64,000 nucleotides of DNA, from the NCBI GenBank assembly GCA_963744115.1, contig CAVUSI010000002.1, positions 675,641 through 739,640 of the forward strand. Reading direction: 5' to 3'. The notes under the pieces are model-generated. The model did no database searches. It was not told the DNA's origin and saw only the letters and a list, made by a program, of their open reading frames with translations. Below, piece by piece: positions 1 to 64,000 of this stretch (its first letter is position 1; each line of letters opens with the position of its first letter). This DNA comes from an uncultured Chloroflexia bacterium. GTDB taxonomy: Bacteria; Chloroflexota; Limnocylindria; Limnocylindrales; CSP1-4. The translations under genes were made by a program, and so were the position numbers.

Positions 1-2
1 GC

Positions 3-791
3 GTGCTCGAGCGCATAGATCACCGGGAGCGTCTTCTTGTGCCGGGCCAGGTCGGTCGGCTCCTTGCCGGTCGCCTGCTCCTCACCCCAGATCCCGAGTA
101 GATCGTCGTTGAGCTGGAAGGCGAGTCCGAGGGCCCAGCCGAAGGCTCGGTAGCGGGCGATGACCGCCTCGTCGTCGGTCGCGAGAAGCGCTCCGGCCTC
201 GATCGAGGCGCTGATCAGCGCCGCGGTCTTCCGGCCGATCATGTCGAAGTACAGCTCGACCGACATCGTCTCGTCGTGCTCAGAGGTCCAGATGTCGATG
301 TACTGGCCCTCGCACAGCGCCACGCAGGTCGTGTCGTACAGGCGGGTCAGGCGGAGGACCTTCTTGTCGCTGAAGCCGAGGTCGGTCAACCGATGGAGGG
401 CGACCCGGCTGAGGCTGAACAGCATGTCGCCCGTGTTGATCGCCTGCGGGATGCCGTGCTTCGCCCAGAGCGTGGGCCGGTGCCGTCGCTCGACGTCGCC
501 GTCCTCGATGTCGTCGTGGACCAGGCTGAAGTTGTGACCCAGCTCGACGGCCGCGGCCCCCGGCAGTGCGGGCTCATACTCGCCGGTGATCGAGGCGTAG
601 GCGAGCAGGCCGAGGAGCGGCCGCATCCGCTTCCCGGCGGCCGCCCCGCTGCCGTCCAGTCCGAGATGGTAGCGGACCATCTCGTACACGCCGTGGGTCG
701 ACGGGTCGCGGTCCCGGACCAGGGACAGGATCTCGTTCTCGGTCGCGGCGATCAGCTCGGCGAGCTCGAAGCCGGGGGTCGTCGTGGTCAT
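3..791 (-). CDS. polyprenyl synthetase (trans-isoprenyl diphosphate synthase), runs off the left edge
   Basis: Manual translation from ATG at 791: MTTTTPGFELAELI...GKRMRPLL...VELGHNFSLVHDDIEDGDVERRHRPTLW (first Asp-rich motif)...KTAAL...AFQLNDDLLGIWG (second Asp-rich motif). Missing from the ORF track because no stop lies inside the window. Confidence 0.93.
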   Translation of the reverse strand, partial: MTTTTPGFELAELIAATENEILSLVRDRDPSTHGVYEMVRYHLGLDGSGAAAGKRMRPLLGLLAYASITGEYEPALPGAAAVELGHNFSLVHDDIEDGDVERRHRPTLWAKHGIPQAINTGDMLFSLSRVALHRLTDLGFSDKKVLRLTRLYDTTCVALCEGQYIDIWTSEHDETMSVELYFDMIGRKTAALISASIEAGALLATDDEAVIARYRAFGWALGLAFQLNDDLLGIWGEEQATGKEPTDLARHKKTLPVIYALEH

Positions 792-894
792 CCTGGGCCG
801 AGTGTAAGTCACACCGACCCCGTCGACCCGAGCCGCCGATCGGGTGGACGTCGACGCGTCGGTCCGGTCCGGGCACCGGTGCTACCGTGACCGG

Positions 895-1659
895 GTGCCC
901 CGACCACGGACGTTCACCACCGATGCCATCGTCCTGAGCCGGTTCGATCTCGGCGAGGCCGATCGCGTCCTCACCCTCATCACCCCGCACGACGGCAAGC
1001 TCAAGGCGATCGCCAAGGGCGTCCGCCGCCCGACCTCGCGCCTCGGTGGGAGCGTCGAACCGTTCGCGGAGCTGCGCGTCCAGCTGGCCCACGGTCGGAC
1101 GTTCGACGTCGTCACCCAGGTCAGTGTCGGTCACGCCTGGCTCCGGCTGCGGGACGCGCTCGAACCGGCGGCCACCGCCTGGTACCTGGCCGAGCTGGCG
1201 GACCGGTCGCTCGAGGAGCGACATCCGGCGGAGCCGCTGTACCTCCTGCTCCGCCGAGCCTACGAGCTGCTCGACGCCGGGATGGCCCCGGGCCGAGTTG
1301 CGCGCTGGTACGAGATGCGGCTGACCGACGAGCTCGGCGTCCGGCCCGAGGTCGATCGGTGCGTCGAATGCGACCGGATGCTCGAGTCGACCGACACCTT
1401 CCGCTGGGTCCCGCCGTTGGGCGGCGTGCTGTGCCAGCGCGAGGCGGGACCGCCGTCGGATCGGACCGGCCTGTCGCTCGATGCACTGAAGCTGCTCAAG
1501 GCCTACCAGCGGATGGATGCCGAAGGGCTCGCCCTGCTCCGGGTGCCGCCGGCGGTCGAGCGCGAGGTCGAGAGCGCGATGCGGGACTTCGTGCGGATCG
1601 CGCTCGAGCGCGACGCCCGCTCTCTCCCGTTCCTCGACGAGGTCCGCGCCGGGCACTGA
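895..1659 (+). CDS. recO: DNA repair protein RecO
   Basis: LGEADRVLTLITPHDGKLKAIAKGVRRPTSRLGG N-terminal OB fold, CVEC zinc motif. GTG at 895 lies 6 nt after TACCGT. Confidence 0.95.
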   Translation: MPRPRTFTTDAIVLSRFDLGEADRVLTLITPHDGKLKAIAKGVRRPTSRLGGSVEPFAELRVQLAHGRTFDVVTQVSVGHAWLRLRDALEPAATAWYLAELADRSLEERHPAEPLYLLLRRAYELLDAGMAPGRVARWYEMRLTDELGVRPEVDRCVECDRMLESTDTFRWVPPLGGVLCQREAGPPSDRTGLSLDALKLLKAYQRMDAEGLALLRVPPAVEREVESAMRDFVRIALERDARSLPFLDEVRAGH

Positions 1660-1667
1660 CACCCGAC

Positions 1668-1699
1668 CGGACCGCAGCGGACCGCACCGGACCGCAGCG
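1668..1699. repeat. 10-bp tandem microrepeat (cggaccgcas) x3 after recO
   Basis: cggaccgcag cggaccgcac cggaccgcag cg. Confidence 0.6.
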
Positions 1700-1786
1700 C
1701 CGCGGCGACGCCGTCGGACTAGAATGACCAGCGGCACGCCGGGAACGAGCCAACGTTTGGAAGCGCGAACGCGATCCGGAGGTGGC

Positions 1787-2614
1787 GTGCGGACGCTGGC
1801 GGTCATCAATCACAAGGGCGGCGCGGGCAAGACCACCACGTCGGTCAACCTGGCGGCGGCGATCGGTGAGACCGGCGCCAAGGTCCTCCTGATCGACCTC
1901 GATCCCCAGGGCTCGGCCTCGGACTGGGTCGGTGCGCACGATGCATCGCGCGGGATGTTCGATGTCTTCGTGGGATCGGCCGAGCTCGCCTCGCTCGCCC
2001 AGCGGACGATCGTCCCGAACGTCGACGTCGTGCCTGCCTCCCAATGGCTGGTCACGGCGGAGCGGACGCTCCTCGGCGACCTCGCCGCCGCGTTCGTCCG
2101 GGCGATCGATCGGCTGCCGGCCAACTGGGATGTGGTGATGGCCGATTGCCCGCCGTCGATCGCCTTCCTGAGCGTCGCCGCGCTCGCCGCGTTCCGCGAG
2201 GTCCTGATCCCGGTCGAGACCCATGCGATCGCTCTCCCGGGCGTGGCCAGCCTGGTCCGCGAGATGGACCAGGTGCGGACCAGCCTCAATCCCACGCTCG
2301 AACAGCCGCGGATCCTCGCCGGCCGGGTGAACCGCACGGTCCACTCGCGGCTGATCCTGGCCGAGCTCCGACAGACCTACGGCGAGCTCGTCCTCGAGTC
2401 GACCATCCGGGATAGCGTCCGCCTCGCCGAGGCGGCCGGGCTCCGCCTCCCGATCACCCTGAGCGCCCACGACAGCAAGGTCGCCAACGACTTCCGGGCG
2501 GTCGCGACCGAGATCCTCACCGGGGTCGCGCCGGTCGAGCTGCCGCCCGCGGCGAGCGTCGAACCGTCGAGCGGCTGGCGCCGCTTCCTGAGCCGCACCC
2601 CGGCCACCCGCTGA
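1787..2614 (+). CDS. ParA/Soj/MinD-family ATPase (orphan, no parB)
   Basis: NHKGGAGKTT deviant Walker A, IDLDPQG, DCPPS. GGAGG RBS just before GTG 1787. Confidence 0.9.
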   Translation: MRTLAVINHKGGAGKTTTSVNLAAAIGETGAKVLLIDLDPQGSASDWVGAHDASRGMFDVFVGSAELASLAQRTIVPNVDVVPASQWLVTAERTLLGDLAAAFVRAIDRLPANWDVVMADCPPSIAFLSVAALAAFREVLIPVETHAIALPGVASLVREMDQVRTSLNPTLEQPRILAGRVNRTVHSRLILAELRQTYGELVLESTIRDSVRLAEAAGLRLPITLSAHDSKVANDFRAVATEILTGVAPVELPPAASVEPSSGWRRFLSRTPATR

Positions 2615-2620
2615 CCGGCC

Positions 2621-3598
2621 GTGGACGAGGCGGCGGTGCTCTGGCTTCTGGTCGTCGTGACCGCGTTGAACACCGCGGTCATCGCCGGACTGGCCGTGTC
2701 GACGATCCGGTCGCGATCGGCCGCACCGATGACCGTCGGCGCAGCGCCGTCCCCGGTGGTGGAGACGACGCCCCGTCCGGCAGCCGCTGATCCGGGTCCC
2801 GTCGGCGACGACCCGCTGGCCGGTGCGATCTCGGCGTTCCTCAGCCGCCCGGATGGGCTGTTCAGGTCGGGCGGCCCGCCGATCGGAGCGGGATCGCCCG
2901 GACCGACCGCCGTTCGGGCCGCCTCGACCGCGCCGCCGACCGGGGCCGCCACGCCGCCGGTGCGCTACGTGGCTTCGGCCCCGAGAGCGACCGTTCATCG
3001 AGCGCCCGAGCCGCGACCGACCGGGACGTCGCCGACGACCACGCCCGCCGGCACGCCGAGCCCCGTGGACGCAACGCCGATGTCGGCCGTGGTCCGCCCG
3101 GGTCCGATCCGGGCCCCTGTCGCGGCAGCGGTACCGGTCGCGGCACCCGGGACGACCGCGGCACCCGATCCGACCGCGGCGCCGGCCGCCGGTCCCGTTG
3201 GTCCACCGGCCGACGCCCCGGTCCTGCCCGCCAGCCGGGTCTCGATCTGGTTCGTCGGTCGGGATCCGTCGCGGTCGACCGTCGAGCCGGCCGCGGTCGG
3301 TCGCCTGGGACCCGTCATCGCGGGTCTGCTCCACGAGCGGACCCGAGCGGAGGACCGGGTCGCGGTCGAGGGCGGCCGGCGGTTCGTCGTGACCCTGCCC
3401 GACACATCGATCGATGGCGCCGCAGCCCTGACCCGACGGCTGGCCCGGAGCTGCGACGCGTGGCTCGCCGCCGAGGAGCCCCCGCTTCGCCTGGAGTTCG
3501 GGATGACCGAGCTGCCCGGGGCACCGGGACGGCCCGCCGGACCGCTCGATCCGACGACCGGCCCGGAACGTCGGCGACCCGTCCACGTCGACGCCTGA
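2621..3598 (+). CDS. single-TM, Pro/Ala-rich protein with C-terminal degenerate GGDEF-like domain
   Basis: N-terminal hydrophobic helix, long P/A/T linker, C-terminal RTRAEDRVAVEGGRRFVVTLPDTSIDGAAALTRRL aligns by eye to the GGDEF core. Confidence 0.65.
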   Translation: MDEAAVLWLLVVVTALNTAVIAGLAVSTIRSRSAAPMTVGAAPSPVVETTPRPAAADPGPVGDDPLAGAISAFLSRPDGLFRSGGPPIGAGSPGPTAVRAASTAPPTGAATPPVRYVASAPRATVHRAPEPRPTGTSPTTTPAGTPSPVDATPMSAVVRPGPIRAPVAAAVPVAAPGTTAAPDPTAAPAAGPVGPPADAPVLPASRVSIWFVGRDPSRSTVEPAAVGRLGPVIAGLLHERTRAEDRVAVEGGRRFVVTLPDTSIDGAAALTRRLARSCDAWLAAEEPPLRLEFGMTELPGAPGRPAGPLDPTTGPERRRPVHVDA

Positions 3599-3873
3599 TC
3601 AGGGCCGACCGCCGAGACGACCCTCGGCGTCGAACGGCGCCGGCCGACCTCGAGGCTCGCAGCTACGGCGCGTTGCCCGGGGACACCGAGTCTGAAGGTG
3701 ATCACGAGGGGCGTCCAGAGTGGACCGGTGCGGTCCGGTCGGGAAGCGATAGAACGTTCGTACTGGACTATTGCCGCCGATTAGGCCATGATTCAACGAT
3801 CATCGACCGGATCCGGCGAATGCCGGAGCACGGACATCATCGGGCCGGTGCTCGGCCCAAGGAGGAACAGGCC

Positions 3874-4710
3874 ATGCGGACGAGTGTCCGTCATCGGTTC
3901 GTTCAGGGCAGGGGGGGGCGGATGGTCCGTCCGATCGGTTGGGCAGCGGCCGCTGCTCTGCTTGCCCTGTCGGTGCTCTCGCCCGCCGGGGTCGGAGCCG
4001 CGAACCCACCGTCCCCGACGTACGGGACCGCTGTCGTCGACGGAGCCACCGGGGACTGGAACCTGGGTAGCGACAAGTTCGCCGGGATGTCCGACGACGG
4101 CTACGCCAAGAATCCGGTCCGTGCGAACCTCTACCTGCGCTACGACTGCAGCAGCAAGACGCTGTTCGCGCTCGTCCTCACCGTCGACGGGACGACGCTC
4201 AACACGAGCGATCCCGAAGAGGCCTACATCCGGATCGACGGCTCGGGCAAGCTGTTCAGCGGCCTGAGCGGGAACAACGGGACGCCACCCGACTTCTCGT
4301 GGGTGGACCCGACCGATGGCCAGGCCAACGGCTACGAAGGATCCGGCAAGCTCGACCCGGGCAGCTATACGATCCGCGCCCACGCGCTCCGCGTGGCCGA
4401 TCGGGCCGAGGGCTACGACGAGCTCGACAACATCGGACGATCCGACCCGCTCGTCATCGAATGTACCGATCCGACGCCGACCCCGAAGGCCTCCGTCGAG
4501 GCGTCGGTCTCCGCATCGCAGCCGGGTGGCAGCGTCCTCGACGTCACCAGCAAGCCGCACGTGACCCTTCCTCCGACATCGACGCTCGGTGCCGGCGATC
4601 CGCCGACCACCTCGCTCGGCCTGGTCTTCCTCGGACTCGGCCTGGTCATCGGCGGGGCGTTGGTCCTGCTCGAGAAGCCGAGGCTGGCACGCGGCCGTCG
4701 ACGCCGCTGA
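3874..4710 (+). CDS. secreted/cell-surface protein with LPXTG-like (LPPTS) sorting signal
   Basis: AGGAGG RBS, signal-peptide-like N-terminus, C-terminal TLPPTST + hydrophobic helix + ARGRRRR tail. Confidence 0.75.
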   Translation: MRTSVRHRFVQGRGGRMVRPIGWAAAAALLALSVLSPAGVGAANPPSPTYGTAVVDGATGDWNLGSDKFAGMSDDGYAKNPVRANLYLRYDCSSKTLFALVLTVDGTTLNTSDPEEAYIRIDGSGKLFSGLSGNNGTPPDFSWVDPTDGQANGYEGSGKLDPGSYTIRAHALRVADRAEGYDELDNIGRSDPLVIECTDPTPTPKASVEASVSASQPGGSVLDVTSKPHVTLPPTSTLGAGDPPTTSLGLVFLGLGLVIGGALVLLEKPRLARGRRRR

Positions 4711-4727
4711 TCCCATCACGGATGGAT

Positions 4728-4764
4728 CGATCGGCCGGGGTCACCCCCCGGCCGATCGTCGTTT
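4728..4764 (+). terminator. intrinsic terminator-like hairpin
   Basis: CGATCGGCCGGGG-tcacc-CCCCGGCCGATCG 13-bp stem followed by tcgttt, just after the stop at 4710. Confidence 0.7.
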
Positions 4765-4788
4765 CAGGCACGTGACCGGGCGACGTCG

Positions 4789-5997
4789 ATGACCGGTCGA
4801 CGACCGCGCCGACCGGTGGTGACCGCGATCGCGGCGCTGGTCGCGGCGCTCGCGGCGCTCGCGACGGTCCATCTCGGACTGGCGGCGATCGATGCGATCA
4901 TGGGTCGGGTCGCGCGCTGGAAGAACCCCGTCGGGCGGCCGGCGCCGTACACCGCCTCGGATCGCGCGGTCGAGCTCCATCGCCGGCTCGTGGTCGTCGA
5001 CCTCCACGCGGACTCGCTGCTGTGGGGCCGCGACCTGCTCGACCGCGCCGCGCACAGCCACGTCGACGTCCCCAGGCTCATCGAGGGCGGGATCGCGCTC
5101 GAGGGCCTGGCCGTCAACACGAAGGTCCCGCGCCGGGCGAACCTCGATCGCAACGACGACCGCCACGACGACGTGACCCTGCTGGCGCTCGCCCAGCGCT
5201 GGCCGCCCTCGACCTGGCGCAGCCTGCTGGCCCGGGCGCTCTACCACGCCGCCCGTGCGCGCGACATGGCGGAGCGGTCCGAGGGACGGTTCACCATCAT
5301 CACGAGCCGGGCCGACCTGGCCGCGTATCTCGCGCGGAGGGAGTACGACCGCGGCATCACCGCGGCCTTCCTGGCCATCGAGGGCGCGCACGCTCTCGAC
5401 GACGACCCCGCCAACGTGGAAGTCCTTGCCGACGCCGGCTTCCGGATGATGTCGCCCACCCACTTCTTCGACAACGCCTTCGGCGGCTCGGCCCACGGCA
5501 TCGAGAAGGGAGGCCTGACCCCGGCCGGGCGCGAGATGGTCGCCCGGATGGAAGCCCGCTCGATGATCGTCGACGTCGCTCACGCCTCGACCCGCACGAT
5601 CGACGACATCCTGGCGATCGCCACCCGGCCGGTGGTCGCCTCGCATACCGGCCTGCGCGCGAGCTTCGACTCGGTCCGCAATCTCCCCGACGACCAGGTC
5701 CGCGGGATCGCGGCCACGGGTGGCCTGGTCGGGATCGGGTTCTGGCCGACGGCCACCGGCGGCCCGGATGTGGCGTCGATCGCGCGGACCGTCCGGGCGG
5801 CCGTGGAGCTGGTCGGCGTCGAGCACGTCGCGCTCGGCTCGGACTTCGACGGCGCCGTCCCGATCCCGTTCGATGCCAGCGGCATGGTCCAGGTGACCGA
5901 GGTCCTCCTTGCCGAGGGCTTCGACGAGCCGCAGGTCGGGGCGATCATGGGTGGCAACGCGATCCGCCTTCTGGCGGCGGCCCTGCCCGCAGGCTGA
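4789..5997 (+). CDS. membrane dipeptidase (peptidase M19)
   Basis: VDLHAD, AIEGAH, IVDVAH, ASHTG, RNLPDDQ, LGSDFDG motifs, N-terminal TM. Confidence 0.9.
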   Translation: MTGRRPRRPVVTAIAALVAALAALATVHLGLAAIDAIMGRVARWKNPVGRPAPYTASDRAVELHRRLVVVDLHADSLLWGRDLLDRAAHSHVDVPRLIEGGIALEGLAVNTKVPRRANLDRNDDRHDDVTLLALAQRWPPSTWRSLLARALYHAARARDMAERSEGRFTIITSRADLAAYLARREYDRGITAAFLAIEGAHALDDDPANVEVLADAGFRMMSPTHFFDNAFGGSAHGIEKGGLTPAGREMVARMEARSMIVDVAHASTRTIDDILAIATRPVVASHTGLRASFDSVRNLPDDQVRGIAATGGLVGIGFWPTATGGPDVASIARTVRAAVELVGVEHVALGSDFDGAVPIPFDASGMVQVTEVLLAEGFDEPQVGAIMGGNAIRLLAAALPAG

Positions 5998-6081
5998 ACG
6001 CGCGGCGTCGTCTGCTAGCATCGAGCCATCAACGTCGTCCCCCGCGACCGTCCCTGCCACGGCCGGTCGCCCACGTGGAGC

Positions 6082-7503
6082 GTGCCCGTCGTGTCCGAAC
6101 CCCTGACCGCCTCGCCCGATCCCGTCGCGCCCGCCGTGCCCGAGCTCGACACGATCGTCTCGCTGAGCAAGCGCCGCGGCTTCATCTTCCCGTCGTCCGA
6201 GATCTACGGCGGGATCAATGCCGTCTGGGACTACGGACCGCTGGGCGTCGAGCTCAAGAACAACGTCAAGCGGGCCTGGTGGCGGGCGATGGTCCAGGAG
6301 CGCGACGACATCGTCGGCCTGGATGCCGGGATCCTGATGCATCCGCAGGTCTGGGTGACCTCGGGCCATGTGGGCTCGTTCAGCGACCCCCTGGTCGAGT
6401 GCGCGACGTGCCACCGCCGCTATCGGCTCGATGAGCTGCCGGGGGCGGAGGATCTGTCGGCGACCGACCTGCGCGATCCGGGCGTCGTCGCCCGACTCGG
6501 GCTGGTCTGTCCGAACGACGCCGGCCCGTTGTCCGCCCCGCGCCAGTTCAACCTCATGTTCCAGACCTACATGGGTCCCGTCCAGGAGGAGGCGTCGATC
6601 GTCTACTTCCGACCGGAGACGGCGCAGGGCAGCTATGTCAATTTCAAGAACGTTCTGCAGTCGAGTCGGAAGAAGATCCCGTTCGGTATCGCCCAGATCG
6701 GGAAGAGCTTCCGGAACGAGATCAGCCCGGGCAACTTCGTCTTCCGGATGCGCGAGTTCGAGCAGATGGAGATGCAGTACTTCGTCCGCCCGGGCGATTC
6801 GGCCGCGGCGGCGTTCGAAGACTGGCTTCCACGGCGTCGGGCCTGGTACGAGGCCTACGGCGTGGAGCCGACCCGGCTTCGCCTGCGCGAGCATGCGCCC
6901 GACGAGCTGGCGCACTACGCCAAGAAGGCGATCGACGTCGAGTATCGCTTCCCGTTCGGCTGGAAGGAGCTCGAGGGAGTCCACAACCGCGGGGACTTCG
7001 ACCTGTCCCGCCACGCGGAGGCGTCCGGCGAGAACCTCGAGTACTTCGACCCGGCGACCGAGGAGAAGTTCATCCCCTGGATCGTCGAGACGGCCGCCGG
7101 AGCCGACCGCGCGGCGTTCACGTTCCTGATCGACAGCTACCGCGAGGAAGAGGTCAAGGGCGAGACGCGCGTCTCGCTGGCCCTCCACCCCGAGCTCGCT
7201 CCGTACAAGGTGGCCGTCCTGCCGCTGCTCAAGAAGCGACCGGAGATCGTCGAGCTGTGCCACCGGATCAAGGCCGACCTCAAGCGCGACATCATGGCCG
7301 TCTACGACGACACCGCGGCGATCGGCAAGCTCTACCGGCGCCAGGACGAGATCGGCACCCCGTGGTGCGTGACCGTCGACGTCGACACGCTCGAGGACGG
7401 CGCCGTGACGATCCGCGACCGGGACAGCATGACGCAGGAGCGCGTCTCGATGGACCAGGTCAAGGCGGTCATCCTGGGGCGGCTGGCGGCGGCGCGACCC
7501 TGA
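6082..7503 (+). CDS. glyQS: glycine--tRNA ligase (alpha2 type)
   Basis: SEIYGG...WDYGPLGVELKNN, RPETAQG, GKSFRNEI, REFEQMEMQYF, GKLYRRQDEIGTPWCVTVD. Confidence 0.97.
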   Translation: MPVVSEPLTASPDPVAPAVPELDTIVSLSKRRGFIFPSSEIYGGINAVWDYGPLGVELKNNVKRAWWRAMVQERDDIVGLDAGILMHPQVWVTSGHVGSFSDPLVECATCHRRYRLDELPGAEDLSATDLRDPGVVARLGLVCPNDAGPLSAPRQFNLMFQTYMGPVQEEASIVYFRPETAQGSYVNFKNVLQSSRKKIPFGIAQIGKSFRNEISPGNFVFRMREFEQMEMQYFVRPGDSAAAAFEDWLPRRRAWYEAYGVEPTRLRLREHAPDELAHYAKKAIDVEYRFPFGWKELEGVHNRGDFDLSRHAEASGENLEYFDPATEEKFIPWIVETAAGADRAAFTFLIDSYREEEVKGETRVSLALHPELAPYKVAVLPLLKKRPEIVELCHRIKADLKRDIMAVYDDTAAIGKLYRRQDEIGTPWCVTVDVDTLEDGAVTIRDRDSMTQERVSMDQVKAVILGRLAAARP

Positions 7504-7607
7504 GCGTGGTGCGCGCCGGCACCGGGCCCATCGCCAGGATGACGCGCGCGGTGTAGCGTCGCTCCCCCAGGGGCCCGCGCGGCCCCGTCCAGGCGTCAGG
7601 ACGAGAC

Positions 7608-9441
7608 GTGGTCGGCATGGTGTTCGGTCGGCTCGCGCGTGCGCTCATCCTCGTCGCGGTCTGTGTCGCGACGATCGCGCCCGGATCGGTGGCGGCGACG
7701 CCCGATGCGTTGCCCGGGGCGGGGACCGCCGCCCGCCAACCCCGTGGTCCCGACCCGGCGACCGTGACGACCCTCCGGGCCGGCTGCGCGGCGAAGGGCG
7801 ACGTGATCGCCGCTGCGAACCGGCTGATGCGCGACCGCTACACGCTCGGGTCGGAGCCGACCATCCGTCTGCCTGCCAACCCGACGTGGCGCGAGAACCC
7901 GTTCCACGACGACAACTGGCTGTTCGACTACCACTCGCTCCGGTTCGTCCTCAAGCTCGAGACGGCGTGGGCCCGGACCGGGAACGCGCGCTATCTCGGT
8001 CGAGCGGTCTACCTGCTCCGCGACTGGCTTCGCGACAACCCGCGCTCCGCCCCGCGCTCGCGCTTCTCGTGGGACGACCACGCCACGGCCTGGCGCGCGA
8101 TGGTCCTCGCCTGCACCGCCGACATCGTCCCGATGTCCGCCCTGGCTGCGCTCGGCGCTCCTCCTCCACGGCGCGGTCCTGGCCAGCCCCGGGTTCTTCG
8201 TCCGGCATGGGAACCACGCCCTCAACCAGTCGATCGGCCTGCTCGACGTGGGCTGCGTCCTCGGGCGCGCCGACTGGATGGGTGTGGCGGCTCGGCGGAT
8301 CGGCGCCCTGGTCGTCGAGAGCATCGATCCGCAGGGGGTCTCGAACGAGCAGTCGATCGGCTACGAGTACTACGACTACCTTCGCTACACCGCGGCCGAG
8401 AACCGTCTCCGCGCCTGCGGCCGGAGCGTCCCGGCCGCGTTCTCGCGGGTCGACAAGATGCCGACCTTCCTCGGCTGGGCGACCCTGCCGAACGGCCAGT
8501 ACGAGCTCATCGGCGACACGCACGCCGGCCACGCCACGCCGATCCCCGGGACCCTGGCCGAGTTCGCGGCGACCGGCGGGACGTCGGGCCCGCGGCCGTT
8601 CGGGACGTTCGCGAGCTACATGGCCGGCTACGCGTTCGGGCGATCCGGCTGGGGGGACACCCGGCCCTTCGCCGACGAGACCGCCTTCGCCGTCCGGTAC
8701 GGGCGAGGGCGAGCGTTCCATGGGCACGCCGACGGCGGCTCGCTGACGGTCTACGGCCTCGGCTCGCGGCTGATCGTCGGCAGCGGGACGTACAGCTACA
8801 ACACCGGGCCGTATCGGTCGTTCTTCATCGGTCGATCCGCCCAGAACGTGGTCACCGTGTCCGGTTCGCCCTATCGGGTCGCGGCGACCACGCCGCTTCG
8901 GTTCCGGGCGGAGACGCTCGATGCGCTGGCGATCGGGGTGACCGTCCAGGGGTACGCCGGCGTCCGCGACCGGCGGACCGTCGTGTTCTCGAAGTCGGGC
9001 GGATTCCTCCTCGTCGACGACCGGCTGGCATCTTCCCGACCGCGGACCTTCACCCAGCTGTGGCATCTCGCGCCGGCATCCCGCCCGACCGTCGTGGGAC
9101 GGACCGTCCGGACGCACTCGGCCGGCGGCGACGTGGTCATCGTCCAGCTCGGGGCACGGCCGCGGACCACGATCGTGACGGGCGCGACCCACCCGATCCA
9201 GGGGTGGCGGACCTACACGTACAACCGGAAGCTCCGATCGCCGACGGTCGAGGCACGCCTCCACGGACGCGTCGCGCGGTACCTCACGCTCATCGTGCCG
9301 GTCCGCGACGCCGGCCACACGGTGCGCGTCCTGTCGACCTCGCTGCGGGCCGACGGCTACACGGTCGAGGTCGAGATCGACGGGCACGCCCAGCGCGTCG
9401 TCGTCGACGGCTCGAGCGTTTCGATCGTCGCGGTCAGCTGA
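7608..9441 (+). CDS. heparinase II/III-family secreted lyase-like protein (frameshift ~8141)
   Basis: Signal peptide, WLFDYHSL, WDDHATAWR, then in the shifted frame GNHALNQSIG, EQSIGYEYY, HGHADGGSL, SGTYSY. One extra C at ccc 8140-8142. Confidence 0.8.
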
Positions 9442-9537
9442 CCTTCGCGGGCGCCGCGACCGGTGCCCGGTTTGCACGCGCGGGTCAACGGCGGTACCGT
9501 CCGGAAGAGCCTCGTCGAGGCCGAAGGAGCCGTCCCG

Positions 9538-11424
9538 ATGTCGTCACGCTCTCGCCGCCTGGCGACCGTCGCATTCGCTGCGCTGTTCGTCCTCGTGGCG
9601 ACCCTTCCCGTCGCCGCGGCGGGGCCGCCGATCCTGGCAACCGATACAGCGGCACCCGGTGGACGGCTCGTCGTCGTGTGGCGCGGCGCCGCTCCGAGCA
9701 GCCTCCAGCTCGGCGGCCTGCGGTCGCTCCGGACGTCGGCGGTCGAGCAGCGCAGTGTCGTCGTGGCAGCCCCAGGTCGCGCCGGCCAGGTGGCGGCCGA
9801 GCTCCGCGCCGATCCCCGGGTCCTCGGCGTCGTGCCCGACGCCGTCGTCCATGCCTTCGACTGGCCGGAGGACGGCCCACCGTCCGACACGCTCTTCGCC
9901 CAGCAGGGCGACCTCGAGCAGATCCGCGTCCCCGAGGCGTGGCCAACGACGACCGGCGATCCGAGCGTCGTCGTGGCCGTGATCGACAGCGGCGTGGACC
10001 TGGCCCATCCGGACCTCGCCGGTGTCACCGTCGTCGCGCCGCGCAACGAGACGTTCAACAACACCGATGTGACCGATGTCGTCGGCCATGGGACCCATGT
10101 CGCCGGGACGATCTTCGCGCGGACCGACAACGGCGTCGGGATCGCCGGGATCGCACCGCGCAGCTCGCTGATGCCGATCAAGGTCCTCGACGGCCAGGGC
10201 TCGGGCTTCTTCTCGGACGTCCTCGATGCGGTCGACTGGGCGCGGACCCACCACGCCGACATCGTCAACCTGTCGCTCGGCGGGCTCCTCACCAGCGACG
10301 AGATCGCGCTGTTCCAACCGACCTTCAGCGCCGCCCGCGCCGCGGGCATGCTCGTCGTGGCGGCCGCCGGGAACAGCGGCAACCGGTACATGTACTACCC
10401 GGCCGGCCTGGCCGGCGTGGTCTCGGTCGGCGCGGTCGACGGGGAGGATGCGGCCGCCGACTTCTCGACCTTCAACCGCGCCGTCGATCTGTCCGCCCCG
10501 GGTGTCGACACCCTGTCGACCGTCCTCGCCGCCGACGACCCGTCGGGCTACGCCCGGTTCAGCGGGACGAGCATGGCGTCGCCGCACGTGGCGGGCGTCG
10601 CGGCGCTCGTCTGGGCGGCGCGGCCGTCCCTCGACGTGGCCGAGCTCGAGGGCGTCCTCCGGGCCGGCGCCACCGACCTCGGCGATCACGGGCGCGACGA
10701 CCATTTCGGCTCCGGGGAGGTCGATGCCGTCGGAGCCCTGGATGCCGCGGTCCCGTCGCCGCTGCCCGACTTCGACCCGGTGCCCGGCCCGGCCGGCCCG
10801 CTCGACGTGTCGTTCACCTCGCCGCTCGTCCCGATCCACCAGCTGTCGCCCGAGTTCACGGTCGCCTGGACGGCCAGCCACGCCATCGTCGACGGCGAGC
10901 TGGTCCGCCTGGAGTGGGTGCTCCAGCACGGCGGTCAGTGCCCGGAGCCGCTCGACGACATCTTCGACTACGTGATCCTGCCGTTCGACAGCCCGGTCGT
11001 CGACACGGGGCTTCGTCCCGGGTTCTGCTACCGCTGGGAGGCGCTCGCGTTCGATGAGAACGGGGAGTTCGGCGACACGGTCAGCGAGTCGGTCACGATC
11101 GTCGACCACGTCCGGCCGAGGATCCAGTCCCGGGTCCCCGGGCCGGGCGCGTCCCGTGTGTCGCGCAAGGCATCACCGCGGATCGTCTTCTCCGAGCCGG
11201 TCATCGGCGTGTCGGCGACGACGCTCCGACTGAAGAACCTGTCGACCGGACGGTGGGTCAAGGTCCGGGTCGCCTACGACCAGGAGACGATGAGCGCGAC
11301 GATCGATCCGACCCTGTGGATGCTCCCGGGCCGGCGGTATGCGGTCTACCTCTCGACCGCGATCCGGGACGGGTCCGGCAACCACCTGTTCGCGACGCAC
11401 TGGGCGTTCGCCGTCCGGCGCTGA
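9538..11424 (+). CDS. S8 subtilisin-like serine protease with C-terminal Ig-like domain
   Basis: Triad motifs VIDSGVD, HGTHVAG, GTSMASPHVAG, oxyanion AAGNSG, signal peptide, C-terminal VFSEPV...IRDGSGN. Confidence 0.92.
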   Translation: MSSRSRRLATVAFAALFVLVATLPVAAAGPPILATDTAAPGGRLVVVWRGAAPSSLQLGGLRSLRTSAVEQRSVVVAAPGRAGQVAAELRADPRVLGVVPDAVVHAFDWPEDGPPSDTLFAQQGDLEQIRVPEAWPTTTGDPSVVVAVIDSGVDLAHPDLAGVTVVAPRNETFNNTDVTDVVGHGTHVAGTIFARTDNGVGIAGIAPRSSLMPIKVLDGQGSGFFSDVLDAVDWARTHHADIVNLSLGGLLTSDEIALFQPTFSAARAAGMLVVAAAGNSGNRYMYYPAGLAGVVSVGAVDGEDAAADFSTFNRAVDLSAPGVDTLSTVLAADDPSGYARFSGTSMASPHVAGVAALVWAARPSLDVAELEGVLRAGATDLGDHGRDDHFGSGEVDAVGALDAAVPSPLPDFDPVPGPAGPLDVSFTSPLVPIHQLSPEFTVAWTASHAIVDGELVRLEWVLQHGGQCPEPLDDIFDYVILPFDSPVVDTGLRPGFCYRWEALAFDENGEFGDTVSESVTIVDHVRPRIQSRVPGPGASRVSRKASPRIVFSEPVIGVSATTLRLKNLSTGRWVKVRVAYDQETMSATIDPTLWMLPGRRYAVYLSTAIRDGSGNHLFATHWAFAVRR

Positions 11425-11451
11425 ACCCCGTCTGACGCCGGATCCTCGCGG

Positions 11452-12933
<1,482 letters not shown>

Positions 12934-12937
<4 letters not shown>

Positions 12938-13827
12938 CGAGCGGCGCTCCCGGCGACCGGGCCCGTCGTGGGCGGAGCGTCGCCGAGCCGGTCGGCCAGG
13001 GCCGGGATCAGGCAGGCTTCGTGACGGGCGAGCGCCTCCTGCTCGAACGATCGATAGGTGGTCAGCCGATCCGCCAGGCTCGCGAAGTCGACCGCGTGGG
13101 CGTCGAACTCGGGTCCGTCGACGCAGGCGTAGCGGCTCTGGCCGTCGATCGACACGCGACACCCGCCGCACATCCCCGTCCCGTCGACCATGATCGCGTT
13201 GAGCGAGGCGGTGGTCCGGATCCCGTACGGGCGGGTCAGCTCGGCCACCGCGCGCATCATCGGGACGGGACCGACGGCGAAGACCTCGTCGATCGGGCCG
13301 GCGTCGCACAGGTCCCGGAGCGCCTCGGTGACGAACCCGTGGCGGCCGTAGCTCCCGTCATCCGTGCACACGACCACCTCGCCGGCCGTTCGAAGCTCGT
13401 CCTCGAGGATCACCCACTCGCGCGAGCGGCCGCCGATGACCGAGGTGACCGACACGCCGCGCCGATGGAGCTCCTGGGCGATCGGGTAGACGACCGCCGT
13501 GCCGACACCGCCGCCGACGCACACGGCCCGTCCCCGATCGATGAGATCGGTCGGCCGTCCGAGGGGTCCGGCGACGTCGCGGATCGCATCACCCGGCTGG
13601 AGGGCGACCAGGTCCAGCGTGCTCGCCCCGACGGACTGGATGATCAGGCTGATCGTCCCCGCCTCCGCGTCGGCGTCGGCGATCGTCAGCGGGATCCGCT
13701 CGGCACCTTCGCCCAACCGGACGATCACGAACTGCCCGGGACGGCGGATCTCCGCGATCCGGGGCGCCTCGACGACGAGCCGGGTCACGTTCGGGGAGAG
13801 TTGGTCGCGTGCGACGATCTGATGCAT
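12934..13827 (-). CDS. nfnA: NfnA / SudB-like FAD/NAD-binding 2Fe-2S subunit
   Basis: PGQFVIVR, ERIPLTIAD, GGGVGTA, MVDGTGMCGGCRV...CVDGPEF. ATGA overlap with nfnB. Confidence 0.9.
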
Positions 13828-13942
13828 CCGCCTGCCCATGGTTCCGTGGCGGCCAGGTTCGGCCGTGACTCGATCGTAGGCGCCGGGCGAGCGCCGGCCC
13901 TACCGTCAGGTGGCCCATAGGCGCGGGCCGAAGGTCACACCC

Positions 13943-14749
13943 TCAGCCGGGCACCGCCGGCACGACCTTGCCCTTCGGCCAGTAGAGCTCCTTCTTGACG
14001 TGGAACTCGGGGAAGCCGTCGTCCATCAGCACGGCCTCGGCGTTGAGGATCATGTCGGGGTTGCCGCAGATGTAGACGACGGTCCGGTCGGGCCGCAGGT
14101 GGAGGTCCCGGCAGACGTCCCGGACGACGTGCTCCGCCCGCCCGGTCCGCCCGGTCCAGCTGGCGTTGCGCGGGTCGTCGGGTCGACTGATCGTCGGGAC
14201 GTAGGTGACCGGGTAGGTCCCGTCGCGGACCCATGCCTCGAGCTCGGCCCGGTAGCCGAGCTCGTCGACGTACGAGCAGCCGTGCAGGATGACCGTCTTG
14301 CGCGGCCGACCCTCGGCCAGGGTCTCGCGCATCATCGACATGAACGGGGCGATCCCGGTCCCGGTCGAGATGAACAGGTGGGTCCGGTGGTCGTCCGGCT
14401 CGAGCAGGAACTTGCCCTTCGGCCCGATCATCCGCATCCGGTGGCCCAGCGGCAGCCGCCACAGCAGCGTCGTGAACCGGATGATCGGGACGAGCCGGAC
14501 GTAGAACTCGTAGCCGCCGTCGCCCGACTCCCGCGGCGGTGACGCGACCGAATAGGGACGCTGCCAGAGCTTCCCGTCGGCGAACACCCCGGTCGTCATG
14601 TACTGGCCGGGCTCGAACGGGACCGGCTCGTCGTCGTAGCGGACCCAGAAGGTGGCGAGATCCTCGGTGTGATCGACCCGCCGGACCAGCGTCGCGTTGT
14701 ACTGCGGCGCGTCGGCGTCGATGACACGGTCGTCGTCGGGGAGGGTCAT
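13943..14749 (-). CDS. fpr: ferredoxin--NADP(+) reductase (bacterial Fpr)
   Basis: FEPGQY, RPYSVAS, STGTGIAPF, YICGNPDMI, ELYW near the C-terminus. Confidence 0.88.
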   Translation of the reverse strand: MTLPDDDRVIDADAPQYNATLVRRVDHTEDLATFWVRYDDEPVPFEPGQYMTTGVFADGKLWQRPYSVASPPRESGDGGYEFYVRLVPIIRFTTLLWRLPLGHRMRMIGPKGKFLLEPDDHRTHLFISTGTGIAPFMSMMRETLAEGRPRKTVILHGCSYVDELGYRAELEAWVRDGTYPVTYVPTISRPDDPRNASWTGRTGRAEHVVRDVCRDLHLRPDRTVVYICGNPDMILNAEAVLMDDGFPEFHVKKELYWPKGKVVPAVPG

Positions 14750-14862
14750 GCCGATCGGTCTCCGTCCGGATCGCGGGTTCGTCCAGCGGATGGTACCCGG
14801 CCCGGCCGTCGCCCGGCCCGACCGCGACCAGGCCGCCCCGCGAGTCGCCGCGCCCGCGACAG

Positions 14863-14868
14863 TACAAT
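14863..14868 (+). promoter_or_regulatory. candidate -10 element (TACAAT) of ppdK
   Basis: Near-consensus hexamer ~70 nt upstream of the ppdK ATG in a divergent intergenic region. Confidence 0.45.
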
Positions 14869-14936
14869 CAGCGCGCAACTGAAGACCACCAGCGGCCCGA
14901 CCGTCGGCCGCCGTCCCGCCCGGAGGATCCCCGTCC

Positions 14937-17735
14937 ATGGCCACCTCGACCTCCACCGCCGGCGACCGCACCCACCAGGCTGCGAAGCGCTACATCTACG
15001 CCTGGGGCGGCGGGCGCGCCGAGGGTGACGCCTCGATGCGCGACCTCCTCGGCGGCAAGGGCGCCGGGCTGGCCGAGATGACGATCGCCGGGCTGCCGGT
15101 CCCGGCCGGGTTCACGATCACGACCGAAGCGTGCAACGACTACTTCGCCGCCGGCGAGCAGCTCCCGTCCGGGCTCTGGGAGGACGTCCTGGAGGCGGTC
15201 CGGGAGGTCGAGCGGGAGACCGGCAAGGGCTTCGGCGACGTCGCCAACCCGCTCCTGGTGAGCGTCCGTTCGGGCGCCAAGTTCTCGATGCCCGGGATGA
15301 TGGACACGGTCCTCAACCTCGGCCTCAATGAGCAGACGCTGAACGGCCTCGTCGCATTGACCGGCAACGAGCGCTTCGGCTGGGACGCCTACCGTCGGTT
15401 CATCCAGATGTTCGGCCGGATCGTGATGGGCGTCGACGGCGAGCGGTTCGACCGGGCCCTCGACGCCGCCAAGCACGCCCGCGGCGCGGCCCAGGATACG
15501 GACCTCGACGCCGCCGCGTTGCGCGACGTCGCCGAGGCCTACAAGGCGATCGTCCGCGAGGACACCGGCCGCGAGTTCCCGGCGGACCCGTACGACCAGC
15601 TCGACCTGGCCATCAAGGCCGTGTTCGCCAGCTGGTTCGGCAAGCGTGCGCGCGACTACCGGGACAACCAGAAGATCGCTCACGACCTCGGGACCGCGGT
15701 CAATGTCGTGACGATGGTCTTCGGCAACATGGGCGACGACTCCGGGACCGGGGTCGCCTTCACCCGCGACCCCAACACCGGCGAGAAGGTCCTGTACGGC
15801 GAGTACCTGACCAACGCCCAGGGCGAGGACGTGGTCGCCGGGATCCGGACGCCGCAGAAGATCAGCCACCTGGCCCTGGATCTGCCGAGCGCCTACGACG
15901 AGTTCCAGCGCATCGCGCAGCGCCTCGAGACCCACTACCGCGACGTCCAGGACCTCGAGTTCACGATCGAGCGTGGTCGGCTCTATATGCTCCAGACCCG
16001 GAGCGCCAAGCGGACGGCCGCGGCCGCCGTGAAGATCGCCACGGACATGGTCGCCGAGGGCATCATCACCAAGGAGGAGGCGCTCGCCCGGATCGAGCCC
16101 GCCCACGTCGACCAGCTCCTTCGCGACCAGTACGACCCGGCGGCATTGAAGACCGCGACCCGGGTGGCGAAGGGCCTCAACGCGTCGCCGGGCGCGGCGG
16201 TCGGTCGGGCCGTCTTCTCGGCCGACGACGCGGTCGCCTGGGTCGGACGCGGCGAGAAGGTCGTCCTGGTCCGGGTCGAGACGTCACCCGACGACTTCCA
16301 TGGGATGGCCGTCGCCCAGGGCATCCTGACGGCCCGGGGCGGCGCGACGTCGCATGCCGCGGTCGTCGCCCGGCAGATCGGCAAGCCGTGCGTCGCCGGC
16401 TGTGCGGAGCTCGTCGTCGACTACGCCACGAAGTCGGCGCGGAGCACCGAGACGGGGGCGGGCTTCGCCGAGGGCGACTGGATCAGCGTCGACGGTTCGA
16501 CCGGTGAGGTCTACACCGGCGCGCTGCCGACGGTGAGCGCCAGGTTCGAGGACCAGCCCGAGCTCCAGACCATCCTCGGCTACGCCGACGAGGTCCGCCG
16601 GATGGGCGTCTGGACGAACGCCGACAAGCCCGAAGAGGCGGCCCTGGCCCGGAGCTACGGCGCCCAGGGCATCGGGCTGTGCCGGACCGAGCACATGTTC
16701 CGTGAGGGGGAGCGGCTGGACATCGTCCGCGACGCGATCCTCGTCGCCAACGTGGCCACCCGCGCCAAGGCCCGTCGAGCCGCCGGCGAGACGCTCGGCG
16801 CCGAGGACGCCGCGGCCGTCGTCCGCTTCGATGCGGCGATGGGCAAGCTCGAGGTCCTCCAGCAGGGCGACTTCGAGGGGATCTTCCGGGCGATGGACGG
16901 CCTGCCGGTCGTCGTCCGCCTGATCGACCCGCCGCTCCACGAGTTCCTGCCGAACCACGACGAGCTGCTCGTCGAGGTCACCGAGTACCGGGTCAAGGGC
17001 ACGCCCGAGAGCGATCCCGAGTACGCCCGGGCGCGGGAGGTCCTGGCGGTCGTCGAGTCGATGCGCGAGCAGAACCCGATGCTCGGGCTGCGCGGCTGCC
17101 GGCTCGGGCTGATGATCCCCGACTTCGTCAAGATCCAGACCCGGGCCATCCTCAACGCCCAGATCGCGGTCAAGACGTCGGGCGGCCACCCGATCGCCAA
17201 GATCATGATCCCGCTCGTCGGCCACGTGAACGAGCTGTCCGCCACGAAGGCACTGCTCGAGACCGAGGCCAAGGCGGTCGAGGCCAAGGCCGGCGTCGAG
17301 GTCGACTACAAGTTCGGGACGATGATCGAGGTCCCACGCGGGGCGCTGACCGCCGATGAGATCGCCCGCGATGCCGCGTTCTTCAGCTTCGGCACGAACG
17401 ACCTGACCCAGATGACCTTCGGCTACAGCCGGGACGATGCCGAGGGCGGCTTCCTGCTCAAGTACGTCGAGGACCACATCCTGCCCGCCAACCCGTTCCA
17501 GACGCTCGACGACGCGGTCGCCGGGCTGATGAAGATCGCCGTCGACAAGGGCCGCTCGGTCCGCCCCGACCTCGAGCTGGGGATCTGCGGCGAACACGGC
17601 GGCGACCCCGAATCCATCCACAAGTGCGAGAAGATCGGGCTCGACTACGTCTCCTGCTCGCCATTCCGGGTCCCGGTCGCTCGACTCGCCGCGGCCCAGG
17701 CCGCCCTGGTCAACGCCGCCGAGCGAGACAAGTAG
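14937..17735 (+). CDS. ppdK: pyruvate, phosphate dikinase
   Basis: LLGGKGAGLAEM, SVRSGA..SMPGMMDT, GGATSHAAVVAR (phospho-His), GIGLCRTEHM, NPMLGLRGCRLG, FSFGTNDLTQ, GICGEHGG. Confidence 0.98.
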   Translation: MATSTSTAGDRTHQAAKRYIYAWGGGRAEGDASMRDLLGGKGAGLAEMTIAGLPVPAGFTITTEACNDYFAAGEQLPSGLWEDVLEAVREVERETGKGFGDVANPLLVSVRSGAKFSMPGMMDTVLNLGLNEQTLNGLVALTGNERFGWDAYRRFIQMFGRIVMGVDGERFDRALDAAKHARGAAQDTDLDAAALRDVAEAYKAIVREDTGREFPADPYDQLDLAIKAVFASWFGKRARDYRDNQKIAHDLGTAVNVVTMVFGNMGDDSGTGVAFTRDPNTGEKVLYGEYLTNAQGEDVVAGIRTPQKISHLALDLPSAYDEFQRIAQRLETHYRDVQDLEFTIERGRLYMLQTRSAKRTAAAAVKIATDMVAEGIITKEEALARIEPAHVDQLLRDQYDPAALKTATRVAKGLNASPGAAVGRAVFSADDAVAWVGRGEKVVLVRVETSPDDFHGMAVAQGILTARGGATSHAAVVARQIGKPCVAGCAELVVDYATKSARSTETGAGFAEGDWISVDGSTGEVYTGALPTVSARFEDQPELQTILGYADEVRRMGVWTNADKPEEAALARSYGAQGIGLCRTEHMFREGERLDIVRDAILVANVATRAKARRAAGETLGAEDAAAVVRFDAAMGKLEVLQQGDFEGIFRAMDGLPVVVRLIDPPLHEFLPNHDELLVEVTEYRVKGTPESDPEYARAREVLAVVESMREQNPMLGLRGCRLGLMIPDFVKIQTRAILNAQIAVKTSGGHPIAKIMIPLVGHVNELSATKALLETEAKAVEAKAGVEVDYKFGTMIEVPRGALTADEIARDAAFFSFGTNDLTQMTFGYSRDDAEGGFLLKYVEDHILPANPFQTLDDAVAGLMKIAVDKGRSVRPDLELGICGEHGGDPESIHKCEKIGLDYVSCSPFRVPVARLAAAQAALVNAAERDK

Positions 17736-17758
17736 ATCCGACCGGGAGGAGCGATCCG

Positions 17759-18307
17759 ATGATCCTGCGCCGGATGGCCGCGACGCTCCTGGCGGTCGGG
17801 CTGATCGCGATCGTCGCGGTCGCCTGCGATACGGGCCAGCTCGGCTCCGAGACGCCGACCGTCCTCGAGAGCTTCGACAGCGGGATCGACGCGGCACCGT
17901 CGGACGACACCTCCGGCGACGTCGAGGATCCGCCGACGCTCGCCCCCGTGGCGCCCGGGGTCAAGGCCGGTGCCAAGTGCGATGCCGCCTTCAAGGCGTG
18001 GGTCGACTGGTGGGTCGCCTTCACCAGCCCGGACGCCTCGGAGGACCCGAGCTACGACCCGAATGCCGCCCCGCCCGAGCCGTCGGGCGACCCGGATCAG
18101 CTCGAGCACACCGTCTTCGACACCTGCACGCTGGCCGAGCTGGGCGCCGCCAACGCCACGCACCCGGTCCTGCTGGATTCGGGCGAGCCGCCGTCGCCCT
18201 ACATCGAGTACGAGGTCGGCTGGTTCGTGGCCGGCCTGTGCGATGACGATTCGGACATCATCGGCGACACCAAGCTGTGTGCGCCGTACGCCAGCCCTTC
18301 GCCCTGA
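17759..18307 (+). CDS. putative acidic lipoprotein
   Basis: GGAGGA RBS, MILRRMAATLLAVGLIAIVAVAC lipobox-like signal, Asp/Pro-rich body with several Cys. Confidence 0.7.
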   Translation: MILRRMAATLLAVGLIAIVAVACDTGQLGSETPTVLESFDSGIDAAPSDDTSGDVEDPPTLAPVAPGVKAGAKCDAAFKAWVDWWVAFTSPDASEDPSYDPNAAPPEPSGDPDQLEHTVFDTCTLAELGAANATHPVLLDSGEPPSPYIEYEVGWFVAGLCDDDSDIIGDTKLCAPYASPSP

Positions 18308-18379
18308 GCGTAGCCCGGGCGATCCCGACGCCCCGGGCGAGCTCGTCGTGGCTCGTCGCCGCTCGTCGTTCGGGACTGC

Positions 18380-19492
18380 TCAGAACGTCACGATCGAGCG
18401 GAGACCCTCGCCGCGTCGCAGGCGGTCGAACGCGTCCTCGATGCCGTCCAGGCCGATCCGCCGGTCGATGAGCCGCTCGATCGGCAGGCGGCCCGCGAGG
18501 TGGAGTCCGGCGTAGCGCGGGAAGTCGGCCGCCGCAACCGCCGACCCGTAGTTCGAGCCGACGATCCGCCGCCCGCCGTCGACGAAGCGATAGACGTCGA
18601 ACCGGGCGCGTTCCCCCTGCGGGGTCATCCCGACCAAGACGGCCGTCCCACCGGCGGGCGTGACCTCGATCGCCAGCTCCACCGTTGCCGGGCGACCGAT
18701 CGCCTCGACCGCGAAGTCCGGACCGCCGTCGGTCGCCGCGCGGATCGCATCGGCCGTGGCCACCGGATCCGGGCCGGCGAGGACGAGGTCGGTCGCCCCC
18801 AGCTCGGCGGCGAGGTCGAGCTTGGCCGCGACCCGGTCGACGGCGACGATCCGACCGGCGCCGGCGAGCCGGGCGCCCATGACCGCCGACAGGCCGACCC
18901 CGCCGAGCCCGATGACGGCGACGCTCGCGCCCGCCGGGACGGCGGCCGTCTTGGTCACCGCCCCGACCCCGGTCGCGACACAGCAGCCGATCAGCGCGGC
19001 GACGGCCGGAGGCGTGCCCGTCGGCATCGGGATCGCCGCGGCCGCCGGGACGACCTGCGCCTCGGCCATCGTCCCGATCGACAGGTAGGCCAGGACGTCG
19101 GTCCCGTCGGTGCGGCGGGCGCGGGTCCGGCCGGCGGCGTCCCGTCCGTGCCGGAACGACGGGGAGTCCGGACATTCCCACGATCGGCTCGCCCGACACG
19201 AACGACACGCCCCGCATGGGACGACCCAGGCCAGCGCGACGAGGCGCCCCGGATCGAGGCCGGTGGTCGCGGCGTCGACGCCCGGCCCCAACGCCTCGAC
19301 GACGCCGGCGCCCTCGTGTCCCATGACCACCGGGCCGGGGCGCTGCCACTCCCCGTCGCGAACGTGGAGGTCCGAGTGGCAGACGCCGCTGGCCAGCATC
19401 CGGACGCGGATCTCGCCCGTGGCCGGCGGATCGAGAGCGAGCTCCTCGACCGCAGTGGGCACGCCTGGACGGGGGAGCACGACAGCACGCAC
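18380..19492 (-). CDS. zinc-binding alcohol dehydrogenase (MDR family)
   Basis: GVCHSD, GHEGAG, CGACRSC structural Zn, GCCVATGVGA, GLGGVG. Confidence 0.92.
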   Translation of the reverse strand: MRAVVLPRPGVPTAVEELALDPPATGEIRVRMLASGVCHSDLHVRDGEWQRPGPVVMGHEGAGVVEALGPGVDAATTGLDPGRLVALAWVVPCGACRSCRASRSWECPDSPSFRHGRDAAGRTRARRTDGTDVLAYLSIGTMAEAQVVPAAAAIPMPTGTPPAVAALIGCCVATGVGAVTKTAAVPAGASVAVIGLGGVGLSAVMGARLAGAGRIVAVDRVAAKLDLAAELGATDLVLAGPDPVATADAIRAATDGGPDFAVEAIGRPATVELAIEVTPAGGTAVLVGMTPQGERARFDVYRFVDGGRRIVGSNYGSAVAAADFPRYAGLHLAGRLPIERLIDRRIGLDGIEDAFDRLRRGEGLRSIVTF

Positions 19493-19643
19493 GACCGGAG
19501 TCTACGGCGCGTCGACGCGCCACTTCCCGGGCGTCACGGTGCCGAAGGTCCCTCGACGCTTGCCTCCGGCGCGTATGCTCCCCCCACGGGACCCGACTGC
19601 CGGTGGGTGCGCGGCAGCGAGACCGACGTCACGGGAGGTAGCG

Positions 19644-20246
19644 ATGTCCGGACCTGAGCCAGGGAGCAGCCCGTCACCGGAGGTGCCGCAGCCGAGCGCG
19701 TGGCAGGCGCCGCCTCCCGGTCCCGCGAAGGACGCCGGACCCGCGCCGGGTGTCGCCTACGCCGACCTCGGGATCCGCATCGGTGCGTTCATCGTGGACG
19801 TCATCGTGATGACGATCGTCTATTTCGTGCTCAGCGTGATCATCCTTGCGATCACCGCCGGGATCGGCGGCGCTGCGGGCGTCCTGATCGGGTTCGTCTT
19901 CCTGGGGATCTTCGGGGCGGCCTTCAGCGCGATCTACTTCATCTACGGATGGACGACCTTGCGCGCATCGCCGGGTCAGAAGATGCTCAGTCTCGAGACG
20001 GTCAATGCCGCCGACGGACGGACGCTCACCCAGCCGCAGGCGATCCGGCGCTGGTTGTTCATGTTCGGTCCGTACGTGCTCCTCATCGCACTCCAGCTCG
20101 TCGTCGGCCCCACCCTCGGGGGCCTGCTCGGCTTGGTCAACCTGGCGTACTTCATCTACCTGCTGTACACGACCAACCAGGACCCCAAGCGACAGGGCTT
20201 CCACGACCATCAGGCGGCCACCGTGGTGGTCAAGCGCAGCGCCTGA
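19644..20246 (+). CDS. RDD family membrane protein
   Basis: GIRIGAFIVD, SPGQKMLSL, QGFHDHQAATVVV, TM helices, GGAGG RBS. Confidence 0.88.
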   Translation: MSGPEPGSSPSPEVPQPSAWQAPPPGPAKDAGPAPGVAYADLGIRIGAFIVDVIVMTIVYFVLSVIILAITAGIGGAAGVLIGFVFLGIFGAAFSAIYFIYGWTTLRASPGQKMLSLETVNAADGRTLTQPQAIRRWLFMFGPYVLLIALQLVVGPTLGGLLGLVNLAYFIYLLYTTNQDPKRQGFHDHQAATVVVKRSA

Positions 20247-20265
20247 TCGACCTCGCTCCAACGGC

Positions 20266-20293
20266 GATGACCCCGGCCCGGGCCGGGGTCATC
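20266..20293. terminator. perfect 28-bp palindrome, likely bidirectional terminator
   Basis: GATGACCCCGGCCCGGGCCGGGGTCATC lies between the convergent RDD and tdk genes. Confidence 0.75.
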
Positions 20294-20306
20294 CGATTCC
20301 CCGGAC

Positions 20307-20882
20307 CTAGCCGATGGCGTGGTGGGTCCGGCAGCGGGCCTCGTAGCGCTCGTCGCCCATCCCGCCGATGACCACCAGCGGATCGTCGGCGGTCGCCGGC
20401 CGGCCGTCCACGAGGCGCTGGGTCCGGCTCGCCTCCTCGCCGCAGACCATGCAGATGGCCGACAGCATGACCACCTCCTCGGCGATCGCCAGGAGGGCCG
20501 GCATCGGACCGAACGGCCGGCCGAGGAAGTCGCGGTTCAACCCGTCGACGATGACCATCCGGTCGCGGTCGGCAAGGCGCTCGCAGACGGCGACCAGCCC
20601 GTCGTCGAAGAACTGGCCCTCCTCGATGGCCACGACGTCTGCCCGGGTCTCCGCGACGACGGGCTCGATCGCGCTCGAGTCGGCCACCGGTCGAGCCGGA
20701 AAGGCCACCCCGAACCGACTCCGGACGGTCTCGGGCTCGGTCCGGTCGTCGAGCGCCGGGCGGATGAGGACGACCTTGCGCCGGGCGATCCGGGCGCGCT
20801 CGCACTGGCGGATGAGCTCGGCGGTCTTGCCCGAGAACATCGGGCCGGTGATGACCGTGATCGAGCCCCGCGGATTGAACAT
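20307..20882 (-). CDS. tdk: thymidine kinase
   Basis: GPMFSGKT, IEEGQFF, GLNRDFLGRPFG, CMVCG, YEARCRTH. Confidence 0.95.
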   Translation of the reverse strand: MFNPRGSITVITGPMFSGKTAELIRQCERARIARRKVVLIRPALDDRTEPETVRSRFGVAFPARPVADSSAIEPVVAETRADVVAIEEGQFFDDGLVAVCERLADRDRMVIVDGLNRDFLGRPFGPMPALLAIAEEVVMLSAICMVCGEEASRTQRLVDGRPATADDPLVVIGGMGDERYEARCRTHHAIG

Positions 20883-20924
20883 AGGTGGAGCGTAGCGCCT
20901 CGGTCGCCGCTCGCGCCGGCTCGC

Positions 20925-22256
20925 TCAGTCCGCGGCGTCGATCGGCAAGCGGAACCAGGCGGTCGTCCCGCCGCCGAGCCGGTTGTCCAGCCCGATCTCG
21001 CCACCGTGGGCCTCGACCAGGTACCGGGCGATGGCCAGGCCGAGCCCCGTCCCGCCCGAATCGGCCGACTTGGCGAAGCGGTCGAAGATGTGCTCCGCGA
21101 CCTCGGGAGAGAGCCCCGGTCCTGTGTCGCGGACCTCGACCCTGAGCCAGGCACCGGCCGACTCCACCGTGGCCGAGATCGTCACCGTGCCGCCGGCGGG
21201 GGTGTAACGGAGCGCGTTCGCGACGAGGTTCGACAGGACCTCGCGGATCCGGATCGGATCGACGTCGAGGAGGGGGACGTCGTCCGTCGCCGGCCCGCCC
21301 GTCGCCGGCGGCTCGGACACGACCACGGTCGCGTCGCCGGCCGAGGCCACGGCCTGGAACGAGCGGGCGACGTCGGCGATGAGCAGCCCGACGTCGGTCG
21401 GCTCGGGGTGGAGCGGAAGGGTGCCGGACTCCGACAACGTGACGGTCCGGAGGTCGTCGACCAGTCGACCGAGGACGCGGGTCTCCTCGAGGATCGCCGC
21501 GAGGTGGGCGGGATCGGCCGGGTGGACGCCGTCGACGAGCGCCTCGATGTTGCCCTGGACCACGGCCAGCGGGGTTCGCAGTTCGTGGCTCACGTCGGCC
21601 ATCAGGGATCGGCGCTGGATCTCGTCGGCCTCGAGCCGGGCGGCCATCGTGTTGAAGCCGCGGCTGAGCTCGCGCAGCTCGCGCGGGGCACGGACGGGCT
21701 CGCTGACCCGCACGCCGAAGTCGCCGTCCTCGATCCGCCGGGTGGCGCCGACGAGCTCGTAGATCGGCCGGGTCACGCGGCGCACCCGTCGGGAGATCGA
21801 CCACAGTCCGACCACGACGAGCGCGACGCCCGCCAGCCGCGCCAGGAGCAGGAGCGGGCCGCCGCTCGCCGGATCCGGGCCGATGAGCCCGAAGATCGAG
21901 GCGATCACCCAGCCGGCGACCGCGGTGACGACGACGAGCACGACGAGGATGAACACCACGATCCCGGCCAGCCGCCCGACCGACACCCCGTCGGGGCGGC
22001 CACGGCCCCAGGGCGGCCCGTGACGCCGGGGATCGTCCCCGTTCGGGGGACCGTGACGCCGCTCCCACTGCGACTGCCGTCGGGCGAACCAGACGTCCTG
22101 GCGACGGCGCCAGGCGTCCTCCCGCTCGCGGCGTCGCCGGCCGGCCCACTCCCGGTCGCCTCGGCCGCTCCGCCCCTCGGGCGGTCCGGGAGTCGACGTC
22201 CCATCCGGCCCGGCGTCGGGCCGCCGCGGGTCTCCGCCCGGATCCGGGTCGGTCAC
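20925..22256 (-). CDS. HAMP sensor histidine kinase (BaeS-like)
   Basis: 2 TM, HAMP, DVSHELRTPL, NLVANALRY, DTGPG, GTGLGLAI. GTGA overlap with the response regulator. Confidence 0.93.
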   Translation of the reverse strand: MTDPDPGGDPRRPDAGPDGTSTPGPPEGRSGRGDREWAGRRRREREDAWRRRQDVWFARRQSQWERRHGPPNGDDPRRHGPPWGRGRPDGVSVGRLAGIVVFILVVLVVVTAVAGWVIASIFGLIGPDPASGGPLLLLARLAGVALVVVGLWSISRRVRRVTRPIYELVGATRRIEDGDFGVRVSEPVRAPRELRELSRGFNTMAARLEADEIQRRSLMADVSHELRTPLAVVQGNIEALVDGVHPADPAHLAAILEETRVLGRLVDDLRTVTLSESGTLPLHPEPTDVGLLIADVARSFQAVASAGDATVVVSEPPATGGPATDDVPLLDVDPIRIREVLSNLVANALRYTPAGGTVTISATVESAGAWLRVEVRDTGPGLSPEVAEHIFDRFAKSADSGGTGLGLAIARYLVEAHGGEIGLDNRLGGGTTAWFRLPIDAAD

Positions 22257-22942
22257 GTCGGTCGCTCATCGGCGAAGCGGTAGCCGACGCCGTAGACCGT
22301 GAGGACGTAGCGGGGGCTCCGCGGGTCAGGCTCGATCTTCCGTCGAAGGTTCTTGACGTGCGTGTCGATCGCCCGCTCGTACGACTCGAACGCCACGCCG
22401 CGGAGCGCGTCGAGGAGCTGGCCGCGGGTGAAGATCCGGCCCGGCCGTCGAGCGAGGGTCGCCAGGAGCGAGAATTCGGTCGGCGTCAGCTCGACGGGAT
22501 GCCCGCCGACCTCGACCCGCATCCGCGGCACATCGAGGCTGACGTCGCCGGCCCGGATGACGTCGCTCGGCTCATCCGCCCGCTCCGAGCGGCGCAGGAC
22601 CGCCTTGACCCGGGCGACCAGCTCTCGCGGGCTGAACGGCTTGGTGACGTAGTCGTCGGCGCCGAGCTCGAGACCGAGGAGCTTGTCCAGCTCGTCGTCG
22701 CGGGCCGTGAGGACGACGATCGGGATCGACGAGTCGCGGCGAAGCGTTCGGATGACCTCGAGGCCGTCGACCTCGGGCAGGCCCAGGTCGAGGACGATGA
22801 GATCCGGCGAGCGGACCCGTGCCTGGTCGAGGGCGGAGCGCCCGTCGCCGGCGAGGATCACCGCGAACCCGGCGTGCTCGAGGTAGTCGCGGGCGAGCTC
22901 GCGGATCTTGGGCTCGTCGTCGACCAGCAGGACGGTCTTCAT
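22253..22942 (-). CDS. OmpR/PhoB-family response regulator
   Basis: LLVDDE, VLDLGLP, GADDYVTKPFSPRELVAR, IDTHVKNLRRKIE, TVYGVGYRF. Confidence 0.95.
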   Translation of the reverse strand: MKTVLLVDDEPKIRELARDYLEHAGFAVILAGDGRSALDQARVRSPDLIVLDLGLPEVDGLEVIRTLRRDSSIPIVVLTARDDELDKLLGLELGADDYVTKPFSPRELVARVKAVLRRSERADEPSDVIRAGDVSLDVPRMRVEVGGHPVELTPTEFSLLATLARRPGRIFTRGQLLDALRGVAFESYERAIDTHVKNLRRKIEPDPRSPRYVLTVYGVGYRFADERPT

Positions 22943-23030
22943 CGGGGCATCGTACGGCGCGTCGCGCGACCGACGGCGCCGGATGCCCGGTCGGGCTCCG
23001 ACGCCGTCAAGCGTTGTGCGAGGCCGATCC

Positions 23031-23612
23031 TCAGCCGGCAGCCGGCGGCTCGGTCGGACCGCCCGGTGTCGGACCGCCCGTCGTCGGACCGGTCGTCCCG
23101 GTCGATGGCCCGGTCGATGGCCCGGTCGGGCCGCCGGACGAGGCCGGGGCACCGCCGGCGTGTGCCGCCGTGTGCCACTCGTCGAGCCGCCCGCGGATCC
23201 ATGCCTCACGCGGATCTCCCGAGCCGGTCGGTCCACCCGCTCCACCGCCGGGACCATGGGCATCCCAGCCGCCCGGACCGCGCCCGTAGCCGGGTCCCCA
23301 GCCGTATCCGCCGCCCCAGCCGTAGCCGCGGCCGTGATGGCGGCCGGCGCCGAACGCGACCCTCAGCAGGGCCACGATCAAGAAGAACCCGATGAGCACG
23401 AACAGGAACTGGCCGAACCCGAAGCCGAACCACGGGACCCCGTACCAGCCGTACCCGGCGACCGGGACGACGGTGGTCGTGCCGCTGGCGGACACGGTCG
23501 TGACGGCCGCGGTGCCGGCGTTCAGCCCGGCGGTGTAGGCGACCCCGGTGGCCACCCCGATGACGGCCAGGATCCCGAACAGGGCCAGGATCGGGCCGAT
23601 GATGCGTCGCAT
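23031..23612 (-). CDS. small Gly-rich membrane protein upstream of the two-component genes
   Basis: AAGGGAG RBS, two hydrophobic segments, GYGWGG repeats, RLDEWH. Confidence 0.7.
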   Translation of the reverse strand: MRRIIGPILALFGILAVIGVATGVAYTAGLNAGTAAVTTVSASGTTTVVPVAGYGWYGVPWFGFGFGQFLFVLIGFFLIVALLRVAFGAGRHHGRGYGWGGGYGWGPGYGRGPGGWDAHGPGGGAGGPTGSGDPREAWIRGRLDEWHTAAHAGGAPASSGGPTGPSTGPSTGTTGPTTGGPTPGGPTEPPAAG

Positions 23613-23676
23613 GAACGATCTCCCTTGGCGGCGGTCACCTCGGACCGCCTTGCGTGATCCCATCGTCGGTCCGACT

Positions 23677-23716
23677 TGTGGACGCGGTGTGGAGGCGCCG
23701 CGGAGGACCGGCGGAG
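23677..23716 (-). promoter_or_regulatory. four direct repeats at 11-bp period, candidate OmpR-family operator
   Basis: Plus strand TGTGGA 23677, TGTGGA 23688, CGCGGA 23699, GGCGGA 23710. They end ~9 nt upstream of a GACGAT -10-like hexamer for the 23612 gene. Confidence 0.6.
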
Positions 23717-23817
23717 GTCCACCGGGTGGAACGGGTCCATGACGCACGTGGCCGCCGGAACCGGTACCGTCGGAGCCGGCCCATCCGTCGGGACCGACAG
23801 CGACCGTGCAGGGAGCC

Positions 23818-25191
23818 ATGGACACCTTCGACTTCGTGATCATCGGCGCCGGCCCGGCCGGCGAAGCCGCCGCCCACAAGGCCCGCGAGCTCGGAGCGAC
23901 CGTCGCCATCGCCGACCGGCGCTGGTTCGGCGGGAGCTGCCCGTTCATCGGTTGCCTCCCGTCGAAGGCGTTGCTGTTCGCGGCCGCGCGTCATGCGGCG
24001 AATCCGGCGACGTACGACTGGGCGCGCGCCTCGGCCCATCGCGATTACATGGTCAACCGACCCATCGACGCCGCCGAGCCGGACGACGGCAGCCACGTCA
24101 GGGCGCTCGAGGGTGCGGGAGCGGTCGTGGTCCGTGGCTCCGCCCGGATCGTCGGGACCGGCCGGGTCGAGGTCCGTCACGAGGCGGCCGTGCGCGAGCT
24201 GCGCGGCGCGAACATCGTCGTGGCGATCGGGTCGTCGTCGAAGGTCCCGCCGCTCGAAGGGATCGACGGCGTGCCGTACTGGACGAACCGCGAGGCCACC
24301 CTGGCGAGGAAGCTGCCGGCCAGCATGGTCGTCCTGGGTGGCGGACCGACCGGCTGCGAGCTGGCCCAGGTCTACGCCCGGTTCGGCGTGCCGACCGCGA
24401 TCGTCCAGTCCGGCCCCCGGCTGATGCCGACGGATCACCCCCGCAACTCCGAGACCGTCCGCGCCGCCCTGGTCGCCGACGGCGTCACCGTCCGGCTCGG
24501 GGTCCGTGCGGTCCGGGCGCGGGCTGGGGTAGGGGCCGCTGGCGCGCACGTGATCGACCTGGACGACGGCACGACGGCCGAGGGCGAGGCCATCCTCCTC
24601 GCCGTCGGGCGGTCGTTCCCGCTCGACGACCTTGGGCTGGAGCACTACGGCGTCGACGCCTCGGGTCGGGCGCCGTTCCCGCGCGACGGGCGGCTCAAGG
24701 TGGCCGACGGGCTGTGGGTCGTCGGCGACCCGGCCGGACCCGAGCTGCACACGCACCAGGGCCACTACCAGGGCGAGATGGCCGTCCGGATGGCGCTCGG
24801 CGAGTGGGTCAAACCCGACTATCGCGCGCTGCCCCGGTCGACCTACACGGAACCCGAGGCGTCCTCCGTCGGGCTCACCCTCGACCAGGCGCTGGCAGAG
24901 GGTCGGGACGCGTTCGAGGTCACGACGCCGTTCGCGACGAGCTCGAAGGGATACGCCGTCGAGGCCGAGCTCGGGCACGTCACGATCGTCGTCGATCGCG
25001 GCACGCGCGAGCTGATCGGCGCGGCGATGGCCTGCCCGGATGCCTCGGCGGCCATCCACGAGTGCGTCCTCGCGATCCGGGCGCACGTCCCGGTCGACGT
25101 CCTGGCGGACACCATCCACGCGTTCCCGTCGACGTCGCGGATCTTCAACGGCCTGTTCGGCGACGCCGCCCGTCAGCTGCGGACGGCCTGA
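23818..25191 (+). CDS. class I pyridine nucleotide-disulfide oxidoreductase (lipoamide dehydrogenase/MerA-like)
   Basis: GAGPAG, GGSCPFIGCLPSK redox disulfide, GGGPTGCE, IHAFPS. Confidence 0.9.
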   Translation: MDTFDFVIIGAGPAGEAAAHKARELGATVAIADRRWFGGSCPFIGCLPSKALLFAAARHAANPATYDWARASAHRDYMVNRPIDAAEPDDGSHVRALEGAGAVVVRGSARIVGTGRVEVRHEAAVRELRGANIVVAIGSSSKVPPLEGIDGVPYWTNREATLARKLPASMVVLGGGPTGCELAQVYARFGVPTAIVQSGPRLMPTDHPRNSETVRAALVADGVTVRLGVRAVRARAGVGAAGAHVIDLDDGTTAEGEAILLAVGRSFPLDDLGLEHYGVDASGRAPFPRDGRLKVADGLWVVGDPAGPELHTHQGHYQGEMAVRMALGEWVKPDYRALPRSTYTEPEASSVGLTLDQALAEGRDAFEVTTPFATSSKGYAVEAELGHVTIVVDRGTRELIGAAMACPDASAAIHECVLAIRAHVPVDVLADTIHAFPSTSRIFNGLFGDAARQLRTA

Positions 25192-25210
25192 CCGACCGGA
25201 TCGCCGGGGA

Positions 25211-26887
25211 TCAATCGCACGGATCGGCCTCCTCGGTCGGCGCCAGGGACGGGTCCTCCGGTTCAGGGGCGAGGTTGGGTTGCGGCGTGGCGGTCGGGTC
25301 CGGCTCCTGGCTCGGGAAGATCCCCCGGACCACCTTGTGGATCTGGCGGATCTCGTCGTCGCCGATCGCCTCGCCGTAGGTCGGCGGCGCGAACATCAGC
25401 GACTTGACGCGACGGACGTCGGTCCGCGCCGCGAGGCTCATCAGGCTGGGCAGGTCCCGGACCGACAGGCTCGTCCAGGCGTCGTCTCGGGCGATCTTGA
25501 GCAGGGACGGGATCTTGTCGATCAGCCGGCACGGCTTGAGCTTGGCCCGCAGGGCCAGCAGGACGGCCTGCTGACGGCGCATCCGGCCGTAGTCCGAGTC
25601 CTGGTGGCGGGACCGGGCGTACATCAGGGCGCGATGCCCGTCGAGGTGCTGCTTGCCCGCCTTGAAGTCGATCGATACGACGCCGCTGCCGTCCTCGAGC
25701 GGATATCGATCGTCGTGGAGCGCGGTCGGGATGGTGATCGTCACCCCGCCGACCGCGTCGACCAGTCGGACGAACCCGTTGAGGTTGACCACCGCGATCC
25801 CATCGAGCTGGACGCCGGCCAGCTTCTGGATCGTCCCGCCGATCGCCCGGAAGCCACGGTTCTGGCCGCCCGGGAACTGGGACGGATGCGCATTGGCATA
25901 GACGTAGATCGAGTTGAGCAGGCCCGGGTAGCGCCCGCCCGGGACGGCGCCGGCGCTCTCCTTCGGGAGCGGCGCGCCGGTCATGTTCCGCGGGAACCCG
26001 AACATCGCGGCCCGCCCGGTGGCGACGTCCACGGACAGGAGGATCATCGTGTCGGTCCGCAGGCTCCAGCGATCGGGCCCGGCGTCCGCCCCGATCAGGA
26101 GCAGGTCCAACCGCCCGTTCGCCGCCCAGCCCGGACCCGGGGTCGGGGTCGGGGTCGGATTCGGGCTGGCGGTCGCCGTCGGCGCGGCTGTCGGCGGGAC
26201 GGACGCGAACGGCGCGCCGATCAAGCCCGGCGTCGGGCTCGGGGCGTCGGTGTCGTCCGGCTCGACCGGCGGGAGCACCCCATCGGCACTGCCGGGGTCA
26301 CTGCCGTCCGCCGGACCCGCCCCGAGATCCGGCGGATCGAACACCGCGATGATCGTGTCCCGGGTGTCCTCGACCGTCGCGCCGATGATCACGTGCGGCG
26401 CGATGACGAGGATCGCGAGGAGCGTCGCGAGGAACGTCCGCCCGAGCCGGCCGATCGCGTTCGTCGGGCGGACCCGGGCCGCCAGCCGGACCGTGGCCGC
26501 GAGGACGACCACGCGGTACACGGCGACGGCCGAGACGACGATCACGATCGCCAGCAGGACGTCCGGGCTGAGGGCCTCGCCGAGCAGGCCGGCACGATCC
26601 GGCGAGGCGGCGACGATGACGGCGATCGCGAAGGCCAGGACCGCGATCGGGAGGAACAGCAGGGCGGCCAGCCGTTTCCGGCCGAGCAGCAGGTGGCCAA
26701 GACCGGGGATCAGCGCCCCGGCGACGATCGACAGCCAGGTCGGCCCGACGCCCCGGGCCGCCGGGTCGGCCGTGGCCGTCGGTGCCGGTCCGGACGTCGA
26801 CTCGCCGTCGCCGGGCGTCGGCTCGGCTTCTGGGACGGGATCTGGAGGCTCGTCGTCGTTCGTGGTCGGATCCTCGATCGGCCGCAC
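25211..26887 (-). CDS. LytR-CpsA-Psr (LCP) family protein
   Basis: N-terminal TMs, LLIGAD, RTDTMILL, FPRN, YARSRHQDSDYGRMRRQQ. Start uncertain (26887 or 26932). Confidence 0.9.
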   Translation of the reverse strand: MRPIEDPTTNDDEPPDPVPEAEPTPGDGESTSGPAPTATADPAARGVGPTWLSIVAGALIPGLGHLLLGRKRLAALLFLPIAVLAFAIAVIVAASPDRAGLLGEALSPDVLLAIVIVVSAVAVYRVVVLAATVRLAARVRPTNAIGRLGRTFLATLLAILVIAPHVIIGATVEDTRDTIIAVFDPPDLGAGPADGSDPGSADGVLPPVEPDDTDAPSPTPGLIGAPFASVPPTAAPTATASPNPTPTPTPGPGWAANGRLDLLLIGADAGPDRWSLRTDTMILLSVDVATGRAAMFGFPRNMTGAPLPKESAGAVPGGRYPGLLNSIYVYANAHPSQFPGGQNRGFRAIGGTIQKLAGVQLDGIAVVNLNGFVRLVDAVGGVTITIPTALHDDRYPLEDGSGVVSIDFKAGKQHLDGHRALMYARSRHQDSDYGRMRRQQAVLLALRAKLKPCRLIDKIPSLLKIARDDAWTSLSVRDLPSLMSLAARTDVRRVKSLMFAPPTYGEAIGDDEIRQIHKVVRGIFPSQEPDPTATPQPNLAPEPEDPSLAPTEEADPCD

Positions 26888-27003
26888 CGTAGGCGACCGG
26901 CCAGAATGGTAGCGACGTCGCGTCGCGTCCACACCCGGACGTCGGTCCTGCCCGCCCCGTGACGATGCGGACGCTTCTCAGCCCGACCGTGGTCTGGGAG
27001 CGC

Positions 27004-28620
27004 CTACGGTCGCTCGATCCGAAGGTCGTCGACGGCGGCCTCGATCCGGCTGTCGCCCGCGCCGTCGGCCGCCCCGATGACGATCCGGACCTTCTGGCCG
27101 GCCCACGGCGTCATCGACACACGGACCGGGATCCACCGCGCATCGTCATCGGTCGCCTTGCCGAGCTCCTCCCGGACGAGCGTGCGCGTGCCGTCCTCCG
27201 CCTCGACCCAGACGCGGAACCAGTCGGCCGAGGTGGCGTTCGAGCGGTGCGAGAAGTAGTAGGAGAAGGTCAGGTTCCCGACCGGATCAGGCAACGCGAT
27301 CGGCGCGGATCGGATGGTGGTGGTGCCCCCGTCGACGTCGTTGGCGTCGATGCCCTTGACCCCGGCGAGCCCGGTCACCAGCGCCGCGCGCCCGGAGGTC
27401 GTCGTGCCGAGCTGCTTCGGACCGAGGATCGATGTCGCCGTCGGGTCGCCGATCTGCCACAGCCCGTCGGTCGCGGTGTCGGTCCCGTCGGGATCCCGCG
27501 TCCAGCCGCGGTTGATCTCGAAGTCGTCGTACAGCGGTCCGCAGTCCGCCTTCGCCTGGTAGATCGGCGAATACGGACAGTCCGCCTTGTCGATCGCGTA
27601 GAGCAGCGCCGAGCGGTTGTTGGCCACCGCCGCGGCGATCCGCTCGTCGGCGGGGTAGAAGTCGGACGTCCGGTGGTGCTCGGTCGGGTAGAGCTCCCAG
27701 GTGAACGAGAAGATCCGATAGCGGCCGTACATCCAGTCGATCTGGTCGCCGTCGGTGATGTACAGGTCGCTCGACTGCTCGGGCTTGTAGCCGTTGCGCT
27801 GGGCCATCCGCTTGCCGAGCGCCACGAACGCGGCGTGATCGGTCCGGGTCATGTCGGCCGGGATGTCGGTCCTCGTGTGGCCGTACGGCCAAAGGACCAG
27901 CTCGCCGTTCGTATGGAGCGTGATATGCATCACGATCTGCTGCCGTCCGTCGATCACCCGGCTCTTGACGAAGTCGCGCATCGCCTGCGTCTCCGGCGCG
28001 GAGAACGGCTTCTTGCCGCGGTAGGTGAGCGAGCCCGGCGACGTGGACGACCCGTGGCAGCAGCCCCAGTCGTAGTCGTAGTTCCGGTTGAGATCCGTGC
28101 CGACGGTGCCCGTCCCGACGTTCGGCTGGCGATTCTTCCGCCAGGCCCGGAACGGGGACCCGGTCAGGTCGTACTGCATGCCGTCCGGATTGAGCGCGAA
28201 GACGATGAAGGTCTCCCGGCTGTCGACCAGGCGCTTGACCAGGCTGTCGGTCGCGTAGCCCGTCGTCAGGACCTTGAGCAGGTAGAGCGCCTGCTCCGTC
28301 GTCAGGTGCTCGCGGGCGTGGTGGAGAGCGTCGATCAGGACCTCGGGCTCGGCCTCGTCGGTCGCGACGTGGTCGGACACCTTGGCCACCCAGATGTCGC
28401 GCCCCTGGTAGCTCTTGCCGATCGAGAAGACCGAGACCAGGTCGGGATAGGCGGCCTGCGCGGCCATGATCTCGGCGACCATCTCGGGATAGTTGTGGTA
28501 CCGGGAGTCGCTCGGCGGGAAGTTCGCCTCGGCCGGGGAGGCCGCTTCGGCCGCCTCGGCCAGCAGGCCGAACAGGAACAGCAGGGCGACGAACAGGGCG
28601 GCGATCTGGCGCTTGCGCAT
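27004..28620 (-). CDS. secreted M14 zinc carboxypeptidase (carboxypeptidase T-like) with C-terminal beta-sandwich domain
   Basis: Signal peptide, HHAREH, NPDG, WRKNR, DLNRNY, HTNGE, FTWELYP. Confidence 0.9.
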   Translation of the reverse strand: MRKRQIAALFVALLFLFGLLAEAAEAASPAEANFPPSDSRYHNYPEMVAEIMAAQAAYPDLVSVFSIGKSYQGRDIWVAKVSDHVATDEAEPEVLIDALHHAREHLTTEQALYLLKVLTTGYATDSLVKRLVDSRETFIVFALNPDGMQYDLTGSPFRAWRKNRQPNVGTGTVGTDLNRNYDYDWGCCHGSSTSPGSLTYRGKKPFSAPETQAMRDFVKSRVIDGRQQIVMHITLHTNGELVLWPYGHTRTDIPADMTRTDHAAFVALGKRMAQRNGYKPEQSSDLYITDGDQIDWMYGRYRIFSFTWELYPTEHHRTSDFYPADERIAAAVANNRSALLYAIDKADCPYSPIYQAKADCGPLYDDFEINRGWTRDPDGTDTATDGLWQIGDPTATSILGPKQLGTTTSGRAALVTGLAGVKGIDANDVDGGTTTIRSAPIALPDPVGNLTFSYYFSHRSNATSADWFRVWVEAEDGTRTLVREELGKATDDDARWIPVRVSMTPWAGQKVRIVIGAADGAGDSRIEAAVDDLRIERP

Positions 28621-28722
28621 CGACACAGGGTGCCGGGAGTCCCCGGATGACGCAAGTCGCGTGACGGTCGGTCGGGTCCGGGACCGGCGAGTCGACGGCC
28701 CCCGTCGGCTAGACTTCGAACG

Positions 28723-31700
28723 ATGGACCGAGACCCCTGGGTCGCCCCCGAACTCGTCCAGCTCGGGCGGCTTCCGATGCACAGCCTGGTCCATGCTGAC
28801 CGGCTGGAGCTCGACGGCACGTGGCGGTTCCAGCTCCTCGGGCGGCCGGACCTCGATCCGGGGCCGACCTGGGCCGAGATCGTCGTCCCGGGCGCCTGGA
28901 CGATGCAGGGCTTCGCCGACCTGCCCCACTACACCAACGTCCAGATGCCGTTCGAGGGCCTCCCGCCGGCGGTCCCCGAGGTCGAACCCGACCGGCCTCT
29001 ACGAAACCACCTTCGACCTGCCGGCCGACTGGTCCGGGCGCCGGATCGTCCTCCACATCGGCGCGGCCGAGAGCGTCCTGATCGCCCGGCTCGACGATCA
29101 CGAGGTCGGGATCAGCAAGGATTCGCACCTGGCCGCCGAGTTCGACGTGACGGACCTCGTCCGGCCGGGGAGGAACACGCTCAGCCTGCGGGTCGTGAAG
29201 TGGTCCGACGCCACGTACATCGAGGATCAGGACCAGTGGTGGCATGGTGGCTTGACCCGGTCCGTGTACCTCTACGCCACCGGGCCGGTGTATCTCGCCG
29301 ACGTCCGGGCCGACGCCGGCCTGGCTGACGACCTGACGACCGGATCGCTCGCGCTCACGGTCGCCGTCGGGTTCCCGGGCGATGCGCTCGAGGCCGGCTG
29401 GGTCGTCGAGGCGCAGCTCGAGGGCGGCCTCGCGGACCTCCGGGCCGACGCGCCGGTCGTCGATCGCGCCGGGCTGCGGGCCTGGACGCGGGACGTCCAG
29501 GACCTGATGTTCCGGGCGGCGGCCCGCCTGCCGCTGACGGACGACGATGCCGCCGCGTGGTCGGATCTCCATCCGCGGATGACCCCGGGCCTCGACGGGG
29601 CGGTGACCTGGCGCGTCGAGCTCCCGGACATCGCTCGCTGGTCGGCGGAGGAGCCGCACCTCCACGCGCTGACGGTGCGCCTGCGCTCGCCCGACGGCGC
29701 GATCGCCGACGAGACGACCCTCCGGATCGGCTTCCGCCGGGTCGAGATCGACGGGCTCGACCTGCTCGTCAACGGCGAGCGCGTCTTCATCCGCGGGGTC
29801 AACCGCCACGACTTCGATCAGCACACGGGTCGGACCGTGACCCGCGACCAGATGCGCGCCGAGCTCGTGCTGATGAAGCAGTTCGGCTTCAACGCCGTCC
29901 GCACCTCGCACTACCCGAACGACCCGGCGTTCCTCGACCTGACCGATGAGCTCGGGTTGTATGTGATCGACGAGGCCGACATCGAGTCGCACGCGTTCCA
30001 GAGCACGTTGTCCGACGATCCGCGCTACCTCGGAGCGTGGGTCGACCGGGTGTCGCGGATGGCGACGCGTGACAAGAACCATCCGTCGGTGATCGTCTGG
30101 TCGCTCGGCAACGAGTCCGGCCACGGGCTGAACCACGAGGCGGCCGCCGGCTGGCTCCGGCGCTACGACCCGTCCCGTCCGCTCCATTACGAGGGGGCGA
30201 TCCGGTACGACTGGTCGAGCGACCAGGGCATCAGCGACCTCACCTGCCCGATGTACCCGCCGATCTCGGCGATCGTCGGGCACGCCCGATCCGGGCTCCA
30301 GCGGCACCCCCTGATCATGTGCGAGTTCCAGCACGCGATGGGCAACAGCAACGGGACGCTCGCCGAGTACTGGGACGCGATCGAGTCGACGCCGGGCCTT
30401 CAAGGCGGGTTCATCTGGGAGTTCTGGGATCACGGCCTGGTCCAGACCTTGCCCGACGGGACGAAGCGCTGGGCCTACGGGGGCGACTTCGGCGACCGGC
30501 CGAACGACGGCAGCTTCTGCCTCGACGGCCTGGTCTGGCCCGACCGACGCCCGAAGCCGGCGATGTGGGAGCACAAGCACCTGGCGGCCCCCGTCCGTCC
30601 GACCGGGCTGCATGACCGACGGACGGGGATCGTGGAGGTGGTCAACCGCCAGTCGTTCCGCGATCTCGGCTGGTTGCGGGCGCACTGGCAGCTCGCGATC
30701 GAGGGCGAGCCCGCCGGGTCCGGCGACGTCGTCCTGCCCGACGTCGGCCCGGGGGACCGGGGCGCCGCGGTCCTGGCCGGCTGGACCGATCCATCGCTCC
30801 TGCCCGGGACCGAGGCGTGGTTGACCATCCGGTTCGAGACGGCGGCGGCCTCGTCGTGGGCCCCGGAGGGGTTCGAGGTCGCCTCTGCCCAGATCGCCGT
30901 CGGGACCGGGTCAGAGGTATCGCCGGGGGCTCCAGTCGCGTCGACCGGTTCCGACGCCGAGGTCGAGGTCGACGGTGACGGCCTGCTCGTCCACCCGCTC
31001 CTCGCGGCGCCACCGACGCTCGCGCTGTGGCGGGCGCCGACCGAGAACGACCGATACGGCGGGATCGTCGCCGGCTGGGCCGCGGTCGGCCTCGACCGCC
31101 TCGCTCGCCGCCTCGTTTCGGTCGAGCGGACCGCTGGGACGGTGGTCGTCACCAGCGAGCACCGGACCGGGACGGGCATCGTGGTGGACCACGTCCAGAC
31201 CCTGCGTGACCTCGGCGAGGGTGGCGTCCAGGTCGACGAGGTCGCGGTGATCCCGGCCGGCCTGCCGGATCTGCCACGGGTCGGGACGGTCCTCGAGGTC
31301 ATGCCCGGCTTCGAGCAGGCCGAATGGTTCGGGACCGGTCCCCACGAGACCTATCCGGATCGGAAGCGCGGCGGTCTCGTCGGTCGGTGGCGCTCGACGG
31401 TCACGGATCTGTACACGCCGTACGTCCGTCCCCAGGAGAGCGGCGGACGAGCCGACGTCCGCTGGCTGGAGCTCCGAGACGCGGGGGCTCGCGGCCTTCG
31501 GTTGACCCTCGACCAGCCCCGCCAGGTGTCGGCGACCCACTATCGTGCGGAGGACCTCGACGCCGCCCTCCACGACGTCGAGCTGACCCCGAGAGACGAG
31601 ACGGTGGTCCACATCGACGCGGTCCACCGCGGCCTGGGAACGGCCAGCTGCGGCCCGGACACGCTGCCCGAGTACCTGATCGGTCCAGGGACGTACCGCT

Positions 31701-31735
31701 GGTCCTGGACCCTGCGTCCGATCACCGGACCCTGA
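28723..31735 (+). CDS. lacZ: beta-galactosidase, GH2 LacZ-type (frameshift ~28981)
   Basis: HYTNVQMPF, then NPTGLY in the shifted frame, IEDQDQWW, GVNRHD, NAVRTSHYP, WSLGNE, MCEFQHAMGNS, YGGDFGD, YVRPQESG. Confidence 0.92.
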
Positions 31736-31736
31736 C

Positions 31737-33959
31737 ATGCCGATCGGCTGGGATCCGGATGCGCGCCAGCTCCACCTCCGGAACGGGACGGTCAGCTACG
31801 TCATCCGGATCCTCGAGAACGGCGCCCTCGGCCACCTCCATTTCGGGTCGCGGCTGAGCGACGCGCGGTCGTATGCGCACATCGGGCTGGGTCCGTTCGA
31901 TGGGTTCACGAACCGGCTCGACGATCCGGTCGCGCTCGAGCTCCCGATCGCCGGCGTCGGGGACTTCCGGGTCCCGGCCCTGACGGTCGAGGGTCCCGAT
32001 GGCTCGGCGGTCCTCGACCTGACCTACGCCAGCCATCGGATCGTGCCTGGGAAGCCGCCCCTCGCCACGCTGCCGTGCACCTACGTCGAAGCGGAGGCGG
32101 AGGCCGACACCGTCGAGATCGTGCTGGCCGATGGGCCGACCGGGGCCGAGGTCCGCCTCGCCTACACGGTGTTCCGGGACCTGCCGATCGTCACCAGGAG
32201 CATGGTCGTGCGCAACGGGGGAGGGGCCGCCCTCGACCTGACCTGCGCGATGAGCGTATCGCTCGACCTGCCCGACTCGGACTGGCGGTTGATCCAGCTG
32301 AGCGGCACCTGGGCCCGCGAGCGGCACGTCGTCGAGCGCCCACTGGTTCCAGGCCGCCAGTCGGTCGGCAGCGTCCGCGGGGCTTCCGGCGCCCAGCACA
32401 ACCCGTTCATCGCCCTTCGCCGAGCGTCGACCACCGAGGACCAGGGTGAGGCGTACGGGTTCAGCCTCGTCTATTCGGGCAACTTCCTGGCCGAGGCCGA
32501 CGTCGACGCGCTCGGCACCACCCGGGTCCGGATGGGGATCGCCCCCGAGGGGTTCCGCTGGCGCCTCGACCCGGGGGCGGAGCTGGAGCTGCCGGAGGCC
32601 GTCCTCGCCTACTCCGACGCGGGCCTCGGCGGCCTGAGCGATGCCTATCACGTCCTCTACCGCGAGCGCCTGGTCCGCGGGACCTGGCGCGACCGGCCTC
32701 GGCCCGTCCTCATCAACAACTGGGAGGGCACCTACTACGACTTCGACGAGGCGAAGCTGCTCGAGATGGCCGCCGCCTCACGCGACCTCGGGGTCGAGCT
32801 GTTCGTGCTGGACGATGGGTGGTTCGGCGAGCGCGACGACGACACGACGTCGCTCGGTGACTGGGTCGTCGACCGGCGCAAGCTCCCCGGCGGGATCGAC
32901 GGTCTCGCGACCAAGGTCGAGGCGCTCGGTCTCCGGTTCGGGCTGTGGATCGAGCCCGAGATGGTCAGCGAGCGCAGCCGGCTGTTCGCCGACCATCCCG
33001 ACTGGGCGATCGGCGTGCCGGGGCGAGCGCGGACCGAGGCGCGCCAGCAGCTGGTCCTGGACATGTCCCGACCGGAGGTCGTCGACCACCTCTTCCGCGT
33101 CCTGTCCGACGTCCTGGGCGGTGCGGCCGTGTCCTACGTCAAGTGGGACATGAACCGGAACATCACCGAGCCGTACAGCCTCGGCCTTCCGGCCGAACGG
33201 CAGGGCGAGTTCTTCCACCGCTACATCCTGGGCGTGTACGACCTGTACCGGCGCCTGACCGCCGCCTTCCCCGAGATCCTGTTCGAGTCATGTGCGAGCG
33301 GAGGTGGACGGTTCGACCCGGGGATGCTCGCCTTCGCGCCGCAGACCTGGACGAGCGACGACACGGACGCCGTCGAGCGGCTGCGGATCCAGTGGGGGAC
33401 GTCGCTGGTCTATCCGCTCAGCTCGATGGGGGCGCACGTGGCCGCCGTCCCGAACCACCAGACCGGGAGGATCACGCCGCTGGCGACCCGGGCGGCGGTC
33501 GCGTTCTTCGGGGTCTTCGGCTACGAGCTGGATCCGACCCGCTTCTCGGCCGAGGAGCGCCACGAGGTCATCGAGCAGATCGCGTTCTACACGGCCCATC
33601 GAGAGCTGTTCCAGCGCGGGCGGTTCGTCCGGTTGCGAAGTCCGTTCGAGGGTGACGGCGACGGGACGGCCTGGATGGTCGTCTCGCCCGATCGGCGGCG
33701 GGCCGTCGTCGGGGTCTACCGGGCGCTGAACCGGCCCGTGCCGGGACCCGACCGCGTGCGGCTGCGCGGAATCGACCCGTCCGTCGCGTACCGGGTCGCG
33801 CTGTGGCCGTCGACCGGCGATAGCATCGAGCGGGCGAACGCGCTCGTCCGCGGCGGCGACGACCTCATGGCGGTCGGTCTGTTCTTCGCCGCGGAACGAC
33901 ACGCCGCGGCTCGATGGGGCGACTTCTGGGCGCGCTTGTTCGTGCTCGAGGCGGTCTGA
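31737..33959 (+). CDS. alpha-galactosidase, GH36
   Basis: NNWEGTY, LFVLDDGWFG, FGLWIEPEMV, YVKWDMNR, CASGGGRFD, WTSDDTD. Confidence 0.95.
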   Translation: MPIGWDPDARQLHLRNGTVSYVIRILENGALGHLHFGSRLSDARSYAHIGLGPFDGFTNRLDDPVALELPIAGVGDFRVPALTVEGPDGSAVLDLTYASHRIVPGKPPLATLPCTYVEAEAEADTVEIVLADGPTGAEVRLAYTVFRDLPIVTRSMVVRNGGGAALDLTCAMSVSLDLPDSDWRLIQLSGTWARERHVVERPLVPGRQSVGSVRGASGAQHNPFIALRRASTTEDQGEAYGFSLVYSGNFLAEADVDALGTTRVRMGIAPEGFRWRLDPGAELELPEAVLAYSDAGLGGLSDAYHVLYRERLVRGTWRDRPRPVLINNWEGTYYDFDEAKLLEMAAASRDLGVELFVLDDGWFGERDDDTTSLGDWVVDRRKLPGGIDGLATKVEALGLRFGLWIEPEMVSERSRLFADHPDWAIGVPGRARTEARQQLVLDMSRPEVVDHLFRVLSDVLGGAAVSYVKWDMNRNITEPYSLGLPAERQGEFFHRYILGVYDLYRRLTAAFPEILFESCASGGGRFDPGMLAFAPQTWTSDDTDAVERLRIQWGTSLVYPLSSMGAHVAAVPNHQTGRITPLATRAAVAFFGVFGYELDPTRFSAEERHEVIEQIAFYTAHRELFQRGRFVRLRSPFEGDGDGTAWMVVSPDRRRAVVGVYRALNRPVPGPDRVRLRGIDPSVAYRVALWPSTGDSIERANALVRGGDDLMAVGLFFAAERHAAARWGDFWARLFVLEAV

Positions 33960-33968
33960 CCGACCCCG

Positions 33969-34793
33969 TCAGCCCCACCGTCCCAGTGGTCCCACGAACC
34001 CGACGATGAGCGCCGCGAGCTTCTCGGGGACCTCCATCCCGATCAGATGGGCGACGTCCGGGATGAGGACCGCGCGAGCGTTCGGGGCGTGGGTCTCGAG
34101 ATGAGTCGCGGTCTGGGCGACGTCGGACATGTCGAGCGCACCGGCCAGGGCGAGGACGGGACAGCGTAGCTCGGCAAGCCGCTCGGCGGCCGGCGGCTGA
34201 AGCCGGATCGGCCGCCCGTCGACGTGGCCGGCCGCGTATTGTGGCCGATCCATCATCCGGACCGCCTCGGCGATCCAGCCCGGGACGCGGCCGGCGGGTT
34301 GACCAAGCCCGGAGACCCAGACCCGCAGGTCGAGCTCGACGATCGCGTCGACGTCGATCGGGTCGCTGCCCTCGAGCCGATCCATCTCGTCGAAGGCGGC
34401 GCTCTCGTCGGCGGTCGGCTCGCCTTCGAACCCACCGAGCCCCGCGCTGACGCCGACGACCGCGGCGATCCGGTCGGGAAACTCGATCGCTGTGTCGAGG
34501 GCGATCTGCCCGCCGCGGCTGTTCCCGACGAGGACAGCCTGACCGATCCCGAAGGCATCGAGCACCGCGATGACGTCCGCCCGGTTGCTGAACTCGACGT
34601 CGGAGGTCGCCGACCGGCCGAACCCTCGAAGGTCGTACCGGATGGCCCCGTAGCCCGCGGCGACCAGCGGCGGGACGACCGCGTCCCAGGCACGGTGATC
34701 GACGATGGCCGCGTGGATGAGGACGATCGGCGGCCCGTCGCCGTCGCTCACCACGAACAGCCGACCGCCCGGGACGTCGACGTGTCGATCCAT
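33969..34793 (-). CDS. alpha/beta hydrolase
   Basis: YDLRGFGRS, GNSRGG nucleophile elbow, C-terminal AHL. Confidence 0.9.
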   Translation of the reverse strand: MDRHVDVPGGRLFVVSDGDGPPIVLIHAAIVDHRAWDAVVPPLVAAGYGAIRYDLRGFGRSATSDVEFSNRADVIAVLDAFGIGQAVLVGNSRGGQIALDTAIEFPDRIAAVVGVSAGLGGFEGEPTADESAAFDEMDRLEGSDPIDVDAIVELDLRVWVSGLGQPAGRVPGWIAEAVRMMDRPQYAAGHVDGRPIRLQPPAAERLAELRCPVLALAGALDMSDVAQTATHLETHAPNARAVLIPDVAHLIGMEVPEKLAALIVGFVGPLGRWG

Positions 34794-34811
34794 CGGCGAC
34801 CCGGGTGATCC

Positions 34812-36023
34812 CTAGCCGCTGACCGGGGCGACGTTCGGGATGGGTTCGGAGCCGCTGAACTCCGCCTTCGTCGGCAGGAGCGACTTGCCGCGCCGCGAGA
34901 TCCCCAGGAGGATCCAGCTGATCGGGATCGGCAGGAACCACTGGAAGGCGCGGAAGAGCATGACCGCGGCGCTGATCGCCGAGCTGTCGGCGCCGCCGGT
35001 GTAGGTCGTGTAGAACGAGATGTAGAGCAGGTCGGGGACGCCGGCGCCACCCGGTGAGATCGGCAACACGGTGATGACGAAGACGGCCGCCACGCCGGCG
35101 AAGATGATCGACGCGGGAAGCTCCGCTTGGGTCACGCCGACCACGCGCATCGACACGATCATCAGCAGCGCCCAGGCGAACTTCGACAGCATCGCGGTGA
35201 TGAACGACGGGATGCCACGCTGCCGGACCGTGTCGCCGAGCGTGACCCGGAACTTGACCAGGCTGCCCTCGATGTCGGGGACGGTACGCTCGATCCGGCG
35301 GAGGACGGCGCCGACGACACGCTCCGCGATCCGGCCGATCTTGCGGGCGAGCCGCTCGGATCGGACGACGAGGATCAGCCCGCCGCCGAGCAGGATGAAC
35401 AGCCCGAGCCCGATCACCATGAACGTCGTGATCAGTCCGGTCTCGACCGAGACGCCCCGATTCAGGCCCTCGGCGATGAACAGGAAGACCCCGGCGACGG
35501 CCATCAGCCCGAACCGGCTCAGCTGGTCGAAGATCCCGTACAGGAGGATCCCGCCGGTCGTCTCCTGGAGCGGCAGGCCCCAGCCGCGGATGACCACCCA
35601 CAGCACGGCCATGTTCCATGGTCCGAGCGGGATGCTCGCGCCGATCCCGGTCAGGATCAGGTAGGCCTGCGTCCCCCGGATGAACCCGAGCCCCGGGATC
35701 AGCTCGGCGAAGATCGCACCGGTCAGGACCCAGGCGATGAGGCCGAAGACACCGACGATGAGGAACTGCTGGAAGGTCAGACCCTGGAGCGTGGCGATGA
35801 CGTCCTGGTAGTCGATGTAGCGCGGAAGGATGATCCCGAAGACCACGACCAGGACGCCGACGACGATCCCGATCCGGAGGATCGCGTCCCGCCGGCTCGG
35901 CGGCTTGGTCTCGGCGACCCCGGCCGGGGCCGAGCCGGTCGTCGTCGCGTCCGCCGGTCCGGTGTCGGCGGGTGCTGCGGTCCCGCCGGGAGTGCCAGCC
36001 CCTTGATCGCCCGTGCCACTCAT
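34812..36023 (-). CDS. lysylphosphatidylglycerol synthase TM / YbhN-family membrane protein
   Basis: Many TM helices, LPISPGGAGV and VMLFRAFQWFLPI motifs. Confidence 0.8.
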   Translation of the reverse strand: MSGTGDQGAGTPGGTAAPADTGPADATTTGSAPAGVAETKPPSRRDAILRIGIVVGVLVVVFGIILPRYIDYQDVIATLQGLTFQQFLIVGVFGLIAWVLTGAIFAELIPGLGFIRGTQAYLILTGIGASIPLGPWNMAVLWVVIRGWGLPLQETTGGILLYGIFDQLSRFGLMAVAGVFLFIAEGLNRGVSVETGLITTFMVIGLGLFILLGGGLILVVRSERLARKIGRIAERVVGAVLRRIERTVPDIEGSLVKFRVTLGDTVRQRGIPSFITAMLSKFAWALLMIVSMRVVGVTQAELPASIIFAGVAAVFVITVLPISPGGAGVPDLLYISFYTTYTGGADSSAISAAVMLFRAFQWFLPIPISWILLGISRRGKSLLPTKAEFSGSEPIPNVAPVSG

Positions 36024-36238
36024 CGTGGTGTCCGTCTCCTGTGCCGTCCGAGGTCGACCCGTACCGACCTCCGGGCCGATCGCCCCTCTCGCTCGTCCGC
36101 CCATGGTAGCGGGGCCGTCGCCGGACGTGGGGTCCGAGTCTGGCGGTGACGGCGGGCACCGACCAAGGTACGGTCGCCCGCCGGACGAGCGAGGGAGTGA
36201 CTCGGCGAGCGAGGCGGGGGACGATCGGGAGCACACCG

Positions 36239-37954
36239 ATGTTGCCCACGACCCTCCACTCGAGCCGTCGCCTGCTGGTCGTCCTCATCGCCGTGGCGAT
36301 CGGCGCCTGGCTGCTGACGCCCACCGCCGCGCTGCTGTTCGGCGCCCATGCGGTCCGGGGTGCGACCGCCGTCGAGACCGTGAAGCCCCGGGTGCTTGCG
36401 GCGCTCCCGGCGATGCCGGCGGCCTGGCCGTCGAGTCACTTCGAGCTCGGGCTGGCCGATGCTCCGGGTGGCGCCGCCGCGCTCCACGCCTCGGCGGCCT
36501 TCGGCTTCCGCTATCAGTACCTGGCCGGCGGGGTCAACACAGGAAACGGGTGGTCGACCTGGAACACGAACGGCCAGTTCGTGTCCTACTACGTCGCCGA
36601 TTCCACGGCGAACCAGGTCACGCCGGTCTTCCCGTACTACATGCTCCTCTTCTCGAACCCGGCGACCGGATCGAGCGAATCGGCCAAGGACCTGTCGAAC
36701 CTGGCCAATCACACCACCATGGCAGCGTATTACAACGATCTCCGGCTGTTCTTCGCCCGGGCCGCCGGGGCGACACCGGTCGTCCTGCACGTCGAGCCCG
36801 ACCTGTGGGGCTACATCGAGCAGGCCAGCGGGACGAGCGACGACGCGACGGCCATCCCCGCTTCGGTCGCGAGCTCGGGCGACCCGTCGCTGACCGGGCT
36901 GCCGAATACCGCCGCCGGGTTCGCCCAGGCGGTCGTCAAGCTCCGTGATCAGCTCGCCCCGAACGTGATCCTGGCGTACCACCTGTCGGTCTGGGGCACG
37001 AACACGGACATCAGCTACTCGAACAGCTCGGACGCCGCGGTCGACGCGCTCGCTGCCCGCGCGGCGACGTTCTACCAGTCGCTCGGCGCCCACTTCGACC
37101 TGACCTTCACCGACATCGCCGACCGCGATGCGAGCTTCAAGGAGATCATCTCCGGCGACGGCGGCGCGTCGCGCTGGGACGACGCCGACTTCGTTCGGTA
37201 CGCCCGATTCGTCGCCGGTTACGTGGCCGGCGCCGCCCAGCGCGTCGTCGTCTGGCAGATCCCGCTCGGGAACACCAAGATGCGCGCCCAGGACAACACC
37301 TGGGGCCACTACCAGGACAACCGGGTCCAGTGGTTCCTCGACGATCCGGGCGGGACCCACCTGGCGATGTGGCGTGACGCCGGGGTGATCGCCCTCATGT
37401 TCGGCGGAGGAGCCGACGGCACGACCTGCGCCTGCGACGGCCAGCACGACGGCACGACCAACCCGCCGGCCATCAACGGGAACACCCGCGCGTCGCTCGA
37501 CGCGGACGACGACGGCGGCTACTTCCACGAGCAGGCTGCCGCCTACTACACCGCTGGATCTCTCGCCCTCGACCCGGGATCGGGCGGCGGCGGAGGCGGG
37601 GGCGGGGGCGGTGGGGGTTCGACCGTCACGAGCTGGACCCTCAGCGCATCCGTGAGTCCGACCAGCCTGAGTCGGAACCACGACGTCCGGATCACCGCGC
37701 GGGCCAAGGCGTCGGCGGCCACCCGTGGCAAGGTGAGCGTCGACGTGTGGGACCCGGCGGGTCACCTCGCGTTCCGCAAGACCTATCCGGCCACGACCTT
37801 CGGGAAGGGTGCGACGATCTCGGTCACCCCGGTCTTCCACGTGTCGTCGACGCGTCGTCTCGGCGTCTACACGGTCAAGGTTCGGATCCTCAGCGCGACC
37901 GACGGCCACGTCCTCGCGTCCAAGACGAGCTCCCACACCTTCCGCGTCCACTGA
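36239..37954 (+). CDS. secreted putative glycoside hydrolase-like protein with poly-Gly linker and C-terminal Ig-like domain
   Basis: Signal/TM, YQYLAGGVN..W, LHVEPDLWGY, WQIPLGN, DDDGGYF, GSGGGGGGGGGGGS linker, basic beta-rich tail. Confidence 0.65.
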   Translation: MLPTTLHSSRRLLVVLIAVAIGAWLLTPTAALLFGAHAVRGATAVETVKPRVLAALPAMPAAWPSSHFELGLADAPGGAAALHASAAFGFRYQYLAGGVNTGNGWSTWNTNGQFVSYYVADSTANQVTPVFPYYMLLFSNPATGSSESAKDLSNLANHTTMAAYYNDLRLFFARAAGATPVVLHVEPDLWGYIEQASGTSDDATAIPASVASSGDPSLTGLPNTAAGFAQAVVKLRDQLAPNVILAYHLSVWGTNTDISYSNSSDAAVDALAARAATFYQSLGAHFDLTFTDIADRDASFKEIISGDGGASRWDDADFVRYARFVAGYVAGAAQRVVVWQIPLGNTKMRAQDNTWGHYQDNRVQWFLDDPGGTHLAMWRDAGVIALMFGGGADGTTCACDGQHDGTTNPPAINGNTRASLDADDDGGYFHEQAAAYYTAGSLALDPGSGGGGGGGGGGGGSTVTSWTLSASVSPTSLSRNHDVRITARAKASAATRGKVSVDVWDPAGHLAFRKTYPATTFGKGATISVTPVFHVSSTRRLGVYTVKVRILSATDGHVLASKTSSHTFRVH

Positions 37955-38017
37955 CCCGACCGACCATCCGGAGGCAGGTTCGTCGCAGGCCGCTACCCTT
38001 GGCGGACACAGAGCGAG

Positions 38018-38546
38018 ATGGGCGAACTGGTGATCCTCCCCAAGATCCGCGATCCGCGGTTCATCACCGTCCGCCGTGGCGGGACCCTCCAAGACGACGA
38101 TCATCGTCTTCTCGCGTTATGGGCGGCCGACTGCGCAGAGCACGTCCTGCACCGCTTCGAGCAGGTCCGACCGCAGGACGACCGTCCTCGTCGGGCGATC
38201 GACCTCGGGCGCGCCTGGGCGCGGGGAGAGATCACCTGGGGAGAGGCCCGCACGGCGGCCGGTCATGCGAACGCCGCGGCGAGAGACCTGACCGGGGCGG
38301 CACGGCATGCGGCGTACGCTGCGGGCCAGGCCGCGGCGGTGGGCCATGTGGCGGCCCACGAGCTCGGAGCCGCGGCCTACGCGATCAGGGCCGCCCGGGC
38401 GGCGGCGACTCGAAGACGACAGCCTCGCGGCCGGCCGCCTGGAGTGCCGCTGGCAGCGCGCCCGACTCCCCGACGAGATCCGGGAACTCGTGCTCGACGA
38501 CCAGCGGCTGCGCAACGAGCTGTGCTGGTTCGCGTTCGACTGCTGA
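38018..38546 (+). CDS. Imm5-like putative immunity protein (frameshift ~38408)
   Basis: DHRLLALWAADCAEHVL..FE...DDRPRRAI, AAGQAAAVGHVAAHELGAAAYA, then ECRWQRARLPDEIRELVLDDQRLRN in the shifted frame. Confidence 0.75.
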
Positions 38547-38588
38547 CACGGCCCGGCGGCCGCCACACGGTCGGCCCGGCCCCCCGGC

Positions 38589-39614
38589 TCAGGTGGACGG
38601 CTGCGCCGCCGGCCCTTCGGCCTCCTCGTCGCCTTCGCCCTCGTGCCGGAGGGCGAAGCGCAGCGTGCCGTAGGCCGCCAGGTCGATCGCCAGGCCGGTG
38701 AGCCCCGCCAGCTGCGAGCTGTAGAACACGAACACCTGGCTGACCAGGATCCAGACCAGCAGCCCGCGCATGAACCAGTGGTACGCCTCGACTCTCGACG
38801 TCGGCAACGCGATCACCCCCCGCAGGATGAGGGCCACCCCGATCCCCGTCGAGACGGCCTGGGCGATGACGACCGTCGAGGTCTCGCGCTCGCCGATCGC
38901 GAACGTCACCGCCAGCACCCCGACGATCGCAGCGACCGTGTAGGCGATGACGAACGCCACCACGCCGCGCTCGAACCAGTCGTTCGCCACCAGGCGCTGA
39001 TACGCGTGGCCGAGCCGGCTCGCGATCCGCTCGGCGGGTGACCGGACCTCGGGCGTCCGGGGCAGCCCGTCGAGGTAGCGCCCAAGATCACGGACCAGCG
39101 GCGACTCTGGGTCCGCCCCGTCGAGCAGCCGCCGGATCCGCATCCGGTCGTCCGGCTCGATCGCCCGCCCGATCGTCCCCTCGACGAGGTCGAGCGCGTT
39201 GGCCAGCGACTCGGTCTGCGTCAGGCGGTGACGCCCGACGAGGGTCCGCACCACGAGGAACAGGACGATGAACAGGACGTAGATCAGCGCGACGGCGGGC
39301 TGGAAGAAGTAGTCGTTGTCCGACGTCAGGAACTTGCCGATCTCGTCGATGAAGATCCCGAAGCCGACGCCGCCGATCACCGCCGCGATGTGATGGATCC
39401 CGCGGTCCAGGTAGCTGATCAGCAGGAGGATCCCGACGAGCATCAGCAGCCCGCCCCACAGCATGTGGGCGATGTGGAGCCCGTTGCCGCCGAGCTGCGG
39501 GTAGCCGGTCACCGCCAGGAAGAAGCGGATGGCCAGGAAGGACGAGACCGCCGCCACGAGGAAGCTCTCGAAGAACGTGCTCGCGTCGCTGCTCCGGACC
39601 AGGTAGCGGTTCAT
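38589..39614 (-). CDS. conserved multi-pass membrane protein
   Basis: YPQLGGNGLHIAHMLWGG, GFGIFIDEIGKFLTSDNDYFF, several TM helices. Confidence 0.75.
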   Translation of the reverse strand: MNRYLVRSSDASTFFESFLVAAVSSFLAIRFFLAVTGYPQLGGNGLHIAHMLWGGLLMLVGILLLISYLDRGIHHIAAVIGGVGFGIFIDEIGKFLTSDNDYFFQPAVALIYVLFIVLFLVVRTLVGRHRLTQTESLANALDLVEGTIGRAIEPDDRMRIRRLLDGADPESPLVRDLGRYLDGLPRTPEVRSPAERIASRLGHAYQRLVANDWFERGVVAFVIAYTVAAIVGVLAVTFAIGERETSTVVIAQAVSTGIGVALILRGVIALPTSRVEAYHWFMRGLLVWILVSQVFVFYSSQLAGLTGLAIDLAAYGTLRFALRHEGEGDEEAEGPAAQPST

Positions 39615-39666
39615 CGCTCGGTCCCGACCGAGGCGTCACGGCCCGTCGGACGTGAGCGCCGCCCGC

Positions 39667-40858
39667 TCATCGGCTGAGCTCCTGCTCGAGCGGCGTCCGG
39701 AACCGCGGGGTGATCCGTGATCGATCCGAGCCAGTCGGCCAGCCGGGCGGCCTCGAGATCGATCGCAGCCGATGCCTCCGCCCCGACGTCTTCGAGCAGG
39801 CGGACGACCACCTCGCCGTCGGACCGCTGCAACCAGCCGCCGACGACCCGGCCGTCCGCCCAGACCGTCGGACCGGCATTCCCGTTCGTGTCGAACAGCG
39901 CAGGGCGATGGGGCGCGAGGTACCAGTCGCGTGACGCCCAGCCCATCGTCGTCGTGTCGAGGGCCGGCAGCAGCGCGACCCACGGATCGGGCGCCTCGCC
40001 CATCGGGACGTCGTCGTCGGGAAGGACGAGCCCGACGCCGTCGTCGAGCGCGACCTCCACGGCCCCCAGCTCCGCGACGGCCCTTCGCGTCTCACCGAGC
40101 GTCCAACCCGTCCACCACTTGATGTCGGCCTCCGTCCCCGGGCCGAACGCCCGGAGCCAGCGGCGGATGAGCTCGACGCGGGCGGCTTCGGTCGGCAGCT
40201 CGACCAGGCCTCCCGGGAGCCAGGCGTCCATCGGCGCCCAGCGGTACTGACTGCTGATCCATGTCCCGCGCGGGCGTCCCCGGACGATCCGCCCCTCCGC
40301 GGCGAGCAGGAACAGGACGCGCGTCGAGACGCCGATCGTGCCCTGCCATCTCTTGCCTTCACCCACGGGGATCTGCTCACGGAGTCGCGGGACCTCCGCC
40401 GCCAGCTCGGTCGCGGTCGCCTCGCCGAGCCGGATGAGGGCCGCGAGCGCCGCGTCCTTGGTCTCCGTCAGCCAGGTCTCCGGATCGCCGGCGATGCCCG
40501 CCACGGTCAGCATCTGGACCGTGTTGCGGTGCTGGTGGGCCGCGTTCGCCCGTCCGCTCGCGGCGTGGATGACGGGGGCCAGCTCGAGTGGCTCGACGAA
40601 CATCGTGCGACGCATCCCGAGCAGGCGGACCACGCTTCGATCGTCGTACAGGGCCCGCGCGAAGGCTTCCGGTCGGCCGTCCTGCGCACCGGGCGCGATG
40701 CGGGCCCGCGCACCGAGATAGACCGACGCCGGATCCGTGCCGTGGAGGCCGACCAGGTCGCCGGCGGCCTCGACGATCCCGGCCGCGTGGGACCCCGGCG
40801 CGAGGTGGTGCCTCCGTCCCAGTCGCGCACGCCGCTCTGCCGTGTCGATCCGTCGCAC
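39667..40858 (-). CDS. AlkZ/YcaQ-family winged-helix DNA glycosylase-like protein (frameshift ~39719)
   Basis: LHGTDPASVYL, LGMRRTMF, WLRAFGPGTEADIKWWTGW, LLPALD, GNAGPTVWADGRVVGGW. The tail ITPRFRTPLEQELSR is in the shifted frame. Confidence 0.82.
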
Positions 40859-40984
40859 GACGTCACGGTAGCGGAGCCGCCGAGCGGCGGCGACCCGTCA
40901 CCGGATCGCGAACCGCCGATGGGGCCATCGATCCGGGACCAACGAGCCACGGACCCGCTGGAGCGAACGGCCTAGCGTCCGTCC

Positions 40985-42283
40985 ATGAGTTCGCGTGAGA
41001 ACGCGATCGAGAGCCGGCGGGCTCGAACCGCCGCGTCTCGCTTCGTCGCCCTGCTCGATTCCCTGCGGACGTTGCCCGCTCGCGTCCGCGAGTCCGAGTA
41101 CCAGCGGGTCGGGCTGAGCCCGCGGTTCCGGGCGATCCAGCGTCGGCGGGTCCGGGCGGCCTGCCGGGTCGGGTTCCTCGTCGTGGCGGCGGCGGTCGCG
41201 TTCGACCTCGTCGCGCTGTTCGGCCTCGAAGGCGGGCAGACGACCGTGGCGATGGTGTTCAGCGTCGGCACGATCCTCCTGTCGCTGGTCTGCTGGTGGC
41301 TGCTGCCCCGCCGTCTCCGGCGCTACCCCGAGATCGCCGCCTGGATCGTGACGATGGGGGTCGCCGCGTCGACCGCCGCGACCGGAGTCGCCGTACCGTC
41401 GCTCGCCATCCAGACCGCCGGCTACCTGCTCGTCCTGCCGGGCCTCGTCTCCCTCGTCCTGCCGTGGCGGACGGCGACCCACGTGACGTGGCTGTTCGCC
41501 TACACCTTCGTGGCGGTCGGCTACTTCGTCCTCGACCCGAACGGCGCGTTCACGGCGTCGGAGCGGAGCGACCTCGTGGTGGTGCTGCTGGTCGCGCTCG
41601 GGGCCAGCCTGGCGGGGCACGTCCTGCTCCAGCGCTCGCAGATCCGCAGCTTCGCCCAGCTCGAGAGCATCCGCGCCCTCCAGCGCCGGGCGGCCGACGA
41701 CATGGTCGAGCTCGAACGGGTCCATCACGCGCTCGAGCTGACCGCCCGGACCGACCCGCTGACCGGCGCGGGCAACCGGCGCCGGCTCGACGAGGACCTC
41801 CGCGCCGTCCGCGCCCATATCAACCGCTCGAACTTCACCTACGGGCTGGTCGAGATCGATCTCGACCGGTTCAAGCAGGTCAACGACCTGCTCGGTCACG
41901 GTGCCGGGGACGCCGTCCTGTGTCGGGTCGTCGAGGCGATCCAGACCACGCTCCGTGCCAACGACGCGGTCTACCGCCTCGGCGGGGAGGAGTTCCTGGT
42001 GGTCCTGTCGGTGCCGACGATCGAGGGACTCGCCGCCGCGACCGAGCGGCTGCGGATCGCGGTGATGGCGCTCGAGATGGACCATCCGGGCAACCCGCCG
42101 CACGGCCGGATCACCGTCAGCATGGGCGGCAGCCTGATCGGTCAGGCGGACCTCGGGCTGACGGACGAGCAGTGGCTTCACCGGGTCGACGAAGCGCTCT
42201 ACCGGGCCAAGGACCTCGGTCGGAACCGGGTCGAGCTCATCGCCCCGCTCGTCGCCGTCAGGGACATCGCCGAGACGGCATAG
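40985..42283 (+). CDS. membrane-bound diguanylate cyclase (GGEEF)
   Basis: ~6 TM, TDPLTGAGNRR, DLDRFKQVND..GH..GD, RANDAVYRLGGEEF (I-site and A-site both intact). Confidence 0.92.
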   Translation: MSSRENAIESRRARTAASRFVALLDSLRTLPARVRESEYQRVGLSPRFRAIQRRRVRAACRVGFLVVAAAVAFDLVALFGLEGGQTTVAMVFSVGTILLSLVCWWLLPRRLRRYPEIAAWIVTMGVAASTAATGVAVPSLAIQTAGYLLVLPGLVSLVLPWRTATHVTWLFAYTFVAVGYFVLDPNGAFTASERSDLVVVLLVALGASLAGHVLLQRSQIRSFAQLESIRALQRRAADDMVELERVHHALELTARTDPLTGAGNRRRLDEDLRAVRAHINRSNFTYGLVEIDLDRFKQVNDLLGHGAGDAVLCRVVEAIQTTLRANDAVYRLGGEEFLVVLSVPTIEGLAAATERLRIAVMALEMDHPGNPPHGRITVSMGGSLIGQADLGLTDEQWLHRVDEALYRAKDLGRNRVELIAPLVAVRDIAETA

Positions 42284-42311
42284 GGAGCCGCGTCCCGGCT
42301 ATCGTGGCGCG

Positions 42312-43512
42312 GTGATCGCGGCCAGGCTCCCGGCCATCTTCGGCATCGCCGGGTTCCCGGCGTTGTGGGTCAGCCTGTCGCTGGCCGGCCTGGCGGCCTC
42401 GATCAGCCAGATCGCCCTGTCCTGGACGACCCTCGAGCTGACCGCCTCGCCGGTCGGCGTGGCGCTGACCCTGGCGGTCCGGATGGTGCCGTCGCTCCTG
42501 CTCGGGATCCCGCTCGGGGCGGTCAGCGACCGGGTCGACCGGCGACGCCTCATCCGCACGGCGAACCTCGTGGCCGGCGGCGTCGGTCTCCTCGTGGCCG
42601 GCCTCGCGTTCGGCGGCCTCCTCGGCGTTCCCGCGATCGTGGCGTTCAGCTTCGTGTTCGGGATCATCGACACCGCCCGGACGACCGCGACGCAGGCCTA
42701 CGTCTACGACCTCGTCGGTCCCGACCGGGCGACGAACGGGCTCGCGATGTCGAACCTCGGGGCGCAGCTGTTCGGGTCGGCGGGCGCGATCCTCGGCGGC
42801 GTCCTGATCGCCGCCGGCGGGCTCGGCTCCGGGTTCGGCGTCGCGACCGCCTGCTGGCTGGTCGGGGCGATCGTCCTCGGCCGGACGCACGCGCCCGGCA
42901 GCGTCGTCGTCGATCGGCTGACGCCGAGCGCCCGCAGCGCACTGACGCTGCTCGGACGCAACCGCGAGGTCCGCTGGATCCTGGCCATGGTGATCGTCAC
43001 CGAGGTCCTCGGGTTCTCGAGCATGACCCTGACCCCGACCTTCGCCCGGGACGTGCTCGACGTCGGGGCCGCCGGGCTGGGCGTCCTCGTCGGCGGGTCG
43101 ATCGATCGGGGCCGTCGTCGGGCTGCTCCGGCTGGCGCGCGTCGGCGCGGGGACCCGGACGGGCCGGCTGCTGCTCGTCCTCGGCGCGGCGTTCGGGCTG
43201 CTGCTCGTCGCCTTCGCCCTGAGCGGGCTCTTCCCGGTCTCGCTCGTGGTCATGTTCGTCATCGGGGCGGTCGCCGCCGGGGTGGACACGCTCGCCCAGA
43301 CGCTCCTCCAGCACGCGACCGACGACCATGAGCGCGGGGCGTCGATGGGCGTCTGGGTCTTCGGGGTCGGCTTCGGGCCGATCGGGTTCATCGGTCTGGG
43401 CGCGGCTGCGGCGGCCTTCGGCGCTCCCGCCGCGCAGGCCGTCGCCGGGGCGCTCCTCGTCGCGATGACCCTGATCGTCGCCGTCGCCGGCCCGATCCGC
43501 CGCCTCCGCTGA
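42312..43512 (+). CDS. MFS transporter (frameshift ~43100)
   Basis: GAVSDRVDRRRLI motif A, continuous hydrophobic helices across two frames, TLLQHATDDHERG. Confidence 0.85.
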
Positions 43513-43547
43513 GGGGTCGTTTCCCGGTCCCGCGGTACCCTTGGCCG

Positions 43548-44783
43548 ATGACCCAGCGTCCCAGGCTCCTCGCCGCGCTCGGGGCGCTGGTGTTCGTCGG
43601 CGTCCTCGGCGGGCTGCTCATCGGCGGGGTCATCGGGCCGACGGCCGGGAGCCCCCAGGGTGGCTCGGGGAGCCCCGGTGGCGGGAGCGCGATCGGCGCC
43701 GCGACCCCGACGCCCGTCGCCACCCCGCGACCGAAGCCCGGTCACGAGGTCTTCGGCTTCGTGCCGTACTGGGAGATGGACGAGCGGATCGCCGCCCACC
43801 TCGCCACGACCGACCTGACGACGCTCGCCCTGTTCTCCGTCTCGAACCTGCGGACCGGCGCGATCGACACGGCCGGCAAGGGCTACCTCAAGATCACCGG
43901 ACCGCTCGGTCAGCAGCTGATCTCCGAAGCACACGACCGGGGCACCCGGGTCGAGATCGTGTTCAGCAGCTTCGGCGCGACCAAGAACAAGCGGCTGTTC
44001 GGCTCGCTCAAGATCCAGGACGCGGTCATCAAGGACCTCGTCGCGCTCGTGGGTTCGACGAAGACCGACGGCGTCAACGTCGATGTCGAGCAGCTCGACG
44101 GGAGCCTCGTCCAGGCGTACGGGGCGTTCGTCGGCCGGCTGCGGGCCGCGCTCGTCGCCGTCCAGCCGGCGGCCCAGGTCTCGGTCGCCACGCCCGCCAA
44201 CGCCGGCGGCGCCGAGATGGCCGCGGCCGCCAGCGCGGCCGCCGCGGACCGGATCTTCCTGATGGGCTACGACTACCACTACTCGGGGTCGGCGCCCGGA
44301 GCCTCGGCGCCGATCGCCCGCCGAGATGGGAGCGAGAAGGACCTCAACTGGTCGCTGAACCTGTACGAGGCGCTCGGGGTGCCGGTGGAGAAGACGATCC
44401 TGGGCCTGCCGCTGTACGGGATGGCCTGGCCGGTGACCGGCCCGGAGGTGGCGGCGGCGCAGACCGGCAAGGGCGTCGCCTGGTTCCCGAGCGACCATCT
44501 CGACATCCTCCAGGACCCGACGATCGTCCCCGTCCTCGACGACATCGAGCAGGTGATGGTCTACACGCTCCCGGTCGACAAGAGCGGGGTGCCGACGGCC
44601 GACCCGAGCCCGGCCGGCTGGCTGGCGATCTACGTCGACTCGCCGGCGACGCTGACGCCCAAGGTCCGCCTCGCCAATGAGCGCGGCCTGGCGGGCGTCG
44701 GCTTCTGGGCGATCGGCTACGAGCAGGGCCTGCCCGACTTCACCGGGTTGATCACGGACTTCCGGGCCGGCAAGCTGGACTAG
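43548..44783 (+). CDS. GH18-family glycosyl hydrolase, membrane-anchored
   Basis: DGVNVDVE catalytic-type motif, LMGYDYH, LGLPLYG, GVGFWAIG. Confidence 0.85.
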   Translation: MTQRPRLLAALGALVFVGVLGGLLIGGVIGPTAGSPQGGSGSPGGGSAIGAATPTPVATPRPKPGHEVFGFVPYWEMDERIAAHLATTDLTTLALFSVSNLRTGAIDTAGKGYLKITGPLGQQLISEAHDRGTRVEIVFSSFGATKNKRLFGSLKIQDAVIKDLVALVGSTKTDGVNVDVEQLDGSLVQAYGAFVGRLRAALVAVQPAAQVSVATPANAGGAEMAAAASAAAADRIFLMGYDYHYSGSAPGASAPIARRDGSEKDLNWSLNLYEALGVPVEKTILGLPLYGMAWPVTGPEVAAAQTGKGVAWFPSDHLDILQDPTIVPVLDDIEQVMVYTLPVDKSGVPTADPSPAGWLAIYVDSPATLTPKVRLANERGLAGVGFWAIGYEQGLPDFTGLITDFRAGKLD

Positions 44784-44881
44784 GGCCGCGGCCGGCGCGG
44801 CGGTGTCCCGCACGGCCGTGCGACCGGGTATCGTCGGTGTGCCGGACCACGGCCGCGCCACCATCCGGAGGACCCGCCCCG

Positions 44882-46222
44882 ATGCCCTTCCCACCCGGCT
44901 TCCTGTGGGGCGCCGCGACCGCCAGCTACCAGATCGAAGGCGCCGTGTCCGAAGGCGGCCGCGGCGAGTCGATCTGGGACCGGTTCAGCCACACCCCGGG
45001 CATGATCGAGAACGGGGATACGGGCGACGTCGCCGACGACCACTACCACCGGTCCGGGGCGGACGTGGACCTGATCGCCGACCTGGGCCTCAAGGCGTAC
45101 CGCTTCAGCATCGCCTGGCCGCGACTGTTCCCCGACGGCGACCGCCGGCTCAACCAGGCCGGGCTCGACTTCTACCAGCGTCTCGTCGACCGGTTGCTCG
45201 AGCGCGGGATCGCCCCGATGGCGACGCTCTACCACTGGGACCTGCCGCAGGCGCTCCAGGATCGCCAGGGCGGCTGGGTCAGCCGCGACACCGCCAGCCG
45301 GTTCGTCGACTACGCCGACGCGGCGTTCGCGGCGCTCGGGGATCGGGTCGGCCACTGGGTCACGCTCAACGAGCCGTGGGTCTCGTCGTTCCTCGGGTAC
45401 CACGAGGGACGGCATGCGCCGGGGGTCCAGGACCTGACGAGCGCCCTGCGGGCGGCCCATCACCTGCTGCTGGGTCACGCCGGGGCGGTCGACGCGTTCC
45501 GCGCCCGCAGGCTGCCCGGCGAGATCGGTCTGGTGCTGAACCTCGATCCCGTCGACCCGGCGTCCGACCGGGAAGCGGACGAGCGCGCCGCGATCCTGTT
45601 CGACGGCAACCTCAACCGCTGGTTCCTCGACGCGGTGTTCCGTGGCAGCTATCCGGCCGACATGGTCGACCACTACGTCGGGCACGGGGCGGACCTGGAG
45701 TTCGTCCAGCCGGGCGACCTCGAGTCGATCGCCCGGCCGCTCGACTTCCTCGGCGTGAACTACTACTTCCGGAACATCGTCCGCGCGACGACCGATGGGC
45801 TGGGCTGGGACGCGCAGCGAGCGCCCGAGGGGGTCGAGACCTCGAACATCGGTTGGGCGATCCGGCCGGACGGCCTGCGCGACATCCTGGCGCGACTGCG
45901 GGCTGACTATCCGGCGATCCCGACGTACGTCACGGAGAACGGGATCGCCCTGGACGACGAGGTGGGCGCCGACGGCGGCGTGGACGATCCCCGGCGGATC
46001 GCGTTTCTCGAGGGCCACTTCGCGGCGGCGGAGGAGGCGATCGGGGCGGGGACGGACCTGCGCGGCTACTTCGTCTGGTCGCTCCTCGACAACTTCGAGT
46101 GGGCGTTGGGGTATCGGCCGCGCTTCGGGCTCGTCTACGTGGACTTCGAGACCCAGGAGCGGATCCCCAAGGCGAGTGCCCGCTGGTACTCGGGCGTCAT
46201 CGCGGCCAACGGTTTGGGGTAG
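44882..46222 (+). CDS. beta-glucosidase, GH1
   Basis: WGAATASYQIEG, YRFSIAWPR, TLNEP, VTENG, WSLLDNFEW. Confidence 0.96.
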   Translation: MPFPPGFLWGAATASYQIEGAVSEGGRGESIWDRFSHTPGMIENGDTGDVADDHYHRSGADVDLIADLGLKAYRFSIAWPRLFPDGDRRLNQAGLDFYQRLVDRLLERGIAPMATLYHWDLPQALQDRQGGWVSRDTASRFVDYADAAFAALGDRVGHWVTLNEPWVSSFLGYHEGRHAPGVQDLTSALRAAHHLLLGHAGAVDAFRARRLPGEIGLVLNLDPVDPASDREADERAAILFDGNLNRWFLDAVFRGSYPADMVDHYVGHGADLEFVQPGDLESIARPLDFLGVNYYFRNIVRATTDGLGWDAQRAPEGVETSNIGWAIRPDGLRDILARLRADYPAIPTYVTENGIALDDEVGADGGVDDPRRIAFLEGHFAAAEEAIGAGTDLRGYFVWSLLDNFEWALGYRPRFGLVYVDFETQERIPKASARWYSGVIAANGLG

Positions 46223-46234
46223 GGTCACCCGCCG

Positions 46235-46395
46235 TGATGCGGCTCGGCGCATCGGGAAGGGCGGGCGGGTCCTCCTCGCCCGTGATGCGGCTCGGCGCAT
46301 CGGGAAGGGCGGGCGGGTCCTCCTCCACGTGATGCGGCTCGGCGCATCGGTCACGGCGGAGTGGGCCCGCTCGGGCTGATGCGGCTCGGCGCATC
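46235..46395 (+). repeat. array of 4 x 19-bp hairpin repeat TGATGCGGCTCGGCGCATC, period 47-48 bp
   Basis: Copies at 46235, 46283, 46330 and 46377 with spacers of 29, 28 and 28 nt. The first two spacers are near-identical. Confidence 0.9.
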
Positions 46396-46485
46396 ACCCG
46401 CGCCGAAGCCTTCGGCGGCCCGTGCGGGCCACTACCATGGCAGCGCCCACGACCGAGTGTTCGACGCCGAGGAGGTTCAGCAGTC

Positions 46486-47367
46486 ATGACTGCCCAGGCA
46501 CCGGTGCTCCGCCGGCACGGCAATGCCTACAACATCTTCATCCTCGTCCTGACCATCTACTCGTTGGCGCTGATGGTCCTGCTGATCCTGCCGCTCGATC
46601 CGGAAACGCACGCCCTGATCAACCTCTACGACAACGCCATCTGCGTCATCTTCCTGATCGACTTCGGGTTCAATCTCACCGGCGCGAAGCCCAAACGGGC
46701 CTACTTCATCAAGCAGAGGGGCTGGCTCGACCTCCTCGGATCGATCCCGAGCCTCGGCTTCATCCCGTTCACCGCGCTCTTCCGCTTGGCTCGCCTCAGC
46801 CGGCTCGGTCGGATCACCCGCCTGTTGGGCGGCCAAGCCGGCAAGGACCTCGTCCTTGATGTGCTCAAGAACCGCAGCCAGTACGCGACGTTCATCACGA
46901 TCCTGCTCGCCGGGATGGTCCTGTCGATCGCCAGCATCCTCATCCTGCAGGAGGAGAGCCGCTCGGCCGGCGCGAATATCCAGACCGGTGGTGAGGCCAT
47001 CTGGTGGGGCATCGTGACGATCACCACGGTCGGCTACGGCGACTACTACCCGGTCACGACCCTCGGGCGCATCACCGCGGTCTTCGTGATGTTCGCCGGC
47101 ATCGGGATCATCGGCGCCCTCGCCAGCATCCTGGCGAGCCTGCTGGTCGCGCCGCCGGCGCCCGACGAGCCCGCCCCGGAGAAGGTGCCGACCCCGGAGC
47201 CCCAGGACGCGCCGGCGCTGCAGGTGGCATCGGTCCCGACGCCGGTAGTCGCGACCGCGTCGACCGGCACCATCGCCGAGGAGCTGGCGGGCCTGCGGGC
47301 CGAGATGGCCGGTCAGCGGGCCGAGATCGCGGCCCTCCGGGCCTCACTGGGGAGCGGAGGGAGCTGA
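46486..47367 (+). CDS. voltage-gated-type potassium channel (ion transporter)
   Basis: S4 FRLARLSRLGRITR, selectivity filter TTVGYGD, C-terminal coiled coil. Confidence 0.93.
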   Translation: MTAQAPVLRRHGNAYNIFILVLTIYSLALMVLLILPLDPETHALINLYDNAICVIFLIDFGFNLTGAKPKRAYFIKQRGWLDLLGSIPSLGFIPFTALFRLARLSRLGRITRLLGGQAGKDLVLDVLKNRSQYATFITILLAGMVLSIASILILQEESRSAGANIQTGGEAIWWGIVTITTVGYGDYYPVTTLGRITAVFVMFAGIGIIGALASILASLLVAPPAPDEPAPEKVPTPEPQDAPALQVASVPTPVVATASTGTIAEELAGLRAEMAGQRAEIAALRASLGSGGS

Positions 47368-47384
47368 GGGCCGACCCGATCGCC

Positions 47385-47553
47385 GATGCGCCGGCTGCAT
47401 CACCGGGAGCGCCAAACGCCCGCCCACGCGATGCGCCGAGCCGCATCAAGCGCGGCGGAAGACCCCCCGGCGCCGACGCCTCTGATGCGCCGAGCCGCAT
47501 CACCGGCGGCGACAACCCCCCGGCGCGGCCCGCCGATGCGCCGAGCCGCATCA
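47385..47553 (-). repeat. second array of the same 19-bp repeat in inverted orientation (4 copies)
   Basis: GATGCGCCGAGCCGCATCA at 47430, 47484 and 47535, degenerate copy at 47385. Periods 45, 54 and 51. Confidence 0.88.
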
Positions 47554-47580
47554 CGCGTGGACCCCATGCGATACTGAGCC

Positions 47581-48264
47581 ATGCCCGTTCGCACGGTCAT
47601 CGAACACGGGCCCAAGGACAAGCGCTCGGTCGCCTTCACGGTCGACTGGCCAGGCTGGAGTCGGGGCGCGAAGAGCGCCGAGATCGCCCTGGAGACGCTC
47701 GAGTCCTATCGGCAGCGCTACCGGCCGATCGCGGATCTCGCCGGGATGGCAGGTGAGTTCGACGCTGCCGGACCCCTCGAGATCGTCGAGGAGAAGGTCG
47801 GGACCGGCTCGGTCGACTTCTGGGGCATCTCCTTCTCGCCCTCCGCGACCGAGCACGGGCCGATGACCGAGGCGGACTTCGACCGCGCGATCACGCTCCT
47901 GCGAGCCTGCTGGACGTTCTTCGACGGTGTCGCCGCGCGGGTCTCGCCGGTGATGCGCAAGGGCCCCCGCGGGGGAGGCCGCGACCGCGATCGGATCATC
48001 CGCCACACCATCCGCACCGAGAGCGAGGACTTCGCCAAGCAGGTCGGCCTGCGGATCCCGGAGGAGGCGGCACTCACCCCGGAGGGACTGCGGCAGCATC
48101 GCGAGACCTACGTCGCGGCGATGCGCGCGTACAACGCCGGGGAAGTGACGAAGCAGATGCGGTCGTGGACGCTGCCGTTCCTCATCCGACATTCCGGCTT
48201 CCACACGCTCGACCATGCGTGGGAGATGGAGGACAAGGACCTGTCGGCTGAGGGCGGCGCCTGA
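47581..48264 (+). CDS. conserved hypothetical protein
   Basis: AFTVDWPGWSRG, RKGPRGGGRDRDRIIRH, LIRHSGFHTLDHAWEMED. Codon pattern is gene-like. Confidence 0.75.
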   Translation: MPVRTVIEHGPKDKRSVAFTVDWPGWSRGAKSAEIALETLESYRQRYRPIADLAGMAGEFDAAGPLEIVEEKVGTGSVDFWGISFSPSATEHGPMTEADFDRAITLLRACWTFFDGVAARVSPVMRKGPRGGGRDRDRIIRHTIRTESEDFAKQVGLRIPEEAALTPEGLRQHRETYVAAMRAYNAGEVTKQMRSWTLPFLIRHSGFHTLDHAWEMEDKDLSAEGGA

Positions 48265-48333
48265 GATCGGGCCGATCGGCCCTTCCATCGCTCGCCGGGC
48301 GTGGCTACCCTCGACCGTGGAGGTACCTTCACC

Positions 48334-49143
48334 ATGCTCAAGCGGATCGTCGTCGGATCAAGCCTCGCCTTCGCGGCCTGGGGCGTCTATCGCAGGATCA
48401 ACCGGTGGTCGTCGACGTGGGGCGTCGACGAGGCCGAGCAGGCTAGAGCGCTCCCCGGCGACGAGATCGTCCCGGATGGAACGAACCTGCTGACCCGCGG
48501 CATCACGATCGATGCGCCGCCCGAGAGCGTCTGGCCCTGGCTCGTCCAGATGGGCTATGGCCGCGCCGGCTGGTACAGCTACGACCGGCTCGACATGAAG
48601 GGCCTGAGCGCCGATCGGATCCTCCCCGAGCTGCAGAAGCTCGAGGTCGGCGACCGGCTCCCGACCCACGAGGACGGCGGCTTCGAGGTCAAGGTCCTCG
48701 AACCGAACAAGGCGCTCGTGGTCTATCTCGACACGGCCCTCGTCGAGAGCTGGCAGAAGAAGCCCGCCGAGTCGATCTCCGCGACCGACACCCCCGGCCT
48801 GGCGGCGTCCGGCAACTTCCTCGGTGCGGCATCGCCGCAGGAGTTCAAGGTCAGCTGGGCCTTCGTGCTCGAGCCGGCCGGGCCCGGGCGGACCCGCCTG
48901 ATCGAGCGCACCCGCGGCTGGTTCGGCAAGGGCAACCCCGGAACGAAGGTGCTCATGCCGACGCTCGGCTTCGGCGTCTTCGTCATGGAGCGCCGCCAGA
49001 TGCTCGGGATCAAGCAGCGGGTGGAGCGCAGCGCGCACTTCGACAAGGTCGAGGGTGAGGCCGCCATCCCCACCACGATGACCACCATCGCCAAGAACGG
49101 CGCATCCGACCATCCCGTCATCGAGCCGTCGACCGCCGGCTGA
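48334..49143 (+). CDS. SRPBCC-like protein
   Basis: LPGDEIV, ITIDAPPESVWPWLVQMGYGRAGWYSYD, SWAFVL, MERRQMLGIKQRVE. Confidence 0.8.
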   Translation: MLKRIVVGSSLAFAAWGVYRRINRWSSTWGVDEAEQARALPGDEIVPDGTNLLTRGITIDAPPESVWPWLVQMGYGRAGWYSYDRLDMKGLSADRILPELQKLEVGDRLPTHEDGGFEVKVLEPNKALVVYLDTALVESWQKKPAESISATDTPGLAASGNFLGAASPQEFKVSWAFVLEPAGPGRTRLIERTRGWFGKGNPGTKVLMPTLGFGVFVMERRQMLGIKQRVERSAHFDKVEGEAAIPTTMTTIAKNGASDHPVIEPSTAG

Positions 49144-49298
49144 TCGACGTCCACGCCCGATCGCCCGGCACCCCAGAGCCGGCCGATCCGGGCTCAGCTC
49201 GAGAGGCTTCGGCCCGCGACGTCGCGCTCACCGCGACCGGCGGGCCGATCCCTTGCCCGGCGCCTCGCGCCCAGTGCCCGGCGCCTCGTCCCGGCCGC

Positions 49299-51637
49299 CT
49301 ACTCGACCGGGACGACGATCACGTAGTTGTCGGTCTTCTTGGGATACGTCCCGAGCGGCCGCTTCCAGGGCAGGAAGTCCTGGTCCAGGTCGCCGACCTT
49401 GTACGTGGAATCGGGCGGCCGCGAGTACCCCCAGATCGACGACAGCCGCGGGTACCAGACGTCCTCGATCCGGACGGTCGAGACCGTGAAGTCGTCGGTC
49501 AGCGCGGGGTCGGCGCTGGCGGTGAACCCCGACATCACCCACGAGTGGGCGCCGCGCCAGACCATCAGCCCGGCGGGCCGGTTCGTCAGCCGGATCTGCT
49601 TGGCCGCGGTGTGGATCGCCGCCTTGATCGACGGCAGGATGTCCACCTCGTAGTTCCCATACCCGAGCTCGGTCAGGCCCTGCGCCCAGCCCTCGGGCTC
49701 CGCGGCGCCGTCGGGCGCCGGGTCGAGCGACCGGGTCAGGTCGAACACCTTCGATTGGGTGTCCCGGGTCGTGTCCGCGCCGTCGTCCATGATGTTCATC
49801 GAGGTCTGGACCGCCGCCGCCAGGCACCACGTGTCGTGGAACTCGCCGACGTAGTCGCCCTTCTCGTAGAGGTCCATCGAGAACGGGCCGCTCGCCGTCG
49901 GGGCAGGGGAGTCGCCGGGTGCCGCGGACGCGCCGGGGGCCGCCGACCCGCCTGGGTCGGTCGAGCCGCCCGAGCCCGGGACCGACGATCCGCCTGGACC
50001 GCCCGACGAGCCCGCAGCGCCACCCGACGCCGACGGCCGATGCGAGGCGATCGGCGGGACCGCCACGACCGCCGCGGGTGGCCGCTCCCTGGCCCACGGC
50101 GTGACGACCGGGGCGACCGCGAGCGTCGCGTCGTTGAGCGCCTTGCCGGTCGCGTAGACCGTGCCGACCGCCAGCAGCACGAGACCGACCGCCACGACCG
50201 CCTGGGTCGCCCGCCGCCGCACCGGGCGAGCCGCGAACCTCGAGCGTGTCGCGCGGCGTGTCCAGCGGCCGGACGCCGATCCGCGCCATCCGCGGGGCGA
50301 GCGCCGCGCTCAGGATCCCGACCTTGACCGCCATCCCGATCGCGAACGCCGCCGGGACCGCCGACAGGCCGATCGTCGGCGACAGCGTCTGGCCGGCGAT
50401 GACGATGACCACGAACCCGGCGATCGAGGCGAGCGTCGGCAGGATCGTGTTGTGGGTGGCGTACAGCGCCCGGCTGAGGAGATGGGTCAGGCTCTCGAAC
50501 GGGATCGAGAAGGCGAACACGGCCAGGATCGTCGTCGTCCGGGCGATGTCGTCCTCCTCGAACGCCCCACCGCCGAGCAGGATCCGGATCGCCGTCCCGC
50601 CGAACACGAACAGGACGAGTGCCGCGCCCGTCGTCAGGATCGCGATCACCGCGAAGTTGATCCCGAACACCCGGCCGAAGCCGCGCCGATCGCCGGACGC
50701 CGCGGCCGTCGACATGATCGGGAAGGCCGAGATCGCGAACGCCGCGCCGATCAGGCTGACCGGGACGCTCTGGAAGTTGCGGGCGAAGCTGACCGAGCTG
50801 ACCGAGCCGGGCGCCAGCGTCGAGGCGAGCGCCGTGAAGTAGAGGAAGGTCAGCGGCTCGATCGGATGGCTGACCATCTTCGGGATCATCAGCCGGATGA
50901 ACTCGCCGACCCCCTTGGCCCGGAGCGCGAAGCTCGACTCGCGGGCGGAACGGCGTCCGGTAGATGCCCGATGAGCCGAACGCCGAGATGCGCCAGCGCG
51001 CCGGCCAACGCCCCCACCGCCGCGGCGTAGATCCCGAGCTGCCCGTAGAGGAGCACCGTCCCGACGACGATCCCGCCGTTGTAGAGCAGCGGCGCCAGGC
51101 CGTAGGCGAAGAACCGGCCGTTGGCCACGAGGATCTCGCCGAGGACGATCGACGCGGCGAAGATCACCGGCGTGAAGCACATGATCCGGAACAGGTTCAC
51201 GTACATCGCCTGCTGATCCGGCGAGAAGCCGGGGGCGATGACCGCGACGGTCTGCGGCGCGAGGACGAACAGGATCGCCGACGCGACCGCCATGACCACG
51301 ACCGCCAGGGTCAGGATCGTCCGGGCGAACGCCTTGGCCGCTCGTCGGCCTGGGTCCGGAGCCCGATGAACACCGGGATGAACGGCGCGACGAGACCCCC
51401 GGCGACGAGCACGTCGAGGGCCAGCTCCGGCAGGACGAAGGCCGCGTTGTAGGCGTCGAGCTCGGGGCCGGCCCCGAAGGTCCGGGCGAAGATCCGATCG
51501 CGGACCAGGCCCATCGCGTAGCCCATGAACCCGAGCACCGACAGGACGATCGCGCCGCGGAAGAGCGCGGACGTCAGCAGCGTCCAGCCGCGCCGGATCA
51601 GGCTCGGTGGGCGGTCCGTGATGGCGGCGTTGTCCAG
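49299..51637 (-). CDS. murJ: MurJ/MviN lipid II flippase, apparently fused to a C39/papain-like peptidase domain (3 frameshifts)
   Basis: GLVRDRIFARTFGAGPELDAYNAAFVLPE, APLLYNGGI, FARNFQSVP, SRALYA across frames joined at ~51342 and ~50960. No stop follows the flippase domain; a shift at ~50240 leads into TM + WCLAAAVQ...WRGAHSWVMSGF...EDVW. Confidence 0.7.
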
Positions 51638-51824
51638 AGGTTCCTCCCCGGCCCGCGCGGGCCCGTCGCGTGAACCCTACGACGCCCGGGCGATCCTGCG
51701 GGTGTCGCAGGTGGTCCCGCGCCCGCCCGAAGGTGGTACCGGGCGTGGCACGGTGGTACCACCATCTGACGCCCGTATCAGCCCGGGCGGAGCCACGAGG
51801 CGCCCGCCCCAACCTGGTGATTCG

Positions 51825-52053
51825 GGTCGTTCCTTGCACCCCATGCAAGATCCCTGCTGCGGTTGCACGTGGTGCAAACAACAGCTTCGGACCCCGAGTG
51901 GTCAGGGTCATTCGGCTACGAACGTGCACCCTGTGCAAACCGCGCGCAGCTTCGAGACCGAAGACCCGATCCTTTGCACCCGGTGAACGTCTCATGCACG
52001 ACCGAGTCCCAGACCGCTGACGCGCTTCGGACGTGTGCATCGTGTGCAAACGG
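51825..52053. repeat. non-coding element A with five (T/G)TGCA-N5-TGCAA palindromes
   Basis: Sites at 51834, 51863, 51924, 51974 (degenerate right arm) and 52035. Confidence 0.85.
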
Positions 52054-52117
52054 CCCTGGCCCGCCCTCGGCGCCCCGCCCTTGGCGCCCGGCGCCTCGGG
52101 CGCGGTAGATTCGGGGC

Positions 52118-52942
52118 ATGTCGACGATCCGGATCGCGGTCGCCTCGACGCCGCTGACGGCGACGCTCGATGAGGCCGTGCCGGCGGCGGTCGCCGCGAT
52201 CGAGGAGGCCGGCCGGCTCGGCGCCCGGATCGTCTGCCTGCCCGAGACGGCCATTCCCGGACATCGCGTCCAGGCTCGGCCCGTGCCCGACGTGTCGGCC
52301 GAGGCGCTCGACGCCGCCCTGCGGGTGGTAGCCGACGCGGCTCGCCGCGCCGGGGTCGTGGCGATCGTCGGGACGGAGCGCCCCACGCCCGCCGGGCGCG
52401 AGATCGTGTCGGTCGTGATCGGTGCGGACGGCGCGCGGCTCGGCGTGCAGGCGAAGACGCAGATCGACCCGAGCGAGGAGGCGGACTACGTGCCGGGAGC
52501 CGGCCGCTGCGTCTTCACGGCGGAGGGCCTGACGTTCGGGATCGCCATCTGCCACGAGGCGTTCCGCTACCCGGAGATCGCCCGCTCGCTCGCGCTCGCC
52601 GGTGCGCAGGTCATCTTCATCCCGCATTACGTGACGACCGACGACGGCTCGCTGCCGACCCGCTGGTGCGACGCCTCGAACCCCTACAACGAGAAGGCGA
52701 TCATGTGCCGGGCGCTCGAGAACACGGTCTTCGTCGCCGCGGCCGACGTCGCCGGACCCGACCAGGGCTCGATCACCGGGATCATCGCCCCGGACGGGAC
52801 GCTCGTCGCGAGCCTCGACTACGGCCGGGTCGGCGTCGTCGCCGCCGACATCGAGCTCGATCGGGCCGACCGCCTGCTCGCCCTGCGCTGGGCGCCGGAG
52901 CGCAACCTCGGGCCGCTGGATCGGTCCTCGGTCGAGGCCTGA
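52118..52942 (+). CDS. carbon-nitrogen hydrolase (nitrilase superfamily)
   Basis: CLPETAIPG (Glu), AKTQI (Lys), AICHE (Cys) triad, CRALENTVFVAAA. Confidence 0.9.
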   Translation: MSTIRIAVASTPLTATLDEAVPAAVAAIEEAGRLGARIVCLPETAIPGHRVQARPVPDVSAEALDAALRVVADAARRAGVVAIVGTERPTPAGREIVSVVIGADGARLGVQAKTQIDPSEEADYVPGAGRCVFTAEGLTFGIAICHEAFRYPEIARSLALAGAQVIFIPHYVTTDDGSLPTRWCDASNPYNEKAIMCRALENTVFVAAADVAGPDQGSITGIIAPDGTLVASLDYGRVGVVAADIELDRADRLLALRWAPERNLGPLDRSSVEA

Positions 52943-53033
52943 ACAGGGCCAGCGAATTGGCTCCCGCCGAGGCCTGAGGTCCGTCCACAGACCATCGCAG
53001 TCGCGGCAAGGGCCGAAGCCACGCGTCGGACTC

Positions 53034-53062
53034 TTGACAGTGGCACGTTGCACTGTCATAAT
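53034..53062 (+). promoter_or_regulatory. sigma70 promoter TTGACA-17-CATAAT overlapped by inverted repeat TGACAGTG-N8-CACTGTCA
   Basis: -35 at 53034-53039, -10 at 53057-53062, ATG at 53069 (leaderless geometry), palindrome 53035-53058. Confidence 0.85.
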
Positions 53063-53068
53063 AACGCC

Positions 53069-53722
53069 ATGCCCACCGACAACGAATACAGCCTGACCGA
53101 CCTCGCCGACCTGGTCGGGGTCACGCCGCGGACCGTGCGCTACTACATCGCCCAGGGCCTCCTGCCGGCGCCCGACAAGGTCGGTCCCGGGGCGCGCTAC
53201 ACGGAGGGTCATCTCGACCGGCTCCGGCTGATCCGGCGGCTCCAGCGTGAGCATCTGCCGCTGGCCGAGATCCGGACACGGCTCGAGCCGCTCGACGACG
53301 ACCAGGTCCGGGAGCTCCTGGGCTCCGAGCCGGTCGTCGTGGCCGAGGAACCCGCGATCGACTACATCCGCACCCTGCTGGCGAAGTCGACGGGCACCAC
53401 ACGGGGGGAGCCCGCCGGCTCGCCGGCGACATCGGGACCCGCACCGGCGTCGCGACCGGCGCCGAGCGCGGCACCCCTGATGCTCCGCCGGATGGAGTTC
53501 CTCGAGACCGACCGCGCGGCCGAGCCCGACGCGGCCCCACCGACCCCGCCGCCGAAACCGCCCCCACAAGCCGTCGGGGCCGACCGATCCCAGTGGGACC
53601 GGGTGGCCCTGACCCCGGACATCGAGCTGCATGTCCGACGACCACTCAGCCGCCTGCAGAACAAACAGGTCGATCGCCTGATCGCGATCGCCCGCGAACT
53701 CCTCGAGGGGGACCCGTCATGA
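53069..53722 (+). CDS. MerR-family HTH regulator
   Basis: YSLTDLADLVGVTPRTVRYYIAQGLLP...HLPLAEIR, C-terminal WDRVALTPDIELHVRRP. Confidence 0.88.
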   Translation: MPTDNEYSLTDLADLVGVTPRTVRYYIAQGLLPAPDKVGPGARYTEGHLDRLRLIRRLQREHLPLAEIRTRLEPLDDDQVRELLGSEPVVVAEEPAIDYIRTLLAKSTGTTRGEPAGSPATSGPAPASRPAPSAAPLMLRRMEFLETDRAAEPDAAPPTPPPKPPPQAVGADRSQWDRVALTPDIELHVRRPLSRLQNKQVDRLIAIARELLEGDPS

Positions 53723-54990
53723 CCTTCACCGCCCGCCCAGACCGCCACTACATCCGTCCGACCTATCGGAGCGACCGCTTCGTCCTCGCCGAGATCACGG
53801 CGCCGCCGGCCCGCCGCGAGCACGTTCGACCTCCGGTTCGCCTCGCCTTCGTCATCGACCGTTCCGGGTCGATGAGCGGCGAGAAGCTGCGGCTGGCCAA
53901 GCTCGCCGTCGAGGAGTCGCTCGCGCGGCTCCACCCGACGGACGAGTTCAGCATCGTCGTCTACGACGAGCAGATCGACGTGGTCTTCCCGTCGGCGCCC
54001 GCCACGGATGACGCCCGCCGCTCCGCCCTGGCGCGGCTCCGCGAGATCGAGGCGCGCGGCAGCACGAACCTCGGCGAGGGCTGGCTGCGCGGATGCGAGC
54101 AGGTCGCCCTCGCGCTGTCGGCCGACGGGGTCAATCGATGCCTGCTGCTGACCGACGGGCTCGCCAACGTCGGCATGACCGACCCGGAAGAGCTGGCGCG
54201 GCACGCCGGTGAGCTCCGGATCCGCGGCGTGACCACGACGACGTTCGGGGTCGGCCAGGACTTCGACGAGGTCCTGCTCCAGGCGATGGCCGATGCCGGC
54301 GGCGGCCACTTCTACTTCATCCGCGACGCGGCCGGGATCCGCGACCACGTGACGAGCGAGGTCGGGGAGACGCTCGAGATCGTCGCCCGCGAGGTGACCA
54401 TCGAGCTGACCGCGGCGGACGGCGTCATCGTCGATCCGCTCAGCCCGTTCCCGGCGGAGACGCGCGGGAGCCGGACCACGATCAGCGTCGGGGACCTTGT
54501 CGCGGACCAGCGGCTCCAGGTCGTCCTGAGGCTCAACTTCCCGTTCGGCGAGATCGGCCACACGTCGGGGACGATCCTCGGCGTGTCGGACCGGGAGGGC
54601 GTCCTCGGTCGCGCGATGGCCAAGCTCGGCTGGGAGTACGCCGACAACCACGCCAACGACGAGCAGCATCGGGACCGCGAGGTCGATCGGGCCGTCGCCC
54701 GGATCTTCGCCTCGCGGGCTCGCCAGGAGGCCACCGCCCGGAACCGGGCCGGTGACTTCCGCGGGGCGAGGGAGGCGCTCGTCAAGGTGGCGCGGCGGAT
54801 CCGCGACTACGCGGGCCGGGATGCTGAGTTGCGGGCGATCGTCGCCGAGCTCGACCGGGAAGGCGAGGTCCTCGCCGCACCGATGGCCGAGATGTCCCGC
54901 AAGGAGATGTACTTCCAGAGCTCGAACGTGGCCCGGATGCGCAGCGCCCAGGGCCGGGCGATCCGCCACGAGGACCAGCCGACGCGCTGA
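53719..54990 (+). CDS. vWA domain protein
   Basis: MIDAS DRSGSM, GSTNL, LTDGLAN, FGVGQDFDE. ATGA overlap with MerR. Confidence 0.9.
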   Translation: MTFTARPDRHYIRPTYRSDRFVLAEITAPPARREHVRPPVRLAFVIDRSGSMSGEKLRLAKLAVEESLARLHPTDEFSIVVYDEQIDVVFPSAPATDDARRSALARLREIEARGSTNLGEGWLRGCEQVALALSADGVNRCLLLTDGLANVGMTDPEELARHAGELRIRGVTTTTFGVGQDFDEVLLQAMADAGGGHFYFIRDAAGIRDHVTSEVGETLEIVAREVTIELTAADGVIVDPLSPFPAETRGSRTTISVGDLVADQRLQVVLRLNFPFGEIGHTSGTILGVSDREGVLGRAMAKLGWEYADNHANDEQHRDREVDRAVARIFASRARQEATARNRAGDFRGAREALVKVARRIRDYAGRDAELRAIVAELDREGEVLAAPMAEMSRKEMYFQSSNVARMRSAQGRAIRHEDQPTR

Positions 54991-55108
54991 TCTTCGGGTC
55001 GAGATCCAGGCCGATGTCGATTCGGCACCCCGGCGTTCGTCGTTGGGGTGTCGGGTCGACGAGGCGATCGCCTCCAGCGCCAGGGACCCGGGAGAAGGAG
55101 TTCGAGCG

Positions 55109-55459
55109 ATGGCAGGTGCACGGTTCATCCAGTTCGAAGTCGTCGGCAAGGACCAGAAGGCCCTCCAGGGCTTCTACGGCAAGCTCTTCGACTGGTCGTT
55201 CGACACGAACAATCCGACCGCCTACGGCATGACCGACCCGGCCGTGACCGGCGCGACCGTCGGTGTCGGCCCGAGCCAGGACGGCGGGAACGGTCACGTC
55301 ACCGGGTATATCGGCGTGTCCGACGTGGACGCGACCCTGGCCCGCGCCGGCGAGCTCGGCGGCCGGACGATCATGCCGAAGTTCAGCCCGGCCCCGGGTG
55401 TGGCGATCGCCCTGTTCGCCGACCCCGAAGGTCACGTCATCGGCCTCACCGAGATGTGA
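55109..55459 (+). CDS. VOC/glyoxalase family protein
   Basis: FYGKLFDWSF, YIGVSDVDATL, FADPEGHVIGL, AAGGAG RBS. Confidence 0.88.
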   Translation: MAGARFIQFEVVGKDQKALQGFYGKLFDWSFDTNNPTAYGMTDPAVTGATVGVGPSQDGGNGHVTGYIGVSDVDATLARAGELGGRTIMPKFSPAPGVAIALFADPEGHVIGLTEM

Positions 55460-55461
55460 TC

Positions 55462-55530
55462 AGCGGGGATCCTCGGGTCCCCGCTCTGGCGAACGTGCCC
55501 GGCCCTTCGGGGAGCCGGGCACGTCGTCGT
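55462..55530 (+). terminator. tandem hairpins after the VOC gene
   Basis: AGCGGGGATCC/GGGTCCCCGCT stem, then ACGTGCCCGGC...GCCGGGCACGT stem with a cTTCGg loop. Confidence 0.6.
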
Positions 55531-55651
55531 TCCGGGCCGTCGTCGTTCCGGGCGTGTCGGCGATGTCGGGAGTCGGCGTCGTTCGTGGGCGGCCGCGGAC
55601 CTCGCTGCCGAGTGCCGGGCAGGCCGCTCCGCACGGCTCCCGAGCCGATTG

Positions 55652-55882
55652 GGCACGTTCCTTGCATCGCGTGCAAGAACCCGACCTGGCTTGCACGGTG
55701 TGCAAACAACGGCCCGGCGCACCCGCCCGCAGGCCCACACCTTGCATCAGGTGCAAGCCGTCCCACCTCTCGGCCGACGGGAGGCGGCTGACGGCCCGAT
55801 CGTTGCATCGACTGCAAGATCCGAGACCACGTCGTCGATCCGAATGTCACCACGATCCGACGTGTGCATCCGGTGCAAACGC
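55652..55882. repeat. non-coding element B with five (T/G)TGCA-N5-TGCAA palindromes, homologous to element A
   Basis: Sites at 55662, 55691, 55742, 55803 and 55864. Confidence 0.87.
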
Positions 55883-55895
55883 CTTCGGCCGGAGC

Positions 55896-55950
55896 CGACC
55901 TCGGCCCGATCGCCGACCTCGGACCTCGGCCCGATCGCCGACCCTCGGCT
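55896..55950. repeat. short degenerate tandem repeat (GACCTCGGCCCGATCGCC)
   Basis: cgacctcggcccgatcgccgacctcggacctcggcccgatcgccgaccctcggc. Confidence 0.6.
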
Positions 55951-55963
55951 CGACTCGGCCGTC

Positions 55964-56386
55964 CTACCTCGGCAGGATCCCCTCGAGGCTCCAGACACGG
56001 GGTTCAAAGGGGACGAGCGAAAGGAGCACTCCCGGCTTCGACGCACGGTCGGCCGCGAAGCGCTCGCCGGCCTCGACTCCGAGGTAGCGTCCGGCGATCG
56101 CGCTCCGGAAGGGCGTCATGTCGCCGTCGGTCAGGGTGGCTTCACCTCGGACCTCGACGCCGCGGAACGGGGCGACGGTCTCGAAGATCAGGAGCGTGCA
56201 ATGAGGGTCGCGCTCGAGGTGTCGGAGCTTGACGTCGCCGCGGGCGATCACGACCTCGAACGCTTCACCCGTCCAGCGGTGCCAGACCGGCGAGGTGTGC
56301 GGCGTCCCATCGCTCCGCATCGTCGTCAGGACGGCCGCCGACGGCGCGTCGAGCAGGGTGGCCACGTCCTCGAGGAAGAGCGACAT
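55964..56386 (-). CDS. PPOX-class (F420-dependent-like) split-barrel oxidoreductase
   Basis: AVLTTMRSDGTPHTSPVW, KLRHLERDP, GVEVRG. Confidence 0.85.
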   Translation of the reverse strand: MSLFLEDVATLLDAPSAAVLTTMRSDGTPHTSPVWHRWTGEAFEVVIARGDVKLRHLERDPHCTLLIFETVAPFRGVEVRGEATLTDGDMTPFRSAIAGRYLGVEAGERFAADRASKPGVLLSLVPFEPRVWSLEGILPR

Positions 56387-56462
56387 CCGAACGAGGATAC
56401 CGCCCGCCGGCGCCGCATCGGGCGCCCGCGAACGTGCCGATGTGGCCAGATTCGAACGAATG

Positions 56463-56471
56463 TGCTAGGCT
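56463..56471 (+). promoter_or_regulatory. extended -10 (TGcTAGGCT) of the cold-shock gene, ~95-nt 5' UTR
   Basis: TG-n-TAGGCT at 56463-56471, GGAGG RBS before GTG 56572. Confidence 0.55.
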
Positions 56472-56571
56472 TGTGACTCGCCAACCTTTGGCGAGCCTAC
56501 GCGTGGTCGACCCCTTTCTCGAACGGACCGTGCGCCTGCGGTTCCCAGTTCGGGAAAATGTGGAGGTCACT

Positions 56572-56775
56572 GTGACCACCGGTACCATCAAGAAGGTCGT
56601 CGCCGATCGCGGCTTCGGCTTCATCACCGCCGATGACGAGAAGGATTACTTCTTCCATCGTGGCGGCCTCGACTCCTCGCTCGACTTCGACCGTCTGGTC
56701 GGCGGCGAGAAGGTCACGTTCGACATCGAGCAGAGCCCCAAGGGCCCGCGCGCGCTGAACGTCCAGAGCGCCTAG
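56572..56775 (+). CDS. cold-shock domain protein
   Basis: GTIKKVVADRGFGFI (RNP1), YFFH (RNP2), KGPRALNV, 67 aa. Confidence 0.95.
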   Translation: MTTGTIKKVVADRGFGFITADDEKDYFFHRGGLDSSLDFDRLVGGEKVTFDIEQSPKGPRALNVQSA

Positions 56776-56807
56776 TCGACGCACCGTTCCCCTTCCGGGA
56801 ACACACG

Positions 56808-56834
56808 AGACCCCGTCTTCGGACGGGGTCTTCT
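56808..56834 (+). terminator. intrinsic terminator with UUCG tetraloop
   Basis: AGACCCCGTC-TTCG-GACGGGGTCT then tct. Confidence 0.85.
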
Positions 56835-56874
56835 GGTATCCGGCGCTGACCGCGGCGCGACACGCCGACCGCTG

Positions 56875-56923
56875 AGCCGCTCCCGCGACGCGTCAGCCGC
56901 TCCCGCGACGCGTCAGCCGCTCC
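56875..56923. repeat. 20-bp tandem duplication (AGCCGCTCCCGCGACGCGTC x2.4) spanning a stop codon
   Basis: Units at 56875 and 56895, partial unit at 56915. Confidence 0.75.
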
Positions 56924-58889
56924 ACCGGACGCGGACCACCTTGACCGGCTGAGCTAGGCCCTTGAGTGCCACGGTCTCGACATCGGCCGGCGCGAACTCG
57001 CGGCCGGACGCCTCGACGGTCTCGACGCTGGCCAGGATCTCGTCGCCCGACGCGTGGCCGCCGATCCGGGCGGCCTCGTGGACGCCGCGCCCGGCATACC
57101 CCTTGTCCACGCGCACCGCATCGGCCTGGTGGATGCCCACCCGGACCCGCGGGGCGAAGCCGGTCCGCAGGCGATGCTCGGCGAGGTCGCGCTGGAGGTC
57201 GATCGCGCAGGCGATCGCCCGATCCGGTGAGGCGAACGCGAGGAAGAACCCGTCGCCGGCGTGGTCGATCTCCTCGCCGTGGTGGCGGGACAGCAGCGCC
57301 CGGACCGCCTGGCGATGCCAGCGCAGGAGGTCGTCCCAGGCGTCGTCGCCGATCGCCTCGAGCAGCCCCGTCGAGCCGACGATGTCCGTGACCATGAACG
57401 TCCGGGTGACCCGGGTCGAGGCGCCGGATCGTTCGCGGTCGGCGAGCATCCGCCCGACCACGATCAGGTCGGGTTCGGCCCCGAGCCGCTCGAACACCGA
57501 GCGCGCCGAGCGGAGCTCGACCGCCGCCGCCTCGTTCTGGCCCATCTCACGCTGGATCGCCGCCAGCGCGACCCGGGCCCGCGCGGCTTCGTACGGACTG
57601 TCGGCCTCGATCCACTCCCGCACGGCTTCCCGAAGGTCGTTGCGGGTCTGGTCCGCTGGTGAGGTCCCAGCCTGGATCATGCCCCGGCTGTAGGCCCGCA
57701 TCGCTCGGAGCGCGGCCGTGTCCCAGGCCGCGGCGATGTCCGCCAGCTCCGATGCCGCGGACCGCGCCGCCTCGGCATCGCCGGCCGCCAGGGCGATATC
57801 CACCAGGGGATAGAGGATCTTCGCCCGACGGAGAGGATGCGACGGCGAGCCGATCATCGGCTGCATCGGGAGCGTCATCGGGTCGTGCAGGAGACCTTGG
57901 AGCTCGGACAGCGCCTCACCCACCTGCCCTCGCGCGGCCATGAGGCGCGCCAAGCCGGGCTGTGGATCGCGTCCGAGCTCATGCGCCGTTCCGAACGCCT
58001 CTTCGGCGGCATCTGCGTCGCCCCGCTGCTGGAGGATCTCGCCGATCTGGTACCAGCCCTCGGCGGCGACCCCGGTGTTGAAGTCGCGCAGCTCGGCCAC
58101 GCCCCGGCGCGCTTCGCGTTCCGCCTCCGGCCAGTCGCCCCGCAGCCGAAGCACCTCCGCACGATGGATCCGGCAGGTCCCGGGAAAGCCAGAAGCCAGC
58201 GACTGGCGGTCGCACCAGCGGGTGGCGGCGTCCGACAGCTCGCCGGCTCGACGGTATTCGCCCAGATCGTTCTCGGCCATCACCGACATGCAATACACGC
58301 TGTTGGTGGTGAGCGGCTGAAGTTGACCGGAGATCGCCGCGATGCCCGCCTGACCGAGCAACGCCAGCCCGTCGTTGACGCGCGACAGGCCGATCAACGC
58401 CCGGCCGCTGGCCGTCAGGCCCTCCGCCTGGACATCGAGGTTGCCCGTCTGGCGTCCGAGCTCGACCGCTCCCTCGGCGGCGGCGAGCGCCGCGGCAGGA
58501 TCGCCCTGCGCCAGCGCGAGATGGGAGGCGTAGACGGCGAAGCGACCGTGGACGGCCGACGGTGGCTGGTCGGCCAAGAGCTCCTGGGCACGGCTGAACC
58601 ACCCGACCGCCAGTCCGACCGAGAGCTTCTGGATGTGATCGAACGCGAGGTTCAAGGCGACGTTCGCGGCCGGCACCGGGGCGCCGACGGCAAGGTACTC
58701 GCCGAACGCACGCTCCCGAAGGGCGATCGCCTCGCCGAGATGGCCGCACCACCAGGCCGCGTCGCCGAGCGCGGCGACATCGTCCGGATCGACGAGGGTC
58801 GTGGGATCCACGGCCGAGTAGGCGGTGTACGCCGCCAGCCAATCCCGTCGCTCGACCGCCGCCCGTGCGACCTCGACGCCGTCCGCCAT
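56913..58889 (-). CDS. TPR-like helical sensor fused to class III adenylate/guanylate cyclase domain
   Basis: N-terminal helical repeats (GTCRIHRAEVLRLRGDW, PQPGLARL, PYEAARAR), C-terminal MVTDIVGST, AGDGFFLAF, RVGIH, VHEAARI, LKGL. Confidence 0.85.
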   Translation of the reverse strand: MADGVEVARAAVERRDWLAAYTAYSAVDPTTLVDPDDVAALGDAAWWCGHLGEAIALRERAFGEYLAVGAPVPAANVALNLAFDHIQKLSVGLAVGWFSRAQELLADQPPSAVHGRFAVYASHLALAQGDPAAALAAAEGAVELGRQTGNLDVQAEGLTASGRALIGLSRVNDGLALLGQAGIAAISGQLQPLTTNSVYCMSVMAENDLGEYRRAGELSDAATRWCDRQSLASGFPGTCRIHRAEVLRLRGDWPEAEREARRGVAELRDFNTGVAAEGWYQIGEILQQRGDADAAEEAFGTAHELGRDPQPGLARLMAARGQVGEALSELQGLLHDPMTLPMQPMIGSPSHPLRRAKILYPLVDIALAAGDAEAARSAASELADIAAAWDTAALRAMRAYSRGMIQAGTSPADQTRNDLREAVREWIEADSPYEAARARVALAAIQREMGQNEAAAVELRSARSVFERLGAEPDLIVVGRMLADRERSGASTRVTRTFMVTDIVGSTGLLEAIGDDAWDDLLRWHRQAVRALLSRHHGEEIDHAGDGFFLAFASPDRAIACAIDLQRDLAEHRLRTGFAPRVRVGIHQADAVRVDKGYAGRGVHEAARIGGHASGDEILASVETVEASGREFAPADVETVALKGLAQPVKVVRVRWSG

Positions 58890-59019
58890 GCCCGTGCCCC
58901 CGATGGGTCGCGAGTATGAGCCTGCCGCGTCATCGAGACAATCGTCACCGGGCTCGAGCTGACGCACGGGCCGAGCGCCGAGCCGATCGCCGAGCCGACC
59001 GCCCTAGGCCGTTCGGGCC

Positions 59020-59896
59020 ATGGCGACACGCTCGCAGGACGTCCAGGCTCCCGGCATGACCGAGCTGGCGATCGCGCGTCCCCGGCGGACGGGCGCGCCC
59101 CTTGCGTTCGGCGTCGCGGCGGCGTTCGTCGTCGTCGCGATCGCCGGTGCGCTGGTCCTGACCGGGCGTCTGTCGGTCGCGGGCGGCTGCGGGCCGCTCG
59201 AGGGCGCCTCGTGCGAGCGTGTCCTGTTCATCGGCAACAGCTACACGGACGTCAACGACCTGCCGCACGTCTTCGCCGAGCTGGCGGCTTCGGGCGGGCA
59301 GCACGTCGGGACCGGCAAGGTCGCGCCGGGCGGCGAGGAGCTGTCCGGCCACGTGACCCTTCCCGGAGACGCAGACCGCGCTGGCCGCGAAGGGTTGGGA
59401 CGTCGTGGTCCTCCAGGAGCAGAGCCAGGTCCCGGCGATCGTCGCCGCCCGGATGCAGCGGATGGAGCCGGCGGCGAGGACGCTCGTCGGGAAGATCCGG
59501 GCGATCGGCGCGCGACCGATCCTGTTCGAGACGTGGGGCCATCGCGACGGCTCGCCCGAGGACGGCCTGCCCGACTTCGCGACGATGGAGGCTGCGCTCG
59601 AGCAGGGCTACGATCAGGTGGCGAGCGATGTCGGCGCGCAGGTCGCGCCCGTCGGCGTCGCCTGGCGGACCGCTCGACTGGTCGCGCCCCAGATCGACCT
59701 GTGGCAGCCCGACGGCAGCCACCCCACGATGGCCGGCACCTACCTCGCCGCGTGCGTGATATACGCGACGATCTTCGGGCGGAGTCCGGTCGGGCTCGGC
59801 TACGACGCAGGGCTCGGGGCCGACACGGCGCATGTCCTGCAGTCCGTCGCCGCGCAGACGGTGCTCGGCGCCGGTGGAGGGTCCGCGGCCCCGTAG
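59020..59896 (+). CDS. SGNH-hydrolase-like membrane-anchored protein (frameshift ~59363)
   Basis: TM, VLFIGNSYT, then WDVVVLQEQS, APVGVAW and DGSHPTMAGTYLAACV in the shifted frame. Confidence 0.8.
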
Positions 59897-59941
59897 TCGG
59901 TCGGTGGCGCGCCCGAGGCCCTTCGGTCGCAGAATGTCGTC

Positions 59942-60516
59942 GTGAGCGAGATCCCGATCGGTGACCGGGTCATCGGCACCATCCAAGGGGACATCACGCA
60001 GGTGCGTGCCGACGCCCTGGTGAACGCCGCCAACAGCCGCCTGGCCGGCGGGGGCGGCGTCGACGGCGCGATCCACCGCGCCGGTGGGCGGGCGATCATG
60101 GTCGATCTCGAGCGCCGGTATGGGCACGACCGACATTGCCCGACCGGCGGCGCGATCTTGTCGGTCGCCGGCGACCTTCCCGCCCTATGGGTCGTCCACG
60201 CCGTCGGCCCGGTCTGGCACGGCGGCGGGGCGGGGAGCCGGAGCTCCTCGCCTCGGCGTATCGGACCGCGTTCCAGGTCGCGAACGAGGCGGGCGCCCGC
60301 ACCGTCGCTGCGGCCGCGATCAGCACCGGCATCTACGGCTACCCGATCGAACAGGCGGCGACGATCGCGGTCATCACCGCTGCCGAGCACCTCGCCGGCC
60401 CGACCACGGTCGAGCGCATCGACTTCGTGCTGTTCTCCGGCGACGCGCTCGACGTGTTCGACCGCGCGCTCGGTCGGGTGCGAGGCGCCGCCGACGGACC
60501 TACCGACCCTACTTGA
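59942..60516 (+). CDS. macro domain protein (O-acetyl-ADP-ribose deacetylase-like; frameshift ~60233)
   Basis: QGDIT, VNAANSRLAGGGGVDGAIH, VHAVGPVW, then LASAY...AISTGIYGYP in the shifted frame. Confidence 0.88.
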
Positions 60517-61703
60517 AGGTCGACACCACGCGACCGGCGAGGGCTGGGTCTGACGTCGACAGGATGACGACGGCGCCGCCCTGCTCGAAGACGTAGTCGA
60601 GGGCGCCCTGGTCGCCGTAGTCGATGACCAGGACGGACTTGCCGCCGACGGTCGTCGTCTTGGTCGTGATCCCCGATGCGCTCGCGCCGAGCCACGTCTT
60701 GAGCAGCTCCTGGCGGAGCTCGCTCGGGGCGACGCCGTTGAGCTTGAGCGCCGTGATGTCGGCGTCGACCGTCGAGGTCGGGTCGAACGCCTCGGCGACC
60801 TCGAGATCGGCGGTCTGCTTGCCCTTCGACGTGATCCAGGCGACGAGGTCGTCGCTCGAGGGGTCACCGGCCAGGACGTCGGTCCCGGTCGTGCTCTGGA
60901 CCGACATCGGGGTGCCGTCGACGGACTTCGGCATGATCGCCTCGAGGTCCGCGAACGCGTGGGCCTCGGTCGGCGTCGGCTCGGGGATGTCGGACGGGAT
61001 CTCCTCGGACGGGACCGCGCCCAGGTCGATCGAGGACCCGGGCGCCAGCGTCGGCGCCGGCCCGCTGATCGTCGGGCCCTTCGCCTCGGCCGCGACCATC
61101 GCGTCGTCGACCGCCGAGGCGGCCGCGGTGAGGTCGTCGGGCGTCATGTTCTGCGCCGCGATCGAGGCGACGAGCGGGCCGCGCCGGATGTAGACCGAGG
61201 TCGTCGTCCCCGTCGAATCCTCGGTCGCCAGCGCCTCGTCGCCGACGTCGGCGAACGGGACGTCCGTGCCGCCGACCGCCAGGTCCGAGTCGTGCGAGCG
61301 CTTGACGACCACGTGGCCATCGGCGCCATAGCAGCTCACCCGGACGTTCATCGCCGGCCCGGTCGTGGGGCTGCCCGGACGGGGTCGGGCCGCTCAGGCT
61401 CGCGCCGTAGCCGTCGGTGTAGAAGCCGCTGCCGTTGATCGACCAGCCCGCTGGAAGCGAGTCACTGGTCGGGACCGCGTTCCAGGCGATCGTCCGGCAG
61501 GCCGAATCGGCGGCCGGCGTCTGCTTCGTGGCGGAGACATAGAGCGCGGCGGCGGCCACGATGAGCGCGAGCGCGCCGATCGTCCCCACGACGATGAGCC
61601 CGCGCCGGTCGGTCTTCGGGGTCGGGGTCACGTCCCGGCCGGGCTTGCCGCCGCCCGGGCCACGCTGGACCGAGCGCTCGGCGGGATCGCGCGGAGACGT
61701 CAT
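60509..61703 (-). CDS. membrane-anchored extracytoplasmic hypothetical protein (frameshift ~61368)
   Basis: TM GLIVVGTIGALALIVAAAALYV, then a continuous Ser/Thr/Asp-rich sequence across the two frames. Confidence 0.7.
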
Positions 61704-61787
61704 GCAGGGTGCCCCATGGAACGGCTGACTGTGGCTGCGTCACCTGACAAGGTACTGAGACTTGGCAGAACGTGCCGGGGGAGGGGC

Positions 61788-62044
61788 GCCGCGGCCCGAG
61801 CCGCGGCCCGAGCCACCGTCCGAGCCCCGGTCCACTCCCGCCACGTCCCGAGGTCCGCCACGGCCCCAGCCCACTCTCAGTGGTCGGAATCGCGGTCAGC
61901 ACGCTTGGTTGACCGCCCGGACGTGCGGATCGTGACCTCGACCACGCTTGGGCGGGCCGGATTCGACCACCCAGAGTGGCGGCCAGGCACGCCGCGACGC
62001 TCACCTGCCCCAGAGTGGCGTCCAGGCACGCCGCGACGTTCACC
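61788..62044. repeat. mosaic intergenic repeat region: ~12-bp tandems, inverted CCACT..GTGGTCG(G)AATC pair, 39-bp tandem
   Basis: gccgcggcccga tandems near 61788, CCACTCTCAGTGGTCGGAATC at 61871, inverted partner at 61960-61979, 36-bp units at 61970 and 62009. Confidence 0.7.
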
Positions 62045-62130
62045 GGGCGGTGGCGGCGGCGCCAGCCCGCGTTCACATCGAGAAACCCGAACGCCGCCAC
62101 GCTATCGTTCGAGGCATGTAGGGGGACCGA

Positions 62131-63868
62131 GTGGAGGACCAGGCCGAGGAGACCCGGGGCGAGGCCGCGGAGCGGCACGTCCACGACGCGCTCCGAGCGG
62201 CCCTTCCGCCCGAGTACCGGCTCTACGGCAACGCCCGCTGGTGCGCCAAGTCGCGGCGGGACGGGCCCGCCCACGACGGCGAGGCGGACCTGGTCATCGT
62301 CCATCCCGAGGCCGGGCTGCTCGTCGTCGAGGTCAAGGCCGGCGAGCCGCGCCGGGGGGCGGCCGGAAGCTGGTGGCTCGGGCCGCACGAGCTCCGGCGA
62401 TCGCCGTTCGCACAGGCCGAGGCGGCCAAGCACGACCTCCGACGGGCCCTCGAAGCGCTCCCGGACTGGCCGGCCCACGACGAACCCCGGGCCGGGCAGG
62501 CCGTCGCCTTCCCCGACGTCGACCTGGCGAGCCTTCCGCATGGCCATGCCCTGCTCGGGCCGGACGCCCCGCTCGAGATCGTCCTCGACGCCGACGCGCT
62601 GGCGACGCCGCTGGCCGCTCGCGCCGCCGTCGACCGGGCCTACGGCTACTGGGTCGGCGATGGCAGTCGCGGCCGGCCGCTCGGCGCCGCCGGGATGCAG
62701 CGGGTCGACGAGTACCTCGCCCCGACCGTCGCGCTCCGTCGCCTCCTCCGCCACGACGTCGACGACGATCGCGCTCGGTTGATCGGCGCGTCGCAGGAGC
62801 AGCGTCGCACGCTGGACGTCGCCCGGAACGTCCGTCGGGCGGAGGTCGTCGGGCCGGCCGGCAGCGGCAAGTCGATCGTCGCCGTCGAGAAGGCCCGGCG
62901 GCTCGCCCGCGAGGGCTTCCGGACGCTGTTCGTGTGCTTCAACCAGCCGCTCGCGACGGCCGTCCTGCACGATGTCGAAGGGCTGACCGCGGGCGATCCC
63001 GAGACGGCCGCGCGGCTTCACGTCTCGACCTTCCACCGCCTGTGCGAGACGCTCGGCGAGCGAGCCGGGGTCCTCGGCGCCGAGACCCGACGAGCCGCCG
63101 CGAGCCTGGTGGGAGGAGACGCTGCCGGCCGCCCTCGACGCCGCGATCGAGGCGCTGCCCGACGAGCGGTTCCACGCGATCGTCGTCGACGAGGGGCAGG
63201 ACTTCGAGCTGGCGTGGCTCGAGTCGCTGTCGTTCCTGCTCGAGGACCCCGAGCACGACGTCCTGTGGATCTTCCACGACCCCGGCCAGGCGCTCTTCCG
63301 GGACGACCGCGTCGCCGAGCTCGGCCTCGAGCGGCTCGAGCTGTTCCACGACTACCGCTGTCCGGCGCCCGTCGGCGAGCTCGCGGCGCGCTTCTACCAC
63401 GGCCCGGGCGAGCCGATCGTCATCGCGTCGGGCGGTCGCGCGCCGCGGGTGATCGTCGCCAAGACCGACGCCGAGACCGTCGAGGCGCTCCGCGTCGAGC
63501 TCCATCGGCTGACGGTCGACGAGGGGATCCGGCCCTGGCAGATCGTCGTGCTGTCCGGTCGGTCCGCCGCCGACAGCGCCGTCTGGCGGGCGCGGACGTT
63601 CGGCAACCAGGTCCTGTGGAACGGCGCGATCGACGATGCCGGCCGATCCCTCCGCCTGCCCGCCGACGAGGTCCCCGACGAGCCCGGCGACGTCGTCCGG
63701 TTCGAGACGATCCGCCGGTTCAAGGGCCTCGAGCGCGAGGTCGTCGTCCTGTGCGAGCTGCCCGATACCGGCGAGCGCCTCGACCAGCTCCTCTACGTCG
63801 GCCTGACCCGCGCCACGACCCAGCTCGTCGTCATCGCGCCACGCAAGCTGGCCGGGCGGCTCCATTGA
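62131..63868 (+). CDS. NERD nuclease + superfamily 1 (UvrD-like) helicase (frameshift ~63079)
   Basis: Manual translation from GTG 62131: GEADLVIVHPEAGLLVVEVKAG (NERD), SPFAQA, GPAGSGKS Walker A. The shifted frame gives IVVDEGQDF, TIRRFKGLEREVV and LYVGLTRA. Confidence 0.88.
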
Positions 63869-63923
63869 TGCCCGTGCCACTGGCCCGTTCCGGAGGCCGG
63901 GCCCCTTCGCCGCGAGCCCATCG

Positions 63924-63970
63924 CCACTGGGAGTGGTCGGAATCTCGACGACCGCGCTCGGCGAAACGCC
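63924..63970 (+). repeat. copy of the CCACT-N3-AGTGGTCGGAATC repeat downstream of the NERD helicase
   Basis: CCACTGGGAGTGGTCGGAATCTCGACGACCGCGCTCGG resembles 61871 CCACTCTCAGTGGTCGGAATCGCGGTCAGCACGCTTGG. Confidence 0.7.
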
Positions 63971-64000
63971 CCAACCGCCTCCAACCGGCCATTTCGACCG

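Follow-up and report, generated by a model that had tools for sequence, protein, structure and literature searches.

Helically phased palindrome arrays in a soil bacterium and their linkage to a predicted XRE-nuclease protein

Two arrays of five 15-bp palindromes lie 3.8 kb apart in the 64,000-nucleotide stretch of DNA analysed here (the window). The arrangement raises the question of what reads these sites and to what end. All ten sites were located at the coordinates and spacings claimed in a preliminary description of the two elements.

Arrays A and B and the neighbouring genes

The features of the region are as follows (positions in the window).

49228..51538, minus strand: murJ, in two frames of the ORF list (49228-51180 and 51311-51538); Pfam PF03023 matches the N-terminus; left neighbour of array A
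51834..52049, plus strand: array A, five palindromes (51834-51848, 51863-51877, 51924-51938, 51974-51988 and 52035-52049; spacings 29, 61, 50 and 61), between murJ and the nitrilase gene
52118..52942, plus strand: carbon-nitrogen hydrolase (nitrilase-superfamily) gene, PF00795, E 2.3e-24
53034..53722, plus strand: MerR-family regulator gene (53048-53722) with its promoter/operator, PF13411
53593..54990, plus strand: vWA-domain protein gene, PF00092
54752..55459, plus strand: glyoxalase/VOC-family gene, PF18029
55662..55878, plus strand: array B, five palindromes (55662-55676, 55691-55705, 55742-55756, 55803-55817 and 55864-55878; spacings 29, 51, 61 and 61), flanked by the 3' ends of the VOC and PNPOx-like genes
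55964..56386, minus strand: PNPOx-like gene, PF01243, convergent on array B

Pfam agreed with the enclosed genes first described as nitrilase, MerR, vWA and VOC (CN_hydrolase, MerR, VWA and glyoxalase/VOC). The vWA gene may start later than its listed ORF, and the listed start of the VOC ORF is probably too early because the ortholog in the related genome G015 has 148 aa. The nitrilase gene starts 68 bp past site 5 of array A.

Nine of the ten sites are exact matches to TGCA-N5-TGCA; the site at 51974 in array A, TTGCACCCGGTGAAC, has a degenerate right arm. Nine exact matches in the window compare with 0.14 by chance (sd 0.38), and nine or more were obtained in none of 100 shuffles. The consensus of the array sites is TTGCAC-N3-GTGCAA, often extended to TTGCACC-N-GGTGCAA.

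A dispersed family of phased arrays

A and B are members of a dispersed family of cis-elements. Six arrays were found in this genome (G000; a soil bacterium, 3.25 Mb in three contigs, 86% complete). Each occupies 200-320 bp of intergenic DNA and contains between five and seven of the 15-bp palindromes. Agreement with at least 11 of 12 consensus positions is confined to 24 sites, every one of them inside the six arrays; at 10 of 12 or better there are 46 sites, 31 of them in arrays. The six have one internal plan in common. Site 2 is followed by GTGCAAACAAC(A/G)GC and site 5 is preceded by GA(C/T)GT in every one; the site-specific flanks first noted in A and B are real and present in all six.

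Spacings in G000 take only the values 29, 50/51, 61, 64 or 72 bp, and linkers that differ in length between arrays differ by whole turns (51, 61 or 72 bp). The best period of the pooled spacings (n = 122) was 10.16-10.17 bp, with a mean cosine of 0.82 against 0.29 at 10.5 bp. G000 alone (24 spacings) gave 0.82 at 10.15 bp and G045 alone 0.92 at 10.17 bp, each matched by none of 5000 jittered sets; G056 alone gave 0.84 at 10.2 bp, matched by one of 5000. Distances between site centres thus correspond to whole helical turns of about 10.17 bp, which places all sites on one face of the duplex. Scanning the genome and its relatives gave the periodicity of about 10 bp that had been suspected, in three genomes, and the motif is far above background in the window.

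Copies of the element were also examined for covariation. Arm changes in 148 sites were independent (Fisher p > 0.2 for every pair), with no compensatory excess; pair 5/11 had 12 left-only, 8 right-only and no double changes. Because the half-sites vary independently, they point to duplex DNA recognised by a symmetric dimer and not to an RNA hairpin.

Array A has an orthologous array in the close relative G015, where all six arrays are syntenic. For five orthologous arrays, 292 of 312 site positions were identical (93.6%) against 748 of 967 linker positions (77.4%), and spacing was kept through linker indels; in array B the figures were 59/60 for sites and 129/183 for linkers. Better conservation of sites than of linkers, together with the retained phasing, indicates selection in place.

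Array A and the nitrilase gene are missing at the corresponding place in G001, G003 and G017, as are array B and the PNPOx-like gene. A and B had been thought to bracket one block of genes, but the two units are each missing separately. Within the enclosed block, the nitrilase gene varies between congeners and lies on another contig in G001; MerR-vWA-VOC, or VOC alone, is retained in place in congeners lacking the two units. Array C is cleanly absent in all four congeners examined. Next to arrays A, E and F, gene content is unlike even that of G015, in which about 2.4 kb of extra genes lie between array A and the nitrilase gene. As the genus diverged, arrays were acquired or lost whole, and they border variable genes. 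TTGCAC-type arrays have a patchy distribution among genera.

A candidate binding protein

A gene for a 218-aa protein, located outside the window (G000:C3:1932197-1932853), ends 56 bp before array E. Phased palindromes with variant arms occur 3' of the stop codon in at least 8 of 12 homologue loci (12 genomes, other genera included). Among 67 metagenome loci, 53 palindromes of the TT..AA 6-3-6 form lay downstream (22.9 kb), against 3 upstream (22.6 kb) and none in coding sequence (41.0 kb). At least one was present downstream in 20 of 58 loci and upstream in 2 of 57; as these counts cover TT..AA arms alone, they may understate the share with arrays, or the link may be less tight. The palindrome also changes with the recognition helix. 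TTGCAC half-sites pair with ...[AS]E[VI]SRIERG in G000, G015, G011, G005, G010 and G045, TTGCG[CT] with AASI, AASV, ASAV, KSAV or ASAL, and TTTCAC with SSATV, in a few dozen partly redundant loci where the covariation is confounded by phylogeny.

Within the genus, arrays were present in all five genomes with an ortholog of the protein, and the three array-rich genomes (24, 25 and 20 sites) belong to these five. Ten of the 14 genomes in which the ortholog was not found had no array; the incomplete congeners G002, G014, G016 and G006 had one array each, and the ortholog was not found in them. The gene family is multi-copy, a single genome giving as many as 11 matches, and G000 itself encodes a second paralogue, 47% identical, that lacks an array. 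The same palindrome, with 51/62-bp spacing, occurs in Paenibacillus genomes without a full-length homologue, and thus the site type is not exclusive to this protein family. Where a co-occurring gene family had been sought, the XRE-nuclease gene recurred beside arrays across genera and no other family did. Judging from this linkage and from the change of palindrome with recognition helix, the 218-aa protein is most likely the binder of the arrays.

Domain matches and structure modelling assign the protein an N-terminal XRE/Cro-type HTH and a C-terminal PD-(D/E)xK nuclease-fold domain. HTH_31/HTH_3 matched residues 21-78, and the nearest solved sequence relative of this HTH is ClgR (PDB 3f51, E 0.0012). 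PMC3613350 gives the ClgR core motif as CGC-N5-GCG, identical in N5 geometry to the array site. The C-terminal domain modelled alone had a pLDDT of 89. Its best structural matches were nearly all PD-(D/E)xK nucleases: 1y88 (Z 8.7, rmsd 3.3, 101 aligned), 2okf (Z 8.2), NucS 2vld (Z 7.9) and Card1 (Z 7.7), individual Z-scores being middling at 8.7 or less. The restriction endonuclease SdaI (2ixs, Z 6.8) was also among the matches. D127, E141, E143 and K159 (D...ExE...K) are invariant. A homodimer joined through the XRE HTH domain was predicted with a score of 0.78 (best control 0.00). Of 30 proteins whose structures were solved as pairs, 20 attained this mark, against 1 of 23 single-chain ones; as XRE dimers have already been solved, the pass may reflect likeness to those. 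The runs had at least 89% of contacts in common, with partner pLDDT of at least 85.

Function of the arrays and alternative explanations

We consider it probable that the arrays are operators for a dimer of the XRE-nuclease protein, assembled cooperatively on one face as a barrier or loop anchor. A symmetric dimer would bind each TTGCAC-N3-GTGCAA palindrome, and dimers on one face would make contact via their free C-terminal domains, giving each array a single cooperative nucleoprotein body that is probably wrapped or looped. In cis, such a body would separate adjacent transcription units as a barrier or insulator, and it might also anchor a loop from one array to another, for example A and B; the barrier or loop output is something we infer. 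The first proposal, that the sites together form a scaffold for a dimeric DNA-binding protein, is supported by spacings quantised at about 10.17 bp, by independent arms, by conservation of sites over linkers and by a linked candidate binder that is predicted to dimerise. The pairing of phased arrays with an HTH/nuclease-fold protein has not been described before; no described family fits, as the first description had recognised.

Lambda CI at OL/OR is a cooperative multi-operator repressor. Like the XRE/Cro-CI repressors, the 218-aa protein is predicted to read a palindrome as a dimer, would have several operators per locus and has a separate C-terminal domain that could serve dimer-dimer contacts and looping over long distances. 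Unlike theirs, the arrays are found 3' of the gene or in intergenic regions unrelated to it and not over its own promoter, contain five to seven sites over 200-320 bp at 3-7 turns, and include solo arrays scattered over the chromosome. At the C-terminus a predicted nuclease fold stands in place of the oligomerisation and cleavage domain of CI.

It is possible, though rather unlikely, that the arrays are instead a recombination or mobility platform. The HTH-nuclease would be concentrated on the arrays and cut or nick there; genes would be gained and lost at high rates there, or the arrays would be copied with or without the gene to new intergenic places, the five solo arrays being non-autonomous copies of the gene-linked array E. 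The nuclease-type residues, invariant in a PD-(D/E)xK fold, and the variable genes beside the arrays (A, E and F, even against G015) fit this at least as well as they fit a barrier or loop. The common plan of the six arrays implies descent from one ancestral array, and the clean absence of array C in four of four congeners, the absence of A with nitrilase and B with PNPOx in G001, G003 and G017, the multi-copy gene family and the patchiness among genera agree with this reading. However, solo arrays keep their sites over their linkers, which is unexpected for fixed dead selfish copies, and the synteny of all six in G015 means no recent movement. Terminal inverted repeats and target duplications were looked for at the arrays and none were seen, and nuclease activity is a prediction. 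Modular restriction endonucleases such as SdaI likewise combine an HTH-type reader with a PD-(D/E)xK fold and have interrupted palindromes as targets; the array site contains cores recognised by known type II enzymes. Unlike in such systems, the sites in G000 look unprotected and are maintained in ordered arrays under selection; the protein differs from SdaI in domain order and in its XRE reader, and its cleavage is putative.

That another protein binds the arrays, such as an Lrp/AsnC-type regulator or a neighbouring MerR or ArsR, the XRE gene link being coincidental, seems to us very improbable. Paenibacillus arrays do occur without the XRE-nuclease family, and Lrp operators have an identical, also phased, 5-3-5 format: archaeal Lrp-like proteins bind abcde-WWW-e'd'c'b'a' sites, and Ss-LrpB binds TTGYAWWWWWTRCAA, according to PMC2715240. 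The array palindromes have this 13-15-bp form, abcde-N3-e'd'c'b'a', with multiple imperfect sites on one helical face; one-face alignment at 2-3 turns with DNA wrapping is described for Lrp in PMC2995911, and the fitted period near 10.2 bp may suit wrapped DNA. Unlike Lrp sites, array sites are G+C-rich at the centre (A/T in Lrp) and spaced by up to 5-7 turns. G000 has two AsnC-family genes, but the Lrp-like protein does not co-occur with the arrays: the array-free G017 has paralogue 1 at 95% identity, whereas none was found in the array-rich G045. The coding sequence of paralogue 2 is broken across two frames. For MerR and ArsR alike, a conserved palindrome of its own was seen that differs from the array site. 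The adjacent MerR, once named as a possible binder, was rejected: its typical promoter (TTGACA-17-CATAAT, 11/12 matches) embeds a palindrome at 53034-53062 that is unlike the array site and conserved in a congener without arrays. Across genera, XRE-nuclease is the sole family recurring beside arrays.

A role in chromosome mechanics, as a centromere-like array or a polar replication-fork barrier, is very improbable. In sopB-sopC, the array that SopB binds lies immediately 3' of the binder gene, with repeats at integral turns. Array E likewise lies directly downstream of its candidate binder gene, with palindrome-containing repeats at integral turns. Array C is 22 kb from dnaA, and the six orientations would be uniform against GC-skew replication direction if the terminus lay between E and F. 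Yet these positions come from a three-contig genome; the skew is weak and contradictory, with a second origin-like minimum on C3 and dnaA on C1, and the one motif resembling dif lies 360 kb away from E/F. Unlike sopB-sopC, array E has no partner ATPase (ParA-type) gene among the predicted genes beside it, the candidate binder is not ParB- or RHH-like in fold, and the arrays are chromosomal, dispersed and syntenic between species, with linkers that are not conserved tandem repeats.

Transcription of the arrays into a structured RNA, or into a hairpin, REP or CRISPR-like repeat (the repeat-spacer ncRNA of the preliminary description), is extremely improbable, even though a 6-bp stem closed by a 3-nt loop could form at each site and several variants are T-G combinations that would give wobble pairs on one strand: the arms lack compensatory pairing, no Rfam family matched at E up to 1, no Y1/RAYT transposase was found in the 86% complete G000, the sites are without the GTAG/CGTC tag that marks most REPs (PMC3733652), the repeats are 15 bp, the 'spacers' are positionally orthologous between species, and the spacing is quantised by the helical repeat of DNA, which would be meaningless for RNA.

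Arrangement and phasing of the palindrome arrays

Site positions confirmed the two elements of five palindromes each that the preliminary description had placed in the window. They are arrays A and B of six phased rows (A to F) in the source genome, G000:

51834, 51863, 51924, 51974 and 52035 (site starts): array A, between murJ (- strand) and a carbon-nitrogen hydrolase gene (+ strand)
55662, 55691, 55742, 55803 and 55864 (site starts): array B, where the VOC gene and a PNPOx-like gene converge at their 3' ends

The genes enclosed by A and B encode a carbon-nitrogen hydrolase, a MerR regulator, a vWA protein and a VOC/glyoxalase protein. TGCA-N5-TGCA was exact in nine of the ten sites, the right arm of the tenth (51974, array A) being degenerate; 0.14 occurrences were expected in the window, and none of 100 shuffles reached nine.

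The G000 assembly comprised 3.25 Mb in three contigs (C1-C3), with 71% G+C, and was 86% complete. The fuller consensus of the site was TTGCAC-N3-GTGCAA, and the centre of the site was not A/T-rich. At least 10 of the 12 specified bases were matched at 46 positions genome-wide and at least 11 at 24 positions, all 24 of which lay inside arrays A to F. The six arrays had one plan in common, in which site 1 was followed after 29 bp by site 2, after another 51 or 61 bp by site 3, after 50, 61 or 72 bp by site 4 and after 61 bp by site 5. ACAAC(A/G)GC followed site 2 and GA(C/T)GT directly preceded site 5; arrays E and F carried an additional upstream site or pair. Linkers could not be aligned from array to array, and the copies in G000 had sites and spacing alone in common. 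This shared plan with unalignable linkers indicates that the six arrays descend from one ancestral array, of which only sites and spacing were retained.

The spacings were pooled from 157 sites in G000 and related genomes. Among the 122 spacings, 116 measured 29/30, 39-41, 50/51, 60-64, 72, 79-81, 102/103, 112/113, 153 or 173 bp, and differences in linker length among arrays were whole turns (51, 61 or 72 bp). The best pooled period was 10.16-10.17 bp, with a mean cosine of 0.82 compared with 0.29 at 10.5 bp. The helical phasing suspected from A and B was also found genome-wide, at 10.15-10.2 bp in three single genomes: mean cosine was 0.82 at 10.15 bp in G000 (24 spacings; reached by 0 of 5000 jittered sets), 0.92 at 10.17 bp in G045 (26 spacings; 0 of 5000) and 0.84 at 10.2 bp in G056 (10 spacings; 1 of 5000). 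A period below 10.5 bp would fit DNA held on a protein surface. Phasing at 10.17 bp persists over distances of up to 17 turns, which favours a complex that is wrapped or resembles a filament.

Short G+C-rich tandem repeats with units of 14-25 bp flanked the arrays (window 52060-52087, 55522-55553 and 55897-55943); those around array C were much expanded in the close relative G015 (locus L045, around 6100-6370 and 6610-7000). G056, a genome of another genus, carried two closely similar arrays in one orientation, 3.8 kb apart and with identical spacings of 51 and 113 bp (locus L039, 5042-5220 and 8814-8992), a pair resembling A and B.

The preliminary description had left room for a repeat-spacer ncRNA. 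This option found no support, as the arrays had no Rfam match in an E-value scan of window positions 50000-58000 and compensatory changes were not seen in 148 sites. The arms of the half-sites changed independently: the fifth and eleventh positions showed 12 left-only, 8 right-only and no double changes, and complementary double changes were not in excess at any pair (every Fisher p >0.2). Such independent variation is predicted for a symmetric protein dimer on two half-sites and not for a maintained hairpin. Elsewhere the scan gave a sub-threshold match to the cspA thermoregulator leader (56562-56836, + strand; 30.8 bits, gathering score 78). The match precedes a presumed cold-shock gene and lies in a region conserved in congeners.

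Assignments to REP, CRISPR and Rfam classes failed. The stem was not kept by compensatory change as in REP/BIME elements or structured RNA, the sites begin with TTGCAC and have no GTAG or CGTC tag at the end, and a RAYT gene (Y1 transposase, PF01797) was not found in G000 (86% complete). Apart from the palindromes, the arrays showed no terminal inverted repeats, and target duplications were not seen either; for the MITE comparison, the empty sites in congeners were too diverged to define element ends. CRISPR arrays have identical repeats of 23-50 bp, unique spacers and cas genes, whereas the repeat here is 15 bp and imperfect, and its 'spacers' have orthologues in another species with 77% identity.

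A linked XRE-nuclease-fold protein

A 218-aa ORF outside the window (G000:C3:1932197-1932853) stops 56 bp ahead of array E. In a sample of 61 genomes of the bacterial family, the closest homologues of its product came from G056 (69%) and G093 (60%), both of which bear arrays. Twelve homologue loci from 12 genomes were compared, and at least 8 of them had phased palindromes 3' of the stop codon, with variant arms; the first palindrome lay about 30-120 bp from the stop (330 bp in G075). The G056 locus had GTGCAG..GTGCAC with spacings of 61, 50, 51 and 30 bp, the G093 and G081 loci TTGCGC..GCGCAA, and the G058 locus TGCCG..CGGCA. Across 67 metagenome loci, TT..AA 6-3-6 palindromes were concentrated downstream (53 in 22.9 kb), with 3 in the 22.6 kb upstream and none in the 41 kb of coding sequence. 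A dimeric DNA-binding protein had been suggested for the arrays at the outset.

The recognition helix varied with the palindrome. The form ...[AS]E[VI]SRIERG went with TTGCAC (G000, G015, G011, G005, G010 and G045), the forms AASI, AASV, ASAV, KSAV and ASAL with TTGCG[CT], and SSATV with TTTCAC. These results show that the arrays are linked to, and co-vary with, the XRE-nuclease-fold protein. Within the genus, arrays were present in all five genomes with an ortholog of the 218-aa protein; ten genomes had neither, and in four incomplete genomes with one array the ortholog was not found.

The next downstream gene was a convergent principal-sigma-like gene in 13 of 29 loci. The G000 home locus matched this pattern once its GH9 gene was discounted, a gene absent at the array E locus in the five congeners compared and in G015. 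The recurrence of the sigma-like gene points to a gene-plus-array module with an old home beside rpoD, the solo arrays (those with no binder gene beside them) being lineage-specific additions. A second G000 paralogue (C3:84736-85347, 47% identity) had no array downstream. Metagenome proteins included 558 homologues, with generic names only; those with named sources came from Chloroflexota and Candidatus Limnocylindria.

Residues 21-78 form an XRE-type helix-turn-helix (PF13560, E 7e-08; PF01381, E 6.9e-07). The best sequence matches in the PDB were ClgR, the nearest solved relative, and SinR, and helix-turn-helix folds matched the protein model with Z of 8-9.5. The core motif given for ClgR, CGC-N5-GCG, has the N5 geometry of the array site (PMC3613350, excerpt). 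NCBIfam and PADLOC searches with the whole protein gave generic helix-turn-helix matches only. For the C-terminal 130 residues there was no Pfam, NCBIfam or PADLOC family match, and the ESM Atlas gave unnamed Chloroflexota clusters only. Modelled alone (pLDDT 89), this domain matched PD-(D/E)xK proteins in nearly all of its top 50 structures, with Z up to 8.7: 1y88 (8.7), an XisH-like protein (8.2), NucS (7.9) and Card1 (7.7), then restriction enzymes, Hjc and Vsr. D127, E141, E143 and K159 were invariant; D127 stands ahead of one strand and E141-x-E143 at the end of the next. The model suggests the alpha/beta core of the PD-(D/E)xK superfamily, in which strands 2 and 3 carry acidic residues.

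A homodimer was predicted, with contacts via the N-terminal region and the nuclease-fold domains not engaged. It scored 0.78 (best control 0.00); of proteins with solved structures, 20 of 30 pairs but only 1 of 23 single chains reached this value. Resemblance to XRE dimers already solved may account for the score. The dimer runs had at least 89% of contacts in common and pLDDT of at least 85. Together with the palindromic 15-mers, this prediction is consistent with a dimer on a two-fold symmetric site.

Adjoining genes were rejected as binder or common target: the flanks of the six arrays are unrelated, and no neighbour family recurred across genera. The adjacent MerR protein, named earlier for binding assays, has a different operator, a palindrome of its own embedded in the promoter (53034-53062) and kept in the array-free G001. 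ArsR, encoded beside array C, was set aside too, as a different conserved AT-rich palindrome is present there in all congeners. This palindrome, GATTTATATAAATC, is flanked by TCAAC/GTTGA (locus L021, about 6330-6400, on G000:C1) and lies upstream of an arsR-pgsA-ino1 operon; it was conserved in all six congeners aligned and is probably the ArsR operator.

Conservation, gain and loss of arrays

G015 is a close relative of G000, with flanking proteins mostly 85-99% identical. It has arrays at the places of A, B, C, E and F, as judged by flanking genes, while a counterpart of array D was judged by flank similarity only. In five aligned pairs of arrays, 292 of 312 site positions (93.6%) were identical, against 748 of 967 other positions (77.4%), the sites having been defined in G000, a bias that works against this result. 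Spacing was kept despite linker indels. The results show that the phased palindromes are under selection, and the conserved sites of orthologous solo arrays argue that the host keeps the arrays, whatever their output.

Arrays were patchily distributed. Among the 61 family genomes, G000 (24 sites), G045 (36), G056 (11), G093 (9) and G078 (8) stood out; the remaining 56 had 0-5 sites each and controls 0-6. Within the genus, G000 had 24 sites, G015 25 and G005 20; a few genomes had one array and most were at background. Array C was missing in all four other congeners examined, where the arsR and MFS flanks lie close together. The order of genes at the window locus also differed.

Gene order at the window locus in G000 and its congeners
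G003: murJ, VOC, csp
G017: murJ, about 2 kb of other sequence, VOC, csp
G001: murJ, MerR-vWA-VOC, csp
G000 and G015: in addition [A + hydrolase] and [B + PNPOx-like gene]

These arrangements indicate that A and B do not bracket a single mobile block; each array came or went with one adjoining gene, A with the hydrolase gene and B with the PNPOx-like gene. The genes beside arrays A, E and F differed even between G000 and G015. G015 carried an insertion of about 2.4 kb precisely at the junction of array A with the hydrolase gene; among its extra genes is an ORF of 430 aa (locus L042, 12154-13446, + strand, and 11286-11759, - strand).

Several genes were split across reading frames in G000: murJ (window 49228-51538), an AsnC-family gene, an HpcH-type aldolase gene and the end of RNase J (besides murJ, locus L124 1256-1746 and locus L022 7295-8180 and 6678-6953). 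The splits could be assembly indels or pseudogenes, and they caution against giving single frameshifts in this assembly a biological meaning.

Possible working and related systems

Dimers would sit on each box, all along one face of the DNA, and their free C-terminal domains would bridge neighbouring dimers 3-7 turns apart, so that a whole array might become one cooperative body, wrapped or looped. Such a body could block read-through or insulate adjoining units, and arrays might pair with each other. Convergent genes flank arrays B and D as well as the home locus.

Under a rival explanation, DNA cutting by the complex would drive the turnover of nearby genes or the copying of arrays. It retains some weight, given the conserved nuclease residues and the variable gene content next to the arrays. 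The 218-aa protein would then be an active array-guided nuclease, concentrated by the phased sites on one face, and controlled cutting there would make the arrays engines of local gene turnover, whether as a chromosomal gene-capture and gene-exchange system or as a self-copying gene-plus-array module. We consider this reading unlikely. If true, it would represent a kind of system with no earlier description, with a recognition code diversifying among lineages as helix and palindrome change together.

The proposed binding of cooperative dimers has parallels in known systems. Lrp arrays are alike in working: the abcde-N3-e'd'c'b'a' format described for Lrp-like proteins (PMC2715240 and PMC2995911, excerpts) and phased multiple sites were both found in the G000 arrays. 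However, no Lrp-family protein co-occurs with them, and Lrp/AsnC was rejected as binder on this ground: paralogue 1 of G000 is 95% identical in the array-free G017 and was not found in the array-rich G045 (73% complete). Sets of XRE/Cro-CI repressors and operators share the XRE helix-turn-helix, the symmetric site and cooperative working, but the palindromes here do not lie over the promoter of the binder's gene or a divergent promoter (53 downstream, 3 upstream). The layout resembles that of sopB-sopC, with the array 3' of the binder gene, but the candidate has an XRE fold and no ParA-type ATPase gene was present among those scanned beside array E (cupin, GH9 and, beyond, rpoD), which speaks against a partition centromere of sopC/parS type. 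A defining feature of each of the three systems is thus missing here, and there is a real chance that this one is something more unusual. No description of the array motif, of Limnocylindria intergenic palindromes or of the protein family was found in the literature searched, in which the exact motif matched one LysR footprinting study.

A replication-related reading was rejected, as GC skew, dnaA position and a search for dif-like motifs were inconsistent in the three-contig assembly. Arrays E and F (G000:C3:1932907-1957921) are arranged back to back, with 24 kb between them, around the cumulative GC skew maximum of C3, and one possible reading aligns all six arrays with the direction inferred for the forks; against this, dnaA is on another contig and C3 has its own skew minimum. 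The only dif-like motif was 360 kb away from E/F (further positions concerned, C1:412627 and C3:1575501).

If the pairing of protein and arrays holds, it would be a new DNA-protein system for an abundant lineage of uncultured soil bacteria (Chloroflexota; the class, Limnocylindria, follows the naming of close homologues in their sources). Natural protein-operator pairs, available in dozens and set apart by a single base pair and one or two residues of the helix, would then provide a readable recognition code, useful for understanding and engineering XRE-type specificity. The position of arrays at the borders of genes that differ among close relatives would tie a sequence-specific helix-turn-helix nuclease to genome plasticity in a testable way. 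The arrays also have a practical use as landmarks of long 'empty' intergenic stretches in these genomes, for which annotation pipelines offer no explanation. Among 18 sequencing runs listed, none was of RNA, and the best DNA run contained 0.26 of the sequence words.

The same palindrome was found in many Paenibacillus species, as intergenic arrays of TTGCAC-TTT-GTGCAA with spacings of 51/52 and 61/62 bp and a fitted period of 10.21 bp (19 spacings; records L046, L047, L053, L059, L067, L081, L094-L096, L100, L103, L108, L109 and L120). Some were 113-bp tandem units and others had free linkers, and the flanking genes were unrelated. No full-length XRE-nuclease homologue was found in the five Paenibacillus genomes searched, and a scan of 15 loci with Rfam at gathering threshold gave only riboswitches elsewhere. 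One locus encodes a protein beside its array:

L094:7174-7842 (+ strand): P0001, 222 aa, ending 66 bp before the array

P0001 has a weak REase_MTES_1575-like N-terminal domain and a winged-helix-like C-terminal domain, a domain pair of the same kind as in the 218-aa protein but in reversed order and seen at a single locus. It was rejected: the remaining array loci had no homologue of it, and no profile match with the XRE-nuclease family reached significance. From the locus coordinates, its array appears to continue into the array of L053, about 900 bp long with at least 13 sites.

A global exact scan for the palindrome gave 77 stretches, mostly of unrelated repeat types. Arrays with a period of 42-43 bp were found in Bacteroidales, Tannerella, Hymenobacter, proteobacterial MAG, unclassified bacterial MAG and Polyangium records (L056, L058, L062, L076, L083, L091-L093, L104, L110 and L111). 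A Geomonas record (L114) had fourteen successive 21-bp spacings of the palindrome, and in Corynebacterium (L048 and other loci) three sites lay 17 bp apart at one conserved locus.
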